From Escherichia coli (GTDB lineage Bacteria; Pseudomonadota; Gammaproteobacteria; Enterobacterales; Enterobacteriaceae): a DNA stretch of 64,000 nt. The position numbers and the translations under genes are program-made. Under the pieces are notes generated by a model. The model had not been told where the DNA came from, did not search any database, and worked only from the letters and a program-made list of their open reading frames with translations. Below are positions 1 to 64,000 of this stretch, in pieces. How positions within the stretch are numbered: position 1 is the first letter of the stretch; each line of letters starts with the position of its first letter. Location of the stretch: assembly GCF_050320075.1 (NCBI RefSeq), contig NZ_CP190018.1; one strand, 5' to 3'.

Positions 1-251
1 TAGAAGCGGCGCGTGTGCTGGAAAGTCTGCACGGCGCGCTGGCTGCTGATGCCGCGCTGTTAAGCACCGCAGAGCGTCAGGTCATTGACGATGCTGCCGC
101 TCACCTGAGTGAAGTGGCGCAGGGCGATGATGTTGACGCTATCGAACAAGCGATTAAAAACGTAGACAAACAAACCCAGGATTTCGCCGCTCGCCGCATG
201 GACCAGTCGGTTCGTCGTGCGCTGAAAGGCCATTCCGTGGACGAGGTTTAA
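1..251 (+). CDS. hscA: Fe-S cluster chaperone HscA, C-terminal fragment (gene begins upstream of window)
   Basis: Open frame running to TAA at 249-251; sits immediately upstream of fdx and iscX as in the enterobacterial isc operon. Confidence 0.85.
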
Positions 252-252
252 T

Positions 253-588
253 ATGCCAAAGATTGTTATTTTGCCTCATCAGGATCTCTGCCCTGATGGC
301 GCTGTTCTGGAAGCGAATAGTGGTGAAACCATTCTCGACGTTGCGCTGCGTAACGGTATCGAGATTGAACACGCCTGTGAAAAATCCTGTGCTTGCACCA
401 CCTGCCACTGCATCGTTCGCGAAGGTTTTGACTCGCTGCCGGAAAGCTCAGAGCAGGAAGACGACATGCTGGACAAAGCCTGGGGACTGGAGCCGGAAAG
501 CCGTTTAAGCTGCCAGGCGCGCGTTACCGACGAAGATTTAGTGGTCGAAATCCCGCGTTACACTATCAACCATGCGCGTGAGCATTAA
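253..588 (+). CDS. fdx: [2Fe-2S] ferredoxin
   Basis: 111-aa ORF with cysteine cluster [12 protein letters not shown] typical of isc-operon ferredoxin; conserved position between hscA and iscX. Confidence 0.95.
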
Positions 589-599
589 CAGAGGTTAGT

Positions 600-800
600 A
601 TGGGACTTAAGTGGACCGATAGCCGCGAAATTGGCGAAGCACTGTACGATGCGTATCCCGATCTTGATCCGAAAACGGTTCGATTCACCGATATGCATCA
701 GTGGATTTGCGATCTGGAAGATTTCGACGACGACCCGCAGGCATCCAACGAGAAAATCCTCGAAGCGATTTTGTTAGTCTGGCTGGACGAAGCCGAATAA
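600..800 (+). CDS. iscX: Fe-S assembly protein IscX
   Basis: 66-aa acidic ORF directly after fdx, matching IscX/YfhJ size and synteny. Confidence 0.9.
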
Positions 801-1044
801 TTTCCGCGTCATGCTTCACGCCGCAGATGCGTTGGCTGCGCTCGTTCACCCCAGTCACATAGTTATCTATGCTCCTGGGGCTTCACTCACTTGCCGCGTG
901 ATTCGGCCTTTTGGCCTCACCCCTTTGGGGCCAGCGCAAGCGCTGTTCAAAACGCAATGCGTTTTGTCCTGCAACGCGAATCATTTAGCGGAAAAATCCT
1001 GGGGCTGCCAACTGGCGGCCCTTTTACAAAGAAGGATAACTAAA

Positions 1045-2328
1045 ATGACAGAAGCGATGAAGATTACCCTCTCTACCCAACCTGCCGACGCGCGCTGGGG
1101 AGAAAAAGCGACTTACAGCATTAATAATGATGGCATTACCCTGCATTTGAACGGGGCAGACGATCTGGGGCTGATCCAGCGTGCGGCGCGCAAGATTGAC
1201 GGTCTGGGCATCAAGCATGTTCAGTTAAGCGGTGAAGACTGGGATGCGGATCGCTGCTGGGCATTCTGGCAAGGTTACAAAGCCCCGAAAGGCACACGTA
1301 AAGTGGAGTGGCCGGATCTGGACGATGCCCAACGGCAGGAACTGGATAACCGCCTGATGATCATCGACTGGGTGCGTGACACCATCAACGCACCGGCGGA
1401 AGAACTGGGGCCATCGCAACTGGCACAGCGTGCTGTTGATCTGATCAGCAATGTCGCGGGCGATCGTGTGACTTACCGGATCACCAAAGGCGAAGATCTG
1501 CGTGATCAAGGTTATATGGGGCTGCACACGGTCGGACGCGGTTCAGAACGTTCTCCGGTATTGCTGGCGCTGGATTACAACCCGACTGGCGATAAAGAAG
1601 CGCCAGTGTACGCGTGCCTGGTTGGTAAAGGCATCACCTTTGATTCCGGCGGCTACAGTATCAAACAGACCGCATTTATGGACTCGATGAAGTCGGACAT
1701 GGGCGGCGCGGCAACGGTTACCGGGGCGCTGGCGTTTGCCATTACGCGCGGACTGAACAAGCGCGTGAAGCTGTTCCTCTGCTGTGCGGATAACCTGATC
1801 AGCGGCAACGCGTTCAAACTGGGCGATATTATTACCTATCGCAACGGTAAAAAAGTTGAAGTGATGAACACTGATGCGGAAGGGCGTCTGGTGCTGGCCG
1901 ATGGCCTGATTGATGCCAGTGCGCAGAAACCGGAACTGATCATTGATGCGGCGACCCTCACCGGGGCGGCGAAAACTGCGCTGGGTAATGATTATCACGC
2001 GCTGTTCAGTTTTGACGATGCGCTTGCCGGTCGCTTGCTGGCGAGTGCCGCGCAGGAGAATGAACCGTTCTGGCGTCTGCCGCTGGCGGAGTTCCACCGC
2101 AGCCAGCTGCCGTCTAACTTTGCCGAACTGAACAATACCGGAAGCGCGGCGTACCCGGCAGGCGCGAGCACGGCGGCGGGCTTCCTGTCGCACTTTGTTG
2201 AGAACTATCAGCAAGGCTGGCTGCATATCGACTGCTCGGCGACTTACCGTAAAGCGCCGGTTGAACAGTGGTCTGCGGGTGCTACGGGACTTGGTGTGCG
2301 CACGATTGCTAATCTGTTAACGGCGTAA
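1045..2328 (+). CDS. pepB: aminopeptidase B (M17 leucyl aminopeptidase family)
   Basis: ORF 811-2328; start placed at ATG 1045 preceded by AAGGA; M17 motif NTDAEGRL present; 427 aa. Confidence 0.9.
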
Positions 2329-2336
2329 TCGTCTTA

Positions 2337-2420
2337 TTTGGCCTACAAAATTGCGAAAATCCAATAGATTGAGATTCCCTTGTAGGCCTGATAAGCGTAG
2401 CGCATCAGGCACTTGTGCCC
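2337..2420. repeat. REP-like extragenic palindromic element
   Basis: Imperfect palindromes ggcctacaa...cttgtaggcc and gcctgataagcgtagcgcatcaggc in the pepB-sseB gap, typical of enterobacterial REP units. Confidence 0.5.
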
Positions 2421-2446
2421 CGAACGTTGAATGAATTGTGGTTCTT

Positions 2447-3223
2447 ATGTCCGAAACAAAAAACGAACTTGAAGATCTGCTGGAAAAAGCAGCAACCGAA
2501 CCGGCGCACCGCCCGGCCTTTTTCCGTACTCTACTGGAATCCACCGTCTGGGTGCCGGGTACGGCGGCGCAGGGCGAGGCTGTGGTTGAAGATAGCGCGC
2601 TTGATTTACAGCACTGGGAAAAAGAAGACGGCACCAGCGTCATTCCTTTTTTTACCTCGTTAGAAGCACTTCAACAGGCGGTTGAAGACGAACAGGCATT
2701 TGTCGTAATGCCCGTTCGCACATTGTTTGAGATGACCCTTGGCGAAACGCTCTTCCTTAATGCCAAACTGCCAACCGGTAAAGAATTTATGCCGCGTGAA
2801 ATCAGTTTGTTGATTGGTGAAGAAGGAAATCCGCTGAGCAGCCAGGAAGTACTGGAGGGCGGTGAATCGCTGATATTATCGGAAGTCGCAGAGCCGCCAG
2901 CACAAATGATTGATTCACTCACCACCTTATTTAAAACTATTAAGCCGGTGAAGCGTGCTTTTATTTGTTCAATTAAAGAGAACGAAGAGGCACAGCCTAA
3001 TTTACTTATTGGCATTGAAGCCGATGGTGATATCGAAGAAATTATTCAGGCGGCGGGAAGTGTAGCGACCGATACATTACCTGGCGATGAACCCATCGAT
3101 ATTTGTCAGGTGAAAAAAGGGGAAAAAGGAATTAGCCACTTTATTACCGAACATATTGTGCCATTCTATGAACGTCGCTGGGGTGGTTTTTTGCGTGACT
3201 TTAAACAGAACCGGATAATCTAA
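2447..3223 (+). CDS. sseB: SseB protein (enhances serine sensitivity)
   Basis: ORF 2438-3223; ATG at 2447 gives 258 aa beginning MSETKNELEDLLEKAA; synteny next to pepB and sseA. Confidence 0.85.
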   Translation: MSETKNELEDLLEKAATEPAHRPAFFRTLLESTVWVPGTAAQGEAVVEDSALDLQHWEKEDGTSVIPFFTSLEALQQAVEDEQAFVVMPVRTLFEMTLGETLFLNAKLPTGKEFMPREISLLIGEEGNPLSSQEVLEGGESLILSEVAEPPAQMIDSLTTLFKTIKPVKRAFICSIKENEEAQPNLLIGIEADGDIEEIIQAAGSVATDTLPGDEPIDICQVKKGEKGISHFITEHIVPFYERRWGGFLRDFKQNRII

Positions 3224-3299
3224 AATATGCCGCCCTAAAGGGCGGCATTCGGGCTTACTTGCTGCTCTGAAGGTTGTTAACCACCAGTAAATTGTTGCC

Positions 3300-3660
3300 G
3301 GAGAGACTCCGGTTATTATTTACCTCGGTTAACAGCGCACCAGAAACAATAAGTACGATACAAAAGCACCGTATCTTCATTGTGCGGTCCATGCGAAGAC
3401 CGCATCACGACAGCACCACTGGCGATATTGCCGCGATAGCAAGCACTGTGGGGTGTCTGCATTTACGGTCATGGAACATCCTTTCCTAAAGCCAGCGCCC
3501 GTTTGCGAGACGGCGAAAAGGGCCGTCACGAATAATACTCTCATGTTTGAATAATTACTCTGTTTATTATCTTGACATAGCCAGGCATAAAAGAGAGTAT
3601 TTCAACACTGTGGGGTGCCTGCGTTGCTCCAGCAACACAAGTCAACCAGCTGGAAAGGCC
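3300..3660. ncRNA. candidate small RNA locus in the sseB-sseA intergenic region (ryfA-like position); strand and ends uncertain
   Basis: 500-bp non-coding gap with a TTGACA box near 3572, an internal 18-bp repeat (about 3445 and 3606) and a flanking bidirectional terminator; ryfA is recalled to lie between sseA and sseB in K-12. Confidence 0.3.
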
Positions 3661-3667
3661 GCGAACC

Positions 3668-3708
3668 AGACCAGCAATAAAAAACCGCCAAATTCGGCGG
3701 TTTTTTAT
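3668..3708. terminator. bidirectional intrinsic terminator downstream of sseA
   Basis: Hairpin aaccgccaaattcggcggtt flanked by an A-run on one side and a T-run on the other. Confidence 0.6.
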
Positions 3709-3722
3709 TGCCTGTAAAAAGC

Positions 3723-4568
3723 TTATTTCAATGGCTCAACCGGTAAATCTGCCCGTGCGCCCCATTCACTCCATGCGCCGTCGTACAGTTTCACGTTTGG
3801 CACATCCAGCGTCGCGAGTGCCAACAAAACCACGGCTGCCGTTACACCAGAACCGCAACTGACGATAATAGGTTTGTCATAACTTACGCCGCGACCAAAA
3901 AATATCGCATCCAGTTCATCGGTCGTTTTTAGTTCGCCTTCACGTACCAGTTCTGTCCACGGAACGTTAAACGCGCCGGGAATATGTCCGCGACGTAAAC
4001 CTGGGCGAGGTTCATCAACTTCTGCGTTAAAACGTGCAGCCGGGCGGGCATCAATAATTTGCGCCGTATTTTCATGGCTTGCCAATAACACATCGGTGAC
4101 TTTCACCACGGCTTCAGGATTAAACGTGGCGTTAAACTCTCCTTCCGGCAGCTCTACTGCACCTTCTTCTAACAGCAGATCATCGCGCTGCCAGCCTGCA
4201 AGTCCACCCCCCAGAATCGACACTTTCTCTACACCAAAGGTGCGCAGCATCCACCATGCTCGTGGGGCTGAGAAAAGATTACCTTCGTCATAGACAATCA
4301 GGTGCTTATCCTGGTTAACGCCTAACTCACGCATCGCCACGGCGAACGTTTCCGGGCGCGGCAGCATGTGCGGAAGCGGGGAAGTGTGATCAGAAAGCGC
4401 TTCGATATCAAAAAACACTGCGCCGGGAATATGTCCATTCAGATACTCCTGAGCAACGTTACGATCTTCCTGTCCAGGCGACGCCATGCGGGCATCGATA
4501 ATCTGAATTTCCGGGTCATCAATATGTTCGGCGAGCCAGTCGGCTCCTACAAACCATGTCGTGGACAT
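3723..4568 (-). CDS. sseA: 3-mercaptopyruvate sulfurtransferase (rhodanese family)
   Basis: ORF 3723-4727 on minus strand; start placed at the ATG giving MSTTWFVGADW (281 aa); tandem rhodanese domains with active-site CGSGVTA. Confidence 0.9.
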   Translation of the reverse strand: MSTTWFVGADWLAEHIDDPEIQIIDARMASPGQEDRNVAQEYLNGHIPGAVFFDIEALSDHTSPLPHMLPRPETFAVAMRELGVNQDKHLIVYDEGNLFSAPRAWWMLRTFGVEKVSILGGGLAGWQRDDLLLEEGAVELPEGEFNATFNPEAVVKVTDVLLASHENTAQIIDARPAARFNAEVDEPRPGLRRGHIPGAFNVPWTELVREGELKTTDELDAIFFGRGVSYDKPIIVSCGSGVTAAVVLLALATLDVPNVKLYDGAWSEWGARADLPVEPLK

Positions 4569-4774
4569 AGGCATCTCCATTTTTGCCGGGGTTAGGCTAA
4601 ATTGTCGGATGTTTAGTGAAATGCAACAAGCAAAAGAGGCTGATTTGGCTGTCTGAGCCACAATTCTCACTAAAATTCGGATTGTATGGGCGTGATACTG
4701 AATTACATAACGTAAATTCTCACGCATAATAATTATTCGACGTTGCTAACGGGCCATTGTGGCAGGGATGAAAA

Positions 4775-7700
4775 ATGAAAAAGTTACGCGTAGCCGCCTG
4801 CATGCTAATGCTGGCGCTGGCAGGGTGCGACAACAACGATAACGCGCCAACAGCGGTGAAAAAAGATGCGCCTTCTGAAGTTACTAAAGCGGCCTCTTCA
4901 GAAAACGTGAGTTCAGCAAAACTTTCCGCGCCGGAGCGACAAAAACTGGCCCAACAGAGTGCCGGTAAGGCGCTGACATTGCTGGATCTCTCTGAAGTTC
5001 AACTTGATGGCGCAGCCACGCTGGTGCTGACGTTCTCCATTCCTCTCGACCCGGATCAGGATTTCTCACGCGTTATCCATGTCGTCGATAAGAAAAGCGG
5101 CAAAGTGGATGGTGCCTGGGAGCTGTCAGATAATCTTAAAGAGTTGCGTTTACGCCACCTCGAACCGAAACGTGATTTGATCGTCACTATTGGCAAGGAG
5201 GTCAAAGCACTCAACAACGCAACCTTCAGTAAAGATTACGAAAAAACTATAACTACCCGCGATATCCAACCCAGCGTCGGTTTTGCCAGCCGTGGTTCGT
5301 TGTTACCTGGTAAAGTTATTGAAGGGCTGCCGGTAATGGCGCTCAACGTTAACAATGTTGATGTTAACTTCTTCCGTGTGAAGCCCGAATCTCTGCCTGC
5401 ATTCATTAGCCAATGGGAATACCGCAATTCGCTGGCGAACTGGCAGTCTGAAAAACTGCTGCAGATGGCGGATCTGGTTTATACCGGACGGTTTGATCTC
5501 AATCCTGCGCGTAACACCCGTGAAAAATTATTGCTGCCGCTGGGTGATATCAAACCGCTTCAGCAGGCAGGCGTGTATCTGGCTGTGATGAATCAGGCTG
5601 GACGTTACGATTACAGTAATCCCGCGACGCTGTTTACGTTAAGTGATATCGGCGTTTCAGCTCACCGTTATCACAATCGTCTGGATATCTTTACCCAAAG
5701 TCTGGAAAACGGCGCGGCCCAGCAAGGAATACAAGTCTCTTTATTAAATGAGAAAGGGCAGACTCTGACTCAGGCAACCAGTGATGCTCAGGGGCATGTG
5801 CAGCTGGAAAATGATAAAAACGCGGCATTACTGCTGGCGCGTAAAGACGGTCAGACAACGCTACTCGATTTAAAACTTCCGGCGCTGGACTTAGCAGAAT
5901 TTAACATTGCTGGCGCGCCAGGCTATAGCAAACAGTTTTTCATGTTTGGCCCGCGCGATCTTTATCGCCCTGGTGAAACAGTCATCCTCAATGGTTTATT
6001 GCGTGATGCAGATGGAAAAGCATTGCCCGATCAACCCATCAAGTTAGACGTGATTAAACCCGACGGGCAGGTACTCAGGAGCGTCGTTAGTCAGCCGGAG
6101 AATGGCCTCTACCACTTTACCTGGCCACTCGATAGCAATGCGGCAACCGGTATGTGGCATATTCGCGCTAACACGGGCGATAACCAGTACCGGATGTGGG
6201 ATTTCCACGTCGAAGATTTTATGCCAGAGCGCATGGCGCTGAATCTGACTGGTGAGAAAACCCCGCTAACGCCGAAAGATGAAGTGAGATTTTCCGTGGT
6301 GGGGTACTACCTGTATGGTGCGCCTGCTAATGGTAATACTTTGCAAGGGCAACTTTTCCTGCGCCCACTGCGTGAAGCTGTGTCAGCCTTACCTGGTTTC
6401 GAATTCGGCGATATAGCTGCCGAAAATCTTTCCCGCACGCTGGATGAAGTTCAGTTGACGCTGGATGATAAAGGGCGTGGCGAAGTTTCTACAGAAAGCC
6501 AGTGGAAGGAAACGCATTCCCCATTACAGGTTATTTTCCAGGGTAGTTTGTTGGAATCGGGCGGTCGCCCGGTGACGCGCCGCGCTGAGCAGGCTATCTG
6601 GCCTGCCGATGCATTGCCGGGGATCCGTCCGCAGTTCGCCTCGAAATCGGTTTACGATTATCGCACTGACAGCACGGTGAAACAGCCCATTGTTGATGAA
6701 GGCAGTAACGCCGCTTTTGACATCGTTTATAGCGATGCGCAAGGCGTGAAAAAAGCCGTGTCGGGCTTGCAGGTGCGCCTGATTCGCGAACGCCGCGATT
6801 ACTACTGGAACTGGTCAGAAGATGAAGGCTGGCAATCACAGTTTGATCAAAAAGATCTGATTGAAAATGAACAAACTCTGGATCTGAAAGCGGACGAAAC
6901 CGGCAAGGTCAGTTTCCCGGTAGAGTGGGGCGCTTATCGTCTGGAAGTCAAAGCGCCGAATGAAGCGGTCAGTAGTGTGCGTTTCTGGGCTGGCTATAGC
7001 TGGCAGGACAACAGCGACGGGAGCGGCGCAGTGCGTCCGGACCGTGTCACGCTGAAACTGGATAAAGCCAGTTATCGCCCTGGCGACACCATTAAGTTGC
7101 ATATCGCCGCGCCAACGGCGGGTAAAGGTTATGCGATGGTCGAGTCCAGTGAAGGGCCGCTGTGGTGGCAAGAGATTGATGTTCCGGCTCAAGGGCTGGA
7201 TCTGACGATTCCGGTCGATAAAACCTGGAATCGTCATGATCTGTATTTAAGTACGCTGGTGGTACGTCCTGGCGATAAATCTCGCTCTGCGACGCCAAAA
7301 CGCGCAGTTGGGGTGTTGCATCTGCCGCTTGGCGATGAAAACCGTCGTCTCGATCTGGCGCTGGAAACCCCCACCAAAATGCGCCCCAATCAGCCATTAA
7401 CCGTGAAAATTAAAGCCAGCAATAAAAATGGTGAGATGCCAAAACAGGTGAATGTGCTGGTGTCTGCCGTTGATAGCGGTGTGCTGAATATTACTGATTA
7501 CGTTACCCCCGATCCGTGGCAGGCGTTCTTTGGTCAGAAACGCTATGGTGCAGACATTTACGATATTTACGGTCAGGTCATTGAAGGTCAGGGGCGTCTG
7601 GCAGCTCTGCGTTTTGGTGGCGATGGTGATGAGCTGAAACGTGGTGGTAAACCGCCGGTCAATCACGTCAATATTGTCGCGCAGCAGGCGCTGCCGGTAA

Positions 7701-9736
7701 CGCTCAACGAACAGGGCGAAGGCTCGGTTACACTGCCGATTGGCGATTTTAACGGTGAACTACGCGTCATGGCGCAAGCCTGGACGGCAGATGACTTCGG
7801 TAGCAACGAAAGCAAAGTGATAGTTGCCGCACCGGTGATTGCTGAACTGAACATGCCGCGCTTTATGGCGAGTGGCGATACCTCGCGTCTGACGCTGGAT
7901 ATCACTAATCTTACCGATAAACCGCAAAAACTGAACGTTGCCCTGACCGCCAGTGGTTTGCTTGAACTGGTCAGCGTTTCACCCGCAGCCGTTGAATTAG
8001 CGCCAGGTGTGCGTACTACGCTGTTTATCCCGGTGCGAGCATTGCCGGGTTATGGCGATGGAGAAATTCAGGCCACCATTAGCGGGTTAGCGTTACCGGG
8101 TGAAACCGTTGCCGATCAGCATAAGCAGTGGAAAATCGGCGTCCGTCCGGCGTTCCCGGCACAAACGGTTAATTACGGTACGGCGTTGCAGCCTGGTGAG
8201 ACATGGGCGATTCCGGCGGATGGATTGCAAAACTTCTCGCCTGTTACACTGGAAGGGCAATTGTTGTTGAGCGGCAAACCACCGCTGAACATCGCACGTT
8301 ATATCAAAGAGTTAAAAGCGTATCCGTACGGCTGTCTTGAGCAAACCGCCAGCGGCTTGTTCCCGTCACTTTATACCAACGCAGCCCAACTGCAGGCGTT
8401 GGGCATCAAAGGCGACAGTGATGAGAAACGCCGTGCATCGGTCGATATCGGCGTTTCCCGTTTGCTGCAAATGCAACGTGATAACGGCGGCTTTGCGCTG
8501 TGGGATAAAAACGGTGACGAAGAGTACTGGCTGACGGCTTACGTGATGGATTTCCTGGTCCGCGCAGGTGAGCAGGGGTACAGCGTGCCGACAGACGTCA
8601 TTAACCGGGGAAATGAGCGTCTGCTGCGCTATTTACAAGATCCGGGCATGATGTCGATCCCGTACGCGGATAATCTCAAAGCCAGTAAATTCGCCGTACA
8701 GTCTTACGCTGCGCTGGTGCTGGCCCGTCAGCAAAAAGCACCACTGGGTGCGCTGCGTGAAATCTGGGAGCATCGTGCAGATGCCGCTTCTGGTTTACCG
8801 CTGCTGCAACTTGGCGTTGCGCTGAAAACCATGGGTGATGCGACGCGTGGTGAAGAAGCAATTGCGTTGGCGCTGAAAACGCCGCGTAATAGTGATGAGC
8901 GGATATGGCTGGGTGATTACGGTAGTCCACTGCGCGACAACGCGTTGATGCTCTCCTTGCTGGAAGAAAATAAACTGCTACCCGATGAGCAGAACACTTT
9001 GCTGAACACGCTTTCGCAGCAGGCATTTGGTGAACGCTGGCTATCGACCCAGGAAAGTAACGCGTTGTTCCTGGCTGCCCGTACAATTCAGGATTTACCG
9101 GGTAAATGGCAGGCGCAAACCTCTTTCTCAGCTGAGCCGCTGACAGGCGAGAAAACGCTAAACAGCAATCTGAATAGCGATCAACTTGCCACCTTGCAGG
9201 TGACCAACAGTGGCGATCAGCCGTTATGGCTGCGTGTGGATGCCAGCGGTTATCCGCAATCCGCACCTTTACCGGCGAACAATGTGCTGCAAATCGAGCG
9301 TCATATTCTTGGTACTGATGGTCAGAGTAAATCGCTGGACTCGTTACGTAGCGGCGATCTGGTGCTGGTCTGGTTGCAGGTAAAAGCCAGTAACAGCGTG
9401 CCGGATGCGTTAGTCGTGGATCTGCTGCCTGCGGGTCTGGAACTGGAAAACCAGAATCTGGCGAACGGTAGCGCCAGCCTGGAGCAAAGTGGTGGCGAAG
9501 TGCAGAACTTACTGAACCAGATGCAGCAGGCGAGCATTAAGCACATTGAGTTCCGTGATGATCGCTTTGTGGCGGCGGTTGCCGTTGATGAATACCAACC
9601 GGTAACGCTGGTGTATCTGGCGCGGGCGGTGACGCCGGGAACGTATCAGGTACCGCAACCGATGGTGGAATCAATGTATGTTCCCCAATGGCGGGCGACT
9701 GGCGCGGCTGAAGATCTGCTGATTGTCAGACCGTAA
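4775..9736 (+). CDS. yfhM: alpha-2-macroglobulin family lipoprotein
   Basis: 1653-aa ORF with lipoprotein signal and lipobox LALAGC; size and position upstream of pbpC as in E. coli. Confidence 0.9.
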   Translation: MKKLRVAACMLMLALAGCDNNDNAPTAVKKDAPSEVTKAASSENVSSAKLSAPERQKLAQQSAGKALTLLDLSEVQLDGAATLVLTFSIPLDPDQDFSRVIHVVDKKSGKVDGAWELSDNLKELRLRHLEPKRDLIVTIGKEVKALNNATFSKDYEKTITTRDIQPSVGFASRGSLLPGKVIEGLPVMALNVNNVDVNFFRVKPESLPAFISQWEYRNSLANWQSEKLLQMADLVYTGRFDLNPARNTREKLLLPLGDIKPLQQAGVYLAVMNQAGRYDYSNPATLFTLSDIGVSAHRYHNRLDIFTQSLENGAAQQGIQVSLLNEKGQTLTQATSDAQGHVQLENDKNAALLLARKDGQTTLLDLKLPALDLAEFNIAGAPGYSKQFFMFGPRDLYRPGETVILNGLLRDADGKALPDQPIKLDVIKPDGQVLRSVVSQPENGLYHFTWPLDSNAATGMWHIRANTGDNQYRMWDFHVEDFMPERMALNLTGEKTPLTPKDEVRFSVVGYYLYGAPANGNTLQGQLFLRPLREAVSALPGFEFGDIAAENLSRTLDEVQLTLDDKGRGEVSTESQWKETHSPLQVIFQGSLLESGGRPVTRRAEQAIWPADALPGIRPQFASKSVYDYRTDSTVKQPIVDEGSNAAFDIVYSDAQGVKKAVSGLQVRLIRERRDYYWNWSEDEGWQSQFDQKDLIENEQTLDLKADETGKVSFPVEWGAYRLEVKAPNEAVSSVRFWAGYSWQDNSDGSGAVRPDRVTLKLDKASYRPGDTIKLHIAAPTAGKGYAMVESSEGPLWWQEIDVPAQGLDLTIPVDKTWNRHDLYLSTLVVRPGDKSRSATPKRAVGVLHLPLGDENRRLDLALETPTKMRPNQPLTVKIKASNKNGEMPKQVNVLVSAVDSGVLNITDYVTPDPWQAFFGQKRYGADIYDIYGQVIEGQGRLAALRFGGDGDELKRGGKPPVNHVNIVAQQALPVTLNEQGEGSVTLPIGDFNGELRVMAQAWTADDFGSNESKVIVAAPVIAELNMPRFMASGDTSRLTLDITNLTDKPQKLNVALTASGLLELVSVSPAAVELAPGVRTTLFIPVRALPGYGDGEIQATISGLALPGETVADQHKQWKIGVRPAFPAQTVNYGTALQPGETWAIPADGLQNFSPVTLEGQLLLSGKPPLNIARYIKELKAYPYGCLEQTASGLFPSLYTNAAQLQALGIKGDSDEKRRASVDIGVSRLLQMQRDNGGFALWDKNGDEEYWLTAYVMDFLVRAGEQGYSVPTDVINRGNERLLRYLQDPGMMSIPYADNLKASKFAVQSYAALVLARQQKAPLGALREIWEHRADAASGLPLLQLGVALKTMGDATRGEEAIALALKTPRNSDERIWLGDYGSPLRDNALMLSLLEENKLLPDEQNTLLNTLSQQAFGERWLSTQESNALFLAARTIQDLPGKWQAQTSFSAEPLTGEKTLNSNLNSDQLATLQVTNSGDQPLWLRVDASGYPQSAPLPANNVLQIERHILGTDGQSKSLDSLRSGDLVLVWLQVKASNSVPDALVVDLLPAGLELENQNLANGSASLEQSGGEVQNLLNQMQQASIKHIEFRDDRFVAAVAVDEYQPVTLVYLARAVTPGTYQVPQPMVESMYVPQWRATGAAEDLLIVRP

Positions 9737-12049
9737 ATGCCTCGCCTGTTAACCAAACGCGGCTGCTGGATAACGCTGGCAGCTGCGCCCTTTCTCCTTT
9801 TTCTTGCAGCGTGGGGAGCAGATAAACTCTGGCCTCTACCGCTGCATGAAGTCAATCCCGCACGAGTGGTTGTGGCGCAGGATGGGACGCCGCTCTGGCG
9901 CTTTGCCGATGCGGAAGGCATCTGGCGTTATCCGGTAACAATCGAAGATGTTTCTCCACGTTACCTTGAAGCGCTGATCAATTATGAAGATCGCTGGTTC
10001 TGGAAGCATCCGGGGGTGAATCCATTCTCGGTGGCGCGCGCAGCATGGCAAGATCTCACTTCGGGACGGGTTATTTCCGGTGGCAGCACGCTCACTATGC
10101 AGGTTGCTCGTCTGCTTGATCCTCACCCCAAAACATTTGGCGGCAAAATTCGCCAGCTCTGGCGCGCGTTGCAACTGGAGTGGCATCTGTCTAAGCGTGA
10201 AATTCTGACCTTGTATCTTAACCGTGCCCCGTTTGGCGGTACGTTGCAGGGGATCGGTGCGGCAAGTTGGGCTTATCTCGGAAAATCGCCTACGAATTTA
10301 AGCTATTCCGAGGCGGCAATGCTGGCGGTTTTGCCGCAAGCTCCCAGCCGTCTTCGCCCGGATCGCTGGCCGGAACGTGCCGAAGCCGCGCGTAATAAAG
10401 TGCTCGAACGGATGGCTGCGCAAGGTGTGTGGTCCCGTGAGCAGGTAAAAGAATCAAGGGAAGAACCCATCTGGCTGGCACCCCGACAAATGCCGCAACT
10501 GGCACCGCTGTTTTCGCGCATGATGCTCGGTAAAAGCAAAAGCGACAAAATCGTTACTACGCTGGATGCCGGTCTTCAACGACGTCTGGAAGAACTGGCG
10601 CAAAACTGGAAAGGACGATTACCACCGCGCAGCTCACTGGCGATGATCGTGGTTGATCATACCGATATGCGTGTTCGCGGCTGGGTGGGTTCTGTTGATC
10701 TCAACGATGATTCACGCTTTGGTCATGTTGATATGGTCAATGCGATCCGATCGCCAGGATCGGTGCTCAAACCGTTTGTTTATGGTCTGGCGCTGGATGA
10801 AGGCTTGATCCACCCGGCATCACTGCTGCAAGACGTTCCCCGGCGCACCGGTGATTATCGACCAGGTAACTTTGATAGCGGTTTTCATGGCCCGATCAGC
10901 ATGAGCGAGGCGCTGGTGCGCTCGCTGAATTTACCTGCTGTGCAGGTGCTGGAAGCCTATGGACCGAAACGGTTTGCGGCAAAATTACGCAATGTTGGAT
11001 TGCCGTTGTATCTGCCCAACGGCGCTGCGCCGAATCTTTCGCTCATTCTCGGCGGCGCTGGTGCAAAACTGGAAGATATGGCGGCAGCGTATACCGCGTT
11101 TGCTCGCCACGGCAAGGCAGGTAAATTGCGCTTACAGCCTGACGATCCGCTGCTTGAACGGCCTTTAATGTCGTCGGGGGCTGCGTGGATCATTCGCCGG
11201 ATTATGGCTGATGAAGCGCAACCCTTGCCGGATGGTGCCTTGCCGCGCGTCGCCCCACTGGCATGGAAAACGGGCACCAGCTATGGCTATCGTGATGCCT
11301 GGGCGATTGGGGTTAACGCTCGCTATGTCATTGGGATCTGGACTGGCAGACCGGACGGCACGCCCGTTGTTGGTCAGTTTGGCTTTGCCAGCGCCGTACC
11401 ATTGTTGAATCAGGTTAATAATATCTTACTGTCGCGCAGTGCGAATCTGCCGGAAGACCCACGTCCTGACTCTGTAAGTCGTGGCGTTATCTGCTGGCCG
11501 GGCGGACAGTCTTTGCCGGAAGGTGACGGTAACTGCCGCCGCCGCCTGGCAACCTGGCTGCTGGACGGGAGTCAGCCACCAACTCTATTACTGCCGGAGC
11601 AGGAAGGCATTAATGGCATTCGTTTCCCCATCTGGCTGGATGAAAACGGCAAACGTGTTGCCGCTGATTGCCCTCAGGCGCGACAAGAAATGATAAATGT
11701 CTGGCCGCTACCGCTGGAACCCTGGTTGCCCGCATCAGAACGCCGCGCTGTGCGCTTACCACCGGCCTCGACAATTTGCCCGCCATACGGTCACGATGCA
11801 CAACTCCCACTGCAGCTGACAGGTGTTCGCGATGGCGCGATTATTAAACGTTTACCGGGCGCAGCGGAAGCGACTTTGCCGTTGCAATCAAGTGGAGGGG
11901 CAGGTGAACGCTGGTGGTTTCTGAATGGCGAACCGTTAACTGAACGCGGGCGCAACGTGACCCTGCATTTGATGGATAAGGGCGATTATCAATTGCTGGT
12001 GATGGATGAGGTGGGGCAAATCGCGACAGTGAAATTTGTCATGCAATAG
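9737..12049 (+). CDS. pbpC: penicillin-binding protein 1C (peptidoglycan glycosyltransferase)
   Basis: 770-aa ORF; start overlaps yfhM stop (TAAATG); glycosyltransferase-51 and transpeptidase-like regions (SxxK present). Confidence 0.9.
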   Translation: MPRLLTKRGCWITLAAAPFLLFLAAWGADKLWPLPLHEVNPARVVVAQDGTPLWRFADAEGIWRYPVTIEDVSPRYLEALINYEDRWFWKHPGVNPFSVARAAWQDLTSGRVISGGSTLTMQVARLLDPHPKTFGGKIRQLWRALQLEWHLSKREILTLYLNRAPFGGTLQGIGAASWAYLGKSPTNLSYSEAAMLAVLPQAPSRLRPDRWPERAEAARNKVLERMAAQGVWSREQVKESREEPIWLAPRQMPQLAPLFSRMMLGKSKSDKIVTTLDAGLQRRLEELAQNWKGRLPPRSSLAMIVVDHTDMRVRGWVGSVDLNDDSRFGHVDMVNAIRSPGSVLKPFVYGLALDEGLIHPASLLQDVPRRTGDYRPGNFDSGFHGPISMSEALVRSLNLPAVQVLEAYGPKRFAAKLRNVGLPLYLPNGAAPNLSLILGGAGAKLEDMAAAYTAFARHGKAGKLRLQPDDPLLERPLMSSGAAWIIRRIMADEAQPLPDGALPRVAPLAWKTGTSYGYRDAWAIGVNARYVIGIWTGRPDGTPVVGQFGFASAVPLLNQVNNILLSRSANLPEDPRPDSVSRGVICWPGGQSLPEGDGNCRRRLATWLLDGSQPPTLLLPEQEGINGIRFPIWLDENGKRVAADCPQARQEMINVWPLPLEPWLPASERRAVRLPPASTICPPYGHDAQLPLQLTGVRDGAIIKRLPGAAEATLPLQSSGGAGERWWFLNGEPLTERGRNVTLHLMDKGDYQLLVMDEVGQIATVKFVMQ

Positions 12050-12197
12050 TCTGTTTTGTCCCTGATTGTTGCTTAAACTAGGTTTATTTTAAAAAAATGT
12101 TACCTTCATCAATAGTCAACGGCCCTGTTGCTCATTATAATCCGCGCCATCTCGTACGCTGGTACAGACAACAACAGAACAATTTACAGAGGTAAAA

Positions 12198-12629
12198 ATG
12201 GCTATTGAACGTACTTTTTCCATCATCAAACCGAACGCGGTAGCAAAAAACGTCATAGGTAATATCTTTGCGCGCTTTGAAGCTGCAGGGTTCAAAATTG
12301 TCGGCACCAAAATGCTGCACCTGACCGTTGAACAGGCTCGTGGCTTTTATGCTGAACACGATGGAAAACCGTTCTTTGATGGTCTGGTTGAATTCATGAC
12401 CTCTGGCCCGATCGTGGTTTCCGTGCTGGAGGGTGAAAACGCCGTTCAGCGTCACCGCGATCTGCTGGGCGCGACCAATCCGGCAAACGCACTGGCCGGT
12501 ACTCTGCGTGCTGATTACGCTGACAGCCTGACCGAAAATGGTACCCACGGTTCTGATTCCGTCGAATCTGCCGCTCGCGAAATCGCTTATTTCTTCGGCG
12601 AAGGCGAAGTGTGCCCGCGCACCCGTTAA
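12198..12629 (+). CDS. ndk: nucleoside diphosphate kinase
   Basis: 143-aa [18 protein letters not shown]... with the active-site NGTHGSDS motif. Confidence 0.95.
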
Positions 12630-12778
12630 TAATTTCGTAAATGCCGCGTGCAAACGTGGCATCCGTGCGCCAGAATTTGTACAATGCAGCGCCCCCGGAC
12701 GAGCAGCCGCTCACCGGGGCGTTTCTTTTTTCAACCCTCCAGGGGCCATAACGTGTAATAACGAGGCCGGAATAGCAT

Positions 12779-13933
12779 ATGTCTGAACAATTAGTCACAC
12801 CTGAAAACGTCACCACGAAAGATGGAAAAATCAACCTGCTGGATCTCAACCGTCAGCAGATGCGGGAGTTTTTTAAAGATTTAGGTGAAAAACCCTTCCG
12901 CGCCGATCAGGTGATGAAGTGGATGTATCACTATTGCTGCGACAACTTTGATGAGATGACCGACATCAACAAAGTGTTGCGCGGCAAACTGAAAGAGGTG
13001 GCGGAGATCCGCGCACCGGAAGTGGTTGAAGAACAGCGTTCATCTGACGGCACCATTAAATGGGCAATTGCCGTTGGCGATCAGCGCGTCGAAACGGTGT
13101 ATATCCCGGAAGACGACCGTGCCACGCTCTGCGTCTCTTCGCAGGTGGGGTGTGCGCTGGAGTGTAAATTCTGTTCCACCGCCCAGCAGGGCTTTAACCG
13201 CAACCTGCGGGTATCGGAAATTATCGGCCAGGTGTGGCGTGCAGCGAAAATCGTCGGCGCAGCAAAAGTCACCGGTCAGCGTCCAATCACTAACGTAGTG
13301 ATGATGGGCATGGGCGAGCCGCTGCTCAACCTGAACAATGTCGTTCCGGCGATGGAAATCATGCTTGATGATTTCGGTTTTGGCCTGTCTAAACGTCGCG
13401 TGACGCTTTCCACTTCCGGTGTAGTTCCGGCGCTGGATAAACTGGGCGATATGATCGACGTTGCACTGGCAATTTCCCTGCACGCGCCGAACGACGAAAT
13501 TCGTGACGAAATTGTGCCGATCAACAAAAAGTACAATATCGAAACGTTCCTTGCTGCGGTACGCCGTTATCTGGAGAAATCCAACGCCAATCAGGGCCGA
13601 GTCACTATTGAATACGTGATGCTTGACCACGTTAACGACGGCACTGAACACGCGCACCAACTGGCGGAGCTACTGAAAGATACGCCGTGTAAGATCAACC
13701 TGATCCCGTGGAACCCGTTCCCTGGCGCGCCGTATGGACGCAGTTCGAACAGCCGTATCGACCGTTTCTCAAAAGTGCTGATGAGCTACGGTTTCACCAC
13801 TATTGTGCGTAAAACTCGTGGTGATGATATCGATGCTGCCTGTGGTCAGTTGGCGGGCGATGTTATCGACCGTACGAAACGTACCCTGCGTAAACGGATG
13901 CAGGGTGAAGCCATCGATATTAAAGCGGTCTGA
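12779..13933 (+). CDS. rlmN: dual-specificity rRNA/tRNA adenine C2 methyltransferase (radical SAM)
   Basis: 384-aa ORF with radical-SAM cysteine motif [10 protein letters not shown]. Confidence 0.95.
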
Positions 13934-13937
13934 TAGC

Positions 13938-13978
13938 CATTACGCCACGGTTACTTTATGTACCGTGGCGTAATCTTT
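13938..13978 (+). terminator. intrinsic terminator after rlmN
   Basis: Hairpin attacgccacggt...accgtggcgtaat followed by a T-rich tract. Confidence 0.5.
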
Positions 13979-14217
13979 TATGAATGAAGTATTAAGTTGC
14001 AATTGTCTGGTCAATATTAACGGTGCGTTTTTGCTGACTTTAAGGCAGTATGTAACGATGCAACAGTAAGTTAGCCTTAGTGAATGTGGGCTTTGTCACG
14101 AGCACACAGACGGTCTTATACTGTATGATAACGGTTAACTTAACGGATGTTTCGCGGTGTGGGTGAGCATGATGGTTCACCGGCATCTCAATTCTCATTT
14201 AAACGTACCTGCAGCGA

Positions 14218-15231
14218 ATGAATACTGAAGCCACGCACGACCAAAATGAAGCACTTACTACCGGCGCTCGCCTGCGTAATGCTCGCGAACAACTAGGACT
14301 TAGTCAGCAGGCCGTTGCCGAGCGACTTTGCCTGAAGGTTTCCACGGTACGCGACATTGAAGAAGATAAGGCACCCGCCGATCTTGCTTCAACATTCCTG
14401 CGCGGATATATCCGCTCTTATGCGCGTCTGGTACATATTCCAGAAGAAGAACTGCTGCCAGGGCTGGAAAAGCAGGCTCCACTTCGGGCTGCAAAAGTTG
14501 CGCCGATGCAGAGTTTTTCCCTCGGTAAACGCCGCAAAAAACGCGACGGCTGGCTGATGACCTTCACCTGGCTGGTGTTGTTTGTGGTTATCGGCCTGAG
14601 CGGTGCCTGGTGGTGGCAAGACCACAAAGCTCAGCAGGAAGAGATCACCACTATGGCCGATCAATCTTCGGCGGAATTGAGCAGTAATAGCGAGCAGGGG
14701 CAGAGTGTTCCGTTAAATACGTCGACAACTACAGACCCGGCTACAACGTCCACGCCGCCAGCGTCTGTGGATACTACCGCAACCAACACGCAAACACCTG
14801 CCGTAACTGCGCCAGCACCAGCTGTTGATCCGCAACAGAATGCGGTTGTTTCGCCTTCGCAGGCAAATGTTGATACCGCCGCGACCCCGGCACCAACGGC
14901 AACAACAACGCCAGATGGTGCTGCGCCGTTGCCAACCGATCAGGCTGGCGTGACCACGCCGGCGGCTGATCCGAATGCGCTGGTGATGAACTTTACTGCC
15001 GATTGCTGGCTGGAGGTCACTGATGCTACCGGTAAAAAACTGTTTAGCGGGATGCAGCGTAAAGACGGTAATTTGAATTTAACCGGCCAGGCACCGTATA
15101 AACTGAAAATTGGTGCGCCAGCCGCAGTACAGATCCAGTATCAAGGGAAACCTGTCGATCTGAGTCGTTTTATCAGAACTAACCAGGTTGCGCGTCTGAC
15201 CCTCAATGCCGAACAATCACCGGCGCAGTAA
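14218..15231 (+). CDS. rodZ: cytoskeleton protein RodZ
   Basis: 337-aa ORF with N-terminal HTH, one transmembrane segment and a Pro/Thr/Ala-rich periplasmic linker. Confidence 0.9.
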
Positions 15232-15257
15232 CAGACGGGTAACGCGGGAGATTTTTC

Positions 15258-16376
15258 ATGCATAACCAGGCTCCAATTCAACGTAGAAAATCAACACGTA
15301 TTTACGTTGGGAATGTGCCGATTGGCGATGGTGCTCCCATCGCCGTACAGTCCATGACCAATACGCGTACGACAGACGTCGAAGCAACGGTCAATCAAAT
15401 CAAGGCGTTGGAACGTGTTGGCGCTGATATCGTCCGTGTCTCAGTACCGACGATGGACGCGGCAGAAGCGTTCAAACTCATCAAACAGCAGGTTAACGTG
15501 CCGCTGGTGGCTGACATCCACTTCGACTATCGCATTGCGCTGAAAGTAGCGGAATACGGCGTCGATTGTCTGCGTATTAACCCTGGCAATATCGGTAATG
15601 AAGAGCGTATTCGCATGGTGGTTGACTGTGCGCGCGATAAAAACATTCCGATCCGTATTGGCGTTAACGCCGGATCGCTGGAAAAAGATCTGCAAGAAAA
15701 GTATGGCGAACCGACGCCGCAGGCGTTGCTGGAATCCGCCATGCGTCATGTTGATCATCTCGATCGCTTGAACTTCGAACAGTTCAAAGTCAGCGTGAAA
15801 GCGTCAGACGTCTTCCTCGCTGTTGAGTCTTATCGTTTGCTGGCAAAACAGATCGATCAGCCGCTGCATCTGGGGATCACCGAAGCGGGTGGTGCGCGCA
15901 GCGGGGCGGTTAAATCCGCCATTGGTTTAGGTCTGCTGCTGTCTGAAGGCATTGGCGACACGCTGCGCGTATCGCTGGCGGCCGATCCGGTTGAAGAGAT
16001 CAAAGTCGGTTTCGATATTTTGAAATCGCTGCGTATCCGTTCGCGCGGGATCAACTTCATCGCCTGTCCAACCTGTTCGCGTCAGGAGTTTGATGTTATC
16101 GGTACGGTTAACGCGCTGGAGCAACGCCTGGAAGATATCATCACTCCGATGGACGTTTCGATTATCGGCTGTGTGGTGAATGGCCCAGGTGAGGCGCTGG
16201 TTTCTACACTCGGCGTCACCGGCGGTAACAAGAAAAGCGGCCTCTATGAAGATGGCGTGCGCAAAGACCGTCTGGACAACAACGATATGATCGACCAGCT
16301 GGAAGCGCGCATTCGTGCGAAAGCCAGTCAGCTGGACGAAGCGCGTCGAATTGACGTTCAGCAGGTTGAAAAATAA
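15258..16376 (+). CDS. ispG: 4-hydroxy-3-methylbut-2-enyl diphosphate synthase
   Basis: 372-aa [26 protein letters not shown]...; C-terminal Fe-S cysteines CPTCSR. Confidence 0.95.
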
Positions 16377-16486
16377 TAACGTGATGGGAAGCGCCTCGCT
16401 TCCCGTGTATGATTGAACCCGCATGGCTCCCGAAACATTGAGGGAAGCGTTGAGGGTTCATTTTTATATTCAGAAAGAGAATAAAC

Positions 16487-17761
16487 GTGGCAAAAAACAT
16501 TCAAGCCATTCGCGGCATGAACGATTACCTGCCTGGCGAAACGGCCATCTGGCAGCGCATTGAAGGCACACTGAAAAACGTGCTCGGCAGCTACGGTTAC
16601 AGTGAAATCCGCTTGCCGATTGTAGAGCAGACCCCGCTATTCAAACGTGCGATTGGTGAAGTCACCGACGTGGTTGAAAAAGAGATGTACACCTTTGAGG
16701 ATCGCAATGGCGACAGCCTGACTCTGCGCCCTGAAGGGACGGCGGGCTGTGTACGCGCCGGCATCGAGCATGGTCTTCTGTACAATCAGGAACAGCGTCT
16801 GTGGTATATCGGGCCGATGTTCCGTCACGAGCGTCCGCAGAAAGGGCGTTATCGTCAGTTCCATCAGTTGGGCTGCGAAGTTTTCGGTCTGCAAGGTCCG
16901 GATATCGACGCTGAACTGATTATGCTCACTGCCCGCTGGTGGCGCGCGCTGGGTATTTCCGAGCACGTAACACTTGAGCTGAACTCTATCGGTTCGCTGG
17001 AAGCTCGTGCAAATTACCGCGATGCGCTGGTGGCATTCCTTGAGCAGCATAAAGAAAAGCTGGACGAAGACTGCAAACGCCGCATGTACACTAACCCGCT
17101 GCGCGTGCTGGATTCAAAAAATCCGGAAGTGCAGGCGCTTCTCAACGACGCTCCGGCATTAGGCGATTATCTGGACGAGGAATCTCGTGAGCATTTTGCC
17201 GGTCTGTGCAAACTGCTTGAGAGCGCGGGGATCGCTTACACCGTCAACCAGCGTCTGGTGCGTGGCCTGGATTACTATAACTGTACCGTTTTCGAGTGGG
17301 TGACTAACAGCCTCGGTTCCCAGGGCACCGTGTGTGCAGGCGGTCGTTATGACGGTCTGGTGGAACAACTGGGTGGTCGTGCTACACCGGCTGTCGGTTT
17401 TGCGATGGGCCTCGAACGTCTTGTATTGTTAGTTCAGGCCGTTAATCCGGAATTTAAGGCCGATCCTGTTGTCGATATATACCTGGTGGCTTCAGGTGCT
17501 GATACACAATCTGCGGCTATGGCATTAGCAGAGCGTCTGCGTGATGAATTACCGGGCGTGAAATTGATGACCAACCACGGCGGCGGCAACTTTAAGAAAC
17601 AGTTTGCCCGTGCTGATAAATGGGGTGCCCGCGTTGCTGTGGTGCTGGGTGAGTCTGAAGTGGCTAACGGCACAGCAGTAGTGAAGGATTTGCGCTCTGG
17701 TGAGCAAACGGCAGTTGCGCAGGATAGCGTAGCCGCGCATTTGCGCACGTTACTGGGTTAA
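16487..17761 (+). CDS. hisS: histidine--tRNA ligase
   Basis: 424-aa ORF starting at GTG ([16 protein letters not shown]); class II aaRS motifs. Confidence 0.95.
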
Positions 17762-17778
17762 GGAAGGAGAAGGACAGC

Positions 17779-18399
17779 GTGGAAATTTACGAGAACGAAA
17801 ACGACCAGGTAGAAGCGGTTAAACGCTTTTTTGCTGAAAATGGCAAAGCACTGGCTGTTGGGGTGATTTTGGGCGTTGGCGCACTAATTGGCTGGCGCTA
17901 CTGGAACAGCCATCAGGTTGATTCTGCACGCTCCGCTTCTCTTGCCTATCAAAATGCGGTTACCGCAGTGAGCGAAGGCAAACCGGATAGCATTCCGGCG
18001 GCGGAAAAATTTGCTGCTGAAAATAAAAATACTTATGGTGCGCTGGCTTCTTTGGAACTTGCGCAGCAATTTGTTGACAAAAATGAACTAGAGAAAGCTG
18101 CCGCCCAGTTACAACAGGGGCTGGCAGACACGAGCGATGAAAATCTCAAAGCCGTGATAAATCTGCGTCTTGCTCGCGTTCAGGTTCAGCTCAAGCAGGC
18201 TGATGCCGCGCTGAAAACCCTTGATACCATCAAAGGTGAAGGGTGGGCTGCCATTGTTGCCGACCTGCGTGGTGAAGCATTGCTGAGCAAAGGTGATAAG
18301 CAAGGTGCGCGTAGTGCATGGGAAGCAGGCGTGAAAAGCGATGTTACCCCGGCACTGAGCGAAATGATGCAGATGAAAATTAATAATTTGTCCATCTGA
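17779..18399 (+). CDS. yfgM: ancillary SecYEG translocon subunit YfgM
   Basis: 206-aa ORF with one N-terminal transmembrane helix, located between hisS and bamB. Confidence 0.85.
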   Translation: MEIYENENDQVEAVKRFFAENGKALAVGVILGVGALIGWRYWNSHQVDSARSASLAYQNAVTAVSEGKPDSIPAAEKFAAENKNTYGALASLELAQQFVDKNELEKAAAQLQQGLADTSDENLKAVINLRLARVQVQLKQADAALKTLDTIKGEGWAAIVADLRGEALLSKGDKQGARSAWEAGVKSDVTPALSEMMQMKINNLSI

Positions 18400-18409
18400 G
18401 AGGGACCCG

Positions 18410-19588
18410 ATGCAATTGCGTAAATTACTGCTGCCAGGACTGCTTTCCGTTACCCTTTTAAGCGGCTGTTCGCTGTTTAACAGCGAAGAAGATGTGGTAA
18501 AGATGTCCCCATTGCCGACCGTTGAAAACCAGTTTACGCCGACCACGGCGTGGAGCACTTCCGTTGGTAGCGGCATTGGCAACTTCTATTCCAATCTTCA
18601 TCCGGCACTGGCGGACAACGTTGTCTATGCAGCGGACCGCGCTGGTTTAGTAAAAGCGCTGAATGCGGATGATGGCAAAGAAATCTGGTCTGTCAGCCTG
18701 GCCGAGAAAGATGGCTGGTTCTCTAAAGAGCCTGCATTACTTTCTGGCGGTGTGACCGTGTCTGGTGGGCATGTCTACATTGGCAGCGAAAAGGCGCAGG
18801 TTTACGCGCTGAATACCAGCGATGGTACTGTGGCATGGCAAACTAAAGTCGCGGGTGAAGCACTTTCGCGTCCGGTGGTCAGCGACGGTCTGGTGTTAAT
18901 CCACACCAGTAACGGTCAGTTACAAGCGCTGAACGAAGCTGACGGCGCTGTCAAATGGACAGTTAACCTCGATATGCCTTCGCTCTCTTTGCGTGGCGAG
19001 TCTGCGCCGGCAACGGCTTTTGGTGCGGCCGTCGTGGGTGGCGATAATGGTCGCGTCAGCGCAGTGCTGATGGAACAGGGCCAGATGATTTGGCAGCAGC
19101 GTATTTCCCAGGCGACCGGTTCTACCGAAATTGACCGTCTGAGCGATGTTGACACGACTCCCGTCGTTGTTAACGGCGTTGTTTTCGCGCTGGCCTATAA
19201 TGGTAACCTGACGGCGCTTGATCTGCGCAGTGGTCAGATTATGTGGAAACGCGAACTGGGTTCGGTGAATGATTTCATCGTCGACGGCAATCGCATCTAT
19301 CTGGTCGATCAAAATGACCGGGTGATGGCGTTGACCATTGATGGCGGCGTTACGCTGTGGACACAAAGCGATCTGTTGCATCGCCTGCTGACTTCTCCGG
19401 TGCTGTATAATGGCAACCTGGTGGTAGGTGACAGCGAAGGTTATCTGCACTGGATTAACGTCGAAGATGGTCGTTTCGTTGCCCAGCAAAAAGTTGATAG
19501 TTCCGGTTTCCAGACTGAACCGGTTGCCGCTGATGGCAAACTGCTGATCCAGGCAAAAGACGGAACCGTGTACTCTATTACACGTTAA
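18410..19588 (+). CDS. bamB: outer membrane protein assembly factor BamB
   Basis: 392-aa ORF with lipoprotein signal LLSGCSLF and beta-propeller repeats. Confidence 0.9.
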   Translation: MQLRKLLLPGLLSVTLLSGCSLFNSEEDVVKMSPLPTVENQFTPTTAWSTSVGSGIGNFYSNLHPALADNVVYAADRAGLVKALNADDGKEIWSVSLAEKDGWFSKEPALLSGGVTVSGGHVYIGSEKAQVYALNTSDGTVAWQTKVAGEALSRPVVSDGLVLIHTSNGQLQALNEADGAVKWTVNLDMPSLSLRGESAPATAFGAAVVGGDNGRVSAVLMEQGQMIWQQRISQATGSTEIDRLSDVDTTPVVVNGVVFALAYNGNLTALDLRSGQIMWKRELGSVNDFIVDGNRIYLVDQNDRVMALTIDGGVTLWTQSDLLHRLLTSPVLYNGNLVVGDSEGYLHWINVEDGRFVAQQKVDSSGFQTEPVAADGKLLIQAKDGTVYSITR

Positions 19589-19609
19589 TCGTCTCTGTCG
19601 TTCACTTTG

Positions 19610-19650
19610 AAAACGGCTCCTGGACAGGGGCCGTTTTCCTGTTTTTAACA
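19610..19650 (+). terminator. intrinsic terminator after bamB
   Basis: Hairpin aaaacggctcc...ggggccgtttt followed by a T-run. Confidence 0.5.
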
Positions 19651-19705
19651 ACGACACGAATATAGCGTGCGTTGTCTGATGATTTATAAAAATGAGGCTT
19701 TAAAC

Positions 19706-21178
19706 ATGGTACCTGTGGTCGCGCTTGTCGGGCGCCCTAACGTAGGAAAATCCACGTTATTTAACCGTCTAACTCGCACCCGAGATGCGCTGGTTGCGGA
19801 TTTCCCGGGTCTGACTCGTGACCGTAAGTACGGTCGTGCAGAAATTGAAGGCCGCGAGTTTATTTGTATTGATACTGGTGGGATTGATGGCACCGAAGAC
19901 GGTGTAGAGACACGTATGGCGGAACAGTCGCTGCTGGCGATTGAAGAAGCGGACGTCGTACTGTTTATGGTGGATGCGCGCGCGGGCCTGATGCCGGCGG
20001 ATGAAGCGATTGCCAAACATCTGCGCTCCCGTGAAAAACCGACCTTCCTGGTGGCAAACAAAACTGACGGTCTGGATCCCGATCAGGCGGTGGTTGATTT
20101 CTACTCGCTTGGTTTAGGGGAAATCTACCCGATCGCCGCGTCTCACGGTCGTGGCGTATTAAGTCTGCTGGAGCACGTGCTGCTGCCGTGGATGGAAGAT
20201 CTCGCACCGCAAGAAGAAGTCGACGAAGACGCCGAATACTGGGCGCAATTTGAAGCGGAAGAGAACGGCGAAGAAGAAGAGGAAGACGACTTCGACCCGC
20301 AAAGTCTGCCGATCAAACTGGCGATTGTGGGTCGTCCGAACGTAGGTAAGTCTACACTCACTAACCGTATTCTTGGTGAAGAGCGCGTTGTTGTTTATGA
20401 TATGCCTGGTACGACGCGTGACAGTATCTACATTCCAATGGAACGCGATGGACGTGAGTATGTGCTCATTGACACCGCTGGCGTACGTAAACGCGGCAAA
20501 ATCACCGATGCTGTAGAGAAATTCTCGGTAATCAAAACGTTGCAGGCCATTGAAGATGCCAACGTGGTGATGTTAGTGATTGATGCGCGCGAAGGTATTT
20601 CCGATCAGGATCTCTCCCTGCTGGGCTTTATTCTCAATAGTGGGCGCTCACTTGTCATTGTGGTGAATAAGTGGGATGGCCTGAGCCAGGAAGTGAAAGA
20701 GCAGGTGAAAGAAACGCTGGACTTCCGTCTGGGCTTTATCGATTTTGCTCGTGTGCATTTTATCTCAGCCTTGCACGGCAGTGGTGTTGGTAATCTGTTT
20801 GAATCAGTACGTGAAGCGTATGACAGCTCCACCCGTCGTGTGGGGACCTCTATGCTGACGCGCATCATGACGATGGCTGTTGAAGATCACCAACCGCCGT
20901 TGGTACGCGGTCGTCGTGTGAAGCTGAAATATGCCCACGCCGGTGGTTATAACCCGCCGATTGTGGTGATTCACGGTAATCAGGTGAAAGACCTGCCTGA
21001 TTCCTACAAGCGTTACTTGATGAACTACTTCCGCAAATCGCTGGACGTAATGGGATCGCCGATTCGTATTCAGTTCAAAGAAGGGGAAAACCCGTATGCG
21101 AACAAGCGTAACACCCTGACGCCAACCCAGATGCGTAAACGTAAGCGTCTGATGAAGCACATCAAGAAAAATAAATAA
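19706..21178 (+). CDS. der: ribosome-associated GTPase Der (EngA), tandem GTPase domains
   Basis: ORF 19667-21178; start placed at ATG 19706 ([17 protein letters not shown]); two G-domains each with GRPNVGKS P-loop. Confidence 0.9.
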
Positions 21179-21247
21179 TTATCCGTAAGTATTTTATCTG
21201 CCATTCCCTCTATGAATGTAGAGGGAATGGCTACCGGAGAAATTCAT

Positions 21248-22860
<1,613 letters not shown>

Positions 22861-22991
22861 TTATTCAGTCGATAGTAACCCGCCCTCCGGGGATAGCAAG
22901 CATTTTTTGCAAAAAGGGGTAGATGCAATCGGTTACGCTCTGTATAATGCCGCGGCAATATTTATTAACCACTCTGGTCGAGATATTGCCC

Positions 22992-24458
22992 ATGCTACGT
23001 ATCGCTAAAGAAGCTCTGACGTTTGACGACGTTCTCCTCGTTCCTGCTCATTCTACCGTTCTGCCGAATACTGCTGACCTCAGCACCCAGCTGACGAAAA
23101 CTATTCGTCTGAATATCCCTATGCTTTCCGCAGCAATGGATACCGTAACGGAAGCGCGCCTGGCTATTGCTCTGGCTCAGGAAGGCGGTATCGGCTTTAT
23201 CCACAAAAACATGTCCATTGAACGCCAGGCAGAAGAAGTTCGCCGTGTGAAAAAACACGAATCTGGCGTGGTAACTGATCCGCAGACCGTGCTGCCGACA
23301 ACCACCCTGCGTGAAGTGAAAGAACTGACCGAGCGTAACGGCTTTGCGGGCTACCCGGTGGTTACCGAAGAAAACGAACTGGTCGGCATCATCACCGGTC
23401 GTGACGTGCGTTTTGTGACCGATCTGAATCAACCGGTTAGCGTTTACATGACGCCGAAAGAGCGTCTGGTAACCGTGCGTGAAGGCGAAGCCCGTGAAGT
23501 GGTGCTGGCAAAAATGCACGAAAAACGCGTTGAAAAGGCGCTGGTGGTTGATGACGAATTCCACCTGATCGGCATGATCACCGTGAAAGACTTCCAGAAA
23601 GCGGAACGTAAACCGAACGCCTGTAAAGACGAGCAAGGCCGTCTGCGTGTTGGTGCAGCGGTTGGCGCGGGTGCGGGTAACGAAGAGCGTGTTGACGCGC
23701 TGGTTGCCGCAGGCGTTGACGTTCTGCTGATCGACTCCTCTCACGGTCACTCAGAAGGCGTTCTGCAACGTATCCGTGAAACCCGTGCTAAATATCCTGA
23801 TCTGCAAATCATCGGCGGCAACGTGGCAACAGCTGCAGGTGCACGCGCTCTGGCAGAAGCTGGTTGCAGCGCGGTTAAAGTCGGTATCGGCCCAGGCTCT
23901 ATCTGTACGACTCGTATCGTGACTGGCGTCGGTGTTCCACAGATCACCGCCGTTGCTGATGCAGTAGAAGCCCTGGAAGGCACCGGTATTCCGGTTATCG
24001 CTGACGGCGGTATCCGTTTCTCAGGCGATATCGCCAAAGCTATCGCCGCTGGCGCAAGCGCGGTAATGGTGGGTTCCATGCTGGCGGGTACTGAAGAATC
24101 TCCGGGTGAAATCGAACTCTACCAGGGCCGTTCTTACAAATCTTACCGTGGGATGGGTTCCCTGGGCGCGATGTCCAAAGGTTCTTCTGACCGTTACTTC
24201 CAGAGCGACAACGCTGCCGACAAACTGGTGCCGGAAGGTATCGAAGGTCGCGTAGCCTATAAAGGTCGCCTGAAAGAGATCATTCACCAGCAGATGGGCG
24301 GCCTGCGCTCCTGTATGGGGCTGACCGGCTGTGGTACTATCGACGAACTGCGTACTAAAGCGGAGTTTGTACGTATCAGCGGTGCGGGCATTCAGGAAAG
24401 CCACGTTCACGACGTGACCATTACTAAAGAGTCCCCGAACTACCGTCTGGGCTCCTGA
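22992..24458 (+). CDS. guaB: IMP dehydrogenase
   Basis: ORF 22923-24458; start placed at ATG 22992 ([21 protein letters not shown]); CBS pair and catalytic loop [11 protein letters not shown]. Confidence 0.95.
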
Positions 24459-24526
24459 TTCTCTTCGCCCGACTTCATGTCGGGCGATTTATATTATCTG
24501 TTTCACTTGCCTCGGAATAAGCGTCA

Positions 24527-26104
24527 ATGACGGAAAACATTCATAAGCATCGCATCCTCATTCTGGACTTCGGTTCTCAGTATACTCAACTGGTTGCGCG
24601 CCGCGTGCGTGAGCTGGGCGTTTACTGCGAACTGTGGGCGTGGGATGTGACAGAAGCACAAATTCGTGACTTCAATCCAAGCGGCATTATTCTTTCCGGC
24701 GGCCCGGAAAGCACCACCGAAGAAAACAGCCCGCGTGCGCCGCAGTATGTCTTTGAAGCAGGCGTACCGGTATTCGGCGTTTGCTATGGCATGCAGACCA
24801 TGGCAATGCAGTTGGGCGGTCACGTTGAAGCCTCTAACGAACGTGAATTTGGCTACGCGCAGGTTGAAGTCGTAAACGACAGCGCACTGGTTCGCGGTAT
24901 TGAAGATGCTCTGACCGCAGACGGTAAACCTCTGCTCGATGTCTGGATGAGCCACGGCGATAAAGTTACCGCTATCCCGTCCGACTTCGTCACCGTAGCC
25001 AGCACCGAAAGCTGCCCGTTTGCCATTATGGCTAACGAAGAAAAACGCTTCTATGGCGTACAGTTCCACCCGGAAGTGACTCACACCCGCCAGGGTATGC
25101 GCATGCTGGAGCGTTTTGTGCGTGATATCTGCCAGTGTGAAGCCCTGTGGACGCCAGCGAAAATTATCGACGATGCTGTAACTCGCATCCGCGAGCAGGT
25201 AGGCGACGATAAAGTCATCCTCGGCCTCTCTGGTGGTGTGGATTCCTCCGTAACCGCAATGCTGCTGCACCGCGCTATCGGTAAAAACCTGACTTGCGTA
25301 TTCGTCGACAACGGCCTGCTGCGTCTCAACGAAGCAGAGCAGGTTCTGGATATGTTTGGCGATCACTTTGGTCTCAATATTGTTCACGTTCCGGCAGAAG
25401 ATCGCTTCCTGTCAGCGCTGGCTGGCGAAAACGATCCGGAAGCAAAACGTAAAATCATCGGGCGCGTTTTCGTTGAAGTATTCGATGAAGAAGCGCTGAA
25501 ACTGGAAGACGTGAAGTGGCTGGCGCAGGGTACTATCTACCCTGACGTTATCGAATCTGCGGCGTCTGCAACCGGTAAAGCACACGTCATCAAATCTCAC
25601 CACAACGTGGGCGGCCTGCCGAAAGAGATGAAGATGGGCCTGGTTGAACCGCTGAAAGAGCTGTTCAAAGACGAAGTGCGTAAGATTGGTCTGGAGCTGG
25701 GCCTGCCGTACGACATGCTGTACCGTCACCCGTTCCCGGGACCAGGCCTTGGCGTTCGTGTTCTGGGTGAAGTGAAGAAAGAGTATTGTGACCTGCTGCG
25801 CCGTGCTGACGCCATCTTCATTGAAGAACTGCGTAAAGCGGACCTGTACGACAAAGTCAGCCAGGCATTCACCGTCTTCCTGCCGGTACGTTCCGTTGGC
25901 GTAATGGGCGATGGTCGTAAGTATGACTGGGTTGTTTCTCTGCGTGCTGTCGAAACCATCGACTTTATGACCGCACACTGGGCGCATCTGCCGTACGATT
26001 TCCTCGGTCGCGTTTCCAACCGCATTATCAATGAAGTGAACGGTATTTCCCGCGTGGTGTATGACATCAGCGGCAAGCCACCAGCTACCATTGAGTGGGA
26101 ATGA
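24527..26104 (+). CDS. guaA: GMP synthase (glutamine-hydrolysing)
   Basis: 525-aa ORF with GATase catalytic cysteine (GVCYGMQ) and ATP-PPase motif SGGVDSS; C-terminus ...PATIEWE intact. Confidence 0.95.
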
Positions 26105-26149
26105 TTAACAGCTAACTCATAGCAAATCATTCCTATTCAGATGCCAACT

Positions 26150-26183
26150 CAACCCTCTGTTTTTGCAGAGGGTTTTTGTTTTT
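26150..26183 (+). terminator. intrinsic terminator after guaA
   Basis: Hairpin aaccctctgtttttgcagagggtt followed by tttgttttt. Confidence 0.7.
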
Positions 26184-26296
26184 ATGTATTCATTTCTATT
26201 CACTCTACACCATATTTTTCGGCGGTACAGGTGACGGTATTACCTTAAAGGTATACTCTCATACCGTCATGAAAATGGTTTCTATACGGGTGAATT

Positions 26297-27547
26297 GTGC
26301 TTACCGATACAAAATTAAAAAACCTCAAGCCGCAGGACAAACTGTACAAGGTCTCCGATCGTGACGGGCTGTATGTAGCTGTGCTTACGTCAGGCACGGT
26401 CTCATTTCGTTATGACTACCGTATCAACGGTCGCCGCGAAACACTGGTAATCGGGCAGTATGGGCGTGACGGTATCAGCCTGGCAGAAGCGCGGGAAGAA
26501 CTGATTGCTGCAAAGAAGCTGCTTAAAGCAGGCCAGTCACCGGCTGCGGCTAAACGTGACGGTATCAAAAAGATTCGTGGTGCCGAAACGTTTGCGGTAC
26601 ATACCGACAGTTATATGAAACACGTCATCCTGGCTGAAAGTACCCGCGCAATGAAGCAGGCAGTGATCGACCGTGACATACTTCCGGTTCTTGGCAACAA
26701 AATGATGGCTGAAATTACCACATCGATGGTTCGTGATTTGTGTGACCGGATTGTCGAACGCGGTGGCCGGGCAACAGCAGTGCAGGCCAGGGAGATCATC
26801 AGCAGCGTATACCATCACGCCAATGACCGTGGTCATGGTTTGTTTAATCCTGCGGCTGACATTAAGCCTTCGTCTATCGCCATATTTAAACCACGAGAGC
26901 GAACACTGACACCAGAAGAAATTGGCCTGTTCTTCCGCACGTTGGATGCCATTGGTGCTATGGGCACTATGAAAATGGCTTTAAAACTGGTGCTTATCAC
27001 TATGGTTCGTAAGGGCGAATTCACCAATGCAACGTGGGATGAAATAGATTTTAAAAAATGGACATGGACAATTCCTTCAGACCGCATGAAGGGAAGCCGG
27101 GCGCATGTTATTTACCTGCCTAAACAGGCTCAGGATATATTGGTCGGGTTGCAGATGTGCGCTGGTGGAAGTGAATATCTGGTTCCTGGTCGTTACAATT
27201 TCCGGAAGCCATTATCTAATGCCGCGCTGAACTCTCTGATCGACAGAACGGTGAAAATAATAAATGAAGATGGTGAGCATATTCAGGATTTCACCGTACA
27301 CGATATGCGCCGTACAGCCAGTACGTTGTTGCATGAGGCTGGTTATCCTTCAGACTGGATTGAAAAGGCTCTGGCACATGAGCAGAAAGGTGTGCGCGCC
27401 GTATATAACAAAGCGGAATACGCCAGACAGCGCGCCTACATGTTGCAGCAGTGGGCCGATATGATAGATTCCTGGATTAACGGGGAGCATACGGATCTGA
27501 TTCCGTTCTCCCCGTCGAAGTTTGAGAAGTGGATGGCGAGGGAATAA
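26297..27547 (+). CDS. int: tyrosine integrase (P4-type, arm-binding N-terminal domain)
   Basis: 416-aa ORF; N-terminus TDTKLKNLKPQDKLYKVSDRDGLYVAV; catalytic HxxR (HDMRRT) and C-terminal Tyr region; lies at the prophage-host junction. Confidence 0.9.
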   Translation: MLTDTKLKNLKPQDKLYKVSDRDGLYVAVLTSGTVSFRYDYRINGRRETLVIGQYGRDGISLAEAREELIAAKKLLKAGQSPAAAKRDGIKKIRGAETFAVHTDSYMKHVILAESTRAMKQAVIDRDILPVLGNKMMAEITTSMVRDLCDRIVERGGRATAVQAREIISSVYHHANDRGHGLFNPAADIKPSSIAIFKPRERTLTPEEIGLFFRTLDAIGAMGTMKMALKLVLITMVRKGEFTNATWDEIDFKKWTWTIPSDRMKGSRAHVIYLPKQAQDILVGLQMCAGGSEYLVPGRYNFRKPLSNAALNSLIDRTVKIINEDGEHIQDFTVHDMRRTASTLLHEAGYPSDWIEKALAHEQKGVRAVYNKAEYARQRAYMLQQWADMIDSWINGEHTDLIPFSPSKFEKWMARE

Positions 27548-27550
27548 CGT

Positions 27551-27745
27551 TTAATTATTCTGCTGATTTTCTTCCATCTCGGCTTCTGCTGCCAGTGATT
27601 CAATTTTATCTGTGAATATTGCTGACAGTGTTGCAAATTCAGCATCAGTGACAGCGGGAATTGGAACAAACCTGATCCCGCTGTGTGCAAGCATGTTTGC
27701 AGTTTCAAGGCATTTCCTTAAATCTGCTGGTGATGCCCTGTTCAT
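27551..27745 (-). CDS. hypothetical small phage protein (64 aa)
   Basis: ATG overlaps the stop of the upstream methyltransferase gene (ATGA), consistent with translational coupling. Confidence 0.45.
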   Translation of the reverse strand: MNRASPADLRKCLETANMLAHSGIRFVPIPAVTDAEFATLSAIFTDKIESLAAEAEMEENQQNN

Positions 27746-28404
27746 GCTGCACGCTCCCGCCCCTGGTTGTCTGTTGGTGACAGCGGAGCATTGCTGAATG
27801 CATTTGTTAATCTGGCAATATCCAACGCGTATCCAGGGTGTAGTTGCACTGCCGGGTCTTCGCACTGATTACCCCAAACATCGAAACCATGAGACGACTG
27901 GCGGGCGAACAGTTCAATGCGAGAAACATCGCCTAACAATTGCACAAGTTTTTCACGAACGATATCTGGTTTTCTTGAATGCTCAAGCCGCGGTGCGGTA
28001 AATGACTGAACGATCCCTGCATTAATGCGCGTAGGTAGTTTTCCCTTTACTGCAAACAGGCAATCTTCACTATTGGCGCGAGTCATGTGACCCATACCCA
28101 TAACCAGTTTATCTGGTTGTCGACTACCACATTTTATCCACGTGAATCCCTTCATGGTCATCAGACGGAATCCCCAGGCCTCAACAACTTTTAGTGCTTC
28201 GAGTGGTTGTGTTGGCACCCACCACATGGCCAACAGACAGTTTTCATCGGCCAAATCCCACACAGGAAGGCGGCAGATATCCAGCACACTCATAACCGGA
28301 TATTTAAAACCGGCACCGCGATTACCATCTGCGGCTTTGTCCCGGTATACCCAGGGTGGATCTGCATAGATTAGTGTGTATTTCTTAGTCATAAACCACC
28401 CCAC
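27742..28404 (-). CDS. MT-A70-like DNA N6-adenine methyltransferase
   Basis: Protein begins ...MTKKYTLIYADPPWVY; DPPW is the catalytic motif of MT-A70/N6-adenine methyltransferases; start may be the second Met (28392). Confidence 0.8.
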   Translation of the reverse strand: MGWFMTKKYTLIYADPPWVYRDKAADGNRGAGFKYPVMSVLDICRLPVWDLADENCLLAMWWVPTQPLEALKVVEAWGFRLMTMKGFTWIKCGSRQPDKLVMGMGHMTRANSEDCLFAVKGKLPTRINAGIVQSFTAPRLEHSRKPDIVREKLVQLLGDVSRIELFARQSSHGFDVWGNQCEDPAVQLHPGYALDIARLTNAFSNAPLSPTDNQGRERAA

Positions 28405-28684
28405 AACATCCTATGCCGCTATAGTCGCCACGGCGAAGGCCGTTACCTTTTGTGATACATTGGTCCCTGCGAACCGCGATCCTTGCACGCTCAACATCAC
28501 CAGAAGCAACATCCATACACTGAAGCCAAAGGTGAGCGGCAATGCGGAACTGCCCTTTTTTCTCTCTTTCAATCGCGCGTTTTTCGATCTCTATCGCCGC
28601 AGGAGTAACGGCGACAATCTTTGACGGACTGCGCATTGAAACCTTGTTCATGTGATATTTTTCAAGTCGGCTTAACTTTCTCAC
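28385..28684 (-). CDS. hypothetical small protein, possibly a small regulator; start uncertain
   Basis: Minus-strand ORF in the early leftward operon, ending just inside the methyltransferase start. Confidence 0.4.
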   Translation of the reverse strand: MRKLSRLEKYHMNKVSMRSPSKIVAVTPAAIEIEKRAIEREKKGQFRIAAHLWLQCMDVASGDVERARIAVRRDQCITKGNGLRRGDYSGIGCCGVVYD

Positions 28685-28793
28685 TTAATCCAACCCTCTC
28701 TGAAAATTAATGCCAGCAGATAAAGCCATGCTGAAACAGAGGCCAGGAATAAGTACCATCCTGACCATTTGCTCCAGTGCCTTAGCAGCACAC

Positions 28794-29042
28794 TCATGCC
28801 GCGTTGCTCACGGGACGATATACACGTTGCTGAACAGGAGGTTTTTTACCCTGGAACTCTGCCGGGCTTGCTGCCTGACGTTCATCAAGCCAACGCTCAA
28901 CTTCATCACGGTTCCATGCGCAGCGTTTATCGGTGATATACCAGCGTTTAGGAAATTCCCCTGCGCGCTCCATACGGTCGATAGTGCTCCATGACAGTGG
29001 AACCACCGCCAGGAGTTCCTTCTTACCTAATGCACCTTTCAT
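28794..29042 (-). CDS. AlpA-like HTH regulator / excisionase family protein
   Basis: 82-aa protein with the pattern ELLAVVPLSWSTIDRMERAGEFPKRWYI...WNRDEVERWL typical of the AlpA prophage regulator fold. Confidence 0.6.
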   Translation of the reverse strand: MKGALGKKELLAVVPLSWSTIDRMERAGEFPKRWYITDKRCAWNRDEVERWLDERQAASPAEFQGKKPPVQQRVYRPVSNAA

Positions 29043-29091
29043 AAATACCTCTCTTGGTTGCAGTGCGGCGCGCGTGGCGCCGCGGTGGTGG

Positions 29092-30033
29092 TTACATAGA
29101 TGTTTCGTTTAATTCTTCCCGACGAACGCTGTAAACGTCGGTGGCTTTTGCCAGCAGTTCGTCATCATCTGAAAGTTTTTGTGCAATGTATTTGTAAGCC
29201 TTATCCAGTTCGGAGACAGTGCTGTAATTCATCGCTGCGCTGGTAAAGGCCATCAGCATTTCTTCTGGATCACGGCTGTCCGATTTACGCGTTTGCTCAT
29301 CAGGCTTTTTCGCTGGTTTAGCGTTGATCAGACTGTTCATTCCCGCAGCAGTGGTCGTTTGCGGAGTAATGTCTCGCTCAACGCGCGGTGCCGTTTCCTG
29401 TAATTCGTCTGGGGTGTAGACGCCCATGATTACGTCAGGACAGTGCAGGCGAGACCAGCGTTTTGTCGCAAGGTATGCGAGTTGTTGTTTCGGATCACTG
29501 GCCCAAAGTGTGGAGTTTCTTACCTGTGCTTGAGACAGCATTAACTCAAGCACTCGAGGTTGATCCTCGCCCTTCATGGTTGCCCATACGCGAACACCGC
29601 AGCCTTCTTCGTCTTTTAGAGTCCAGCCTGGTGCGATATATGGATTGCCGTTTTTGGATGTTTTCTCAACAAACTTACCGATCACGCGTTCCCACGGCCC
29701 GAACCACTCGTAGTTGATGCGATCTTTTGTTGGCGACATCGTTGAGATAACTGCGTTTACTAATTGGGCTTCATAACCTAGCGTGCCGTTCACAACATGG
29801 GTTTTCTGAGCCACGGCAAACGGGTTCATTCCCCACTGCGCAGCCTGCATTGCCACGGCCATGCAATCAGCTGGTTTCCCGGCGAGGTGCGCCGGTACCG
29901 TTACGCGGCTTTGCGCCATTACCTCGGCGAATTTCATCAGTTGGTTCAAGCCGTCTGGGCTGAAAATAGTTGCAGCAGTTCCAGCGATTGCTGTGTCTAC
30001 TGGTGCGTTGATGTTTGCGATGTCGTTGCTCAT
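29092..30033 (-). CDS. RecT-family single-strand annealing recombinase
   Basis: ORF 29092-30060; start placed at the Met directly following the stop of the upstream exonuclease gene; RecT-like sequence (...GTLGYEAQLVNAVISTMSP...). Confidence 0.75.
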   Translation of the reverse strand: MSNDIANINAPVDTAIAGTAATIFSPDGLNQLMKFAEVMAQSRVTVPAHLAGKPADCMAVAMQAAQWGMNPFAVAQKTHVVNGTLGYEAQLVNAVISTMSPTKDRINYEWFGPWERVIGKFVEKTSKNGNPYIAPGWTLKDEEGCGVRVWATMKGEDQPRVLELMLSQAQVRNSTLWASDPKQQLAYLATKRWSRLHCPDVIMGVYTPDELQETAPRVERDITPQTTTAAGMNSLINAKPAKKPDEQTRKSDSRDPEEMLMAFTSAAMNYSTVSELDKAYKYIAQKLSDDDELLAKATDVYSVRREELNETSM

Positions 30034-30851
30034 ATGTACATATCCTGTTTGCGTGCCCACTCAGGGCGTTTAATGATTTCCACACCGCCCCATTCATCAT
30101 TGATGCGGCATTCGTGATAGGTATTCAGATCCCGGCGGAACAGAGCGTGCCCGGCATCGACATCCTGCGCATCCAGCTCGAACACGCGTACCGGATACCG
30201 ACCACAATCAATGCTTTCGCTCACGGCAAGAAAGAAAAAACCATGCGGCTGACCAGTAACCCTCATTGCGCCTTCGCGGTACATTGCGTCCTGCACGTGG
30301 TAGCGGAATTCCTCGATGTGGCGTGCAAAACGGTCCATATCTGCAACCTTTTTCACGTCGACGATCACGTTGTGCTCGTTCAGCCATTTGTCTGGACGAA
30401 TTCGGCACAACTCCCCCGTCTCTTCATCGTTCCAGTACATTGATGCTTCGCAGTAACCAGGTGCTTCCAGCATCCAGCGTGCCGCCGGGTGAGCCATTGC
30501 GCTATCACGCATCAGCTCCAGTTTCCGCCACTGCTCGGCATCAAGTACCGTAATCCCCATATCCGCCACATCACGAAGAAATTCCTCTTCGTCAGCTTTA
30601 CCTTGTTTCGTCCGACGATCGAATTTCGGTGAAACAATGAAGCGTTTGTCGAACTCTCCAGGCTCCAGAAGCAGACAGTGCAATGCGGTTCCCATATCCA
30701 GTGCAGACTTTTTCTCTTCGTCTTCTGGTGCTGCCTGAACCCATTTAAGAAGCGCCGGATTCTTGGCAACCATGTCCAGTTGCGACTTACTCACGCCGTC
30801 ACCGGCGTGGTAGTCTTCGTTGCTGATGTCGAAATAAATTCCCGGTTTCAT
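30030..30851 (-). CDS. PD-(D/E)XK exonuclease (RecE/YqaJ-like recombination exonuclease)
   Basis: 273-aa protein MKPGIYFDISNEDYHAGDGVSKSQLD...; pairs with the downstream RecT as a RecET-like module. Confidence 0.7.
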   Translation of the reverse strand: MKPGIYFDISNEDYHAGDGVSKSQLDMVAKNPALLKWVQAAPEDEEKKSALDMGTALHCLLLEPGEFDKRFIVSPKFDRRTKQGKADEEEFLRDVADMGITVLDAEQWRKLELMRDSAMAHPAARWMLEAPGYCEASMYWNDEETGELCRIRPDKWLNEHNVIVDVKKVADMDRFARHIEEFRYHVQDAMYREGAMRVTGQPHGFFFLAVSESIDCGRYPVRVFELDAQDVDAGHALFRRDLNTYHECRINDEWGGVEIIKRPEWARKQDMYI

Positions 30852-31147
30852 GCCGCGTCCCTCTGTCCATCAAGCTGATCCGCCAGATCCCAGCGGGCGA
30901 TAATTGCCATTGCCTCTCGCCGATAGGCATCCATCAGTTCTTCGAACTCAGGGCTGTCTTTAGCAGCCTCCAGTACTTCCTGGCGAACGCCTTTAACTGT
31001 TACAACGTCGAAAGTTGATGCCAGTTGATGAAGCCGGATACTCTCAATCAGTTCAACTTGTCGGTCATATAGCTGTTCTGACAGACGGTAGTCCTTGTCG
31101 AATGCCAGCATGATTTTTTGAAGATTTTTCTGCTGATTAACGTTCAT
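30848..31147 (-). CDS. hypothetical phage early protein
   Basis: ORF 30848-31162; the ATG at 31147 sits 2 nt after the stop of the upstream small ORF. Confidence 0.45.
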   Translation of the reverse strand: MNVNQQKNLQKIMLAFDKDYRLSEQLYDRQVELIESIRLHQLASTFDVVTVKGVRQEVLEAAKDSPEFEELMDAYRREAMAIIARWDLADQLDGQRDAA

Positions 31148-31149
31148 TA

Positions 31150-31302
31150 TCAGCCCTCCCATATCTCGTTATCGTTGGCCACATCGCGAGCTTCTTTGCT
31201 GACGAAAGCCCACTTAATGCCTTCCTGTAAGGTGCGGAACTTCCAGCTCATGAATCCGCATGCAGTAACGCAGTACCAACCGTTGATGATTTTCCACTGC
31301 AT
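31150..31302 (-). CDS. small Cys/Trp-rich ORF (50 aa), first gene of the leftward early operon
   Basis: Manually translated: MQWKIINGWYCVTACGFMSWKFRTLQEGIKWAFVSKEARDVANDNEIWEG; GAGG ribosome-binding site upstream; below the ORF-track length cutoff. Confidence 0.35.
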   Translation of the reverse strand: MQWKIINGWYCVTACGFMSWKFRTLQEGIKWAFVSKEARDVANDNEIWEG

Positions 31303-31409
31303 AACTTGTTACCTCGGTCTGTTACCGTTGAGGTAATAATTATGCGTATATGGTTTGATGTCAATAGATATGAGTTAAAAAAATTACCCGTTAGGTAATC
31401 GAATAGGCA

Positions 31410-31435
31410 ATAAAAAAGCCGCCATAAGGCGGCTT
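31410..31435 (-). terminator. intrinsic terminator after the repressor gene
   Basis: Hairpin gccgccataaggcggc followed on the minus strand by a U-run. Confidence 0.6.
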
Positions 31436-31455
31436 ACTTACTGAAAAATATGGTT

Positions 31456-32040
31456 TTATTGTTTGTTTTTTTCGTTCTGGTTGATGACAAATTCAATGTA
31501 ACTTTCGATCTTTGCTTTCTCGGTTTCGGGTAACAATGCGTAGCGCGAGCGATCATAGTTGATGGTCGCAGGGTCGTGCGGGTGAATCAGTAATTCATAG
31601 CCGTGACGCCCGAATGCGGATGCAACATTCTCCAGGGTGGAAATGGAAACGCTGACCTCATTGTTTAACAGGCGGCTGATTGTCACCTGGGCTACGCCGG
31701 ATGCGCGGTGAAGTTTTCCCTGTGTTGAAAGGTCGCGGCTTTCGCTCATCCAGCGTTCCAGGTTGTGAGCCGCCAGCTGGCCAATGTCGCTTGGGCCGAC
31801 AGGCTGAAAACCTTCCTGAGAAAGCGAGCGATCGATATCAAGCCAGTTACGGGGTTTATTGGCGGCAGCTTCAATTTTTCGCGCAACCTGATCGCCGATA
31901 ACCTTCTTACCAAGAGCCCAGCGGTTTACCAGATTTGCCTGAGTTCCAAGTTTTTCAGCCATCCGCGTCTGAACACCATTGAATTCACGGTCGATCAAGT
32001 CGTTGAGATTTTGCCTGCGGACGTCCTGGATACTTTTCAT
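31456..32040 (-). CDS. prophage repressor candidate (CI-like), tandem HTH domains, no recognisable S24 peptidase domain
   Basis: 194-aa protein; HTH-like segments QTRMAEKLGTQANLVNRWALGKK and LHRASGVAQVTISRLLNNEVSVSISTLENVASAFG; divergent from a Cro-like gene across an operator-rich gap. Confidence 0.65.
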   Translation of the reverse strand: MKSIQDVRRQNLNDLIDREFNGVQTRMAEKLGTQANLVNRWALGKKVIGDQVARKIEAAANKPRNWLDIDRSLSQEGFQPVGPSDIGQLAAHNLERWMSESRDLSTQGKLHRASGVAQVTISRLLNNEVSVSISTLENVASAFGRHGYELLIHPHDPATINYDRSRYALLPETEKAKIESYIEFVINQNEKNKQ

Positions 32041-32194
32041 TTTCTGGAAAATCGCCTCATATATGAATCAGTAGATGATTCAATTTAAAGCAATATTACC
32101 CAACAGGTAAATGCACCTCATGGGTAACTATCCTTGATTTTTGTTACCTTATGGGTGAATATTTATTATCTGAAATAAATATCAGGCAATAGCT
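32041..32194. promoter_or_regulatory. divergent repressor/cro control region with three palindromic operator-like sites
   Basis: TTACC-caaca-GGTAA (32096-32110), gCACC-tcatg-GGTAA (32113-32127), TTACC-ttatg-GGTGA (32144-32158) between the divergent genes. Confidence 0.55.
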
Positions 32195-32425
32195 ATGAGC
32201 GATAACGGACATTTCGATTTCAAAAAGCACTGGCTTGCACTTACTCCGGATGAGCGTGAAGCCTTCGCACAGGAAGCCGGAACGACGAGTCACTATATCC
32301 AGACTCACTTAACAGGTAAGCGCAAAATGCCAGGTAAAGTATTGATGAATGGGCTTTTTAAAGCCTGTAAAACAAGACAATGGCTGCGCTCAAAAGCAGA
32401 ACTGGCATACTTCTTCTACTCATGA
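32195..32425 (+). CDS. Cro/CII-like small HTH regulator
   Basis: 76-aa ORF directly across the operator region from the repressor; HTH-like segment AQEAGTTSHYIQTHLTGKRK. Confidence 0.5.
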   Translation: MSDNGHFDFKKHWLALTPDEREAFAQEAGTTSHYIQTHLTGKRKMPGKVLMNGLFKACKTRQWLRSKAELAYFFYS

Positions 32426-32575
32426 TATCCAGCTACAACCCTCTGTAGACCGCCACCCGGCGGTCTTTTCATATCTATTCGTACCTCAAAGGTAATAAAA
32501 AACCAAATATGGTTGATATTTTTTTTGTGTCAGCACAAAATGACCGTAATCCCAATACTAATAACAGGGCTTACC

Positions 32576-32776
32576 ATGGAAATCATTACACGTATTGATG
32601 CCGCAAAGCGCGGACTTAAACGCTACTACACCGGAAAAACATGTAAGCACGGACATGACAGTGAACGCTGGGTTTACAACGGACACTGTGTTGAGTGCAC
32701 CATGGAATCAAACCGTCGTATCAGGGCAGAGATTAAGCAGATCATGATTAATTCCTCCCCACAACATTCAAGCTGA
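32576..32776 (+). CDS. hypothetical zinc-ribbon protein
   Basis: ORF 32513-32776 starts with a TTG; ATG 32576 gives MEIITRIDAAKRG... with a CKHGH...CVEC metal-binding pattern. Confidence 0.4.
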   Translation: MEIITRIDAAKRGLKRYYTGKTCKHGHDSERWVYNGHCVECTMESNRRIRAEIKQIMINSSPQHSS

Positions 32777-32791
32777 TAGCGGAGATTAATC

Positions 32792-33607
32792 ATGAGCAGA
32801 CATGCAACAGATTGGGCCTGGGAGACAGATCCAGGTAGCTCATCATTAAAGCTCATACTGCTCTCGATGGCTGACAGAGCCGATGAATATAACCTCTGCT
32901 ACCCCAGCATAGAACGCCTCGTTAAAGACACTTGCCTGAATAAAAAAACCGTGCAGGCCGGGCTTATATCGCTCATGAAAATGGGGCTTATTTCAGATAC
33001 CGGAGAGAGAAAGGGAGCGACAAAAAGAGTGCGGGTTTTCTCTCTTAATATAACCAAAAACGGGAACATTAAAGGCAACCGGGAAGGGGGTAATGAACCC
33101 GAAATCGGTAATGTTACCGAAAACGGGAATATACCCAAAAACGGGATGTTGAATGATCCCAAAAACGGGATGTTGAATGATCCCAAAAACGGGATCCAGA
33201 ACCAGTCATATAACCAGTCATTTAACCAAGAGAGGGAGAGCAGGACAAAAAGCGGGGATTCTGTGCCTCATGACCCCGGAGCAAACAACGCCGTGATGAA
33301 TAACTTTGTTCCTCCTGGTGGGCCAGGGCAATTAGGCAAATTTGTCATGCATGAACAATGGCAGCCATCAGATGACTTTCTTCGGAAAAGCTCATTGCAG
33401 GGGATCTACCTGGACAGTCTGCCAACGGCACAGGAACTTGCAGAGTTCAGAATTTACTGGATGGCTGAGGGTAAGGCATACCATCAGGCACAGTGGGAGC
33501 AGAAGCTGGCAAGGCGGCTGCAGATTAGCAGACAGAAGCAATCAACATTACCTGATAACAACGTTCCGCACTGGAACAGCCCTGAAGCATGGGAGGATTT
33601 CTTGTGA
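32792..33607 (+). CDS. replication initiator, lambda O-like (N-terminal winged-HTH, iteron-encoded linker, DnaT-like C-terminal region)
   Basis: 271-aa ORF; tandem DNA repeats inside the gene encode a low-complexity linker (PKNGMLNDPKNGMLNDPKNG), as in lambda O; followed by a P-like gene. Confidence 0.65.
   Translation: MSRHATDWAWETDPGSSSLKLILLSMADRADEYNLCYPSIERLVKDTCLNKKTVQAGLISLMKMGLISDTGERKGATKRVRVFSLNITKNGNIKGNREGGNEPEIGNVTENGNIPKNGMLNDPKNGMLNDPKNGIQNQSYNQSFNQERESRTKSGDSVPHDPGANNAVMNNFVPPGGPGQLGKFVMHEQWQPSDDFLRKSSLQGIYLDSLPTAQELAEFRIYWMAEGKAYHQAQWEQKLARRLQISRQKQSTLPDNNVPHWNSPEAWEDFL
33054..33225. repeat. iteron cluster (candidate replication origin) inside the O-like gene
   Basis: Five copies of CC(A/G)AAAACGGGA (about 33054, 33117, 33134, 33158, 33182), the last three as exact 24-bp tandem units, followed by a doubled aaccagtcat. 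Confidence 0.6.
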
Positions 33608-34389
33608 ACAACGTTTTTACCGCGATACAAAACCGTGACGGAGAAGCCCTTTCTCGCATGTCAGGTTATGAGCATCAGTACGTCAACAATGACAATGTGG
33701 TGAACATGTCAGCAGAGAGGCTTGTTGATGCCCTTTTTAAACAGCTGAAACAACTGTTTCCGGCGGCAGTGGTAACCAACCTGAAGACGCCAGAGCAGGA
33801 AGTTGCTGCAAAACAGCAGTGGATTGCTGCGTTTGCCGAAGGGGGGATCCGAACCCGTGAACAGGTTTCTGCTGGTATGCGCCACGCCCGCGCCAGTGAA
33901 TCTCCGTTCTGGCCGTCTCCAGGGCAATTTATCAAGTGGTGCAAAGACAGCAAGATGGTTCTTGGCGTCACCATTGACGATGTGATGGCGGAGTTTCACC
34001 GGTACAGCAAGGAAAAAAGTTTATATCCTGGTGGTCCCGAAAGATTCCCGTGGCGACATCCGGTTATGTACTGGGTCGTATGTGATACCCGCCGTGCAAT
34101 GTATCAGCGCCAGCTTAGCGAGATTGAGGTTGAGAAACACGCACGCAGGCTGCTCGATGATTGGGCGAAAAAGGTGGCTTCCGGACAGCAGATACCCGAT
34201 CCGGTGATCAGCATACAGGCAAAGCCAGAGCCCATGAGTACGCCTCCGGACACAGGGAGAGACGTTTACCATCCACCAGGGCGAAGTTTCGGGTGCATGC
34301 CTAACGCCGCCACCCTTGGGGGAATAACACCGGCGCAGTGGCTGATGGAGGAATACAGGCGGGGAAAGGCGGCAGGATTTATCAAGTAA
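33604..34389 (+). CDS. replication protein P-like (helicase loader)
   Basis: ORF 33589-34389; strong similarity by eye to lambda P (QVSAGMRHARASESPFWPSPGQFIKWC versus lambda QVNAGMRVARRQNRPFLPSPGQFVAWC); GTG 33604 with GGGAGG SD overlaps the O-like stop. Confidence 0.8.
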   Translation: MNNVFTAIQNRDGEALSRMSGYEHQYVNNDNVVNMSAERLVDALFKQLKQLFPAAVVTNLKTPEQEVAAKQQWIAAFAEGGIRTREQVSAGMRHARASESPFWPSPGQFIKWCKDSKMVLGVTIDDVMAEFHRYSKEKSLYPGGPERFPWRHPVMYWVVCDTRRAMYQRQLSEIEVEKHARRLLDDWAKKVASGQQIPDPVISIQAKPEPMSTPPDTGRDVYHPPGRSFGCMPNAATLGGITPAQWLMEEYRRGKAAGFIK

Positions 34390-34506
34390 TACCAGCGCGA
34401 TAGCGCATTTTTTTACGTCTATATGATTACCTGGAAGGTAATAAAATGTTCTAATCTCTATTGATTTCATGTCTTATGTGGTTTTTAATTACCTAAGGGG
34501 TAAATC

Positions 34507-34854
34507 ATGAGAAAACAGATACAGGCTCTTGGTCGACTCAAAACAGGCCAGATGAACAAAACAGAATCTGCGTATTGCCAGCACCTTGAGCTGCGTAAAC
34601 GTGCAGGGGAAATCGCCTGGTATCGATTCGAGGGTATCAAGCTGCGGTTAGCTAATAACACGTTCTATACGCCCGATTTCGCTGTGATGCTCGCCACCGG
34701 CGAGATGGAGCTGCACGAAGTGAAAGGGGGATTCTGGACCGATGACGCCAGAGTGAAAACCAAAGTCGCCGCAGATCAGTATCCGTTCCGAATCATCGGG
34801 GTAACGGTTAAACCAAAGAAAGCAGGTGGTGGCTGGAACATCGAAGAGTTCTGA
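34507..34854 (+). CDS. hypothetical phage protein (DUF1064-like)
   Basis: 115-aa ORF in the post-replication accessory region; family assignment from memory. Confidence 0.45.
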   Translation: MRKQIQALGRLKTGQMNKTESAYCQHLELRKRAGEIAWYRFEGIKLRLANNTFYTPDFAVMLATGEMELHEVKGGFWTDDARVKTKVAADQYPFRIIGVTVKPKKAGGGWNIEEF

Positions 34855-34915
34855 ATCGACGATCTATTTAGTTATCAATGTAATCAATAAGTTATGTGGA
34901 TAAGCGAGGGTAAAG

Positions 34916-35482
34916 ATGGAAAGTAATATCAAAGGGTTAGTTGCCGCCGGGCATGAGATGGCTTCGGAACTGAAAGCAGAATGTGGTGCCGTTGATATGC
35001 GCAGTGTGGCAAAGCTGATCAGCGATTTGGCAACGCAACTGGAAGTGCAACTGGTGCGTGCTAATGCGCTGGCGGCGGAGAGTGCGGCAATGCATGAAAC
35101 TATTGAAGCCGTTCGGAGTGTTGCGGATAACTCCAGTGGAATTGCCGGATGGCATTTGAATGGCGATATCGCTACATGGGAAGAGATTCTTCCTGAAATT
35201 AACGATATCGAAACTCCAGCCACCGATGCTTTCCTGGCTGAAATTCGTGCGGAAGCACGCAACGAGGGGATTAACTATACCGCCAGCCGTCTTGCTGCTG
35301 CGTTCAATCACGGATTTATCAATAAATCTTTGCGTGAAGTTTTCGACGTTACACGCATGATTTTGTCAGCGAAAGAAGAGTTGGCTAATGAACCGCATCC
35401 GATTGATGGCCTGTCCGGTGAATATGCGGAGAAATCCCTTGAAGAATGGGCGGAACAGATTCGCAAAGGAGGCAAGCAGTGA
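34916..35482 (+). CDS. hypothetical phage protein
   Basis: 188-aa acidic ORF with good coding continuity in the accessory region. Confidence 0.45.
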   Translation: MESNIKGLVAAGHEMASELKAECGAVDMRSVAKLISDLATQLEVQLVRANALAAESAAMHETIEAVRSVADNSSGIAGWHLNGDIATWEEILPEINDIETPATDAFLAEIRAEARNEGINYTASRLAAAFNHGFINKSLREVFDVTRMILSAKEELANEPHPIDGLSGEYAEKSLEEWAEQIRKGGKQ

Positions 35483-35778
35483 GTGTATATCTTATTGATA
35501 AACGTCGACGTGGGCAACAAATACCACCTGTAGGAATTCCGAATCACACATGGTTTTGCGTACTTGATATCGATGGTATGGATGCGTTGGTTGACACTCG
35601 TCATTACTGCGATACCGCAACAGCTACTCCGGCGAAAGCAAAGAAAATGGCTGCTCTGATAGAAAACTGGACTCCACCTGATGGTTGGTGCAATGGGAAT
35701 GATCGAGATTGGCATGAAAAAATGAAGGGCTATATCTGCGATTTCTTACGTAAATGCAACGGATTCAGGGTGATGTGA
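35479..35778 (+). CDS. hypothetical phage protein; start uncertain
   Basis: ORF 35446-35778; GTG at 35479 overlaps the upstream stop. Confidence 0.35.
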   Translation: MSVYLIDKRRRGQQIPPVGIPNHTWFCVLDIDGMDALVDTRHYCDTATATPAKAKKMAALIENWTPPDGWCNGNDRDWHEKMKGYICDFLRKCNGFRVM

Positions 35779-35779
35779 C

Positions 35780-36337
35780 ATGAACAAGATTGACTATCAG
35801 GCACTGCGTGAGGCGGCAGAGAAGGCAACGTGGGGAGACTGGGACTCATATAAACCACACCGTGGCGCACGTGGTTATGAGGTCCGACTAAGTAGTCAGG
35901 CCATTGCGCAACACGTTCTGAAAAACAACGCTGAATTTATTGCTGCCTTTAATCCAAAGATTGCTTTGGCACTACTGGATGAACGGGAAAGGAACCAGCA
36001 ATACATCAAATCCCGCGACCAGGAGAACGAGGATATTGCACTAACGGTAGGGAAGTTGCGCGTTGAGCTGGAAGCAGCAAAATCAAAACTCAACGAGCAG
36101 CGTGAGTATTACGAAGGTGTTATCTCTGATGGGAGTAAGCGCATAGCAGAGTTAGAAAGTGGTTCTCAGGCACAAAAGTTAGTTGAAGCAATCATTGTTG
36201 CGATAGAAAACGAACAGGAACGTCTTTTTGATGAAGATTACCTAATGGATTCGAAAGAATGCATTGACGTAATTCGTGAAGAAGTAAAGCGATGGGATGA
36301 TTCCCGCGCCGCTGGCATTGGCATCAAAGGAGAGTGA
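35780..36337 (+). CDS. hypothetical phage protein (Ea22-like)
   Basis: 185-aa ORF beginning MNKIDYQALREAAEKATWGDW with a coiled-coil-like middle. Confidence 0.45.
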   Translation: MNKIDYQALREAAEKATWGDWDSYKPHRGARGYEVRLSSQAIAQHVLKNNAEFIAAFNPKIALALLDERERNQQYIKSRDQENEDIALTVGKLRVELEAAKSKLNEQREYYEGVISDGSKRIAELESGSQAQKLVEAIIVAIENEQERLFDEDYLMDSKECIDVIREEVKRWDDSRAAGIGIKGE

Positions 36338-36602
36338 TATGGCAACTTTGACAAAAAAAGAACAAGCATGGTTGAGCGAATTACAGGACGTTCTTGATCG
36401 CTGCCCATCACCGAAAAAAATTGGTTTTTACACCATTGGCGATAAAAGCATTTACCTGTATGACCTGCGCCGCATGGATGAAATCATGGAGGCTCTTGAT
36501 AATCGTTCGTCAATGGATTGGTGTGTTGCTGTTCATGATATGAATGCCGGATTTGATGAAAAGATTTTATTCCCCTCATCAGTTGAAAGTACAGCAGGAT
36601 AA
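36337..36602 (+). CDS. hypothetical phage protein
   Basis: ORF 36297-36602; ATG 36337 (MATLTKKEQAWL...) overlaps the upstream stop. Confidence 0.4.
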
Positions 36603-36612
36603 GGACTAACAC

Positions 36613-37542
36613 ATGACCACTATTACCAAAGAGCGACTGCTGACAATCAGGCAGTGGCGCGAAACATACGGACCTGGTAGCAACGTTGTACTGCCAGCAG
36701 AAGAAGCGGAAGAACTGGCACGAATTGCTCTGGCATCGCTGGAGCAGAATGTACTATCGGGCAACTCTCCGCTTATTCCTGGTGAAGTGTTGTCCGCAAT
36801 CCGGGAGGTTGCCAGGATTCGTGCCGATTTCGATGATTTTGACGGTGACAGGCGAGGTATCGGTGATTGTCTGGATGAGGCCGAGCAAGAGCTTATCGTT
36901 ACCATTAACAAATATGCCAGTCAGTTGGCAGCAGAACCGATAGCGACTAATGACGTTCGAGAGCAGCAGACAGCCGTTCCGCCAGTTCCGGAAATACAGG
37001 ATGATGTCGCGCAAGCAATTGAAAATCTCAAGCAGAAGTTAGTGGAATGCAATCGCTATAACTACTGCGCAGATGCAGTTAAAGGCGTAGAGGATGCCTG
37101 CCATGCTGCCATGCTTCATAGTGCCGAACCTGCAAGTAATCATGAAGAGTTGCCGCTTGATTATCTCCAAGGTCAAAAAGATGGTCTTGAATGGGCTGCG
37201 CAGCTTGCAGAAGCAAATCACCCACAAACTGGCGACTGGCTTTACGATGACCCGCTGGAGGTGGCTAAAGCTATCAGAAAAGGTCCTGACATGCCCGAAT
37301 TCGATGGACCAACTCCGGCAACTCCGGATGGTTGGATAAGCTGTAGTGAGCGAATGCCGAACGATAAACAGTATGTTTGGTGTTGGGGTAAGTCTTACGG
37401 CTGGACTGAGTGCGATACCTTCGAAGGGTATTACGATTGGTCGAGAAACAAATGGTGGGCAGTTACTGACGATGGGGAAGAACCGGCATCGAAAGTAACC
37501 CACTGGATGCCGCTACCAGAACCGCCGCAGGAGGTGAAGTGA
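36613..37542 (+). CDS. hypothetical phage protein with DUF551-like C-terminus
   Basis: 309-aa ORF; C-terminal WISCSERMPNDKQYVWCW...VTHWMPLPEPP resembles the phage DUF551 domain. Confidence 0.5.
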   Translation: MTTITKERLLTIRQWRETYGPGSNVVLPAEEAEELARIALASLEQNVLSGNSPLIPGEVLSAIREVARIRADFDDFDGDRRGIGDCLDEAEQELIVTINKYASQLAAEPIATNDVREQQTAVPPVPEIQDDVAQAIENLKQKLVECNRYNYCADAVKGVEDACHAAMLHSAEPASNHEELPLDYLQGQKDGLEWAAQLAEANHPQTGDWLYDDPLEVAKAIRKGPDMPEFDGPTPATPDGWISCSERMPNDKQYVWCWGKSYGWTECDTFEGYYDWSRNKWWAVTDDGEEPASKVTHWMPLPEPPQEVK

Positions 37543-37647
37543 TGAACAAGTGCAACGCTCTGCTTTATGCCATGGTGATTGGTTTCGGCCTGGTTGCTGG
37601 TATCCGGGTTTATATTACCTGGGAGTCATTAATCAATCTGGCGTGGA

Positions 37648-37995
37648 GTGCGATTCGTGGCTAAATCCCCCGCAGAACGCAAAGCCGCGCAGCGCGCTCG
37701 GCAGTCCGCCGCCGGTGAGCGCAAAATTGAACTGGTGCTGGATAAGCAGGAGCAGGAAATGCTGGAGCGTAACTGTGCCACGCGTCGCCCCGGGCGTGCG
37801 CCTTACGAATTTGGGGAGTATATAGCGTTACTGATCCGCCAGGATGATGCACGCGTGCGCGGGCGTATAAAATCGATTAGCAGAAAACGTTGCGGTAAGT
37901 GCGGCGAGAAAGTTCCCGTTAATTCATGCCCGTGTAATGGTGACTCGCAATGCTGGGTGACTAAAGGCTGGCATGAAACGAAATTAATAGTGTGA
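37648..37995 (+). CDS. zinc-finger protein immediately upstream of the terminase genes (candidate late regulator)
   Basis: 115-aa basic protein with cysteine cluster CGKCGEKVPVNSCPCNGDSQC; stop codon lies inside a GTGACATGTCAC palindrome. Confidence 0.45.
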   Translation: MRFVAKSPAERKAAQRARQSAAGERKIELVLDKQEQEMLERNCATRRPGRAPYEFGEYIALLIRQDDARVRGRIKSISRKRCGKCGEKVPVNSCPCNGDSQCWVTKGWHETKLIV

Positions 37996-38044
37996 CATGT
38001 CACGAGTAGATTATGCATGATGAATTTGATGGGTTTTGAATACT

Positions 38045-38070
38045 GCCGCCAACTATGGCGGCTTTATTTT
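38045..38070 (+). terminator. intrinsic terminator between the early region and the terminase genes
   Basis: Hairpin gccgccaactatggcggc followed by tttatttt. Confidence 0.55.
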
Positions 38071-38113
38071 GCATGGTACTATTACCACAACGGTAACAAT
38101 TACCATGGTGGTT

Positions 38114-38710
38114 ATGATGCCTGCTGAACCTAAAACCTATAAACGCAAATCAACGCAATTTAAGCCACTAACCGCAATGCAGGAGGCTTATTGCCAGTCA
38201 TACATCAAAACGCCTGAAAACCAGACTCAGGCAGCGATTAACGCAGGATTCTCCCCAAATACAGCGGCAGTTAAAGCCAGTGTCATGATGCGCGATGAAC
38301 GCATTCAAAAACGGATTGCCGAGTTGATGGAGGAGCGCAACAAACGAATGCGCGTCAGTGCCGATTACGTTCTCATGCGCCTGGTGGAGATCGACCAGAT
38401 GGACGTGATTGATATCCTCAATGACGATGGGAGCCTTAAGCCAATCCGCGAGTGGCCGAAAATCTGGCGCACTACGCTTAGTGGCTTTGATCTGTCATCG
38501 ACCATCATGAACATGAACGAGGATTCGATAGAGACAATTCTCAAAAAAATTAAATGGCCTGACAAGGTGAAGAACCTCGAACTGATTGGTAAGCACGTCG
38601 ACGTCAATGCATTCAAAGAACGCCTGGATGTTAATGTGAATGTGACAATTGCTGATCGCATAGCGGCAGCCAGGAAGCGACTCAAAGAACGTCAGGATGG
38701 TAATCAGTGA
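38114..38710 (+). CDS. terminase small subunit
   Basis: ORF 38036-38710; start placed at ATG 38114/38117 (MPAEPKTYKRKS...); directly upstream of, and overlapping, the large terminase gene (GTGA). Confidence 0.6.
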   Translation: MMPAEPKTYKRKSTQFKPLTAMQEAYCQSYIKTPENQTQAAINAGFSPNTAAVKASVMMRDERIQKRIAELMEERNKRMRVSADYVLMRLVEIDQMDVIDILNDDGSLKPIREWPKIWRTTLSGFDLSSTIMNMNEDSIETILKKIKWPDKVKNLELIGKHVDVNAFKERLDVNVNVTIADRIAAARKRLKERQDGNQ

Positions 38711-40182
38711 CAGATACAGCGTTATCTCCTGAAGAGCAGTTGATCGAGGATATTGCAGGGTTCACTCACGATCCGCTTGGCTATGCCCTCTATGCGTTCC
38801 CGTGGGGGGAAGAGGGGACTGAACTGGCACATGCTACCGGCCCACGTCAGTGGCAGGCTGATGCGTTCCGAGAGATACGTGATCACCTGCAGAATCCAGA
38901 GACGCGCTATCAGCCGCTTATGCTGGCACGCGCTTCTGGTCACGGTATTGGTAAATCCGCATTCATCTCAATGCTGATCAACTGGGGCATGTCCACTTGC
39001 GAGGATTGTAAGGTCGTGGTGACCGCCAACACCGACAACCAGCTACGAACGAAGACCTGGCCGGAAATTATCAAGTGGTCGAACCTTGCTATCACGAAAG
39101 ACTGGTTTACCTGTACCGCTACTGCGATGTACAGCAATGATCCTGGGCACGACAAGCGGTGGCGAGCTGACGCAATCCCCTGGTCTGAGCACAACACTGA
39201 GGCATTCGCCGGACTACACAACGAGCGCAAACGCATCATCGTGGTATTCGATGAAGCGTCGAACATTGCGGATCTGGTGTGGGAAGTTGCTGAGGGTGCG
39301 CTTACGGACGAAGACACTGAGATTATCTGGGTGGCGTTCGGAAACCCTACACGTAATACCGGGCGTTTTCGCGAATGTTTCCGCAAATACAAACACCGCT
39401 GGAAAACTGCGCAGATTGACAGCCGGACGGTGGAAGGTACTAACAAACAGCAGTTGCAGAAATGGGTTGATGACTACGGGGAAGACAGCGACTTCGTTAA
39501 AATCCGTGTGCGCGGCATATTCCCTGATGCATCTGAATTGCAGTTTATCCCTACCGGTCTTACTGATGAGGCAATGAAACGGGTGGTAACCGCTGCGCAG
39601 GTTGCACATGCTCCGGTGATAATCGGCGTTGACCCGGCATACTCCGGAGTTGATGACGCTGTGATATACCTGCGGCAGGGGCTGCACAGTAAGGTGCTGT
39701 GGACTGGCAACAAGACCACTGACGATCTGATAATGGCGAAGCGTATCGCTGACTTTGAAGACCAGTACCAGGCTGACGCAGTGTTCATCGACTTCGGTTA
39801 CGGAACTGGTCTGAAGTCAATCGGTGACGGCTGGGGTCGTACATGGCAACTTGTTCCGTTCGGTGGCGCGTCTACTGACCCGCAGATGCTCAACAAGCGT
39901 GGGGAGATGTTCAACTCATGCAAGACATGGCTGAGGCTGGGCGGGATGCTGGATGACCAGGAAACAGCAGACGACCTGTCGACGGCAGAGTACAAAGTTC
40001 GCGTGGACGGTAAAATCGTTATCGAACCGAAGGAAGATATCAAGGAGCGGCTTGGGCGTTCGCCGGGTAAAGGCGATGCGCTACTGCTGACGTTTGCGTT
40101 CCCTGTGTCTAAGCGTCTGCGAATTCCCGGGCAGCAGAACCAGCAAGGCAAGGCCATTACAGATTACGATCCCTATGCTTAA
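38707..40182 (+). CDS. terminase large subunit
   Basis: 491-aa ORF with a Walker A-like ATPase region and C-terminal nuclease-like region. Confidence 0.85.
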   Translation: MTDTALSPEEQLIEDIAGFTHDPLGYALYAFPWGEEGTELAHATGPRQWQADAFREIRDHLQNPETRYQPLMLARASGHGIGKSAFISMLINWGMSTCEDCKVVVTANTDNQLRTKTWPEIIKWSNLAITKDWFTCTATAMYSNDPGHDKRWRADAIPWSEHNTEAFAGLHNERKRIIVVFDEASNIADLVWEVAEGALTDEDTEIIWVAFGNPTRNTGRFRECFRKYKHRWKTAQIDSRTVEGTNKQQLQKWVDDYGEDSDFVKIRVRGIFPDASELQFIPTGLTDEAMKRVVTAAQVAHAPVIIGVDPAYSGVDDAVIYLRQGLHSKVLWTGNKTTDDLIMAKRIADFEDQYQADAVFIDFGYGTGLKSIGDGWGRTWQLVPFGGASTDPQMLNKRGEMFNSCKTWLRLGGMLDDQETADDLSTAEYKVRVDGKIVIEPKEDIKERLGRSPGKGDALLLTFAFPVSKRLRIPGQQNQQGKAITDYDPYA

Positions 40183-40272
40183 TCCGTTAGCGGGGATAAT
40201 GACGGAGATATCCTCTGGTGAGGATAAAACAAAGCCAGCTCATCGGCTGGCTGTTTGTGACATGTCACGGTG

Positions 40273-40644
40273 TTATTGCTCGCTTAACTTCTGCTTCAGC
40301 AAGTAACCTTCAAGCATCCAGATTTTGTTTACAGCATTCTGCCGGGCAATCTTCCGACCAATTTCCGCATCAAAGTTTTCCGGGCTTGCACAGGCGCTCT
40401 CTCCGGTGACGGTGAAGCCGTTGCGCAGCACCAGAACGCAGAACGTCAGCAGAGAAAGTGATTCGTGCGGCTGGTAGTTTACCTCTCCGCCAGTATGTTT
40501 CGCTTTTATGGCTACGCCAAAGACACCATCTTCTGCTGTGAAATATGCCTCCTGAGCAATAATGCTCTCGATATGGTCTGGCGTAACGCGCGGCGCGGCT
40601 AAACCTTTAGCCTGAATTTCAGATTCAATGTCTTTGTCACTCAT
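40273..40644 (-). CDS. hypothetical phage protein
   Basis: 123-aa minus-strand ORF inserted between terminase and portal genes; AAGGTGA SD upstream. Confidence 0.45.
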   Translation of the reverse strand: MSDKDIESEIQAKGLAAPRVTPDHIESIIAQEAYFTAEDGVFGVAIKAKHTGGEVNYQPHESLSLLTFCVLVLRNGFTVTGESACASPENFDAEIGRKIARQNAVNKIWMLEGYLLKQKLSEQ

Positions 40645-40847
40645 AGTCTAATCTCACCTTAAAAAAATGCCCGGCGAACCGGGCGAACTGGAAGCAATGA
40701 GTTATGCCTTCCGTGGCTGTACTGGTTTACAGCATGAAGTCATCGCAATGGCGTCCTGCTGTAAAAAGGGCGGTGATAGTCCTTCAAGGGAAACCATCAC
40801 CGCCAAGCACCTGGAACTTCTGGCATCACGGTCCTTAGGCGTGATTC

Positions 40848-40924
40848 TGGCGTGGCATGCAGGATTCGAACCTGCGACCAACCGCTTAGAAGGCGGTTGC
40901 TCTGTCCAACTGAGCTAATGCCAC
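40848..40924 (-). tRNA. tRNA-Arg (anticodon UCU), phage-encoded
   Basis: Manual cloverleaf: acceptor GTGGCAT/ATGCCAC, D-arm GCTC/GAGC, anticodon stem ACCGC/GCGGT, loop CTTCTAA (UCU), T-arm GCAGG-TTCGAAT-CCTGC, discriminator G, CCA encoded; closely resembles host argU. Confidence 0.85.
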
Positions 40925-41352
40925 AACGCTGAGAGCACTTAGCCTGTTAAGTGCGCCACACTTTGTCGCAGCTCCATAAATGCTCTCATCGTTGTACCCT
41001 CGTCTCTTCCGAGGCGTCACACCGAATCGCCGGGATGGTGAATCCCCGTGCGCGGAATAAAACCGCTCGACTTGCACATTCCGGCTACCTGGTTCGTTTG
41101 CCCGAGCAAGGGAGGGTGCCCCTTAAACGTATCCAGACCGCTATCGGCGCATGTGCCATACGCCGTACTGCTCAAAATAAAAGCTCACTCCACCTGTTCA
41201 ATTTAACGACAAGCCAGTCAGGTTAATAACCGGAATGAACCATTTACTTACCTGAAAGGTAATAATTCGTGCGTTAAATGTCAACTACCTACGATAAATA
41301 AATCATATGTGGTTAAATTGGTAATAATTTAATTGCGTACGGAGTCATTGAT

Positions 41353-41559
41353 ATGTGCATGGGTAGCTCACCATCAGTGCCTGCAACACCAGAAGTTCAG
41401 GCAGCACCACAGGAGCAGGATGCCGCCGTTGTTGATGCCCGCGACGAAGAAACACGTCGCCGTCGCGCTGCTGCTGGTCGTAGTTCTACGCTGCTTACCG
41501 GTTCTCAGGGCGACACATCAACTGCTAATACCAGCGGTAAAACGCTGCTTGGTCAGTAA
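41353..41559 (+). CDS. hypothetical small protein
   Basis: 68-aa ORF just upstream of the portal gene with the same SD context (ggagtcattga-ATG) as the portal gene. Confidence 0.4.
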   Translation: MCMGSSPSVPATPEVQAAPQEQDAAVVDARDEETRRRRAAAGRSSTLLTGSQGDTSTANTSGKTLLGQ

Positions 41560-41573
41560 CCGGAGTCATTGAA

Positions 41574-43253
41574 ATGGCGGAAACAACTAAAGAGCGATTG
41601 AGCAAACAGTTCGCACAACTTGAAAGCGAGCGTCAGTCGTTCGAGCCGCACTGGCGCGAGTTGAGTGATTACATCAACCCGCGTGGTTCCCGCTTTCTGA
41701 CTTCTGAGGCCAACCGTAACGATCGGCGCAATACACACATTATTGATTCGACCGGGACTATGGCGGCGCGCACTCTCGCCAGCGGCATGATGTCAGGCAT
41801 CACAAGCCCCGCGCGTCCGTGGTTTCGCCTGGCTACGCCAGATCCTGAAATGATGGATTATGGCCCTGTTAAGTTGTGGCTTGAGGCGGTGCAGAACCGC
41901 ATGAACGATATGTTCAATAAGTCGAATCTCTATCAGTCGCTGCCGCAGTTATACGGAAGCCTCGGCACATACAGCACCGGTGCAATGGCGGTACTGGAGG
42001 ATGATGAGGACATCATTCGCACAATGCCATTCCCGATAGGCAGTTACTACCTGGCTAACTCACCTCGTGGCAGTGTTGACACCTGTTTTCGCAAGTTCTC
42101 TATGACTGTTCGTCAGCTTGTTCAGGAGTTCGGGCTAAATAACGTCAGCGAATCCGTAAAAAGCATGTGGGAAAGCGGCATCTACGAGAAGTGGATTGAC
42201 GTGATGCATTCGGTTTACCCGAACATTGACCGCGATACATCGAAGCTGGATAGCAAGAACAAGCCATTCAAATCGGTTTATTACGAGGTTGGTGGCGATA
42301 ACGACAAGTTGTTGCGTGAGTCCGGATTCGATGAGTTTCCAATTATGGCTCCGCGCTGGGAAGTTAACGGTGAAGATGTTTATGGATCATCATGCCCGGG
42401 CATGCTGGCGCTTGGACCTGTTAAGGCATTGCAGCTTCTCCAGAAGCGCAAGTCGCAGTTGATTGATAAAGCCACCAATCCGCCGATGGTTGCTCCGACT
42501 TCCCTCAAGAATCAGCGCGCCTCCCTTCTTCCTGGCGACATCACGTATATCGATCAGATTACTGGTCAGGATGGCTTCAGGCCTGCTTATCTGGTTAACC
42601 CCAGTACAGCAGATTTGGTGGCAGACATTCAGGACACTCGTCAAATCATTAACAGCGCCTACTTTGTCGATCTGTTCATGATGTTGCAGAACATCAATAC
42701 CCGCTCGATGCCTGTTGAAGCGGTGATCGAAATGAAAGAAGAAAAACTTCTGATGTTGGGGCCGGTTCTGGAGCGTCTGAACGACGAATGTCTTAATCCT
42801 CTCATTGACCGCGCTTTCTCGATGATGGTGCGTAAAAACATGCTGCCGCCACCGCCTGACGCGATGGAAGGCATGCCCCTGAAGGTCGAATACATTTCCG
42901 TCATGGCTCAGGCGCAGAAGTCTATCGGCCTGTCCAGTCTGGCGTCCACGGTTAACTTCATTGGTCAACTTGCGCAAGCGAAACCAGAAGCTCTCGACAA
43001 ACTCAACGTTGATCAGGCGATCGATGCATTCGCTGATATGTCCGGAGTGTCTCCAACCGTCATTGTTCCGCAGGAACAGGTTGAGCAGGCTCGCCAGCAA
43101 CGGGCACAGCAGCAACAGCAGCAACAAATGATGGCGATGGGGATGGCGGCGGCACAGGGGGCCAAGACGCTAAGCGAAGCTAAAACTTCGGATCCGAGTG
43201 TTTTGTCAGCTATGGCGAATGCAGTTAGTGGTCAGGGTGGGCAATCACAATGA
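41574..43253 (+). CDS. portal protein
   Basis: 559-aa ORF downstream of the large terminase and upstream of scaffold and capsid; size and Q-rich C-terminal tail typical of podovirus portals. Confidence 0.7.
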   Translation: MAETTKERLSKQFAQLESERQSFEPHWRELSDYINPRGSRFLTSEANRNDRRNTHIIDSTGTMAARTLASGMMSGITSPARPWFRLATPDPEMMDYGPVKLWLEAVQNRMNDMFNKSNLYQSLPQLYGSLGTYSTGAMAVLEDDEDIIRTMPFPIGSYYLANSPRGSVDTCFRKFSMTVRQLVQEFGLNNVSESVKSMWESGIYEKWIDVMHSVYPNIDRDTSKLDSKNKPFKSVYYEVGGDNDKLLRESGFDEFPIMAPRWEVNGEDVYGSSCPGMLALGPVKALQLLQKRKSQLIDKATNPPMVAPTSLKNQRASLLPGDITYIDQITGQDGFRPAYLVNPSTADLVADIQDTRQIINSAYFVDLFMMLQNINTRSMPVEAVIEMKEEKLLMLGPVLERLNDECLNPLIDRAFSMMVRKNMLPPPPDAMEGMPLKVEYISVMAQAQKSIGLSSLASTVNFIGQLAQAKPEALDKLNVDQAIDAFADMSGVSPTVIVPQEQVEQARQQRAQQQQQQQMMAMGMAAAQGAKTLSEAKTSDPSVLSAMANAVSGQGGQSQ

Positions 43254-43546
43254 CAGATTACGAAGACGATCAACTGAAAGAAGAAAACGCCCGTAAGCAA
43301 CGTGACATGGCACAGCGTGAAATTGATGACATTCGCTTTGTCATGAGCTGTGAACAGGGGCGTCGGGTTGTCTGGTCGGTACTGGAGAAAGGCCGTGTGT
43401 TTTCCGCTATCTCGCCGATGGACGCTATGGCAATGGCATTTAATGAGGGGCAACGCAATCTGGCGCTGGAACTGTTTCAGCGCGTTATGGCGCATTGCCC
43501 TGAACAGTATTTGAAGATGGCCAAAGAGGCCAGTGAACAGGAGTGA
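43250..43546 (+). CDS. hypothetical head-assembly protein
   Basis: 98-aa ORF coupled between portal and scaffold genes. Confidence 0.45.
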   Translation: MTDYEDDQLKEENARKQRDMAQREIDDIRFVMSCEQGRRVVWSVLEKGRVFSAISPMDAMAMAFNEGQRNLALELFQRVMAHCPEQYLKMAKEASEQE

Positions 43547-43549
43547 TCA

Positions 43550-44244
43550 TGAATTTATTTGAGCGTTTGCTGTATAGCCGTCTTTGCAATGAGCAACCAG
43601 TCGATGGTGGAGCAGCTCCGGCTGCGTCAGAACCGTCAGCGCCTGCAGGTGATAACCCTGCTCCAGTTGGTGATCCATCACAACAGGAAGGTGATAAGCC
43701 ACAACCTGTTGCTGATGGCGATAAACCTGCTGATGACAAAAAGCCTGAAAACGATAAGCAGGATGAAAAAAAGGACGGCGATAAACCAGAGGGTGCGCCT
43801 GAGAAGTACGAGTTTCAGGCTGCCGAAGGCGTAGAGCTGGATACAGAAGCGTTGAAGGAGTTCGAGCCGGTGGCGCGAGAACTTAACCTGACCAACGAGC
43901 AAGCGCAAAAGCTGGTTGATGCTTATCCGAAAATTCTGGCAGGTGTTCAGCAGCGCCAGGCAGAAGCCTGGCAGAAAACAACCGAGCAGTGGGCTGCGGA
44001 TGTAAAAGCTGACAAAGAAATCGGTGGCGACAAGTTGATTTCTAACCTTAGCGCCGCACAGCGTGCGCTTGACCAGTTCGGGACACCTGAACTCAAAGAA
44101 TATCTGAACACCACCGGGCTGGGTAATCACCCTGATCTGGTCAAAACGTTCGTGAAAATCGGAAAGGCTATGTCTGAAGATGGCATGGTCACCGGTGGTA
44201 ATGAAGGCCAGCGTAGTGCGGCCGAAGTGCTCTATGGCAAATAA
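43550..44244 (+). CDS. scaffolding protein
   Basis: Acidic, helical, low-complexity protein immediately upstream of the major capsid gene; ATG 43550 with AGGAG SD. Confidence 0.6.
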
Positions 44245-44258
44245 GAGAGGAGATAACA

Positions 44259-45245
44259 ATGTCTGTTAAAGGCTTAACTGCGCTAACGCTGGCTGACTGG
44301 GGTAAGCGCGTCGATCCAAATGGGAAAGTCGATAAGATTATCGAGCTTCTCAATCAAACTAACCCAATTCTTCAGGATATGCCTTTTGTTGAAGGAAACC
44401 TTCCTACCGGACACCGAACCACCATTCGTTCTGGTTTACCTTCTGCTACCTGGCGTTTGCTGAACTATGGCGTACAGCCAAGCAAATCAACCACAGTGCA
44501 GGTCACCGATTCCATTGGCATGCTGGAAACCTATGCTGAAGTCGATAAGTCTCTGGCTGATCTGAACGGTAATACTGCCGAATTCCGTCTGTCTGAAGAC
44601 CGAGCATTTATTGAAGCGATGAATCAGGCGATGGCGCAGACACTGTTTTACGGTGATTCCAGCGTTAACCCTCAGCAGTTTATGGGACTGTCCTCCCGCT
44701 ATTCCAGCCTGTCTGCGGGTAATGCTCAGAACATCATTGATGCTGGTGGCACGGGTACAGATAACACTTCAATCTGGTTAGTGGTGTGGGGCGAAAACAC
44801 CGTGCATGGCATCTTCCCGAAAGGACAGAAGGCTGGCATTCAGATGGAAGATAAAGGCCAGGTGACACTGGAAGATGCTAAAGGCGGCAAGTACGAAGGT
44901 TATCGTACCCATTATAAGTGGGACAACGGGCTGACATTACGTGACTGGCGCTATGTAGTTCGTATCGCAAACATTGATGTCAGTAATCTTGACGCTCCTT
45001 CTACTGCCGCGAATATCGCAAAACTGATGATTCGTGCCCTTCATCGAATCCCAAATCGTGGGATGGGACGTCCTGTTTTCTACATGAACAGAACCATTAA
45101 CGAAGTGCTTGACCTGCAATCTCTGGAGAAGAGTTCTCTGGCGATCAGCGTGAAAGAGACAGAAGGCGAATGGTGGACAGCACTTCGTGGTGTGCCGATT
45201 CGTGAAACTGACGCACTTCTGGAAACAGAAGCCCGCGTGGTGTAA
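44259..45245 (+). CDS. major capsid protein
   Basis: 328-aa ORF following the scaffold gene with a strong SD (GAGAGGAG); size and position typical of an HK97-fold capsid protein. Confidence 0.7.
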   Translation: MSVKGLTALTLADWGKRVDPNGKVDKIIELLNQTNPILQDMPFVEGNLPTGHRTTIRSGLPSATWRLLNYGVQPSKSTTVQVTDSIGMLETYAEVDKSLADLNGNTAEFRLSEDRAFIEAMNQAMAQTLFYGDSSVNPQQFMGLSSRYSSLSAGNAQNIIDAGGTGTDNTSIWLVVWGENTVHGIFPKGQKAGIQMEDKGQVTLEDAKGGKYEGYRTHYKWDNGLTLRDWRYVVRIANIDVSNLDAPSTAANIAKLMIRALHRIPNRGMGRPVFYMNRTINEVLDLQSLEKSSLAISVKETEGEWWTALRGVPIRETDALLETEARVV

Positions 45246-45296
45246 CGCCTGTTATTAACCTGTGGGCCGCAACAGGCCCACTAATGGAGAAAGAAG

Positions 45297-45734
45297 ATGA
45301 TCACCGACAAACTGTTGATGTTCTCCGAAGCACAGGCGGTAACTGATACCGCGGCTTCTACTGACGTAATCGATCTCGGTCCAATTGACGGAAACCGTCG
45401 CGATATCGGTGTGGGTTACCCGCTTGAGTTTTGGGTGCTGGTTAACGAAGCCGCCACGGCAAGTGGTGAGGCAACTGTAAACATCCAGTTGCAGACGAGT
45501 GAGAATAACAGCTCATGGTCCACTATTTATGATAGTGGCGCACTGGCAAAGGCCACCCTGACAGCAGGTAAGCGAGTTGTTTCTGCAAAGGTGCCTGCCG
45601 GTGTTCAGCGATATCTGCGTGTTAACTACTCCGTCGCAACTGGCCCACTAACGGCTGGCAAATTCACTGCGGGTATCAATCTTGATGTTGATGCCAATAC
45701 GCCGTATCCGATCCGCTCAAAAGTAACTGGTTAA
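45297..45734 (+). CDS. hypothetical head protein (possible decoration protein)
   Basis: 145-aa ORF immediately after the capsid gene. Confidence 0.45.
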   Translation: MITDKLLMFSEAQAVTDTAASTDVIDLGPIDGNRRDIGVGYPLEFWVLVNEAATASGEATVNIQLQTSENNSSWSTIYDSGALAKATLTAGKRVVSAKVPAGVQRYLRVNYSVATGPLTAGKFTAGINLDVDANTPYPIRSKVTG

Positions 45735-45744
45735 GGTGATATTG

Positions 45745-46080
45745 ATGTCAGGTGAGAAACCAAGATACCGCGTTCTGCGCCTCTCTCATATCCATAACAC
45801 TCTGTGGCCGGAGGGGGCAGAAATCGAATACGAAGGTGAGCCTGGTAGCGCACTGGAACCTGTTAACGATGCAGCCAGACAGGCAAAAGCAAAAGTTGCA
45901 GGAAAGGTGTCAATGGCAGCAACCAGCACCAAAATCATCAACGATGTGTCAGATGATGGTGAACTGGATAAGCTCCGTGAAGAGTACGAATTGCTCTTTA
46001 ACGAGAAGCCACACCATAACGCCAAAGCCGAAACGCTCCGCGAGAAGATCGCAGATAAGCGTAAAGAACTGGGCGTGTAA
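45745..46080 (+). CDS. hypothetical virion-associated protein
   Basis: ORF 45736-46080; ATG 45745 with AAGGTGA SD; followed by a terminator. Confidence 0.45.
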   Translation: MSGEKPRYRVLRLSHIHNTLWPEGAEIEYEGEPGSALEPVNDAARQAKAKVAGKVSMAATSTKIINDVSDDGELDKLREEYELLFNEKPHHNAKAETLREKIADKRKELGV

Positions 46081-46096
46081 GCCTCGCGAATCAGAC

Positions 46097-46118
46097 AAGG
46101 GGCTTCGGCCCCTTTATT
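46097..46118 (+). terminator. intrinsic terminator between head and tail modules
   Basis: Hairpin ggggcttcggcccc followed by tttatt. Confidence 0.55.
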
Positions 46119-46136
46119 GCAGGAGTATAGAAACTT

Positions 46137-46742
46137 ATGGCCTCTGTAGTAGAGATCTGCAATCGTGCGCTGTCCAATATTGGCAACAGCCGCAGTATTA
46201 ACAGCCTGACGGAAGCCAGCAAGGAAGCGGGGGAATGTTCGCTGCACTTTGAGGCCTGCCGTGATGCTGTGCTTTCTGATTTTGACTGGAACTTTGCTAC
46301 CAAACGCGTGGCGCTTGCAGATACGAGCAATCCACCGCCTGACTGGGAATATGCGTACCAGTACCCGTCCGATTGTCTGCGCATTACTGAAATTATGCTT
46401 CCTGGTGTACGCAATCCAACAGCAGCAATGCGCGTTCAGTACGAAGTTGGTGCAGACACCAACGGAACAGGAAAGTTGATCTACACAGACCAGCCGCAGG
46501 CATGGCTCAAGTATGTATCTCGCGTTTCAGATGTGAACATGTTTGATGCCATTTTTATGGAGGCGTTGGCCTGGCGTCTTGCGGCAGCCATTAACATGGC
46601 GCTGACTGGGAATGCAGACCTCGGTACGTTTGCCCTCAATATGTACAATCGCGTGATTCTTAGTGCTGGCTCGCATAGCCAGAATGAATCACAGGAACCA
46701 CAGCCACCGGTTGACGAGTTTACCATTGCGAGGTTGTCCTGA
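46137..46742 (+). CDS. tail tubular protein A-like (T7 gp11-like adaptor)
   Basis: 201-aa protein of gp11-like size with a similar N-terminal pattern, directly upstream of a roughly 820-aa gp12-like protein. Confidence 0.5.
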   Translation: MASVVEICNRALSNIGNSRSINSLTEASKEAGECSLHFEACRDAVLSDFDWNFATKRVALADTSNPPPDWEYAYQYPSDCLRITEIMLPGVRNPTAAMRVQYEVGADTNGTGKLIYTDQPQAWLKYVSRVSDVNMFDAIFMEALAWRLAAAINMALTGNADLGTFALNMYNRVILSAGSHSQNESQEPQPPVDEFTIARLS

Positions 46743-49213
46743 TGGCTATCAGTTGGATCCAGCCCAGCTTTGCCGGTGGTGAGATTGGACCGTCGTTGTA
46801 CGGACGTATCGACATGGCGAAGTACCAGGTGGCATTGCGCAAGTGCGATAACTTTATCGTGCGGCAGTATGGCGGCGTTGAGAATCGACCAGGTACGCGT
46901 TTTGTCGGTGCCGCAAAATACCCAAATCGGAAATGCCGCCTGATCCCGTTCCAGTTCTCGACGGTTCAGACCTATGCTCTGGAGTTCGGACACCAGTACA
47001 TGCGCGTTATCAAAGATGGTGCGTTGGTGCTGAACAGCAGCAATGTTATTTATGAAATTGCCACGCCATATACTGAAGCCGATCTGTTCCGAATTAAATT
47101 CACGCAAAGCGCCGACGTGCTTACGCTGGTTCACCCGGCATACCCGCCGAAAGAGTTGCGCCGCTACGCGCATGACAACTGGCAACTGGTTGATGTGGTA
47201 ACGAAGAACGGGCCATTTGAAGATATCAATATTGACGAGTCAGTGACGGTTTATGCCAGCGCCAGCACCGGGACAATTACGTTAACGGCAAGCGCCTCTA
47301 TTTTTGGCGCGGAGCAGGTAGGCAAATTGTTCTATCTGGAACAGCCTGCAGTGGATTCAGTGCCGGTATGGGAAACCAGTAAGAGTACGTCGATTGGCGA
47401 TATTCGCCGTGCAGACAGTAATTACTATCGCGCCGTTACAGCAGGCAAAACAGGCACTTTGCGCCCTTCGCATACAGAAGGCACATCATGGGATGGCTGG
47501 GGCGGCTCCGGTGATGATGATACTGGCATTGAGTGGGAGTATCTGCACAGTGGTTTTGGCATTGCCCGTATCACTGCTGTAAACGGCACTACTGCAACTG
47601 CCGAGGTGATTTCCTATATCCCTTCGCAGGTCGTTGGCGAGGATAATGCCAGCTATAAATGGGCTAAATATGCCTGGAACAGTGTTAATGGTTATCCTGG
47701 CACTGTTGTTTATTATCAACAACGTCTTTACTTCGCCGCATCGACTGCGTTCCCTCAGACTATCTGGGCCAGCCGTACCGGGGATTATAAGGATTTTGGC
47801 AAAAGCAATCCTACGCAGGATGACGACAGAATTATCTACACCTATGCCGGGCGTCAGGTTAATGAGATCCGCCACCTGATTGATGTTGGTTCGCTGGTGG
47901 CGCTGACTTCCGGAGGTGAGTACGTCATCACCGGCGACCAGAACAAAGTGTTAACCCCATCATCATTTGCATTCAGCTCTCAGGGATCAAATGGCTCAAG
48001 CAACGTCCCACCAATTGCTGTGGCGAATATTGCTCTGTTCGTCCAGGAGAAAGGCAGTGTTGTCCGTGATCTGGCCTACTCATTCGATGTTGACGGCTAT
48101 CAGGGGAACGACCTTACTATCCTTGCCAATCATCTTTTTCAGAAGCACAGCATTGTTGACTGGTGCTTCTCTATTGTCCCTTACTCCAGCGCCTTCTGCA
48201 TTCGTGATGACGGTAAATTACTGGTGATGACCTATTTGCGTGATCAACAGGTTTTTGCATGGGCACCACAGTCCAGTACCGGAAAATATGAAAGCACATG
48301 CAGTATCAGCGAAGGCAATGAAGATGCGGTGTATTTCGTCGTTAACCGAACCGTTAACGGGCAAACAGTGAGATACATCGAGCGGCTGTCCAGCCGTTTA
48401 TTTACCAGCGATGAAGATGCTTTCTTTGTTGATTCTGGCCTTAGCTATGATGGAAGAAATACGTCTGACAGAACGATGACCATCACTGGTGGTTCTGGCG
48501 AATGGGATTATCGCGCGGAATATACAATCAGTGTTTCTGGTGGTGCGTACTTCACCAGTAGTGATGTCGGCGCGCAACTACAGTTCCCTTATGCCGGAAC
48601 TGATCCTGATACTGGCGATGAAGTGTCAAAGGAATTACGTTGCGACATTATTTCTGTAACCAGCAATACCGCTGTAGTGGTTCGTGCCAACAGGAACGTC
48701 CCGCCATCCCTCAGGAATACGGCCACCACGAACTGGCAGATGGCGCGCCGGACATTTGGAGGCCTGTCTCATCTTGAAGGACAGACCGTAAACATTCTTT
48801 CTGATGCGAATGTTGAGCCACAGAAAGTTGTTTCCGGAGGTGCCGTCACACTGGAATCTCCGGGGGCTGTAGTGCACATCGGCCTGCCAATAACTGCTGA
48901 ATTCGAAACACTGGATATCAACATTAACGGACAGGAAACGCTGCTGGACAAAAAACAGGTGATCCCCTCCGTTACTCTGGTTGTGAATGCCAGTCGCGGC
49001 ATCTGGGCGACTACGCCCGGCGGTAAATGGTACGAATATCCACAGCGTGAATTCGAGTTCTACGATGATCCTGTTGATGATGCTACCGGAAAAGTAGAAG
49101 TGAAACTGGACAGTAACTGGGGCAAAAACGGACGTGTAAAAATCCGTCAGCTTGACCCGTTGCCGCTGTCTGTTCTTGCCGTTATTCCTCGCCTTACTGT
49201 TGGGGGATTCTGA
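46742..49213 (+). CDS. tail tubular protein B-like (T7 gp12-like nozzle)
   Basis: 823-aa ORF overlapping the gp11-like stop (TGATG); size and order match podovirus tail tube B. Confidence 0.55.
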   Translation: MAISWIQPSFAGGEIGPSLYGRIDMAKYQVALRKCDNFIVRQYGGVENRPGTRFVGAAKYPNRKCRLIPFQFSTVQTYALEFGHQYMRVIKDGALVLNSSNVIYEIATPYTEADLFRIKFTQSADVLTLVHPAYPPKELRRYAHDNWQLVDVVTKNGPFEDINIDESVTVYASASTGTITLTASASIFGAEQVGKLFYLEQPAVDSVPVWETSKSTSIGDIRRADSNYYRAVTAGKTGTLRPSHTEGTSWDGWGGSGDDDTGIEWEYLHSGFGIARITAVNGTTATAEVISYIPSQVVGEDNASYKWAKYAWNSVNGYPGTVVYYQQRLYFAASTAFPQTIWASRTGDYKDFGKSNPTQDDDRIIYTYAGRQVNEIRHLIDVGSLVALTSGGEYVITGDQNKVLTPSSFAFSSQGSNGSSNVPPIAVANIALFVQEKGSVVRDLAYSFDVDGYQGNDLTILANHLFQKHSIVDWCFSIVPYSSAFCIRDDGKLLVMTYLRDQQVFAWAPQSSTGKYESTCSISEGNEDAVYFVVNRTVNGQTVRYIERLSSRLFTSDEDAFFVDSGLSYDGRNTSDRTMTITGGSGEWDYRAEYTISVSGGAYFTSSDVGAQLQFPYAGTDPDTGDEVSKELRCDIISVTSNTAVVVRANRNVPPSLRNTATTNWQMARRTFGGLSHLEGQTVNILSDANVEPQKVVSGGAVTLESPGAVVHIGLPITAEFETLDININGQETLLDKKQVIPSVTLVVNASRGIWATTPGGKWYEYPQREFEFYDDPVDDATGKVEVKLDSNWGKNGRVKIRQLDPLPLSVLAVIPRLTVGGF

Positions 49214-49677
49214 TGATCGATGTTCAAATTATTCCCGCTACCGAAGAGCATCTTCAGATGATTTTGCCGGATGTTCGTCAGGCTGATATTGACGAACTGT
49301 ATGCGGTATCACTGATGACTACCGAAGATGCGCTGCGTGTTGGTCTGCGTACTGCGACTATGGCCTGGTCAGGATTTGCGAACGGAGAACTGGTAACCAT
49401 GTTTGGTGTATCTCCGGCGTCAATGATCGGTGGCAATGGTACGCCCTGGCTGGTCGGAACCAGCCGTATTGAAAAATATCAGAAGACATTTCTTCGCCAC
49501 TGCCGCCCTGTATTGCAGCAGATGCTGGCAGTTTATCCGCGCCTGGAAAACTACGTCGACGAGCGAAACCATGTTGCCAAAGCATGGCTGCACTGGCTTG
49601 GATTCAGGCTTGAAGAAGCCGCGCCTTATGGTGCTCTTGGTCTTAATTTCCACAGATTTCACATGGAGAGAAAATAA
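49213..49677 (+). CDS. hypothetical internal virion protein
   Basis: 154-aa ORF coupled to neighbours in the tail/ejection module. Confidence 0.4.
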   Translation: MIDVQIIPATEEHLQMILPDVRQADIDELYAVSLMTTEDALRVGLRTATMAWSGFANGELVTMFGVSPASMIGGNGTPWLVGTSRIEKYQKTFLRHCRPVLQQMLAVYPRLENYVDERNHVAKAWLHWLGFRLEEAAPYGALGLNFHRFHMERK

Positions 49678-50222
49678 TGTGCGATCCGGTTATTGCTGGT
49701 GGCGCAATGCTCGCCATGAGTGGCATTCAGGCATACACCCAGTACCAACAGGGAAAGTATGCCTCGAAGGTTGCAGAAGCGAACGCAGATATAGCCACAG
49801 CTCAGGCAAATGATGCAATAAACAGAGGTAACGCTGAAGCTGAGCAACGGCGCAGAGAGACCCGACAGCGGCTTGGTACACAGGCGGCGACAATGGGGGC
49901 TACCGGCGCTGATTTATCTACAGGTAACGCGCTGGATATATTTGGTGACACTGCTCAGTTTGGCGCTCTTGATTCGCTAACGACGGTGAATAACGCGCAA
50001 CGCGAGGCTTACGGTTATCAGGTTCAGGCTGCCAACTATAAAGCAGAAGCCAGATCAGCCCGTAAACAGGGGAATGTGGGAGCAGCAACAACATTGCTCA
50101 CTGCGCCTCTGAAGGCATACGGTGCGTACCAGATGTTTGGTGGGACGTGGAGTCCGTTTACTCAAAGCACTCCTGCGCCAATCGGGGCAGCAGCAGGAAC
50201 CAGATTACCCGGAGGATTATAA
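49677..50222 (+). CDS. hypothetical internal virion protein
   Basis: 181-aa Ala/Gln-rich ORF coupled to neighbours. Confidence 0.4.
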   Translation: MCDPVIAGGAMLAMSGIQAYTQYQQGKYASKVAEANADIATAQANDAINRGNAEAEQRRRETRQRLGTQAATMGATGADLSTGNALDIFGDTAQFGALDSLTTVNNAQREAYGYQVQAANYKAEARSARKQGNVGAATTLLTAPLKAYGAYQMFGGTWSPFTQSTPAPIGAAAGTRLPGGL

Positions 50223-52843
50223 TGCCAGTCGTACCAACAGTATCCGGACGTCAGGTTGAGAGCCGTGGAGTTCAGTCAGCAGGCTTGCAGATGTTTTCTC
50301 AGCCAGGTATTGGTGATGCTTTTGTTCTGGCAGGGGCAGAGGCTATTGATGTTCTGGGTCAGGCAAAACAGCGTGCCAATATTGCCTTGGTTCAGGAGGC
50401 ATCCCTTAAACTCAGTCAGACAGGCAGCGATCTGCTGAATAACCCTGAAACAGGTTTGCTTAACCTGAAAGGGAAAAATGCTATTGGAAAAGGTCAGGAG
50501 TATACGCAGCAGTTTGATGCTCAGGTCGAACAACTGGCTATGTCGCTGCCGGATGAACAGGCTCGTAATGCTTTCATGCAGCAGGCGCAGCAGCAGCGCA
50601 TTCAGTTCACTACGCAGGCCGGGAGGTACGAAATAGGACAGGTTCGCCAGTATGAGGCGGATATGCAGGATGCGACACTAAAAAACCTATCGATGCAGTT
50701 CCGTAACCCGACAATGGCAAACCAGGCAGGATTGAAGGCATATCATAGCATCATCGCTTACGGAGAAGCCCACGGCCAGAGTCAGGAAGAGATCGAACAG
50801 AACTGGGTTTCGTGGCGCGAGAATGCCGCGAACGGTGCGGCGGAGGCGTGGTATGTGCCGATGTATCAACAGATGATGGGTCCGAACGGCAAGATTGAGG
50901 TAACCGATACACCGAGTGAGGCGCAGTTATTCTCTGCAATAATCTGGCAGGAGAGTGGCGGAAATCAGTACGGAAAGGACGGAACACCTCTGGTGTCGCC
51001 AAAAGGCGCTGTTGGCGTAGCGCAGGTGACGGAAGATACTGGCCCCGAAGCTGCCCGCCTTGCTGGCGTGCCGTGGGACCGCGATAAATGGTTGAATGAC
51101 CCGCGCTATAATGCCCGCTTGGGGCAAGCTTATTTCGGCGCGCAGATGAAGAAATACGACAATAACCCGGTTCTGGCAGTAGCTGCCTATAACGCTGGCC
51201 CAGGAAAGGTTGACGGCTGGATTAAACAGATTGGCGATCCGCGCACAGGCGAAGTCAGTAACGCCCAGTTTGCCGCAGCTATCCCATACGACGAGACGCG
51301 CAATTATGTGGCAAAAGTAACTGGCAGTGCTGGAGCTATTCCTGGATCTGCGACGATGGAAAACCTCATCGCACAGCCATTCTGGAACGCCATGAGTCCG
51401 GACAAAAAGTCGCAGATGATGAGCAAGGTTGCTGGCATGTACGACATGCAGGCTTCAGCCGGTCGCGTTGCGCTACAGAGTCGAATGCAGGACGACCTAT
51501 CCAAAATTGAGGCCGGTAAGCAGGTGACGCCTATTTCAGCGCACGAATGGGCCGCCGTTATGCCGCTTCAGGCAGCGCCTGCCGAGCGCCTGCAGATGGA
51601 AAAAACCTTCCAGCAATACCAGCAGGCAATGACGCTACAACCTGTTTATCAGACCATTATGCAGGGCAACGTCCAGCAGGGTACCGCCGCCGTGCAGGCA
51701 ATGGCACCGCAGGAAAACGACCCTGACTTTAAATACAAAGCAGAGCTTTATGCATCGGCAAAGGTCAAGCTTGGGCAGGTACTGAAGGCGCGGGAAGCGG
51801 ATCCGGGGGCATGGCTGCAACAAAACTCTCCGGTTGTGCAGGCTGCATTCCAGCAGTACCTGAATGACCCTTCATCTGGTGAATACCTAGTTTCCCGCAT
51901 ACAGTCTGAAAAAGACCGCCTGGGGATAATGAGCAAAAAAGTTTTACCGGAGTCCATGGTCAACGACGTACTGCAGCGTATTGACAACACGCAGGAATCT
52001 AGCGTAAAGGCCATTCAGTCGGTGGCGCAGTCGTTCGGCAAATACTCGGATCAGGTGATGCGGCAGGTGCAAAATAAAGCATTCCCAGCTTTAAAGGTTG
52101 TAATGTCTACAGAAAACCAACGGGCAGCAGATGCGTTGTGGCAAATACGGAATGTACCTACTTCTGATTTGAGATCTGGTTTGGATAAAAACCAGGCAGA
52201 CAGTGCAGACTCATCGTGGACAGATCAATTTAAAGATTTTTCTTCAACTCTTATTCCTCAGAGAAATGGTGCTGAAAACTGGACTATTTATAACGAGCAG
52301 GGAAAACGCTTGACCTACAACTACATGCAGCGCGGAATGTCGGCGTCTGATGCAGCAAAACAGGCGTATCAGGACCTTCTCGGCGAGCAGTACCAGACCA
52401 ATGGCACTTGGCGGCTACCTAATCGTGCAGGGGTAGATATTCGTGACGTTAACGATGGTGCCAATGCGTATCTGAAAAACCTGTCAGCAGATCAGATTAT
52501 GCCGCTTATTGGTGACCCAAGGCTACCTGATGAGGTCAACCGTGAGCAGAGTATCTCCCGCATTCGTGATAATGCGCAGTGGGTTACCAACAGCGACGAA
52601 ACAGGACTTACCCTGATGCTCAACGGGCTGATCGTCAACGGTGCCGACGGCAACTCGATTACGGTGACGTTCAACGATCTGGCGAAACTGGGAACAACCA
52701 ACCGATCAGTATGGAACCGCATTACCAAGTTCATTGATACTCCGGTGAAATATACTCCCGGACAGTCTAAGGAATACAGCGCAGAAAGTCAGCGCGACAA
52801 CCTGATTAACATTTTCCAGAACGGCCAGCAATCAGGACGATAA
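50222..52843 (+). CDS. internal virion/ejection protein with lytic transglycosylase (SLT) domain
   Basis: ORF 50147-52843; start placed at ATG 50222; SLT motifs ...WQESGGNQ...GAVGVAQVT...AYNAGPGKV. Confidence 0.75.
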   Translation: MPVVPTVSGRQVESRGVQSAGLQMFSQPGIGDAFVLAGAEAIDVLGQAKQRANIALVQEASLKLSQTGSDLLNNPETGLLNLKGKNAIGKGQEYTQQFDAQVEQLAMSLPDEQARNAFMQQAQQQRIQFTTQAGRYEIGQVRQYEADMQDATLKNLSMQFRNPTMANQAGLKAYHSIIAYGEAHGQSQEEIEQNWVSWRENAANGAAEAWYVPMYQQMMGPNGKIEVTDTPSEAQLFSAIIWQESGGNQYGKDGTPLVSPKGAVGVAQVTEDTGPEAARLAGVPWDRDKWLNDPRYNARLGQAYFGAQMKKYDNNPVLAVAAYNAGPGKVDGWIKQIGDPRTGEVSNAQFAAAIPYDETRNYVAKVTGSAGAIPGSATMENLIAQPFWNAMSPDKKSQMMSKVAGMYDMQASAGRVALQSRMQDDLSKIEAGKQVTPISAHEWAAVMPLQAAPAERLQMEKTFQQYQQAMTLQPVYQTIMQGNVQQGTAAVQAMAPQENDPDFKYKAELYASAKVKLGQVLKAREADPGAWLQQNSPVVQAAFQQYLNDPSSGEYLVSRIQSEKDRLGIMSKKVLPESMVNDVLQRIDNTQESSVKAIQSVAQSFGKYSDQVMRQVQNKAFPALKVVMSTENQRAADALWQIRNVPTSDLRSGLDKNQADSADSSWTDQFKDFSSTLIPQRNGAENWTIYNEQGKRLTYNYMQRGMSASDAAKQAYQDLLGEQYQTNGTWRLPNRAGVDIRDVNDGANAYLKNLSADQIMPLIGDPRLPDEVNREQSISRIRDNAQWVTNSDETGLTLMLNGLIVNGADGNSITVTFNDLAKLGTTNRSVWNRITKFIDTPVKYTPGQSKEYSAESQRDNLINIFQNGQQSGR

Positions 52844-52844
52844 C

Positions 52845-54542
52845 ATGCCAATTTACACAGATGATCCGGGACAGGGCATTAACCAGCCAATTGGCAACGC
52901 GCCAGCAGGGCTTGGCGAATCGCTGCTTTCTTCCCTTAAGCAGGGATTTGAAGAGGGGCCGGTCATGTCCGGCTACCGCTTTGCGCAGGTCGACTCGCTG
53001 GCGAATGACCCAAACTCTACAGTTATCAGTAAGCAGGACGCAGATGAGCTCCTGAAGCAGTACGGCGTAAAGAGCATAAACGTGCCAGATTCTGGCGTTA
53101 CGCAGGCTTTTCTCGATCATGTTATTGCCGAACGCAAAGATTCTCTGGCACGCCAGCAGATTGCGATGTCGGCACCGAGCGGGTGGGTAGCCACGCCGCT
53201 TAATTTCGCAGCCAGCCTAGCTGGTTCAATGGCAGATCCTGGTAACGTGGCGCTGGCGCTGGTTCCGTTCGCTGGAGAAGCAAAGGCAGCTTCTGTGCTT
53301 GGCCGATTTGGCGAGCGATTTGTTGCGGGTGCACGCATGGGGGCAGCGCAGGCGGTGGTGACCGTGCCGTTTACCGGGCTGGCAGCGGCGGCGGAAGGTG
53401 ACGACTTCACCTATAGCAACGCGTTGGAAAGTACTTTCTTTAACACGATGGCTGGCGGTCTAATGCATGCCGGCGGCGGCCTTATCGCCGATATCGTGCG
53501 ACCGCGTCGCGTTCCCGATGCTGCAACGGGAGAGTCCCCGGCGTTTTCTGGCGATGCGCAGCCAACCCCGGTGATAACGCCTGACAACATTCCGGCGGGC
53601 GTGAATATCCCTGAGGTTGGCGCTAACGCAGATCTGGCGGCGGCCATTTCCAGTGAAGCGGAGAGCTACGCATACAGCCGGGCTTATGACGACGTGGTTC
53701 CTGACTATATGGCGCGCCAGCAGGAGTTACAGAGCGGACAGATCGGTAACGTTGCCGACCTGCGTGCCGAGCTTGCGGCTAATCAACGTCATGCTGACTC
53801 GCTTGATGCGACTCTGCAGCAGCGCACCAAAAAGTATCAGGGGCAGCGGATGAAGTTTAAGGATGCGCGCTCTAGGGCACTGAAAGAGATTCAGGCCGAG
53901 AAAGACGCCATCGCTGCACGCAATCAGGAGATCAACACATCGCTGGAGCAGAACGCGACAGCAGAGCAGGCGCGCTGGCACCAGTCTCAGATTTCCCGCG
54001 GCGAGATCCCCGACGACCTGAAAGTCACCATTTCCGAGCGTGCGCAGCAGATCCTGGACGGCATGCAGATGTCGCCGATCGCTGGCGCAGTTCGCACTGC
54101 CGCAAGCGCCATCAGGGATGCTGACTGGAGCGTGAACCAGCAGGCGTATCGCGCTGCGCTGGCACACATGATGGAAGGACGTAGCCCAGATGTTGAGCCC
54201 TTCTATGAACTGCACAAATCGGCACTGCGTGAACGCGCCATCCATCGCATACAGAACCCGGCACGGCAGGTTGATGAAACGGCTCGCCCAGTAAGCGAAA
54301 CAGCCGATCGGGTTTATCAAGAAACGCAAAAGGCAGATCATGAAATTACCGCTGCCGCTGCAGACCTTGATAACGAGCTCAACCTGAGTAACGCCCTGCT
54401 TGACGATATCGCTGTCGATAACCCTGATCTTGCGACCACGTTGCGCCAGAAACTCAATGATATTCGTGCCGACGCCAGCGACAATAGCATGAGCAACGCT
54501 TTCCGGGCATTTGCCGCCTGTATGATTAACCGGGGGATGTGA
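52845..54542 (+). CDS. internal virion/ejection protein
   Basis: 565-aa ORF in the ejection-protein block. Confidence 0.45.
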   Translation: MPIYTDDPGQGINQPIGNAPAGLGESLLSSLKQGFEEGPVMSGYRFAQVDSLANDPNSTVISKQDADELLKQYGVKSINVPDSGVTQAFLDHVIAERKDSLARQQIAMSAPSGWVATPLNFAASLAGSMADPGNVALALVPFAGEAKAASVLGRFGERFVAGARMGAAQAVVTVPFTGLAAAAEGDDFTYSNALESTFFNTMAGGLMHAGGGLIADIVRPRRVPDAATGESPAFSGDAQPTPVITPDNIPAGVNIPEVGANADLAAAISSEAESYAYSRAYDDVVPDYMARQQELQSGQIGNVADLRAELAANQRHADSLDATLQQRTKKYQGQRMKFKDARSRALKEIQAEKDAIAARNQEINTSLEQNATAEQARWHQSQISRGEIPDDLKVTISERAQQILDGMQMSPIAGAVRTAASAIRDADWSVNQQAYRAALAHMMEGRSPDVEPFYELHKSALRERAIHRIQNPARQVDETARPVSETADRVYQETQKADHEITAAAADLDNELNLSNALLDDIAVDNPDLATTLRQKLNDIRADASDNSMSNAFRAFAACMINRGM

Positions 54543-57091
54543 TGGCAGCAAACGAATTTTTGACGCAGTGCGAGCGCAGTGTAAATGCTGCCGCTGGTCG
54601 CGAGCTTTCTTCCGATGAGATGGAGTCGCTGGTGCGTGACATGAACGACACCACTAGGCGAATTCTGGCGACCAATGAGGCGCTGTCTCTGGAAGAGGCC
54701 GCGATGCGCGCAGCGGAAGAACTGAGCAATGCCGATATGCTGGCAAAACAGATTGAGTCCCGCAATAAGGCAATCAACACCCGTATTGCCGCACAACGAC
54801 TTAGAGAGCTTCGTACTATCTGGAAAGACCGCCCGGATATCGGGCTTGAAGCAATGCTGGTTGGCCGCAACGATGCGCGTACCGGCGCCCGCCGGTCGGT
54901 ATCTTCGGAGGTGGCGCAACTGCGCGGCAAGTATCATTCCGGTATCAACTACGATTTTGACCGTGCCGGGCTGGTGCAATTCATCGCCAGCGGCAGCAAT
55001 GACAGGGAAATTGCCGATGCAATGTGGCGCATAGGGCGCGGGCAGTCAACTGACGGTATGACAAGGCAATCCGTAAGCGCTGCACAAATCATCATGAAAT
55101 GGCAGGAAACTGCGCACATTGATGAGAACCGCGCCGGGGCATGGATACGCAAAGAGCCGGGCTATATAGTGCGCCAGTCACACGACATCATGAAGATCCG
55201 CGCCGCAGGTTATGAAGCATGGCGAAATGCTATTCTCCCGCGCCTTGATGAGCGCACTTTTGACGGCGTGGCTGACCGCGAGCAGTTCATGCGTAACATT
55301 TATAACGGGCTGGCTTCCGGCGTGCATCTTACATCTGAAAAGCCCGATTGGATGAATGGCTTTAAGGGATCGGCGAACGCAGCTAAACGCGCCAGCCAAG
55401 AGCGAATTTTGCACTTCAAAGATGGTATCTCGTGGCACGAGTACAACCAGCAATTCGGCACCGGCAGCCTGCGAGAGGCGCTGTTTGGTGGCTTAAACAG
55501 CGCTGCCCGCACAACGGGCATGATGCGCGTACTGGGCACTAACCCACAGAACATGTTTAAGTACCTGACGGACACCATTGCTGAAGATATCAGCAAATCC
55601 GGAAGACCGGCAGCGTTGGCTGACTACATGACGAAGGTGCGTCGCATTAACCGTACCGTAATGCCGCAGGTTGACGGCTCGCTAAATATTCCTGGCAGCG
55701 TAGGCTGGGCCAATGCGTCGGCGGCTGTACGCGGCTGGTTGCGTATGAGCCAGCTTGGTGGCGCGGTAATCTCATCGTTTAACGACGTGCCTATCGCCGC
55801 TACCGAGATGCGCTACCAAGGGCAGAATTTTATGCAGGCGTTGCTTGGTGCTATGAGAGGCCGCTTCACGCGTTACAACAGCGCGGAGCAGAAAGAGATC
55901 CTTTCCTCTATCGGAGTTTATTCCGACTCCATGACGCAGGAAATCATCCGGCGTATATCTGGTGATGACACGCTGAATGGAAAACTTGGTCGCGCGCAGC
56001 AGCTTTTCTTTAAGTACAACCTCATGAACTTCTGGACCGAGAGCGGTCGCAACAGCAACGCCATGATGATAACCAACTGGCTTGCAAAGAATGCTGACCA
56101 GCCTCATGCGCGGCTACCGGAAGACCTGCGACGCGTGCTGGATCTGCACGGTATTGGCGAACGTGAGTGGGAAATTTTTCGCAACATGGACATGGCCGAT
56201 AGCGAAGGTCGTAAGTTCATGACGACCAGCGGCATCCGCGGCGTGCCTGACGAAGTGATTGCCGGTTATGTAGAGAGTAAGGGGATCAAGCCAACGCAGC
56301 GCGCTATCGCTGACGCACGCGATCAATTGGAAGGGCAGTTGCGCGGCTACATCCTTGACCGCCTGAATATCGCCATGTCAGAGCCTGGCGATCGCACGCA
56401 GGCGTTTATGAAGATGGGCACGGTGCCAGGAACGGTGGCTGGGGAAGCAATACGATTCGCTGGTCAGTACAAATCGTTCACTGCAAGCTTCATGCAGAAC
56501 GTACTAGGACGCGAAGTATTCGGGCGTGGTTATATTCCTGCTGGGCTTGGTGAGTCGAAAACCGGATCGCTGACGAATGCTCTGCTGCGTAACGGGAAGG
56601 GGGCTTTCCTTGGTGCTGCAAACCTCTTTGTCTGGGCGACTATGTTTGGTTATATCTCCATGCAGTCAAAACTCATGCTGAAAGGGCAAACACCACGCCC
56701 GGCAGATGCCAAGACGTTTCTCGCAGCCGCATCTCAGGGGGGCGGTCTTGGCATCTTGGGTGACTTCATGTTTGGCGAGGTCAACCGCATGGGGGCCGGG
56801 CCGGTTACGTCGCTAATGGGACCGGCAGCATCGAACGCTGACAGCATTATCACGCTGCTCCAGCAGACCACGAGAGGGGATGCAGATTTGGGTGACTGGT
56901 ATCGCACGGCACTTGACAATACGCCATTCCTCAACGTGTTCTGGCTTCGTACGGCGATGAATGGTTTAATATTGAACCGGATACAAGATGCCCTTGACCC
57001 AGGCTCTCTTGAGCGTTATCAGCGCCGTGTTGAGCGTGAGCAGGGTAACGAATTTCTGATCCCACCATCGCAGTTCATGCTAGGGAAGTAA
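54542..57091 (+). CDS. internal virion/ejection protein (large)
   Basis: ORF 54539-57091; ATG 54542 overlaps the upstream stop. Confidence 0.45.
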   Translation: MAANEFLTQCERSVNAAAGRELSSDEMESLVRDMNDTTRRILATNEALSLEEAAMRAAEELSNADMLAKQIESRNKAINTRIAAQRLRELRTIWKDRPDIGLEAMLVGRNDARTGARRSVSSEVAQLRGKYHSGINYDFDRAGLVQFIASGSNDREIADAMWRIGRGQSTDGMTRQSVSAAQIIMKWQETAHIDENRAGAWIRKEPGYIVRQSHDIMKIRAAGYEAWRNAILPRLDERTFDGVADREQFMRNIYNGLASGVHLTSEKPDWMNGFKGSANAAKRASQERILHFKDGISWHEYNQQFGTGSLREALFGGLNSAARTTGMMRVLGTNPQNMFKYLTDTIAEDISKSGRPAALADYMTKVRRINRTVMPQVDGSLNIPGSVGWANASAAVRGWLRMSQLGGAVISSFNDVPIAATEMRYQGQNFMQALLGAMRGRFTRYNSAEQKEILSSIGVYSDSMTQEIIRRISGDDTLNGKLGRAQQLFFKYNLMNFWTESGRNSNAMMITNWLAKNADQPHARLPEDLRRVLDLHGIGEREWEIFRNMDMADSEGRKFMTTSGIRGVPDEVIAGYVESKGIKPTQRAIADARDQLEGQLRGYILDRLNIAMSEPGDRTQAFMKMGTVPGTVAGEAIRFAGQYKSFTASFMQNVLGREVFGRGYIPAGLGESKTGSLTNALLRNGKGAFLGAANLFVWATMFGYISMQSKLMLKGQTPRPADAKTFLAAASQGGGLGILGDFMFGEVNRMGAGPVTSLMGPAASNADSIITLLQQTTRGDADLGDWYRTALDNTPFLNVFWLRTAMNGLILNRIQDALDPGSLERYQRRVEREQGNEFLIPPSQFMLGK

Positions 57092-57092
57092 T

Positions 57093-57464
57093 ATGAACAG
57101 AATTATATTAATGATTATTCTTATGCTTTTAGCTGTAAAATCTTTTGCAGATACTACCTCACCGTTAATGATTCAGCCTAAAAATGGGGAAACACTGGAG
57201 GACTCTAAAAAGCATACAATGGAATATTTTGGATGTATAAAAGGGCAGGCCGTAAAATACGCTAAGACAGGAGAAAGTGTTGATTCTATATCCAAAGCTT
57301 CGGTTGTGTCATGCGAGTCGTACATACAAAAGATTGCTGAATCAAATATATACTATTTAAATTCCTCTCAAGACGGTAAGCGGAAATTTATTGGAAGGCT
57401 TAAATCAGATGGTGAAAATTTAGCAACGAAATTTGCTATGGATGAAAAGCTAAAAAATAAATAG
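57093..57464 (+). CDS. secreted protein of unknown function (moron)
   Basis: 123-aa ORF with N-terminal signal peptide MNRIILMIILMLLAVKSFA; conspicuously AT-rich coding sequence. Confidence 0.5.
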   Translation: MNRIILMIILMLLAVKSFADTTSPLMIQPKNGETLEDSKKHTMEYFGCIKGQAVKYAKTGESVDSISKASVVSCESYIQKIAESNIYYLNSSQDGKRKFIGRLKSDGENLATKFAMDEKLKNK

Positions 57465-57471
57465 GTGACAC

Positions 57472-57768
57472 ATGCAAGCGATAGGATTCATTGTTTATAT
57501 CGTCGTTGGTCTTTTTCAGTTGGCAGCAATTATGGCTGGGCTTGAATCATGGTGGGGATTGCACTGGATAATTGCAGCCCCCATTGCTTTCATCGTGAGC
57601 TATATTCCATTTGTTGGAGCGATTGTTGGTATGGTTGGTGCTGTGGATGTATGGCGGTGGGAGTGGTGGCAGGCTGGCCTTCTCTTCTTTGGTGGGATCA
57701 TCTTTGCTATTGTCTGCGGTGGAATGTCATCATTTTTCGAACGGCTATCATTCAGAAAAGGAACGTGA
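57472..57768 (+). CDS. small inner-membrane protein (moron)
   Basis: 98-aa ORF with three hydrophobic helices; AGGTGA SD; stop codon inside a GTGACATGTCAC palindrome. Confidence 0.5.
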   Translation: MQAIGFIVYIVVGLFQLAAIMAGLESWWGLHWIIAAPIAFIVSYIPFVGAIVGMVGAVDVWRWEWWQAGLLFFGGIIFAIVCGGMSSFFERLSFRKGT

Positions 57769-57800
57769 CATGTCACAGGCCGCTTTCGCGGCCTTGTTTT

Positions 57801-57959
57801 TAACGAATGCCACCGCCACCCGGGCGGGAATCCGCAGAACGCCCACCGCAGCGGGAGCCGTCAGCGGCAGTATCGCTGTCGTGCTGACAACGACCGGCAA
57901 AGGCCTGAGTTGAAGCTACCAGAGACAACAAAACGAACAGTGCAGCAAATGCTTTTTTC
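57801..57959 (-). CDS. small secreted Cys-containing peptide (about 52 aa)
   Basis: Manual translation MKKAFAALFVLLSLVASTQAFAGRCQHDSDTAADGSRCGG...; signal peptide; terminator hairpin ggccgcgaaagcggcc right after the stop. Confidence 0.35.
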
Positions 57960-58030
57960 ATTGTGAAATTTCCATCTATAAGCCACCTCAATGTGGCGTC
58001 AATGAGTGTAGCACTGACTTTTGTTTCGTC

Positions 58031-58054
58031 CACAAAAAAGCCCGCAGCGCGGGC
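58031..58054 (-). terminator. intrinsic terminator after the DUF2335-like gene
   Basis: Hairpin gcccgcagcgcgggc followed on the minus strand by a U-run. Confidence 0.55.
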
Positions 58055-58603
58055 TTACTTTTCTTCAGGTTTGTTGTCTTCAGATTTCTTCTTGATGCTT
58101 GGTTTTTGTCTAAGAACGAAAATACCAGCCACTGCAACAACTGTACCGATCACTGTGCCAGCTAGAACTTCATGACCTGTTAAACCTAATAATGTTGCAC
58201 AAGCTACTGTAAAAATAGTTGCACTCAGGCCAAACCACTGCCCACGTTTATCTCTATTAATAGCCCCGTCAAGTGCCTTTTCCTCCATTTTCTGGCGGTG
58301 AGCAAACTCCTTCTCCGTCAGCTGGAAGATGCGTTCGGGGGCATCAGGTAAAATATCCTGATACCCGCGAAGCAGATAGGGGGGAGGAAGCGGACCCTGA
58401 AACGCATGGTGAGCGACAACTATCTCCTGAATTTCAGGGCGATCAAGAACTCTTGTGAAGGCATCTGGGTGTTGAATGATCTCGTTACTTAGCCCTTCCT
58501 CAACTTCCTCGAACTCAGTTTCTTCGTTATCACTTGGTTGCCCAATAGATTTTTGCATATTTGTCGAAGGACATTCCTTTAGCTTCTGGTTTTCCTCTTG
58601 CAT
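58055..58603 (-). CDS. membrane protein, DUF2335-like
   Basis: 182-aa protein: acidic N-terminus, PLPPPYLLRGY...ERIFQLTEKEFAHRQKMEEKALD...RGQWFG motif, two C-terminal transmembrane helices. Confidence 0.5.
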   Translation of the reverse strand: MQEENQKLKECPSTNMQKSIGQPSDNEETEFEEVEEGLSNEIIQHPDAFTRVLDRPEIQEIVVAHHAFQGPLPPPYLLRGYQDILPDAPERIFQLTEKEFAHRQKMEEKALDGAINRDKRGQWFGLSATIFTVACATLLGLTGHEVLAGTVIGTVVAVAGIFVLRQKPSIKKKSEDNKPEEK

Positions 58604-58871
58604 TTGAGTTTTTCCCTGTCACTATTGCCCATTTTCCGCCAGCAGGCGCTGCAATTTTTTTTCCGTTCTTTACTATATATTCAGCATAAACACGATTTTC
58701 TGACCGTCTGAGATCGTCTCCGACCATATTCATGTCTCTTGATATAACTTTGACGACAGAGTCTCGGTTTAAAGCCTTGGCATAGTTGGAGCCAGGAACG
58801 ATACCCAAAGGGGTGCCAGACTCTATAGCCAGCTCCTTGACATATCTTCTGCTCATATGAACCTCAACCAA
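58530..58871 (-). CDS. hypothetical protein; overlaps the start of the downstream DUF2335-like gene in another frame
   Basis: 113-aa ORF; real extent uncertain because of the 74-nt out-of-frame overlap. Confidence 0.35.
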   Translation of the reverse strand: MVEVHMSRRYVKELAIESGTPLGIVPGSNYAKALNRDSVVKVISRDMNMVGDDLRRSENRVYAEYIVKNGKKIAAPAGGKWAIVTGKNSNARGKPEAKGMSFDKYAKIYWATK

Positions 58872-58977
58872 TCGACTTTACCAATCGGGTAATTTTAAAC
58901 ATGAGTATAATGCTTTTAACTGCAACGAGTGTAAACAATTATTGATAATTGTAGGCACATCCCTGTGCCGCCGCCCG

Positions 58978-59664
58978 TCAGAAGAACCCTGCTTTGTCGT
59001 TGATGTACTCCGCGTGCGTCTGGATATCACGCAGGCATTTACTCACACCGACGATGTAGCAGAACATGGTGGTCAACTCCGCCGCCGCGCCCGATACGTC
59101 GTGCCCGTCGTCCTGTAACTGGTTCAGCAAATTCATCAGCAGTGAGTTCTCCGTCAGGCCGAGAACACCAGACGGCGAATGAATCAGGCTACGGTAGCCG
59201 GGCTTCAGTGGGGCGCTGTAGGTTTTGTTCTCTATCTTCATTGCCTGCATCACTGCTGATGCTGTGGCGTTGGCTACCTGGTCGGCAACCATCTTTATGC
59301 GTTCTTCCTGCGGGAGCGAGTTTTTAATGTAACTTCCGGTGCGGCGGATCTGAGGAAGAACCTCACCTGTAACCCATTTGCGAAAGCGGTAGGGGATAGT
59401 GCCTGGTGTTACTGCATCGCGGCAGCGGAGGATCAGTGTGTAGAGGCCTGACTCGTTGATAATATTGGTTTCGCCTTGACGGCCTAAGTTAAATTTAGCC
59501 CTTTCATCATCATCAAGAGATTTTATTGACATAGTGGGGTTTGTCAGTTGAAGAGCTTTAATAACGTCTTTGGCAACAAACCAAGGATTTCCATCAATAA
59601 CAATGGCTCGAATGGTTGCTTCTGATTCAAAATGAAAAACAGATGGGGTTACGTTAGCAGTCAT
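58978..59664 (-). CDS. antirepressor (Bro-N domain protein)
   Basis: ORF 58978-59817; start placed at the ATG giving MTANVTPSVFHFESEATIRAIVIDGNPWFVAKDVIKALQL... (Bro-N signature); AAGGTGA SD. Confidence 0.7.
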   Translation of the reverse strand: MTANVTPSVFHFESEATIRAIVIDGNPWFVAKDVIKALQLTNPTMSIKSLDDDERAKFNLGRQGETNIINESGLYTLILRCRDAVTPGTIPYRFRKWVTGEVLPQIRRTGSYIKNSLPQEERIKMVADQVANATASAVMQAMKIENKTYSAPLKPGYRSLIHSPSGVLGLTENSLLMNLLNQLQDDGHDVSGAAAELTTMFCYIVGVSKCLRDIQTHAEYINDKAGFF

Positions 59665-59817
59665 AGTGATCACCTTTGTAGTTAGGTTAATCACCACTAC
59701 CGACGCCAATCGGTTGGTGGTGAACTGTGCAGGGTTGGCGTAACCGGCTACAAAGGACCCGGCGCACCTTTCGGTGCCCCCACACAGCCCACCATAGAAT
59801 AGGTGCGCTTTACACAT

Positions 59818-59838
59818 AAAAAAAACCGCTTATGCGGC
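59818..59838 (-). terminator. intrinsic terminator after the 90-aa gene
   Basis: Hairpin ccgcataagcgg followed on the minus strand by eight U. Confidence 0.5.
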
Positions 59839-59977
59839 ATATGTGCCTCTGTAGTAACTCGGGACGCCAATCCCGGCACTGGATTTTGCCAGTGCCCGAT
59901 TACTATGGCACAAGAGGAGTGCGTTGTAAATTTACCGCAAAGGTAAATATAAGCACTCCACTTGGCAATTGCAAACC

Positions 59978-60250
59978 TTATCTGGTTTGTTTTCGTAATT
60001 GTTCGGCACAATAGTCGAGATGTGTTTGCAGATCCCGCATAGACATCTGTGAGCTGGTGACGTAGTTAATCAGTGCAGTCAGTTCGGCAAGTGGGCCATC
60101 GACATTAAATCCATCCTTATCGAGATCCCGGAGTAATTTCATCAAGTGCGATCCCTCCACCAGTGACCTGACGCCTCCCGGCGTGTGAATCCTTTCGGTA
60201 AATCCGTCTTCCAGTGGATAGTGATACTGCTGCATCTTAATCTTCTCCAT
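59978..60250 (-). CDS. small protein similar to the C-terminal region of the adjacent antirepressor
   Basis: 90-aa ORF; LMKLLRDLDKDGFNVDGPLAELTALINYV...RDLQTHLDY parallels LMNLLNQLQDDGHDVSGAAAELTTMFCYI...RDIQTHAEY in the Bro protein. Confidence 0.45.
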   Translation of the reverse strand: MEKIKMQQYHYPLEDGFTERIHTPGGVRSLVEGSHLMKLLRDLDKDGFNVDGPLAELTALINYVTSSQMSMRDLQTHLDYCAEQLRKQTR

Positions 60251-60431
60251 GCAATAACTGTATATTTATACAGTATCAAATAATTTGTTTGCTATCCAGC
60301 ACGTTTTGCAAATTACCTGAAAGGTAATATCTATTCATATTCACAGTCTTTCTATCCATATATGGTTTTTTGGGTAATAGAATAACCAGATATGCGGCGC
60401 AACGGGTGCTGCGACTATCTGGAGATTTAAC

Positions 60432-63275
60432 ATGACGGTCTCAACCGAAGTTGACCACAACGAATACACAGGTAACGGCGTTACGACATCGTTTCCGTAT
60501 ACTTTTCGAATTTTCAGAAAATCAGACCTGGTTGTTCAGGTGTCTGACCTGAACGGGAACGTAACAGAATTGGTTCTGGATACCGGTTATACGGTAACTG
60601 GGGCGGGCACTTATAGTGGCGGTTCAGTGGTTCTGCCGTCTCCGCTTGCTGCTGGCTGGCGAATTACGATAGATCGTGTGCTTGATGTAGTGCAGGAGAC
60701 AGACCTCCGCAATCAGGGAAAGTTTTTCCCCGAAGTGCATGAAGATGCCTTTGACTACCTGACGATGCTGATCCAGCAATGTTTTGGGTGGTTCAGACGT
60801 GCATTGATGAAGCCCTCTCTGCTTGCAAAATATTACGATGCAAAGCAAAACAGAATTTCTAACCTTGCAGATCCATCACTTGAGCAGGACGCTGTAAATA
60901 ATCGCTCAATGCGTAATTATGTCGATGCTGCAATCGCCGGAGTTGTTGGTGGTTTTGGTTGGTTTATTCAGTATGGTTCTGGGGCAGTATATCGCACCTT
61001 CCAGGACAAGATGCGAGATGAAATAAATGTTCATGATTATGGTGCTATAGGTGATGGAAATTATCACCCGCTTTCTGAACGTTATTCATCGTTGGCTGCT
61101 GCGCAGCAACAATATCCATTTGCTACTTCCCTTGGTCAGTCTATTGACTGGGCTGCAATACAGGCAGCGATCAATGCCTCACAAGGCAGAAAGGTAAAAT
61201 TATTAGCAAAAACATACATTTCTACTGATGGATTCACTGGCGTTGATGGTCTTTGTTTAATTGGTGAAGGTGCTACCCCTTTTTACCTTAACTTTCAGGA
61301 CATTCCATACACCAACAATGGTGGTACTGACATTCTTTTCTATGGTACAGGCCAAAAGAACAGAAGCATTTATGGTATTTCGGATATGCAGCCATCCGGT
61401 GGTGTGAGGACAGATCCTGATTTAGGCGTGACTCATGCATTAACCAATATGACGAATGGAGACGCCAGCACTTCGGCGGCTGCAACCCCTCGAGCAGTAA
61501 GCGCTGGCTTATACCTTGAGCATTGCAAAGGCTGGCAAATTGAGGGAATCCGATTTGCTCCATATTTTAACGGGGTCGAATCATATACAGACCAGACTAA
61601 CTTAGGGCTGGCTGATGAATGGGATATCGGAATTCTCATCAATAGTTCTTATGATGGTGTAATGCGCGATGTTCGCGCGGTTGGGCACTGGCGAGTTGCT
61701 GGCCTGGCTGTGTTTGCAGGCGAAAATCCTTTCAACACAGGCGCGTCATCTTCATGTGAACGAAACAGATTTTTTTCCTGTCAGTTTAATGGAAAGTCTG
61801 GCGTTCTTATTCGCGGCGGGGATGCCTACCGGTGTACAGCAGTAACAGCTGACACTGTCGAAATTCCATGGCACGATTCAAACCCGTTCCGGCATACCGG
61901 TGGGGTATTTCTTGGGGCCTTTGGTGGCGCAACCTCTGCAAGCTATACCTATACCAGCGCAACGGTTACCGGTGATAAGCTGACGCTCCACGGAGTAAGC
62001 CCTAACCCTTTATCGAATGGTATGACAACATCTTCAGGGGTGTATACCGGTAGAAGTTATGGGTTCCAGGGTACGCAATTCTTTGGTTGTTACTTTGGCG
62101 GCCTTGAGCATCAGACTAACCGAGTGGCTACAGACCCGGCGCTTACCTCACCATTCCCTACGTCGTCAAAACCTGTCGAAATTTCAGGTGTTCCGGCAGG
62201 AAATATCAGGTTCTATGGTTGTACGCACATGACCCGGGAAGACTGTGTGTGGATGATCCATAACGCCTCAAATATCTACGACTTCGGAGGCTATTTTGAG
62301 GCCAAGCGAGCGATCACTGCTACTGGCGGCGGCTCGCGCATGGTAGCCATCGGTAATTGGCCTGATTACACCCCGACTGCAGAATCACCATATCCGTTTG
62401 GTACGGTCAGTAACATAAATATGTTCGGTTCGCAGGCTCTTAATTTCGTTGATATGTACCCTGTAGTTGCCCGTTCTACAGGTGTAACGCGCTTTACCTC
62501 CGGGATGTGGGATTGTAAGACCCTCTATAGCTCCGAGGCATTTCAGGATCTTGCTGACACCAACAACTATGTAATAAAGGGTTTACGAAACGAAAGCATA
62601 AGGTTCGAGGACGGAGCCGGCGGCCATCTTATGACCATGCAGAATATTGGCAATCTCCTGCTTGGTAAGCGCGCCAGATTTAACACCTCAACAGAGGATC
62701 GTTATCAGTTCTATCGACTCGATGGAACAACCATTTTCTTATCCCTCGATGGCACGATGTCCACGCCAGTAATGACTCTGGATGGAAACTTTGTCCCTGC
62801 AGTTGCCAATACAAGGTTGGTCGGAACTGCGGCCAAGCCCTTCTCGGGAGGTAATACCCAGACAGCTTATAACATCACTTCTGACCGGAACTACAAAACT
62901 GACTTTGGTGAAATTCCTGACGCCGTTCTGGATGCATGGGAATTGGTGCAGTATTCACAATATAAACTCAGGGATGCAGTTGCGTTGAAGGGGGAAGGCG
63001 CCAGATTACATGTCGGTGTTGTTGCACAGCAGGTGAAAGAGGCATTTGAATCAGTAGGGGTCGATCCTTTTGCATATGGCGTACTGTGCTACGACGAATG
63101 GTCTGGTCAGGAAGAAGTTATTGAGGACGGTGTCATTACGCAGCAAAAAGTGGAAGCAGGGAAGCGTTACAGTGTGCGCTACGAAGAGGCATATGCAATA
63201 GAGTCCGCCTTGCTTCGGAGAACTCATACCAGATTGGAGCAGCGCTTATCTTCTCTTGAAGAAAAATCAAAATAG
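60432..63275 (+). CDS. tailspike/tail fibre protein with C-terminal S74 intramolecular chaperone domain
   Basis: 947-aa ORF; conserved podovirus N-terminal region; C-terminal ...NITSDRNYKTDF... autoproteolysis motif (Ser/Lys dyad) typical of Peptidase_S74 chaperone domains. Confidence 0.8.
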   Translation: MTVSTEVDHNEYTGNGVTTSFPYTFRIFRKSDLVVQVSDLNGNVTELVLDTGYTVTGAGTYSGGSVVLPSPLAAGWRITIDRVLDVVQETDLRNQGKFFPEVHEDAFDYLTMLIQQCFGWFRRALMKPSLLAKYYDAKQNRISNLADPSLEQDAVNNRSMRNYVDAAIAGVVGGFGWFIQYGSGAVYRTFQDKMRDEINVHDYGAIGDGNYHPLSERYSSLAAAQQQYPFATSLGQSIDWAAIQAAINASQGRKVKLLAKTYISTDGFTGVDGLCLIGEGATPFYLNFQDIPYTNNGGTDILFYGTGQKNRSIYGISDMQPSGGVRTDPDLGVTHALTNMTNGDASTSAAATPRAVSAGLYLEHCKGWQIEGIRFAPYFNGVESYTDQTNLGLADEWDIGILINSSYDGVMRDVRAVGHWRVAGLAVFAGENPFNTGASSSCERNRFFSCQFNGKSGVLIRGGDAYRCTAVTADTVEIPWHDSNPFRHTGGVFLGAFGGATSASYTYTSATVTGDKLTLHGVSPNPLSNGMTTSSGVYTGRSYGFQGTQFFGCYFGGLEHQTNRVATDPALTSPFPTSSKPVEISGVPAGNIRFYGCTHMTREDCVWMIHNASNIYDFGGYFEAKRAITATGGGSRMVAIGNWPDYTPTAESPYPFGTVSNINMFGSQALNFVDMYPVVARSTGVTRFTSGMWDCKTLYSSEAFQDLADTNNYVIKGLRNESIRFEDGAGGHLMTMQNIGNLLLGKRARFNTSTEDRYQFYRLDGTTIFLSLDGTMSTPVMTLDGNFVPAVANTRLVGTAAKPFSGGNTQTAYNITSDRNYKTDFGEIPDAVLDAWELVQYSQYKLRDAVALKGEGARLHVGVVAQQVKEAFESVGVDPFAYGVLCYDEWSGQEEVIEDGVITQQKVEAGKRYSVRYEEAYAIESALLRRTHTRLEQRLSSLEEKSK

Positions 63276-63366
63276 GGGATGGTAATAATTATCCGTATAT
63301 GGTTTATTGTGTATGATGAACTCACCAACTAAGGGGGTTCTTTATGCACAATAAACGGTGGTCATC

Positions 63367-63771
63367 ATGTCGCACTCGTTAACTACGGAGTCGCTAAATC
63401 AGGGGCTTAGCCTGAGCGCGCTGGTTTCCGTATTGGCAGGTGTGCCGCCAGAAGTGGCTTTAGGGGCGCTGGCCGGTGCGGTAATTTTTGTTACCTCTGC
63501 GGTCGAGTACCCCATAAAGCGGCGTTTACTTCTGGCGTTCCTCAGCTTCTTCTGCGGCCTTCTTTTTTATAAACCAGCAGCATCAATTCTTATCGGCATC
63601 GCCAGCCTGATCCCTACTATCACGCAGGACTCTTTTGAAAAAGGGATTGTTTTCTCTGCTGGCGCATTCGTGTCAGCAATTGTTGCTGTGCGTATTGGTA
63701 TATGGCTCTACCACCGTTCCGATAATCCACGCGAGTTAATTCCGGGGAGAAAAGACGATGGTAACGCATGA
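63367..63771 (+). CDS. small membrane protein (possible holin or other moron)
   Basis: ORF 63358-63771; ATG 63367; three or four hydrophobic helices and a charged C-terminus. Confidence 0.45.
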   Translation: MSHSLTTESLNQGLSLSALVSVLAGVPPEVALGALAGAVIFVTSAVEYPIKRRLLLAFLSFFCGLLFYKPAASILIGIASLIPTITQDSFEKGIVFSAGAFVSAIVAVRIGIWLYHRSDNPRELIPGRKDDGNA

Positions 63772-64000
63772 GTTTTTTTTGCTTATCACCAATGCAGTTA
63801 TTTGTACTGGCATAGCAATTCGCGTTGTCACATTCCGGCGTAACGGATCTCAATATCGAAGATTGGGGGGATGGCTTGCTTATTTCCTGATTGTCGCTGC
63901 GGCAAGTATTCCTGTTCGTGTCGTCTATGCAATCTGGTTACGCACGCCAATGGCTGTGGATTTATCCGAGGTCATTATCAATGCTGTCATGCTTGCTGCG
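63768..64000 (+). CDS. membrane protein, N-terminal fragment (continues beyond window)
   Basis: Manual translation MSFFLLITNAVICTGIAIRVVTFRRNGSQYRRLGGWLAYFLIVAA...; ATG overlaps the upstream stop. Confidence 0.35.

Follow-up and report, generated by a model that had tools for sequence, protein, structure and literature searches.

A DUF2335 membrane-protein gene and its overlapping small partner gene form a replaceable prophage cassette in Escherichia coli, a candidate membrane-acting conflict module

The locus studied here raises the question of what is encoded by two small genes overlapping on the minus strand of an E. coli prophage, and whether they are two genes at all. The window, i.e. 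the whole stretch of E. coli DNA that was analysed, is 64,000 nucleotides long. An earlier note on it had read the locus as two minus-strand ORFs overlapping by about 74 nt in different frames, an arrangement that we recover exactly. The upstream gene is called A and the downstream gene B, and their parts are the following.

58530 to 58856, minus strand: gene A, 108 aa (327 nt), ATG at 58856; basic (pI 10.0), soluble product
58862 to 58865, minus strand: Shine-Dalgarno GAGG, 5 nt 5′ of the ATG of A, read from the sequence
58055 to 58603, minus strand: gene B, 182 aa, Pfam DUF2335 (PF10097), predicted inner-membrane protein
58530 to 58603, minus strand: overlap of A and B, 74 nt, B being in the +1 frame relative to A
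58238 to 58387, minus strand: DUF2335 Pfam domain, B residues 73-122, PPPYLLRGYQDILPDAPERIF...HRQKMEE...RDKRGQ
58109 to 58237, minus strand: two predicted TM helices, B residues ~123-143 and ~146-165, with a short LTGHE loop between them

B is a clear member of DUF2335 (PF10097, 'predicted membrane protein') and of PHROG 3996. It scored 57.2 bits against PF10097 (E=1.6e-15, gathering threshold 25) with positions 1-50 of the 50-position model covered, and matched phrog_3996 with E=8e-60; the description as DUF2335-like was therefore correct. As in other members of the family, two TM helices follow the domain. From its N-terminus on, the protein is predicted to be first acidic and disordered, then helical in a conserved cytoplasmic region; a TM hairpin comes next, and the C-terminal tail is basic. 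Residues 1-66 have a pI of 4.4, in agreement with the acidic N-terminus noticed earlier, and the PPPY and RGQWFG motifs pointed out at the same time are present. Ten positions are invariant in the alignment of B: G70, P71, L72, P73, P75, Y81, H102, R120, Q122 and G125. Hydropathy maxima were found at residues 132/133 and 153-157, in the two predicted helices, and the second predicted helix carries a small-xxx-small pattern. By the positive-inside rule, B is predicted to have both its N- and C-termini inside. Linker-fused A-B models made with AF2, whose output was pLDDT and pTM with no contact read-out, had pTM values of 0.32 and 0.54. Helices of B were placed at residues 88-141 and 145-165 in the E. 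coli fusion (pLDDT 75-91), and the corresponding ones in the L107 fusion had a pLDDT of 79-96, meaning a confident long helix and TM hairpin for B; the DWxxVGxD segment of the partner was modelled as helical. Neither profile searches for solved-structure relatives of both families (nothing significant) nor Foldseek against the PDB (nothing at E<=0.001) gave a relative. The T6SS effectors called 'DUF2335 phospholipase' in two papers are most likely mislabelled DUF2235/Tle1 proteins, and were set aside as not relevant.

For A, the ORF-finder version spans 58530 to 58871 and gives 113 aa from a TTG start, the length reported in the earlier note. The ORF and its soluble product were borne out, the length was not: the true start is almost certainly the ATG at 58856, because GAGG precedes it at the distance given above, because the phrog_10654 profile (108 positions) aligns to residues 6-113 of the 113-aa ORF, and because PGAP calls a 327-nt CDS and MSRRY opens all homologues. 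The match of A to phrog_10654 was strong (E=1.1e-65, profile search), while Pfam and NCBIfam searches with A returned no match, and no DNA-binding domain was recognisable in it. Residues ~8-60 make up a conserved domain, ESGTPLGIVPGSNY ... DMNMVGDDLRR, which is that of the DUF2335 partners described below, and residues 61-108 a lineage-specific basic extension ending in the motif FDKYAKIYWATK. HMMER matches of A to the long repeat proteins P0039-P0048 covered short low-complexity stretches only, and were treated as spurious.

The earlier note had missed that the small protein accompanies DUF2335 from one bacterial phylum to the next, as a conserved partner. At every locus with an A homologue, a DUF2335 gene lies immediately downstream and overlaps it. 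Starting from the DUF2335 side, an upstream ORF of 56-100 aa with the motifs SFLEGxARxLDxG and DWxxVGxD was present at 17 or more of the 21 genome loci, from many phyla. A partner HMM matched directly upstream in 47 of the 52 diverged viral loci; two of the five misses were cut off by contig ends, so that the pairing holds for 47 of 50 testable loci. The small upstream partner usually overlaps its DUF2335 gene, and the same layout is found in GenBank-annotated Streptococcus and Arthrobacter phages. The range given for DUF2335 and its partner family takes in Proteobacteria, Firmicutes, Actinobacteria, Bacteroidota, Chloroflexi, Spirochaetes and others. Aligned by hhalign to the canonical partner family, A reached a probability of 91.3% (E=9.4e-7) over its residues 12-59, and the motifs of the partners aligned with A as xFLxGxxSxLDxxP/G and D[WMF]xx[VI]GxD[ILM]R. 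Judged from these profile alignments, A is a divergent, fast-evolving member of an uncurated family of small proteins encoded upstream of DUF2335 genes, a family that no Pfam or NCBIfam model covers.

The two partners have diverged together, and at different speeds. Distance matrices of the partner and of B were correlated (r=0.47), a value reached by none of 2000 Mantel permutations. Identity in A was ~50% where B was at 78-81%, and 34% where B was at 70%. Compared to the DUF2335 family at large, in which a near-universal upstream partner is now recognised, the enterobacterial branch, represented among the partners by phrog_10654, is distinguished by extensions on both proteins, a conserved acidic one at the N-terminus of B and a basic one at the C-terminus of A. 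We conclude that the pair belongs to an undescribed two-gene module, shared by many bacterial phyla and by phages of these, and that this module is a candidate membrane-acting conflict system. DUF2335, long listed in Pfam with no function assigned, is now linked to a conserved partner outside the curated families, and in different phyla and types of phage the pair behaves like a single mobile unit.

In the prophage, the pair is delimited by the following features.

58057 to 58952, minus strand: replaceable cassette of 896 bp, with blastn breakpoints taken against L064-L067 and TL-2011b
58907 to 58935, minus strand: sigma-70 promoter-like site, TTTACA-17 nt-CATTAT, upstream of A and inside the cassette; a match to 9 of 12 consensus positions only
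58038 to 58056, minus strand: intrinsic-terminator-like hairpin (8-bp stem, 6 GC pairs) and T-run, directly after the B stop

The host element is a Uetakevirus-type prophage inserted at guaA. Homology with E. coli prophages carrying other cassettes has its two breakpoints at 58953/58952 and at ~58039-58066, and the GC content of the cassette is 43.4%, compared to 50.2% for the prophage. A and B, two small co-oriented genes, have one promoter-like site and one terminator and lie on the strand opposite to the lysis genes, at ~5 kb from those for holin and endolysin. A terminator after the pair had been noticed earlier; the hairpin and T-run confirm it, and they lie within, or at the edge of, the flank common to most alternative cassettes. 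An Rfam search produced a sub-threshold Trp-leader match over the terminator only, and no evidence of an RNA partner. The suggestion of a prophage moron slot was likewise upheld, as the cassette has defined breakpoints and the same slot is filled by other cassettes in other E. coli prophages, including overlapping pairs of a small ORF and a YafO-family toxin. What was an anonymous hypothetical pair becomes a defined 0.9-kb cassette with natural isogenic comparators, i.e. the same slot with other cassettes.

The YafO-family cassettes (phage TL-2011b, E. coli PCN033), which are type II TA-like, are a close counterpart in layout: they share flanks, strand, a similar cassette size and a two-gene organisation, in which a ~170-180-aa ORF is preceded by a small ORF that runs 14-26 nt into it. 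Their proteins, whose YafO Pfam match is below the gathering threshold, are unrelated to A and B. YafO toxins act as soluble mRNA interferases that depend on the ribosome; B, in contrast, is a membrane protein. RexA/RexB of lambda offers an architectural analogy, being likewise a prophage pair of a soluble and an inner-membrane protein, apparently expressed apart from the lytic genes; however, RexB has four TM helices, RexA is ~280 aa long, and neither has sequence or fold similarity to A or B. In modules of the CptA(YgfX)/CptB(SdhE) type, a small soluble-protein gene also lies 5′ of a gene for a two-TM inner-membrane protein. Neither these nor membrane-toxin TA systems show homology to A or B, and here there is no DNA-binding antitoxin domain and carriage by plasmids is rare. 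In TA systems the faster-evolving partner is expected to be the antitoxin; here it is A, the upstream gene. Finally, the immI/sieA region of P22 is a positional analogue: on the P22 map, as here, the block is flanked by the ejection-protein genes on one side and by the tailspike gene on the other. Both blocks hold antirepressor and small membrane-protein genes, but there is no SieA homology, transcription here is leftward and the antirepressor is of BRO-N type.

Outside this slot, no conserved third gene was found among 93 genome neighbours or 126 phage neighbours of the pair. In non-phage genomes the neighbours were mostly housekeeping genes, with no clear excess of defence genes among them. 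Phage-borne copies are surrounded by accessory and regulatory genes that vary. In a Rahnella lambdoid prophage the pair lies between the Q antiterminator and lysis genes, and in Streptococcus Javan prophages directly after the holin and lysin genes. In Enterobacter the defence gene Avs8A/PD-lambda-4A is directly followed by the pair. Only 7 of 72,556 plasmid records carried the pair, a rarity unlike what is expected of classical TA modules. The identity of A or B with Avs8B was considered and rejected, as neither matches any PADLOC model, those for PD-Lambda-4 included, and E. coli 536 has an unrelated ORF at that place. Avs8B has been described as dispensable and devoid of homologues (bioRxiv 10.1101/2025.07.02.662641).

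Taken together, we propose, giving it a little less than an even chance, that the pair is a self-contained, translationally coupled module of a regulator and a membrane effector, of the TA-like, abortive-infection or exclusion kind. A and B would be co-transcribed and probably translationally coupled, and carried as a mobile low-GC moron cassette in the Uetakevirus-type prophage. The DUF2335 helix of B would lead from the cytoplasm directly into the two-helix TM hairpin. A, the cognate cytoplasmic partner, would bind the cytoplasmic part of B and thereby control the hairpin, for example its oligomerisation or its permeabilisation of the membrane. With transcription in the lysogen driven by its own promoter, the pair would then act as a TA-like, abortive-infection or superinfection-exclusion system. 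Exclusion or abortive infection is favoured by the autonomy of the cassette, by a hotspot that alternatively holds a YafO-family toxin pair, by the variable accessory genes around the phage copies and by the Enterobacter copy adjoining Avs8A. It is weakened by the housekeeping neighbours in non-phage genomes, and by the PADLOC check suggested in the earlier note, in which A and B matched no defence model: with PADLOC-DB v2.0.0, the proteins of E. coli and Enterobacter gave no meaningful match, the best ones (E=0.039 and 0.0028) covering unrelated short stretches. PADLOC applied to the alternative cassettes of the slot found nothing either. Known toxin or antitoxin homology was absent from the Pfam, NCBIfam and PADLOC searches, DUF2335 being the sole match; this, together with the lack of a DNA-binding domain in A, the rarity on plasmids and the lack of a structural analogue, weighs on the TA-like or conflict proposal as a whole. 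In the literature and its supplements, we found no functional study of DUF2335, of the two PHROGs or of this pair.

A wider claim, which we consider possible and rather doubtful, is that DUF2335 proteins and their small partners form a new and very widespread family of conflict systems that have two components and act on the membrane (anti-phage, exclusion or TA-like), largely as morons of temperate phages. Such a family, if real, would have escaped methods based on defence islands, as its members usually stand alone. If the pair is a defence, exclusion or addiction module, it is a compact membrane-effector system common in prophages, and illustrates a kind of system that tends to go unseen in guilt-by-association searches; should it be something else, the tight pairing is still the first functional handle on the DUF2335 family.

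The housekeeping surroundings of many DUF2335 pairs outside phages, and the lack of matches to defence models, also fit a module of lysogenic conversion or cell physiology with no role in phage conflict, in which B and A would form a membrane-anchored scaffold, or a stress or virulence factor, altering the envelope physiology of the host. In Dickeya zeae MS2, deletion of a DUF2335 gene lowered potato maceration (PMC8809351), which points the same way. We nevertheless regard such a role as unlikely here. The isolated phage vB_EcoP_ZX5 carries the cassette at 99.5% identity, and its lysogen was unchanged in growth, biofilm, stress response, antibiotic sensitivity, adherence and virulence (PMC9782041); this means that the pair, with both of its genes in place, neither poisons nor alters the host overtly. 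Moreover, the patchy spread, the variable insertion sites and the many phage-borne copies suit a selfish or conflict cassette better, and the slot alternates with a toxin cassette.

We also considered that B is holin-like or antiholin-like and A its regulator, the pair tuning the lysis timing of the phage itself. The two TM helices of B, its N-in, C-in topology and its charged C-tail would fit, and two helices with a charged C-terminus are shared with class II or pinholin-like holins. The positions in Rahnella and in the Javan prophages agree with such an accessory, as does the presence of holin families among the neighbours of the pair in viral contigs. This reading is however improbable: here the pair is not in a late operon beside the endolysin gene but on the other strand, with its own promoter-like site and terminator; related prophages swap in unrelated cassettes, meaning that it is dispensable; and it is also found at chromosomal sites without phage genes. 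B has no holin Pfam match, and its ~120-residue cytoplasmic N-terminal region is atypical of the holin classes.

The overlap codes for the conserved C-terminal motif of A in one frame and for the variable N-terminus of B in the other, and two homopolymers lie in the genes.

58655 to 58662, minus strand: A8 homopolymer in gene A (codons G-K-K), 2 nt shorter in some public assemblies
58379 to 58384, minus strand: C6 homopolymer, PPP codons of B, 2 nt shorter in the same assemblies that shorten A8

Two isolated phages, IMG/VR contigs and 67 complete E. coli genomes all carry this DNA at 99.5-100% identity. Homologues retain the overlapping pair down to ~34% (A) and 64-70% (B) identity. With strong family matches for both proteins, sequence conservation and a retained overlap, the pair is far beyond chance. 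In the wider family, A and B occur in every relative frame, with overlaps from 1-4 nt to >100 nt, or a gap of up to 27 nt. A reading of 58530-58603 showed neither a canonical slippery heptamer nor a stop-codon shift site. The programmed or sequencing/assembly frameshift raised in the earlier note, i.e. a single gene broken by an error, or an A-B fusion made by programmed +1 frameshifting, is thus effectively refuted: a 74-nt overlap is long for bacteria, both genes hold homopolymer runs and one public 168-aa ORF (P0004) joins them, but the same DNA recurs in independent assemblies, PGAP calls two CDSs, diverged homologues have two ORFs, and the variable frame relation and overlap length speak against programmed frameshifting, as does the lack of a shift site. 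P0004 itself comes from a 1.4-kb Logan contig in which an in-frame codon is also lost, and looks error-prone.

A last observation concerns the start of B. Its second Met, at 58558, is the start annotated by the depositors of EC.W1-9, and would reduce the overlap to 29 nt. Klebsiella and Enterobacter homologues retain the upstream start of B. Position 16 of B is Met in E. coli and Thr in these homologues, while A keeps the overlapping Tyr, whose codon, going by the translations, probably changed from TAT to TAC.

The pair studied here consists of A, which encodes a small soluble protein, and B, which encodes a membrane protein. An earlier note had described two overlapping minus-strand ORFs, and both were recovered in place, in the six-frame ORF list and in the strand sequence. 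The features concerned are:

58530..58871, minus strand: ORF A as listed (six-frame ORF list; TTG start, 113 aa)
58055..58603, minus strand: ORF B (six-frame ORF list; 182 aa)
58530-58603, minus strand: A-B overlap, 74 nt, B being in the +1 frame
58056..58038, minus strand: hairpin (6 GC pairs) and T-run 3′ of the B stop
58935-58907, minus strand: promoter-like site inside the cassette (sequence scan)

The hairpin and T-run agree with the terminator announced after the pair. For A, the ORF with its TTG start exists, but the length of 113 aa does not hold: a GAGG is read in the sequence 5 nt before ATG 58856, a PHROG profile with 108 positions covers residues 6-113 of the listed ORF, the RefSeq PGAP annotation gives a 327-nt CDS, and all A homologues begin with MSRRY. 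A is therefore a 108-aa protein starting at ATG 58856. The B product, described as DUF2335-like, matches the Pfam DUF2335 family (E=1.6e-15, 57.2 bits for a cut-off of 25), and also phrog_3996 (‘membrane protein, moron’). Its other announced traits were found as well, namely an acidic N-terminus (residues 1-66, pI 4.4), the motifs GPLPPPY and RGQWFG, and two peaks of hydrophobicity, at about residues 132 and 155; the C-terminal tail is basic. By our own reading of the positive-inside rule, both termini of B would be cytoplasmic. B is an ordinary member of the known but uncharacterised DUF2335 family; what is new is to have recognised its partner family, which is uncurated, and the pair itself as a mobile unit.

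The few detectable relatives of A are all small proteins encoded 5′ of DUF2335 genes. DUF2335 loci were gathered independently of A, via the B alignment, which gave 21 loci from representative genomes (among them Bacteroidales, Dehalococcoidia, Deinococcales, Acidobacteriota, Phycisphaerales, Leptospiraceae, Lachnospiraceae, Chloroflexi, Nitrospirae, Ignavibacterium and Actinomycetota). At least 17 of the 21 have a directly upstream ORF of 56-100 aa on the same strand, which usually overlaps the DUF2335 start and carries an N-terminal (P)SFLEGxARxLDxGxT and a C-terminal DWxxVGxD(I/L/M)R motif. The same type of upstream ORF is present in three more metagenomic DUF2335 loci, and among 52 diverged loci on viral contigs (27-49% identity to B), 47 show a match to the partner HMM immediately 5′ of the DUF2335 gene; 2 of the 5 misses end at a contig edge. 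Streptococcus phage Javan433 and Arthrobacter phage Gusanita likewise have a small overlapping upstream gene annotated in GenBank. Residues 12-59 of enterobacterial A match the partner family in a profile-profile comparison (91.3% probability, E=9.4e-7), and MAFFT aligns the motifs of A and of the family directly. Pairwise identities of partner and B correlate (r=0.47, a value reached by 0 of 2000 Mantel permutations), the partner evolving faster than B. The partner family is without a model in Pfam and NCBIfam, and no source gives it an informative name. Our main finding, drawn from these sequence comparisons, is that A represents the conserved partner of DUF2335. The two members, a small cytoplasmic protein and a two-TM protein anchored by its C-terminal part, are paired near-universally and co-evolve, and we are almost certain that A and B form a true co-functional module.

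The enterobacterial branch has a basic tail on A (residues 61-108, pI 10.3) and a conserved acidic segment in B (EFEEVEE...RVLDRPEIQ). The two look like co-acquired extensions, and might interact.

AlphaFold2 was run on linker-fused A-B pairs with paired alignments, for the E. coli pair (mean pLDDT 59.8, pTM 0.32) and for the compact viral-contig pair L107 (mean pLDDT 71.7, pTM 0.54). Both models predict a short helix of B after GPLPPP, then one long helix running from the (D/E)RI...AE.E..HR region through TM1, followed by TM2 (pLDDT of the long helix-TM2 region 75-91 in E. coli, 79-96 in L107). The DWxxVGxD segment of the partner is helical in both (pLDDT 64-83). The PDB contains no informative relative, by structure or by sequence.

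The overlap had raised the alternative of a frameshift, either a sequencing or assembly error or a programmed event, and neither withstood comparison. An error is rejected, as 67 complete E. coli genomes share the 1.2-kb region at 99.5-100% identity, as do the isolated phages EC.W1-9 and vB_EcoP_ZX5 and several contigs of IMG/VR, while the two ORFs are kept in diverged homologues from Klebsiella, Enterobacter, Rahnella and uncultured samples (overlaps of 77, 77, 32, 32 and 32 nt). A conserved programmed frameshift is excluded by the wider family, where relative frame and overlap length vary freely. Within the overlap, the C-terminal motif F(D/E)KYAxLYWxTK of A is conserved while the first ~25 residues of B are variable, so that the constraint is carried by the A frame. 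E. coli B has two candidate starts, 58603 and the inner Met16, the latter being chosen in the deposited EC.W1-9 annotation. Klebsiella and Enterobacter B have Thr at the Met16 position, where A retains Tyr at the overlapping codon; judging from the translations, the change would correspond to TAT to TAC in A. Since both keep the upstream Met, 58603 is favoured. A 168-aa ‘fusion’ (P0004) and shortened forms (P0005, P0006) originate from short public-run assemblies with homopolymer indels. In two Logan contigs (L068, L069), two homopolymers are each 2 nt shorter, A8 in gene A (58655-58662) and C6 at the PPP codons of gene B (58379-58384), which frameshifts both genes; the same truncated form of A is encoded in a third run (L070). 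Either a sequencing artefact or a pair of inactivating alleles could explain these contractions.

Over 48.8 kb the window shows 2 mismatches to E. coli YZLc1-3, with which it is collinear. A Uetakevirus (epsilon15/phiV10-like) prophage occupies it from about 26.3 kb onward, integrated beside guaA, the site reported for vB_EcoP_ZX5 (PMC9782041). The block that contains the pair is transcribed leftward and is flanked by the ejection-protein genes and the tailspike gene; the pair adjoins a BRO-N antirepressor. Sharp homology breakpoints with related prophages, at 58953/58952 and about 58039-58066, define it as an 896-bp replaceable cassette, of lower GC content (43.4% vs 50.2% for the prophage), ending at the terminator, which lies within the flank common to most alternative cassettes or at its border. 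The cassette is autonomous, with its two overlapping genes. Some part of the 1.2-kb query was matched in 498 of 5,426 complete E. coli genomes, and the cassette itself in 67. At least six alternative fillings of the slot were found between identical flanks (window 58057-58952; loci L064-L067 and L002):

DUF2335 pair (window)
108-aa or 59-aa ORF overlapping a YafO-family toxin gene (two kinds)
DUF4760 protein
55-aa and 147-aa pair
210-aa protein

PADLOC gave no match for any of these fillings, the DUF2335 pair included.

Elsewhere, neighbours of the pair are heterogeneous: mostly housekeeping genes and a few transposases in non-phage genomes; terminases, HTH and Arc regulators, integrases, holins, an Abi_2 protein and SocA-like antitoxins in viral contigs. 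No conserved third gene was found in either set. The pair lies 3′ of the Q antiterminator in Rahnella, after the lysin at the prophage end in Streptococcus, and between two integrase genes in Gusanita. Plasmid carriage is rare (7 of 72,556 records). In an Enterobacter locus (L007 1-5841), the pair lies between a full-length STAND defence gene, Avs8A/PD-lambda-4A (PADLOC E=0), directly upstream, and an IS3 element downstream. Its identification as Avs8B was rejected: neither protein matches a PADLOC model, those of PD-Lambda-4 included, and E. coli 536 (L154 2579-7620) has at the corresponding position IS100 and a truncated, unrelated ORF of 86 aa. The sequence 3′ of Avs8A seems variable.

A literature search found no characterisation of DUF2335 or of the A/B accessions. 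Dickeya zeae deleted for a DUF2335 gene showed reduced maceration (PMC8809351), and lysogeny by vB_EcoP_ZX5, a cassette carrier, left growth, stress response, adherence and virulence unaltered (PMC9782041). Two T6SS effector papers list a ‘DUF2335 phospholipase’ as a toxin domain, apparently meaning DUF2235 (Tle1 family), a label that could mislead text-mining.

We propose that A and B would be made in a coupled fashion and form a complex, in which the partner would gate the activity of the B TM hairpin; in a lysogen, the pair may act as a TA-like, abortive-infection or exclusion device. Pointing this way are gene order, the faster evolution of the upstream partner, a patchy cross-phylum distribution, variable insertion sites, frequent temperate-phage carriage in accessory regions, the occupation of a slot filled elsewhere by a YafO toxin cassette, and a neighbouring Avs8A gene. 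The lack of homology to known systems, scarce plasmid carriage, weak defence-island enrichment and lack of phenotype weaken the conflict-system reading, to which we give somewhat less than an even chance. By type, the pair is similar to the two-gene prophage accessory, TA or exclusion modules already known; it is not a startling candidate, but a well-defined and widespread one that lends itself to direct testing.

Several nearby genes were also noted. A 53-aa gene (57800-57961, minus strand; phrog_14503, ‘membrane associated protein’), whose product begins with a signal-peptide-like segment (…TQAFA|G), contains two Cys and ends in a Gly-rich tail, lies in the conserved flank common to all alternative cassettes, and again 3′ of the pair in a Rahnella lambdoid prophage (L010 4614-4775). 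Outside any prophage context, L071 (2501-2773) has a remnant of A without B (first ~63 codons, ~81% identity) beside a resolvase gene; the remnant is fused to sequence matching an alternative frame across the locus of that 53-aa gene (window 57861-57986). Directly 3′ of the ejection-protein genes are two small uncharacterised plus-strand genes (57093-57464 and 57472-57768), one product being of 123 aa with a signal-peptide-like N-terminus, the other of 98 aa, very hydrophobic (phrog_3075), with a weak sub-threshold holin-family match. The antirepressor (58978-59664, minus strand) is 279 aa long by the ORF finder and 228 aa by PGAP; upstream of it, an ORF of 85-90 aa (59978-60250, minus strand) shares phrog_450 and phrog_15539 with its C-terminal part, and is therefore read as a free-standing copy of that domain. 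Finally, a tRNA-Arg(tct) gene (40848-40924, minus strand) lies in the head-gene region of the prophage, in the terminase-portal interval.

Follow-up and report, generated by a model that had tools for sequence, protein, structure and literature searches.

Two antirepressor genes and an IsrK-C4-BroN cassette in the likely control region of a phiV10/epsilon15-like prophage of Escherichia coli

Two antirepressor genes in a Uetakevirus prophage

The window, that is the whole stretch of 64,000 nucleotides analysed here, belongs to an E. coli chromosome and carries a phiV10/epsilon15-like (Uetakevirus) prophage integrated at guaA. We looked at the part of this prophage in which two antirepressor genes, two small RNA elements and several candidate regulatory sites lie close together (Table 1). 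In phage SPC32H there is no insert from ant to the virion genes, whereas the window has a 1.9-kb insert with IsrK, C4, the Bro-N gene and two further ORFs. The Bro-N gene is an insert, and both SPC32H and epsilon15 are without the cassette. In RefSeq, the small antirepressor is named "hypothetical protein", and IsrK and C4 are both without annotation.

Table 1. Position, strand and supporting evidence of the features discussed in the text.
Feature	Position in window	Strand	Evidence
Small antirepressor gene ant, 85 aa (most likely start)	59978..60235	-	PDB 5D50_E, PHROG 450, RefSeq
Predicted LexA (SOS) box AACTGTATATTTATACAGTA directly upstream of ant	60256..60275	.	consensus match and conservation
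Candidate Rep operator, TTACC-N5-GGTAA palindrome between the divergent ant and tailspike genes	60313..60327	.	motif count and conservation
TTACC-N5-GGTAA palindrome (TTACC-gcaaa-GGTAA), candidate Rep operator at the isrK promoter	59932..59946	.	motif count and conservation
Predicted sigma-70 promoter of the isrK-C4-ant unit	59902..59930	-	promoter scan
IsrK sRNA (= c4-a1b1; a1/b1 leader of P1-type immI)	59819..59895	-	Rfam RF01394
C4 antisense RNA	59713..59799	-	Rfam RF01695
C4 target sites a2 and b2, leader of the Bro-N mRNA	59673..59709	-	reverse complementarity to a'/b'
Second antirepressor, 228 aa, Bro-N and Ant-like C-terminal domain	58978..59664	-	Pfam, PHROG, PDB 5D50_E
Prophage repressor Rep, presumed target of both antirepressors	31456..32040	-	PDB 5D50_A

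The small ORF matches the 'Anti-repressor protein' chain of PDB 5D50_E (phmmer, E 1.6e-46; ORF residues 7-89 to chain residues 3-85), is 87% identical to SPC32H Ant (tblastn) and matches PHROG 450, while a Pfam search gave only a chance-level match to DUF724. The SPC32H orthologue is annotated as ant and adjoins the tailspike gene in both phages, and the small Ant was found in all Uetakevirus examined. Judged by homology, the small protein is thus a full-length, lineage-typical antirepressor Ant, orthologous to that of SPC32H, which was crystallised together with its repressor (PDB 5D50) and is described as a tetramer binding two Rep dimers (PMC9638917). The frame is open to an ATG at 60250 and would give the 90-aa protein (59978-60250) of the initial annotation; this frame is real, but the start is most likely the second ATG, at 60235, in agreement with the RefSeq call and with the SPC32H and phiV10 orthologues. 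This ATG has a GGAG 9 nt upstream.

The predicted LexA box agrees with the consensus TACTG(TA)5CAGTA at 18 of 20 positions, and its CTGT-N8-ACAG core (60258-60273) is one of three such cores in the window. In phiV10, Tyrion and SPC32H neither the CTGT nor the ACAG core varies; in the Klebsiella phage one base is changed (ATGT). Kim and Ryu reportedly placed ant under LexA control in SPC32H in 2013.

We also considered the TTACC-N5-GGTAA palindrome, of which the initial annotation had correctly seen the copy at 59932-59946. The window contains 10 exact copies and 5 with one mismatch against about 1 expected, and none of 100 shuffles reached 15. The copy between ant and the tailspike gene has invariant half-sites and a varying spacer in five phages including SPC32H. 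The other copy at the locus ends 1 nt upstream of the -35 element of the isrK promoter and is kept in phiV10, Tyrion and the Klebsiella phage ST512, where the spacer again varies; it is absent from the IsrK-C4 modules outside Uetakevirus. Two palindromes, at 32096 and 32144, are within the divergent promoter region of rep, whose product matches the 'Repressor' chain of PDB 5D50_A (phmmer, E 4e-42 over 190 aa). The palindrome is probably the operator of Rep, a candidate site that this repressor would probably bind.

The second antirepressor combines a Bro-N domain (PF02498, E 1.3e-19, aa 18-104, about 59353-59613) with an Ant-like C-terminal domain (aa 143-224, about 58993-59238). PHROG 130/245 ('anti-repressor Ant') match the protein and PHROG 450 its C-terminal domain, and residues 147-223 match residues 3-79 of PDB 5D50_E (E 1.9e-13). 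The initial annotation had aligned the small protein by eye to the C-terminal 60 residues of the Bro-N protein; BLASTP bears this out over a longer stretch, with a significant alignment of 41% identity over 82 aa (E 2e-17). By this alignment, the small Ant and the Bro-N protein are true paralogues, the latter having acquired a whole Ant-like domain. Every phage record with the fusion also has the small Ant, and in the phage collection all matches to the Ant-like domain were Uetakevirus-like, with Escherichia, Salmonella, Klebsiella and Enterobacter as sources. RefSeq and phage records start the Bro-N gene at the ATG corresponding to 59664, which has a good Shine-Dalgarno sequence. An N-terminal extension to the ATG at 59817 (open frame, 279 aa) was rejected, as it is without Shine-Dalgarno sequence and would cross the C4 RNA.

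IsrK, C4 and their complementary sites

For the gap between the two antirepressor genes, the promoter scan gave a minus-strand promoter with the elements TTTACA and CATAGT, a 17-nt spacer and a TG extension. Its position is the same in 17 of 17 modules compared and is that of the promoter annotated as P1c4/P51b in P1. This single promoter upstream of a1 would co-transcribe a1b1, c4 and ant as one predicted transcript.

IsrK matches its Rfam model with 74.2 bits (gathering score 50; 77/77 model positions; E near 1e-14) and shows the family architecture, in which two hairpins at the 5' end are followed by an unpaired stretch and a Rho-independent terminator. The terminator consists of a stem at 59825-59838 followed by eight U and was independently predicted by a terminator search. 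The Rfam motif c4-a1b1 (RF03163) scores 44.3 bits at 59856-59908, slightly below its gathering score of 46.7; IsrK and this motif are the same element. C4 matches with 79.5 bits (gathering score 45; 87/87 positions; E near 1e-14) and folds into a long closing stem (17 bp) around two hairpins with a 3' single strand, an architecture that the minimum-energy fold also gives. The consensus structure of 16 C4 sequences has 27 pairs, of which 14 show compensatory changes. The closing stem is tRNA-like and followed by an ACCA-type sequence; a P1-type C4 would be cut from its precursor by RNase P.

The hairpins listed by the initial annotation all exist and can be assigned to these elements: 59762-59777 is C4 hairpin 1, 59826-59837 the IsrK terminator and 59872-59897 the IsrK 5' hairpin. 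IsrK hairpin 2, C4 hairpin 2 and the C4 closing stem had been missed. The 231-nt leader as a whole folds with -99.9 kcal/mol, against -75.7 +/- 5.2 kcal/mol for shuffled sequences (z = -4.65; 0 of 200 shuffles as stable). We also sought a pairing partner for the conserved loop of IsrK hairpin 1, GCAAAAUC, and found none.

C4 carries two short antisense segments, b' (CCUUUGUAG, 59748-59756) in the loop of hairpin 2 and a' (ACGCCAA, 59735-59741) in the single strand 3' of this hairpin. Upstream, the loop of IsrK hairpin 2 contains a1 (UUGGCGU, 59864-59870), and b1 (CUACAGAGG, 59846-59854) matches b' with one G-U pair. Downstream, a2 (UUGGCGU, 59703-59709) is the exact reverse complement of a' over 7 nt and b2 (CUACAAAGG, 59673-59681) that of b' over 9 nt. 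The fit of all four target sites to C4 is perfect or includes one G-U pair, and b2 overlaps the Shine-Dalgarno sequence AAGGUGA of the Bro-N gene, 8 nt 5' of its AUG.

These complementarities hold across the 17 modules, P1 included. In all of them a' is exactly reverse-complementary to both a1 and a2, and in 17 of 17 b' shows complementarity of 6-12 nt to b1 and b2, always at fixed positions. The modules contain 5 variants of a' and 14 of b', which co-vary with a1/b1 and a2/b2. Applied to P1, this procedure finds the a1/b1/a2/b2 sites that its GenBank record gives. A cross-matrix of cognate and non-cognate a'/b' pairs with G-U allowed was noisy, many b' loops being alike purine-complement sequences, and the position-fixed table was used instead. 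Between b2 and the antirepressor gene, no coupling ORF of the icd or orf45 type was found; the Bro-N start codon directly follows b2, and the sole frame upstream has 15 codons and stops within C4. Such an ORF is also missing in APSE, Tyrion and the Klebsiella phage and is not universal among Rfam C4 loci. The ant ribosome-binding site itself must therefore be the point of action of the predicted mechanism.

Proposed control of the two antirepressors and known counterparts

Taken together, we consider it likely that the locus is a control region of this phiV10/epsilon15-like prophage with two antirepressors, an SOS-type small Ant and an inserted IsrK-C4-BroN cassette of the P1 immI type. Both switches, the small antirepressor and the gating of a second antirepressor by IsrK and C4, are already-known systems, of which this is an ordinary instance; no new principle follows from it.

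For the first switch, LexA would occupy the box next to the ant start and Ant would be made upon DNA damage. In SPC32H, the Ant tetramer pulls the non-cleavable repressor Rep off its operators. For the second switch, one promoter would give mostly IsrK, 77 nt long and stopping at its own terminator, and read-through would give C4 and then the Bro-N antirepressor mRNA. The a' and b' segments of C4 would base-pair with the a2 and b2 sites of the mRNA leader and, as b2 covers the Shine-Dalgarno sequence, C4 is predicted to block translation of the Bro-N antirepressor. The a1 and b1 sites of IsrK would act as decoys competing for C4, so that an increase of IsrK relative to C4 would release translation. 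The direction of this regulation is taken by analogy from the genetics of P1 and Gifsy-1. As its Bro-N domain is fused to a complete Ant-like domain, the second antirepressor is expected to act on the Rep-type repressors of the lineage, and Rep is its presumed target. The palindrome beside the isrK promoter may moreover tie the cassette to the prophage's own Rep, as Op51 does in P1. Small RNAs encoded in the 313-bp gap would thus control the Bro-N antirepressor; the RNAs, their ends and C4 processing are predictions.

A close counterpart of the cassette is immI of P1 and P7, which has the same order of parts on one strand, a homologous promoter (P51b) and the same C4 fold, with a' and b' pairing with sites on both sides of C4 and an antirepressor as the regulated gene. 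The spacing is also alike, a2 and b2 being 22 nt apart in P1 and 21 nt in the window, with b2 8-10 nt 5' of the start codon, and where P1 has the repressor operator Op51 in its promoter region the window has the candidate Rep palindrome. P1, however, has the coupling ORF icd between b2 and ant. The window has none, and b2 therefore lies directly on the antirepressor's own Shine-Dalgarno sequence. Unlike in P1/P7, the leader has a strong terminator, and a discrete IsrK RNA is thus expected. Moreover, the antirepressor is a Bro-N and Ant-like fusion unlike P1 Ant1/2, and the cassette sits in a podovirus with a further, SOS-driven antirepressor.

The small Ant has its counterpart in the Rep-Ant switch of SPC32H (PDB 5D50, 5D4Z), which shares Ant (87% identity), a Rep homologue, dispersed TTACC-N5-GGTAA sites and a LexA box and palindrome in the same intergenic region beside the tailspike gene; by alignment, Rep is far less similar between the two phages than Ant is. 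The APSE phages of Hamiltonella (PMC7313666) contain the identical triplet of isrK, C4 and Bro-N gene, with a'/b' marked in the record and b2 on the Bro-N Shine-Dalgarno sequence, but their a' and b' sequences differ. As the Ant-like domain matched only Uetakevirus-like records, the APSE protein is evidently without it. The cassette appears to move between phage types, and its Uetakevirus version carries the lineage's repressor-binding domain together with a copy of the candidate operator. P4 CI RNA with seqA and seqC is comparable in that a processed RNA pairs with target copies up- and downstream in its own transcript, and IsrK has been named a structural homologue of seqA (PMC4825925). In P4, in contrast, the result is premature transcription termination and not a block of the ribosome-binding site, and the window is without P4-type genes.

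Further resemblance is found in the isrK-orf45-anrP-isrJ region of Salmonella Gifsy-1, which has an IsrK of the same family (79 bits, 74 in the window), a C4 element 25 nt after IsrK with an identical a' (ACGCCAA), and an antirepressor downstream. It differs by orf45, IsrJ downstream, the antiterminator Q as neighbour and another b' specificity, and the locus has no orf45 equivalent, no IsrJ downstream and no Q gene as neighbour. In Gifsy-1, IsrK supplied in trans increased anrP translation 139-fold (Hershko-Shalev et al. 2016, PMC4825925). Hfq binding and trans-activation of a downstream antirepressor are properties of IsrK known only from this prophage (PMC4825925). The published compensatory pairs G28-C162 and G31-C159 map exactly to a1 and a' of the Gifsy-1 C4 element; these mutations coincide with the a1:a' pairing of a C4 RNA, and the locus links the literatures on P1 c4, Salmonella IsrK and SPC32H Rep-Ant.

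Other readings of the locus

A stronger version of our reading would join the two antirepressors into one feed-forward commitment circuit, or give them an anti-immunity function against related prophages; we regard this as rather unlikely. The terminator search found no terminator from the ant stop codon to IsrK, so that the IsrK terminator probably also ends ant transcripts. SOS-induced ant transcripts would then carry the a1/b1 decoy at their 3' end, and DNA damage would raise the decoy relative to C4 and allow translation of the Bro-N::Ant-like protein. The candidate Rep operator lies at about -44 of the isrK promoter, and its occupancy would shift once Ant removes Rep. If true, the circuit would have as its effector a duplicate of the Ant domain that a mobile IsrK-C4-BroN cassette has taken up.

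It is improbable, in our view, that the window works as proposed for Gifsy-1, where IsrK remodels the read-through mRNA, orf45 is translated and coupling to the antirepressor follows, C4 being no regulator itself. Gifsy-1 genetics argue for it (PMC4825925), orf45 is reported to be needed there (PMC4825925), and the conserved AUG in the 5' stem of C4 is at the orf45 start position. The minimum-energy fold of the full read-through RNA moreover pairs a1b1 in cis with a'b', as in 'structure A' of the Gifsy-1 authors, a form described as translationally silent (PMC4825925), which suggests that a simple picture of C4 blocking and IsrK relieving may be incomplete. However, the frame from the conserved AUG varies from 8 to more than 64 codons across modules and ends after 15 codons, within the b' loop, in the window, Tyrion, the Klebsiella phage and APSE-7 (after 14 in P1). 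Ending there, it cannot be coupled to ant in the window. Conservation is seen instead in the RNA structure and in the match of b' to a site on the Shine-Dalgarno sequence of the real gene.

To a similar degree we doubt that the cassette is an inactive relic, a recombination moron whose RNAs and protein regulate nothing in this prophage. Its absence from SPC32H and epsilon15 would fit, as would the phiV10 copy of the Bro-N gene, which is frameshifted, so that the cassette is dispensable for phage growth, and the N-terminal Bro-N part, which is mosaic among close relatives. Against it, the window ORF, the promoter and the terminator are intact, the four target sites fit C4 with at most one G-U pair each, and at least 80% of the region is present in 244 of 5426 complete E. 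coli genomes. Moreover, the homologue in ZX5 (ORF4), which has 83% overall identity and almost no differences in its last 150 aa, is active on expression: its over-expression decreased lysogeny and lowered the prophage titre 1000-fold.

Very improbable is the reading of the initial annotation, in which the small protein is a truncated Bro-N copy acting as dominant-negative or partner and a sar-like antisense RNA controls ant. The two proteins are homologous, and with a tetrameric Ant mixed Ant/Ant-like oligomers are conceivable. The small protein is nevertheless full length against the crystallised SPC32H Ant, is the conserved one of the pair, present in SPC32H and epsilon15 although these are without the Bro-N gene, and has a LexA box of its own. 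As for the RNA, control by a small RNA is the part of that proposal which stood, and the sar-like antisense RNA was rejected: from 58800 to 60500 all six promoter-like sites are on the minus strand and none on the plus strand, the Rfam scan gave no plus-strand match at the locus, and both RNAs lie on the ant strand in a c4 system. In P22 immI (mnt, arc, ant, sar), which resembles the locus by its location between injection-protein genes and tailspike and by an antirepressor silenced partly by a small RNA, sar is a cis-antisense RNA whose transcription runs on the opposite strand inside the ant leader, and Arc and Mnt are protein repressors. The window RNAs, unlike sar, are c4-family RNAs that share the strand of ant and would act by short a'/b' pairing with a2/b2 at the ribosome-binding site.

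Least credible of all, the hairpins could be only terminators or attenuators of the small ant, with no trans-acting RNA, a reading to which the probable end of ant transcripts at the IsrK terminator lends some weight, whereas only one of five helices is a terminator, the others match the two Rfam families at E near 1e-14, and they co-vary with the target sites.

A small antirepressor and its Bro-N paralogue

The region consists of an SPC32H-type Ant together with a P1-type IsrK/C4 cassette, and every element flagged in the initial annotation is explained by known families. It belongs to a prophage that occupies the window from about 26.2 kb onward, with an integration site adjoining guaA, and is 92–97% identical to phiV10, vB_EcoP_ZX5, TL-2011b and other Uetakevirus. 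The window agrees at 100% with chromosomal sequence of E. coli strain YZLc1-3. On the minus strand, the small ORF is followed by a 313-bp gap, the Bro-N gene and two more small genes.

Features of the prophage region, in window coordinates
Feature	Position	Strand	Remarks
Small Ant gene	59978-60235	-	
Bro-N gene	58978-59664	-	228 aa
Rep gene	31456-32040	-	prophage repressor
isrK	59895→59819	-	74.2 bits, gathering score 50 (Rfam, whole-window scan)
C4 antisense RNA	59799→59713	-	79.5 bits, gathering score 45 (Rfam, whole-window scan)
c4-a1b1 ("a1, b1 targets of C4 antisense RNA")	59908→59856	-	44.3 bits, below gathering score 46.7
LexA box, near-consensus	60256-60275, core 60258-60273		directly upstream of small Ant gene; predicted from sequence
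Tailspike gene	from 60432	+	divergent from small ORF
108-aa ORF	within 58055-58892	-	PHROG 10654, function unknown
182-aa DUF2335 membrane protein	within 58055-58892	-	PHROG 3996, 'moron'
TTACC-N5-GGTAA, exact copies (26240-60327)	31322, 31384, 32096, 34427, 34489, 38082, 41248, 58878, 59932, 60313		

The small protein had been taken for a truncated paralogue of the Bro-N antirepressor. The paralogy is significant (pairwise alignment, 41% identity over 82 residues, E 2e-17), and the idea of a fragment was abandoned, as the small protein aligns end to end with SPC32H Ant (PDB 5D50 chain E, E 1.6e-46). Its start is likely the ATG at 60235 (85 aa), which is preceded by GGAG and on which the RefSeq and phiV10 gene calls concur. 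Using tblastn, we found small Ant in 35 phage records, all Uetakevirus-like, among them Salmonella phages including SPC32H and epsilon15 with 83–87% identity. The repressor partner is also present in the window, as Rep matches PDB 5D50 chain A (E 4e-42). In SPC32H, DNA damage reportedly does not cleave Rep, Ant is said to inactivate it, and LexA is reported to repress the ant promoter. The LexA box is kept in phiV10, Tyrion and SPC32H and differs by one base in the Klebsiella phage, while the flanking sequence is variable. The Ant tetramer binds two Rep dimers and disrupts the DNA-binding Rep tetramer (PMC9638917).

The Bro-N protein carries a Bro-N domain at residues 18–104 (Pfam), and its residues 147–223 align with residues 3–79 of the crystallised Ant (E 1.9e-13); this C-terminal domain is presumably the repressor-binding part. 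In the phage collection, the Ant-like domain was found only in Uetakevirus-like records and its fusion to Bro-N only in those also carrying small Ant. SPC32H and epsilon15 lack the whole insert, and in SPC32H the virion genes come directly after ant. The cassette appears to have been fitted with a copy of the lineage's own antirepressor, and the recognition that its putative effector bears a duplicated Ant domain is mildly new. The ZX5 homologue shares 83% identity with the Bro-N protein as a whole and is almost the same in the final 150 residues; when over-expressed, it brought the prophage titre down from 1e9 to 1e6.

In phiV10, the Bro-N gene (L001 3012-3691) has a frameshift that falls within its Ant-like C-terminal domain, the locus being annotated as a 194-aa protein and a 29-aa ORF, so that this type phage is probably without a working second antirepressor. 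Downstream of the Bro-N gene, the 108-aa ORF and the DUF2335 gene overlap and have promoter-like sites of their own, as well as a copy of the palindrome (58878-58892); both genes are absent from SPC32H.

An IsrK-C4 module in the gap

The three hairpins initially noticed in the gap are real; one is the 5' hairpin of IsrK, another its terminator and the third hairpin 1 of C4. The 231 nt from 59895 to 59665 fold 4.65 SD better than dinucleotide shuffles. The Rfam scan of the whole window placed isrK and C4 back to back, both on the minus strand, while an added sensitive scan gave c4-a1b1, overlapping IsrK. A sigma-70 promoter (TTTACA, 17-nt spacer, CATAGT) ends 7 nt upstream of the IsrK 5' end, and the 3' end is a stem with an eight-U run, a predicted terminator. 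In IsrK, a1 (UUGGCGU) lies in the hairpin-2 loop and b1 (CUACAGAGG) 9 nt downstream of it; in C4, b' (CCUUUGUAG) is found within the hairpin-2 loop and a' (ACGCCAA) in the unpaired stretch that follows this hairpin on its 3' side. Past C4 by 4 nt starts a2 (UUGGCGU), and 21 nt beyond a2 comes b2 (CUACAAAGG), overlapping the Shine-Dalgarno AAGGUGA, 8 nt upstream of the Bro-N AUG.

The order of parts is the same as in the P1 GenBank annotation, namely promoter P1c4 (P51b), a1, b1, c4 RNA, a2, b2, icd and ant. We compared 17 modules, the window and 16 from phage records, namely APSE-7, a Klebsiella phage, Moraxella Mcat4, a Yersinia phage, several Stx phages, Salmonella SW-37 and sal3, an Actinobacillus phage, Tyrion and P1, whose annotated sites were recovered by the same procedure, which validates it. 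Results showed that a' occurs in five sequence variants and that in 17/17 modules its reverse complement is found, without mismatch, at a1 as well as at a2; b', with 14 loop variants, is complementary to b1 and b2 over 6–12 nt at the same relative positions in all 17. Moreover, compensatory changes were found at 14 of the 27 pairs of the C4 fold. Complementarity and covariation of the sites and the fold argue that the predicted cassette is a bona fide P1-type immI RNA module. The suggestion of a small RNA controlling the Bro-N gene therefore holds in so far as an RNA module is predicted in the gap, but not as a sar-type antisense system; a promoter scan of 58800-60500 found no plus-strand promoter.

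The Rfam families isrK (RF01394, no clan) and c4-a1b1 (RF03163, in clan CL00128 with C4) match the same element in most modules (window 59819-59908; loci L002-L016, L019 and L024 of the phage records), the c4-a1b1 match beginning 13 nt upstream of isrK, inside the promoter −10 sequence; the isrK model gives 35 bits on the P1 a1/b1 leader. By these matches, the two families appear to describe one RNA. Most modules share the IsrK hairpin-1 loop GCAAAAUC (59876-59895), over a range that extends from E. coli to Moraxella and APSE, and no complementary partner for it was found in C4 or the leader. In two phage records, long CDSs annotated as 'peptidase' and 'putative antirepressor' (L010 1625-2770; L011 1631-2773) span the IsrK and C4 genes and are probably over-extended ORF calls. 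In a Stx2a phage, a match to sRNA-Xcc1 (75.7 bits, L012 2643-2726) follows the IsrK-C4 module at a distance of about 550 nt, recalling whitefly APSE phages, for which sRNA-Xcc1 has been reported close to genes of the antirepressor type.

Direction of control

It is established for P1 and P7 that c4 RNA pairs with a2/b2 and so blocks the ribosome-binding site on which expression of ant depends (Citron & Schuster 1990). In Gifsy-1, IsrK in trans raises anrP translation 139-fold, compensatory mutant pairs connect IsrK and orf45 (G28-C162, G31-C159), and the authors noted a likeness to P4 seqA/CI and a processed RNA, STnc1160, downstream of IsrK (PMC4825925). We found a C4 element (69 bits) 25 nt downstream of IsrK at that locus. 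In both mutant pairs, one position lies precisely within a1 (+26 to +32) and the other within a' (+158 to +164); therefore, the helix proven by the Gifsy-1 experiments is the a1:a' pairing. In Gifsy-1 (L024 384-627), the conserved AUG of the C4 5' stem is the start of 'orf45', whose end is an AUGA on the anrP start, and the anrP Shine-Dalgarno is covered by b2. This suggests a simpler c4-type reading of the isrK/orf45 locus. IsrK probably acts as a decoy competing with a2/b2 for C4.

The decoy reading carries two caveats. When the whole read-through RNA is folded to minimum energy, a1b1 is paired with a'b' in cis, a form that the Gifsy-1 authors found silent (PMC4825925). Moreover, the 'orf45' frame is variable: from the conserved AUG it runs for 15 codons in the window and for 8 to more than 64 in other modules. 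With only 15 codons here, control would have to act directly at the Bro-N ribosome-binding site. A mildly new possibility is that SOS-driven ant transcripts may end in an IsrK decoy.

A dispersed palindrome as candidate Rep operator

The palindrome noted at 59932-59946 is confirmed, and its motif is strongly enriched, as the window holds 10 exact and 5 one-mismatch copies of TTACC-N5-GGTAA versus about 1 expected, all but one within the prophage. Those at 32096 and 32144 lie in the rep/cro divergent region and others ahead of several operons, while three (58878, 59932, 60313) are in or adjoin the flagged region. SPC32H has 18 copies versus 0.66 expected, in matching places, with 3 between rep and its divergent neighbour. 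In the window, 1 nt separates the end of the 59932 copy from the −35 hexamer of the isrK promoter, which lies downstream of it. This copy is retained by phiV10, Tyrion and the Klebsiella phage, although its spacer varies; among the modules compared, those of other phage types have no palindrome at the isrK promoter. This candidate is most likely a Rep operator with a role like that of P1 Op51; its centre near −44 would allow either repression or activation. The recognition that the cassette may have gained its host phage's operator is also mildly new.

In both the window prophage and SPC32H (L022), the palindrome is dispersed at heads of transcription units, an arrangement that resembles the regulon of a repressor with many operators, as P1 C1 has. 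Pairs 62 bp apart are common (window 31322/31384 and 34427/34489; SPC32H 33604/33666 and 35972/36034), and such pairs fit a tetrameric Rep needing two sites.

The prophage also possesses a tRNA-Arg gene (40851-40924, minus strand) between the terminase and portal genes, at the same place as in SPC32H. In the host part of the window (902-974, 3222-3526 and 16376-16467), there are Rfam matches to ryfA (320 bits), sroE (117 bits) and, weakly, AaHKsRNA22 (47 bits; gathering score 39.8).

Follow-up and report, generated by a model that had tools for sequence, protein, structure and literature searches.

The right-hand end of the window, the 64,000-nucleotide stretch of Escherichia coli DNA analysed here, carries two consecutive small genes, ORF1 and ORF2, which follow a tailspike gene and the second of which is cut by the end of the stretch, its stop codon falling at the equivalent of position 64066 (Table 1). 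The window matches the chromosome of E. coli YZLc1-3 (NZ_CP123240.1) with a single mismatch, 62,800 of the 62,801 compared bases being identical, and its final 801 bases align at 100% identity with two complete E. coli chromosomes. The part of ORF2 past position 64000 and every gene downstream of it are accordingly described from the identical public YZLc1-3 record and not from the DNA of the window, the full 102-aa sequence of ORF2 being that of L001 12559-12867 in this record. Close DNA relatives of the region of ORF1 and ORF2 were found in 529 of 5,426 complete E. coli genomes.

Table 1. Features of the locus, in the order of the chromosome; positions are those of the window.
Feature	Position	Strand	Basis or remark
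Host genes hscA to guaA	1-26104		NZ_CP123240.1 record
Integrase gene	26297		opens a ~39-kb prophage with epsilon15 gene order
Tailspike / tail fibre gene, 947 aa	60432..63275	+	phrog_1171 tail spike, E 6.5e-188; Peptidase_S74 at residues 817-876; RefSeq WP_199219454.1 'tail fiber domain-containing protein'
GGTAATA-N9-ATATGGTT box	63281..63304	+	exact 24-nt copies at 31332 and 32491, in the immunity region; 0 expected by chance
Leader hairpin, 5' untranslated region of the lysis cassette	63298..63360	+	core stem 63302-63356
ORF1, 134 aa, first lysis-cassette gene	63367..63771	+	PF16931, phrog_198, epsilon15 gp23 homology; RefSeq WP_142966451.1 'putative holin'
ORF2, 102 codons, 81 inside the window	63758..64000	+	PF05449, phrog_217, epsilon15 gp24 homology; RefSeq 'phage holin family protein'
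GH19 endolysin, 209 aa	past the window end, 11-nt overlap with ORF2	same strand	YZLc1-3 record
i-spanin, DUF2514 protein, 160 aa	4-nt overlap with the GH19 gene	same strand	YZLc1-3 record
o-spanin ORF, 91 codons	embedded in the DUF2514 gene, +1 frame		lipobox LALAG/C
yfgI, host gene	after the DUF2514 gene, beyond the prophage end		YZLc1-3 record

The sequence-only reading had described two consecutive genes for small membrane proteins after the tailspike, with products made mostly of hydrophobic helices, and both descriptions are confirmed, the former by the common plus strand and by Pfam matches above threshold, the latter by a Kyte-Doolittle scan and by AlphaFold2 models. ORF1 matches PF16931 (Phage_holin_8) over model positions 1-109 of 121 with 47.0 bits (gathering cut-off 26.4; E 3.5e-12), and the 81 residues of ORF2 inside the window match PF05449 (Phage_holin_3_7, also DUF754) with 68.2 bits (cut-off 25.4; E 6.4e-19). 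Since both exceed the Pfam gathering thresholds, ORF1 and ORF2 are real genes and not chance reading frames. The PHROGs collection places them in phrog_198 (E 5.8e-40) and phrog_217 (E 3.6e-25) respectively, both named 'holin' in the category 'lysis/holin', and they are 84% and 79% identical to gp23 and gp24 of phage epsilon15. No other family of Pfam or PHROGs is matched by either protein, and Pfam gives no match to the families of lambda S or P2 Y. The NCBIfam models yielded nothing informative for the four cassette proteins, the sole match being to the cell-division protein FtsL, far below cut-off, and sequence searches of the PDB found no solved relative of ORF1 or ORF2. The feature is an ordinary one and already annotated, as the RefSeq names of the two products show.

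The ATG of ORF1 is preceded by a GGTGG Shine-Dalgarno sequence at 63357-63361, and that of ORF2, at 63758, by GGGGAG, so placed that the two reading frames overlap by 14 nt. A later start for ORF2, in the ATGA at 63768, was considered and rejected: the T run at 63773-63780 counts 8 T, which brings that frame to a stop after 15 codons. The Kyte-Doolittle scan gives ORF1 three to four hydrophobic segments, and its AlphaFold2 model (pLDDT 66) has helices at residues 6-24, 28-44, 50-66, 68-79 and 90-119, with a kink at K69-P70 in the stretch 50-79; residues 6-24 and 68-79 can be read in more than one way, which puts the number of membrane helices at three or four. In this model the KRR loop at 51-53 and the mixed-charge C terminus presumably lie in the cytoplasm. 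ORF2 shows three hydrophobic segments (about 6-24, 37-59 and 66-83) and is modelled with helices at 2-25, 35-61, 69-84 and 89-100 (pLDDT 72); the two models are wholly helical and of modest confidence. Its first loop is strongly basic (RRNGSQYRR) and should be cytoplasmic by the positive-inside rule; its C-terminal tail, which is basic as well, opens with an RGN motif conserved in the family (G and N without exception, R in at least 90%) and forms a short amphipathic helix in the AlphaFold2 model. The predicted build of three helices and a basic tail fits the pattern of a class I holin with the N terminus out and the C terminus in, an orientation taken from the positive-inside rule alone. Neither gene has a dual-start motif: the GTG at 63358, upstream of the ORF1 start, would give a product beginning MVIM with no basic residue in the extension, and ORF2 begins MVTHEFF, with no second start.

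The 209-aa product of the gene that follows ORF2 matches PF00182 (GH19; E 8.3e-9) and the SPN1S endolysin of known structure (PDB 4OK7; E 3e-113), and no segment of it reaches the hydrophobicity threshold in the Kyte-Doolittle scan. An endolysin that has neither a signal nor a membrane segment must stay in the cytoplasm until a holin acts. The protein encoded next matches DUF2514 (E 3.5e-42) and has a single N-terminal transmembrane segment; together with the lipoprotein frame embedded in its gene it is, as predicted from these matches and the lipobox, an Rz/Rz1-type embedded spanin pair, in agreement with the assignment of the spanins of the epsilon15 group to the Bcep176 embedded-spanin family (PMC6139136). 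The cassette thus reads ORF1, ORF2, GH19 endolysin, and i-spanin with embedded o-spanin, in overlapping frames, and it combines the features by which lysis cassettes are recognised in phages of Gram-negative hosts, namely closely packed membrane genes on one strand, a muralytic enzyme that carries no export signal and a spanin pair. Over the part equivalent to the window, and in the rest of the annotated prophage, the YZLc1-3 RefSeq record lists no second lysis cassette. A protein with an SLT domain was considered as a candidate endolysin and rejected, for it sits among virion genes beside a core protein of the T7 gp14 family, a context from which it is probably a virion component.

We propose, with a probability of about nine in ten, that the prophage is an epsilon15-like one (Uetakevirus) integrated between guaA and yfgI, and that ORF1 and ORF2 are the first two genes of its lysis cassette and jointly form its holin module. 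The holin/antiholin option that had been raised from the sequence finds support in the two holin families and in the GH19 endolysin and Rz/Rz1-type spanins placed directly after them. The endolysin gene that was to be looked for just past the window is present in the YZLc1-3 record, and two further points agree with the same option: no other lysis cassette is annotated for the window, in line with what had been stated, and the downstream genes encode an endolysin and spanins rather than the glycosyltransferases that would have spoken for a conversion module. The description of these genes as 'displaced' does not hold, since the succession of tailspike, lysis cassette and attP/int is the native epsilon15-like order, which after integration leaves the cassette at the right end of the prophage.

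The same first reading had treated conversion or exclusion functions as equally possible, that is, it allowed that ORF1 and ORF2 might be morons for lysogenic conversion or superinfection exclusion, acting on the O-antigen or by exclusion and unconnected with lysis. Their position directly after the tailspike gene is indeed the site of the conversion genes in epsilon15-like phages, and as small membrane proteins they resemble the polymerase inhibitor gp22 of epsilon15. This parity is not borne out, and we consider such a role very improbable. Neither protein matches a transferase or an O-antigen enzyme in Pfam, or any defence family among the PADLOC models, and the endolysin and spanin genes come next on the same strand in overlapping frames. 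Homologues of ORF1 and ORF2 also precede endolysins where no tailspike lies close by, as in P2-like phages and in lambdoid phages, in the latter downstream of Q. Moreover, the relatives carry their conversion genes in addition to the pair, in the space that separates it from the tailspike: the O-antigen ligase-family gp21 and the inhibitor gp22 in epsilon15, oac in phiV10, an O-antigen acetylase in Tyrion and an O-acetyltransferase in TL-2011b, those of epsilon15, phiV10 and Tyrion lying on the opposite strand. The slot that holds them, whose left boundary is the tailspike gene, spans 1.0-1.9 kb in these four phages as against 91 bp here, where it contains the leader only and is empty of conversion genes, as it likewise is in strain TCM3e1. 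The window holds the lysis genes of a prophage, cut by its edge, and no hidden conversion or exclusion genes at ORF1 and ORF2.

The short interval between the tailspike gene and ORF1 carries a half-site and a ATATGGTT box, both of which had been noticed from the sequence and are borne out by exact copies elsewhere in the prophage (Table 1); over 30 nt, the stretch at 63281 is 90% identical to 31332-31361. The half-site belongs to a dispersed palindrome, TTACC-N5-GGTAA, for which 15 sites with at most one mismatch were counted against 1.0 expected, 13 of the 15 inside the prophage, and of which only the right half is present at 63281. In an alignment with five relatives, conservation begins at the ATATGGTT box and the half-site is variable; overall the box is conserved in six relatives and the GGTAA half-site in three of the six. 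In the epsilon15 record a repressor-binding site is entered, as an annotation only, at the corresponding place ahead of the tailspike gene. The ATATGGTT box forms the 5' foot of the leader hairpin, whose 3' base (63358-63360) falls within the Shine-Dalgarno sequence of ORF1. The 106-nt region comprising this hairpin and a small one upstream of it folds with -38.7 kcal/mol (z = -6.4), and none of 200 shuffled sequences was as stable. All of epsilon15, phiV10, TL-2011b, Tyrion and TCM3e1 retain the hairpin, its changes among them being one-sided and pair-preserving, with no compensatory pairs; on an alignment of this kind, such single changes should be read as proof neither for nor against selection on the structure. 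No Rfam family matches the hairpin, and the homologous stretch in the GenBank record of epsilon15 is annotated 'RNaseIII, mRNA processing'. A consensus scan of the 91-bp gap between the tailspike gene and ORF1 found neither a sigma-70-like promoter nor a terminator, so that read-through from the tailspike gene is possible; two terminator-like matches inside ORF1 are at chance level. It is plausible that the leader hairpin tunes the expression of the cassette, for instance through RNase III processing of the kind annotated in epsilon15.

The association of the two families extends well beyond this prophage. Phage records matched by tblastn numbered 218 with ORF2 and 37 with ORF1, and 15 annotated phage loci beyond epsilon15 were picked solely by similarity to ORF2 and spread along the tblastn ranking. 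They came from lambdoid phages (yong2, mEp390, Rac-SA53, Klebsiella phage 1 LV-2017), a P22-like phage (Brookers), N4-like phages (Pylas, FSL SP-076), Casjensviridae (KPN N137, MA12, UF_RH7), Yersinia phage vB_YpM_41, P2-like phages (RSA1, Mana, Shewanella M16-3) and D3-like phages (PMG1, BR313c). At all 17 loci, these 15 together with epsilon15 and our own record, an ORF of the ORF1 family lies immediately upstream of an ORF of the ORF2 family on the same strand; the profiles of the pair were built from seven pairs, and 11 of the loci are independent of them. The endolysins after the pair are annotated in the sampled records as GH19, lysozyme, M15 peptidase or peptidoglycan-binding enzyme, the type having been checked for our own GH19 enzyme and taken from the record annotation at the other loci. 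By these annotations the pair precedes endolysins of differing types, as fits a former of non-specific holes rather than a partner specific to one enzyme. The idea that the two families are paralogues was rejected, the two being not detectably related (hhalign probability 1.2%). As judged from these comparisons, the pair of Phage_holin_8 and DUF754 is a conserved module, already annotated and common to many phage types.

A profile search with the ORF1 family recovered 541 clusters at 50% identity among 1.84 billion representatives, one of which, P0203 (E 1.7e-27), is a 124-aa protein of Pseudomonas aeruginosa found on hundreds of contigs. Its gene is preceded on these contigs by alaS, lysC, csrA (rsmA), a divergent LexA-like repressor (HTH_3 and Peptidase_S24, 237-239 aa) and a 176-aa gene; this PF16931 gene is then followed by a 91-aa PF05449 gene, two more genes, a DUF4124 gene and mgtE. 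The established PAO1 numbers are PA0905 for rsmA and PA0913 for mgtE. The gene numbers in the literature are PA0906 for alpR, PA0908 for alpB, PA0909 for alpC and PA0911 for alpE. The neighbourhood of P0203 and the PAO1 gene numbers (PA0903-PA0913) together identify the locus as the alpRABCDE self-lysis locus. By profile comparison, AlpB is a member of PF16931 (E 6e-45) and AlpC of PF05449 (E 5.6e-30), the families of ORF1 and ORF2, and ORF1 is predicted as an inner-membrane protein of the same Phage_holin_8 family as AlpB. The kinship is visible at the level of profiles only, pairwise BLASTP of ORF1 against AlpB giving E 3.1, and it emerged solely from the profile search of cluster representatives and the contig context; a search with the homologue from Pseudomonas phage PMG1 did not reach AlpB, and a profile search of a set of 5.8 billion proteins (alignment A1) had only close enterobacterial relatives among the matches listed.

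In the Alp system, as in the present cassette, a PF16931 gene precedes a PF05449 gene in overlapping frames, and among the members of both families it is for AlpB alone that genetic data point to a holin function. When alpB and hol are both deleted, endolysin-dependent explosive lysis is lost as fully as when the endolysin itself is missing, and either AlpB or Hol suffices for it (Hynen et al., PMC8131026). The microcolony defect of a single alpB mutant is restored by plasmid-borne alpB, and AlpB acts by releasing Lys, the endolysin of the pyocin cluster (PMC8131026); elsewhere alpB and alpC have been termed 'putative holin and anti-holin' (PMC7969949). There are also clear differences. The Alp locus, a chromosomal remnant, encodes neither an endolysin nor a spanin, its product AlpD has a match in a phage neck-terminator family, and the repressor AlpR and the antiterminator AlpA govern the system. 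ORF1 and ORF2 sit in a complete prophage with its own immunity region, and they are for that reason better regarded as relatives of the Alp module than as members of the Alp system. The pair is thus common to many phage types and to the self-lysis pathway of P. aeruginosa.

The holin-endolysin-spanin pathway is an established one. Following it, we hypothesise that ORF1 and ORF2 would collect in the inner membrane, without harm to the cell, while the late genes of the lytic cycle are expressed and that, at a set time or threshold, they would open large non-specific holes and allow the GH19 endolysin to reach the murein, after which the spanins would fuse or disrupt the outer membrane. In this process the two proteins may work together as a fixed pair, in which one makes the hole and its partner sets the timing or assists. 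On the division of labour within this widespread two-protein module databases and papers disagree, and the answer bears on thousands of annotations. Literature searches on the holins of epsilon15, SPN1S and phiV10, and with the Pfam names, returned endolysin work or statements at the level of annotation only.

From the genetics of AlpB in P. aeruginosa, we lean slightly towards ORF1 as the indispensable hole-forming partner and ORF2 (DUF754) as its antiholin or co-subunit. ORF1 is favoured because the loss of an antiholin should advance lysis, whereas the loss of AlpB in a hol-deleted background abolishes it, with AlpC alone being no substitute. Standard phage annotation distributes the roles the other way: ORF2 would be the sole class I holin and ORF1 a separate antiholin, delaying the trigger in the manner of P2 LysA. 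This arrangement draws on the textbook class I build of ORF2, with about 100 aa, three transmembrane helices and a basic C-terminal tail, and on the four transmembrane segments predicted in some relatives of ORF1, as in P2 LysA. The GenBank records of epsilon15, phiV10 and SPN1S also name the ORF2 homologue 'holin' and the ORF1 homologue 'membrane protein', and an antiholin followed by a holin, in place of P2 Y and LysA, was predicted for the pair in P2-like Burkholderia phages (Lynch 2010, PMC3091744; AP3 paper, PMC5247547). The labels that make ORF2 the holin derive, however, by prediction from position and counts of transmembrane segments, and the phenotype of the alpB deletion is the opposite of what is expected on knocking out an antiholin; we regard the annotated roles as possible but rather doubtful.

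It could also be that the hole is a hetero-oligomer of ORF1 and ORF2 and that neither is sufficient alone. Such an obligate two-component holin would be in keeping with the adjacency, order and common strand of the two families at 17 of 17 phage loci and at the P. aeruginosa alp locus, with the overlap of the two frames, which suggests coupled translation, and with the unrelatedness of the families (hhalign 1.2%), by which neither could simply replace the other. Yet a holin served by its own antiholin should be paired just as strictly, and we think the two-component arrangement unlikely. Our gradings of these variants overlap, an indispensable ORF1 being also compatible with a hetero-oligomer. 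With ORF1 still preferred as the hole-former, a more far-reaching proposition can be put forward tentatively, with less chance of being right than wrong: Phage_holin_8 and DUF754 might constitute an obligate two-protein holin in at least seven kinds of Gram-negative phage, in which the upstream protein would be the real hole-former and the annotated 'holin' its regulator, the timing being further set by the leader hairpin, possibly through RNase III.

Among known systems, the closest correspondence is with epsilon15 itself, whose cassette of gp23 (membrane protein), gp24 (holin), gp25 (endolysin) and gp26/gp27 (Rz-like spanins) matches the present one gene for gene. Gene order, sizes and frame overlaps are common to epsilon15, phiV10 (gp27-30a), SPN1S, TL-2011b, Tyrion and the prophage described here, and the epsilon15 group also shares with it the leader hairpin, the GH19 endolysin of the 4OK7 type, the DUF2514 spanin and the site between tailspike and attP/int. 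Besides the empty conversion slot, the present prophage differs from the group in its tailspike, which is of another type, with a Peptidase_S74 C-terminal domain, and in the GGTAA operator half-site upstream of the leader, which is missing in epsilon15 and phiV10. The P2-like Burkholderia and Ralstonia phages KS5, KS14, KL3, AP3, Mana and RSA1 have members of both families side by side, immediately before the genes for an endolysin and Rz/Rz1-type spanins; they differ in belonging to the Peduoviridae, in having an endolysin composed of PG_binding_1 and a muramidase domain, and in being only 28-36% identical to ORF1 and ORF2. With lambda S105/S107 and P2 Y/LysA the likeness would be one of principle, in which a class I three-helix protein times the release of a cytoplasmic endolysin and a second membrane protein exerts control. 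The differences are that a dual-start motif is absent here and that the second protein is encoded by a separate, unrelated gene placed upstream.

The TTACC-N5-GGTAA palindrome is present at 15 sites in the window when up to one mismatch is accepted, as compared with an expected 1.0, and 13 of these are located within the epsilon15-like prophage (stretch with the sites, 26240-60327). We regard them as probable operators for the repressor of the prophage, dispersed across its whole genome. A full operator and another CCATATATGGTTT box are also situated upstream of a second hairpin, which precedes the tailspike gene, in a layout identical to that of the lysis leader, the hairpin before the first lysis gene, ORF1. 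A tRNA-Arg gene is also annotated in the prophage, lying between its terminase region and its portal gene. With regard to E. coli YZLc1-3, the sole base that differs from the window over the 62,801 compared is 55116, which places the source of the window in the lineage of YZLc1-3 or in one almost identical to it; MSB1_8B likewise exhibits 100% identity to the last 801 bases of the window.

Palindrome sites and further features of the prophage, by position in the window
Feature	Position	Strand	Remark
TTACC-N5-GGTAA sites, immunity-region cluster	31322, 31384, 32096, 32144, 32481		
TTACC-N5-GGTAA sites ahead of several late genes	34427, 34489, 38082, 41248, 58878, 59932, 60313		
tRNA-Arg gene	40848-40924	-	annotated in matching RefSeq record
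Second hairpin, GC-rich, CCAGATATGCGGCGCAACGGGTGCTGCGACTATCTGG	60385-60421		directly ahead of the ribosome-binding site of the tailspike gene

The slot between the tailspike gene and the lysis cassette (63276-63366) contains no gene in the prophage of the window, as is also the case in E. coli TCM3e1, whereas it is filled by O-antigen conversion genes in epsilon15 (L002, 4482-6075), phiV10 (L020, 1391-2578), Tyrion (L022, 514-2585) and TL-2011b (L021, 1045-2577). The prophage may thus leave the serotype of its host unconverted.

In P0115, a public protein cluster of 21 member sequences from two contigs, the homologues of ORF1 and of the second lysis gene, ORF2, are fused in frame into a protein of 232 aa (…RELIPGEKTMVTHEFF…), the fusion touching the region where ORF1 and ORF2 overlap in the window (63744-63771). 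The loss of a single nucleotide in the A run directly ahead of the ORF2 start would explain it; this could correspond to a genuine fused variant, or to a sequencing error in the homopolymer. A direct fusion would be awkward given the topologies predicted for both proteins.

AlpB and AlpC, which belong to the respective families of ORF1 and ORF2, are encoded by the self-lysis alp locus of P. aeruginosa (L028, 4735-5740; L024, 5743-10375). Among the other products of this locus, AlpD has a match to PF23961 (E = 5e-15), a family of phage neck/tail terminators, and AlpE has a weak one to a Dit-like tail protein. Downstream of alpC, the gene series continues in some strains into a tail module of myophage type, with sheath, tube and chaperone genes. 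Because of these matches and this continuation, alpBCDE resembles a remnant of a tailocin or prophage rather than a holin-spanin cassette.
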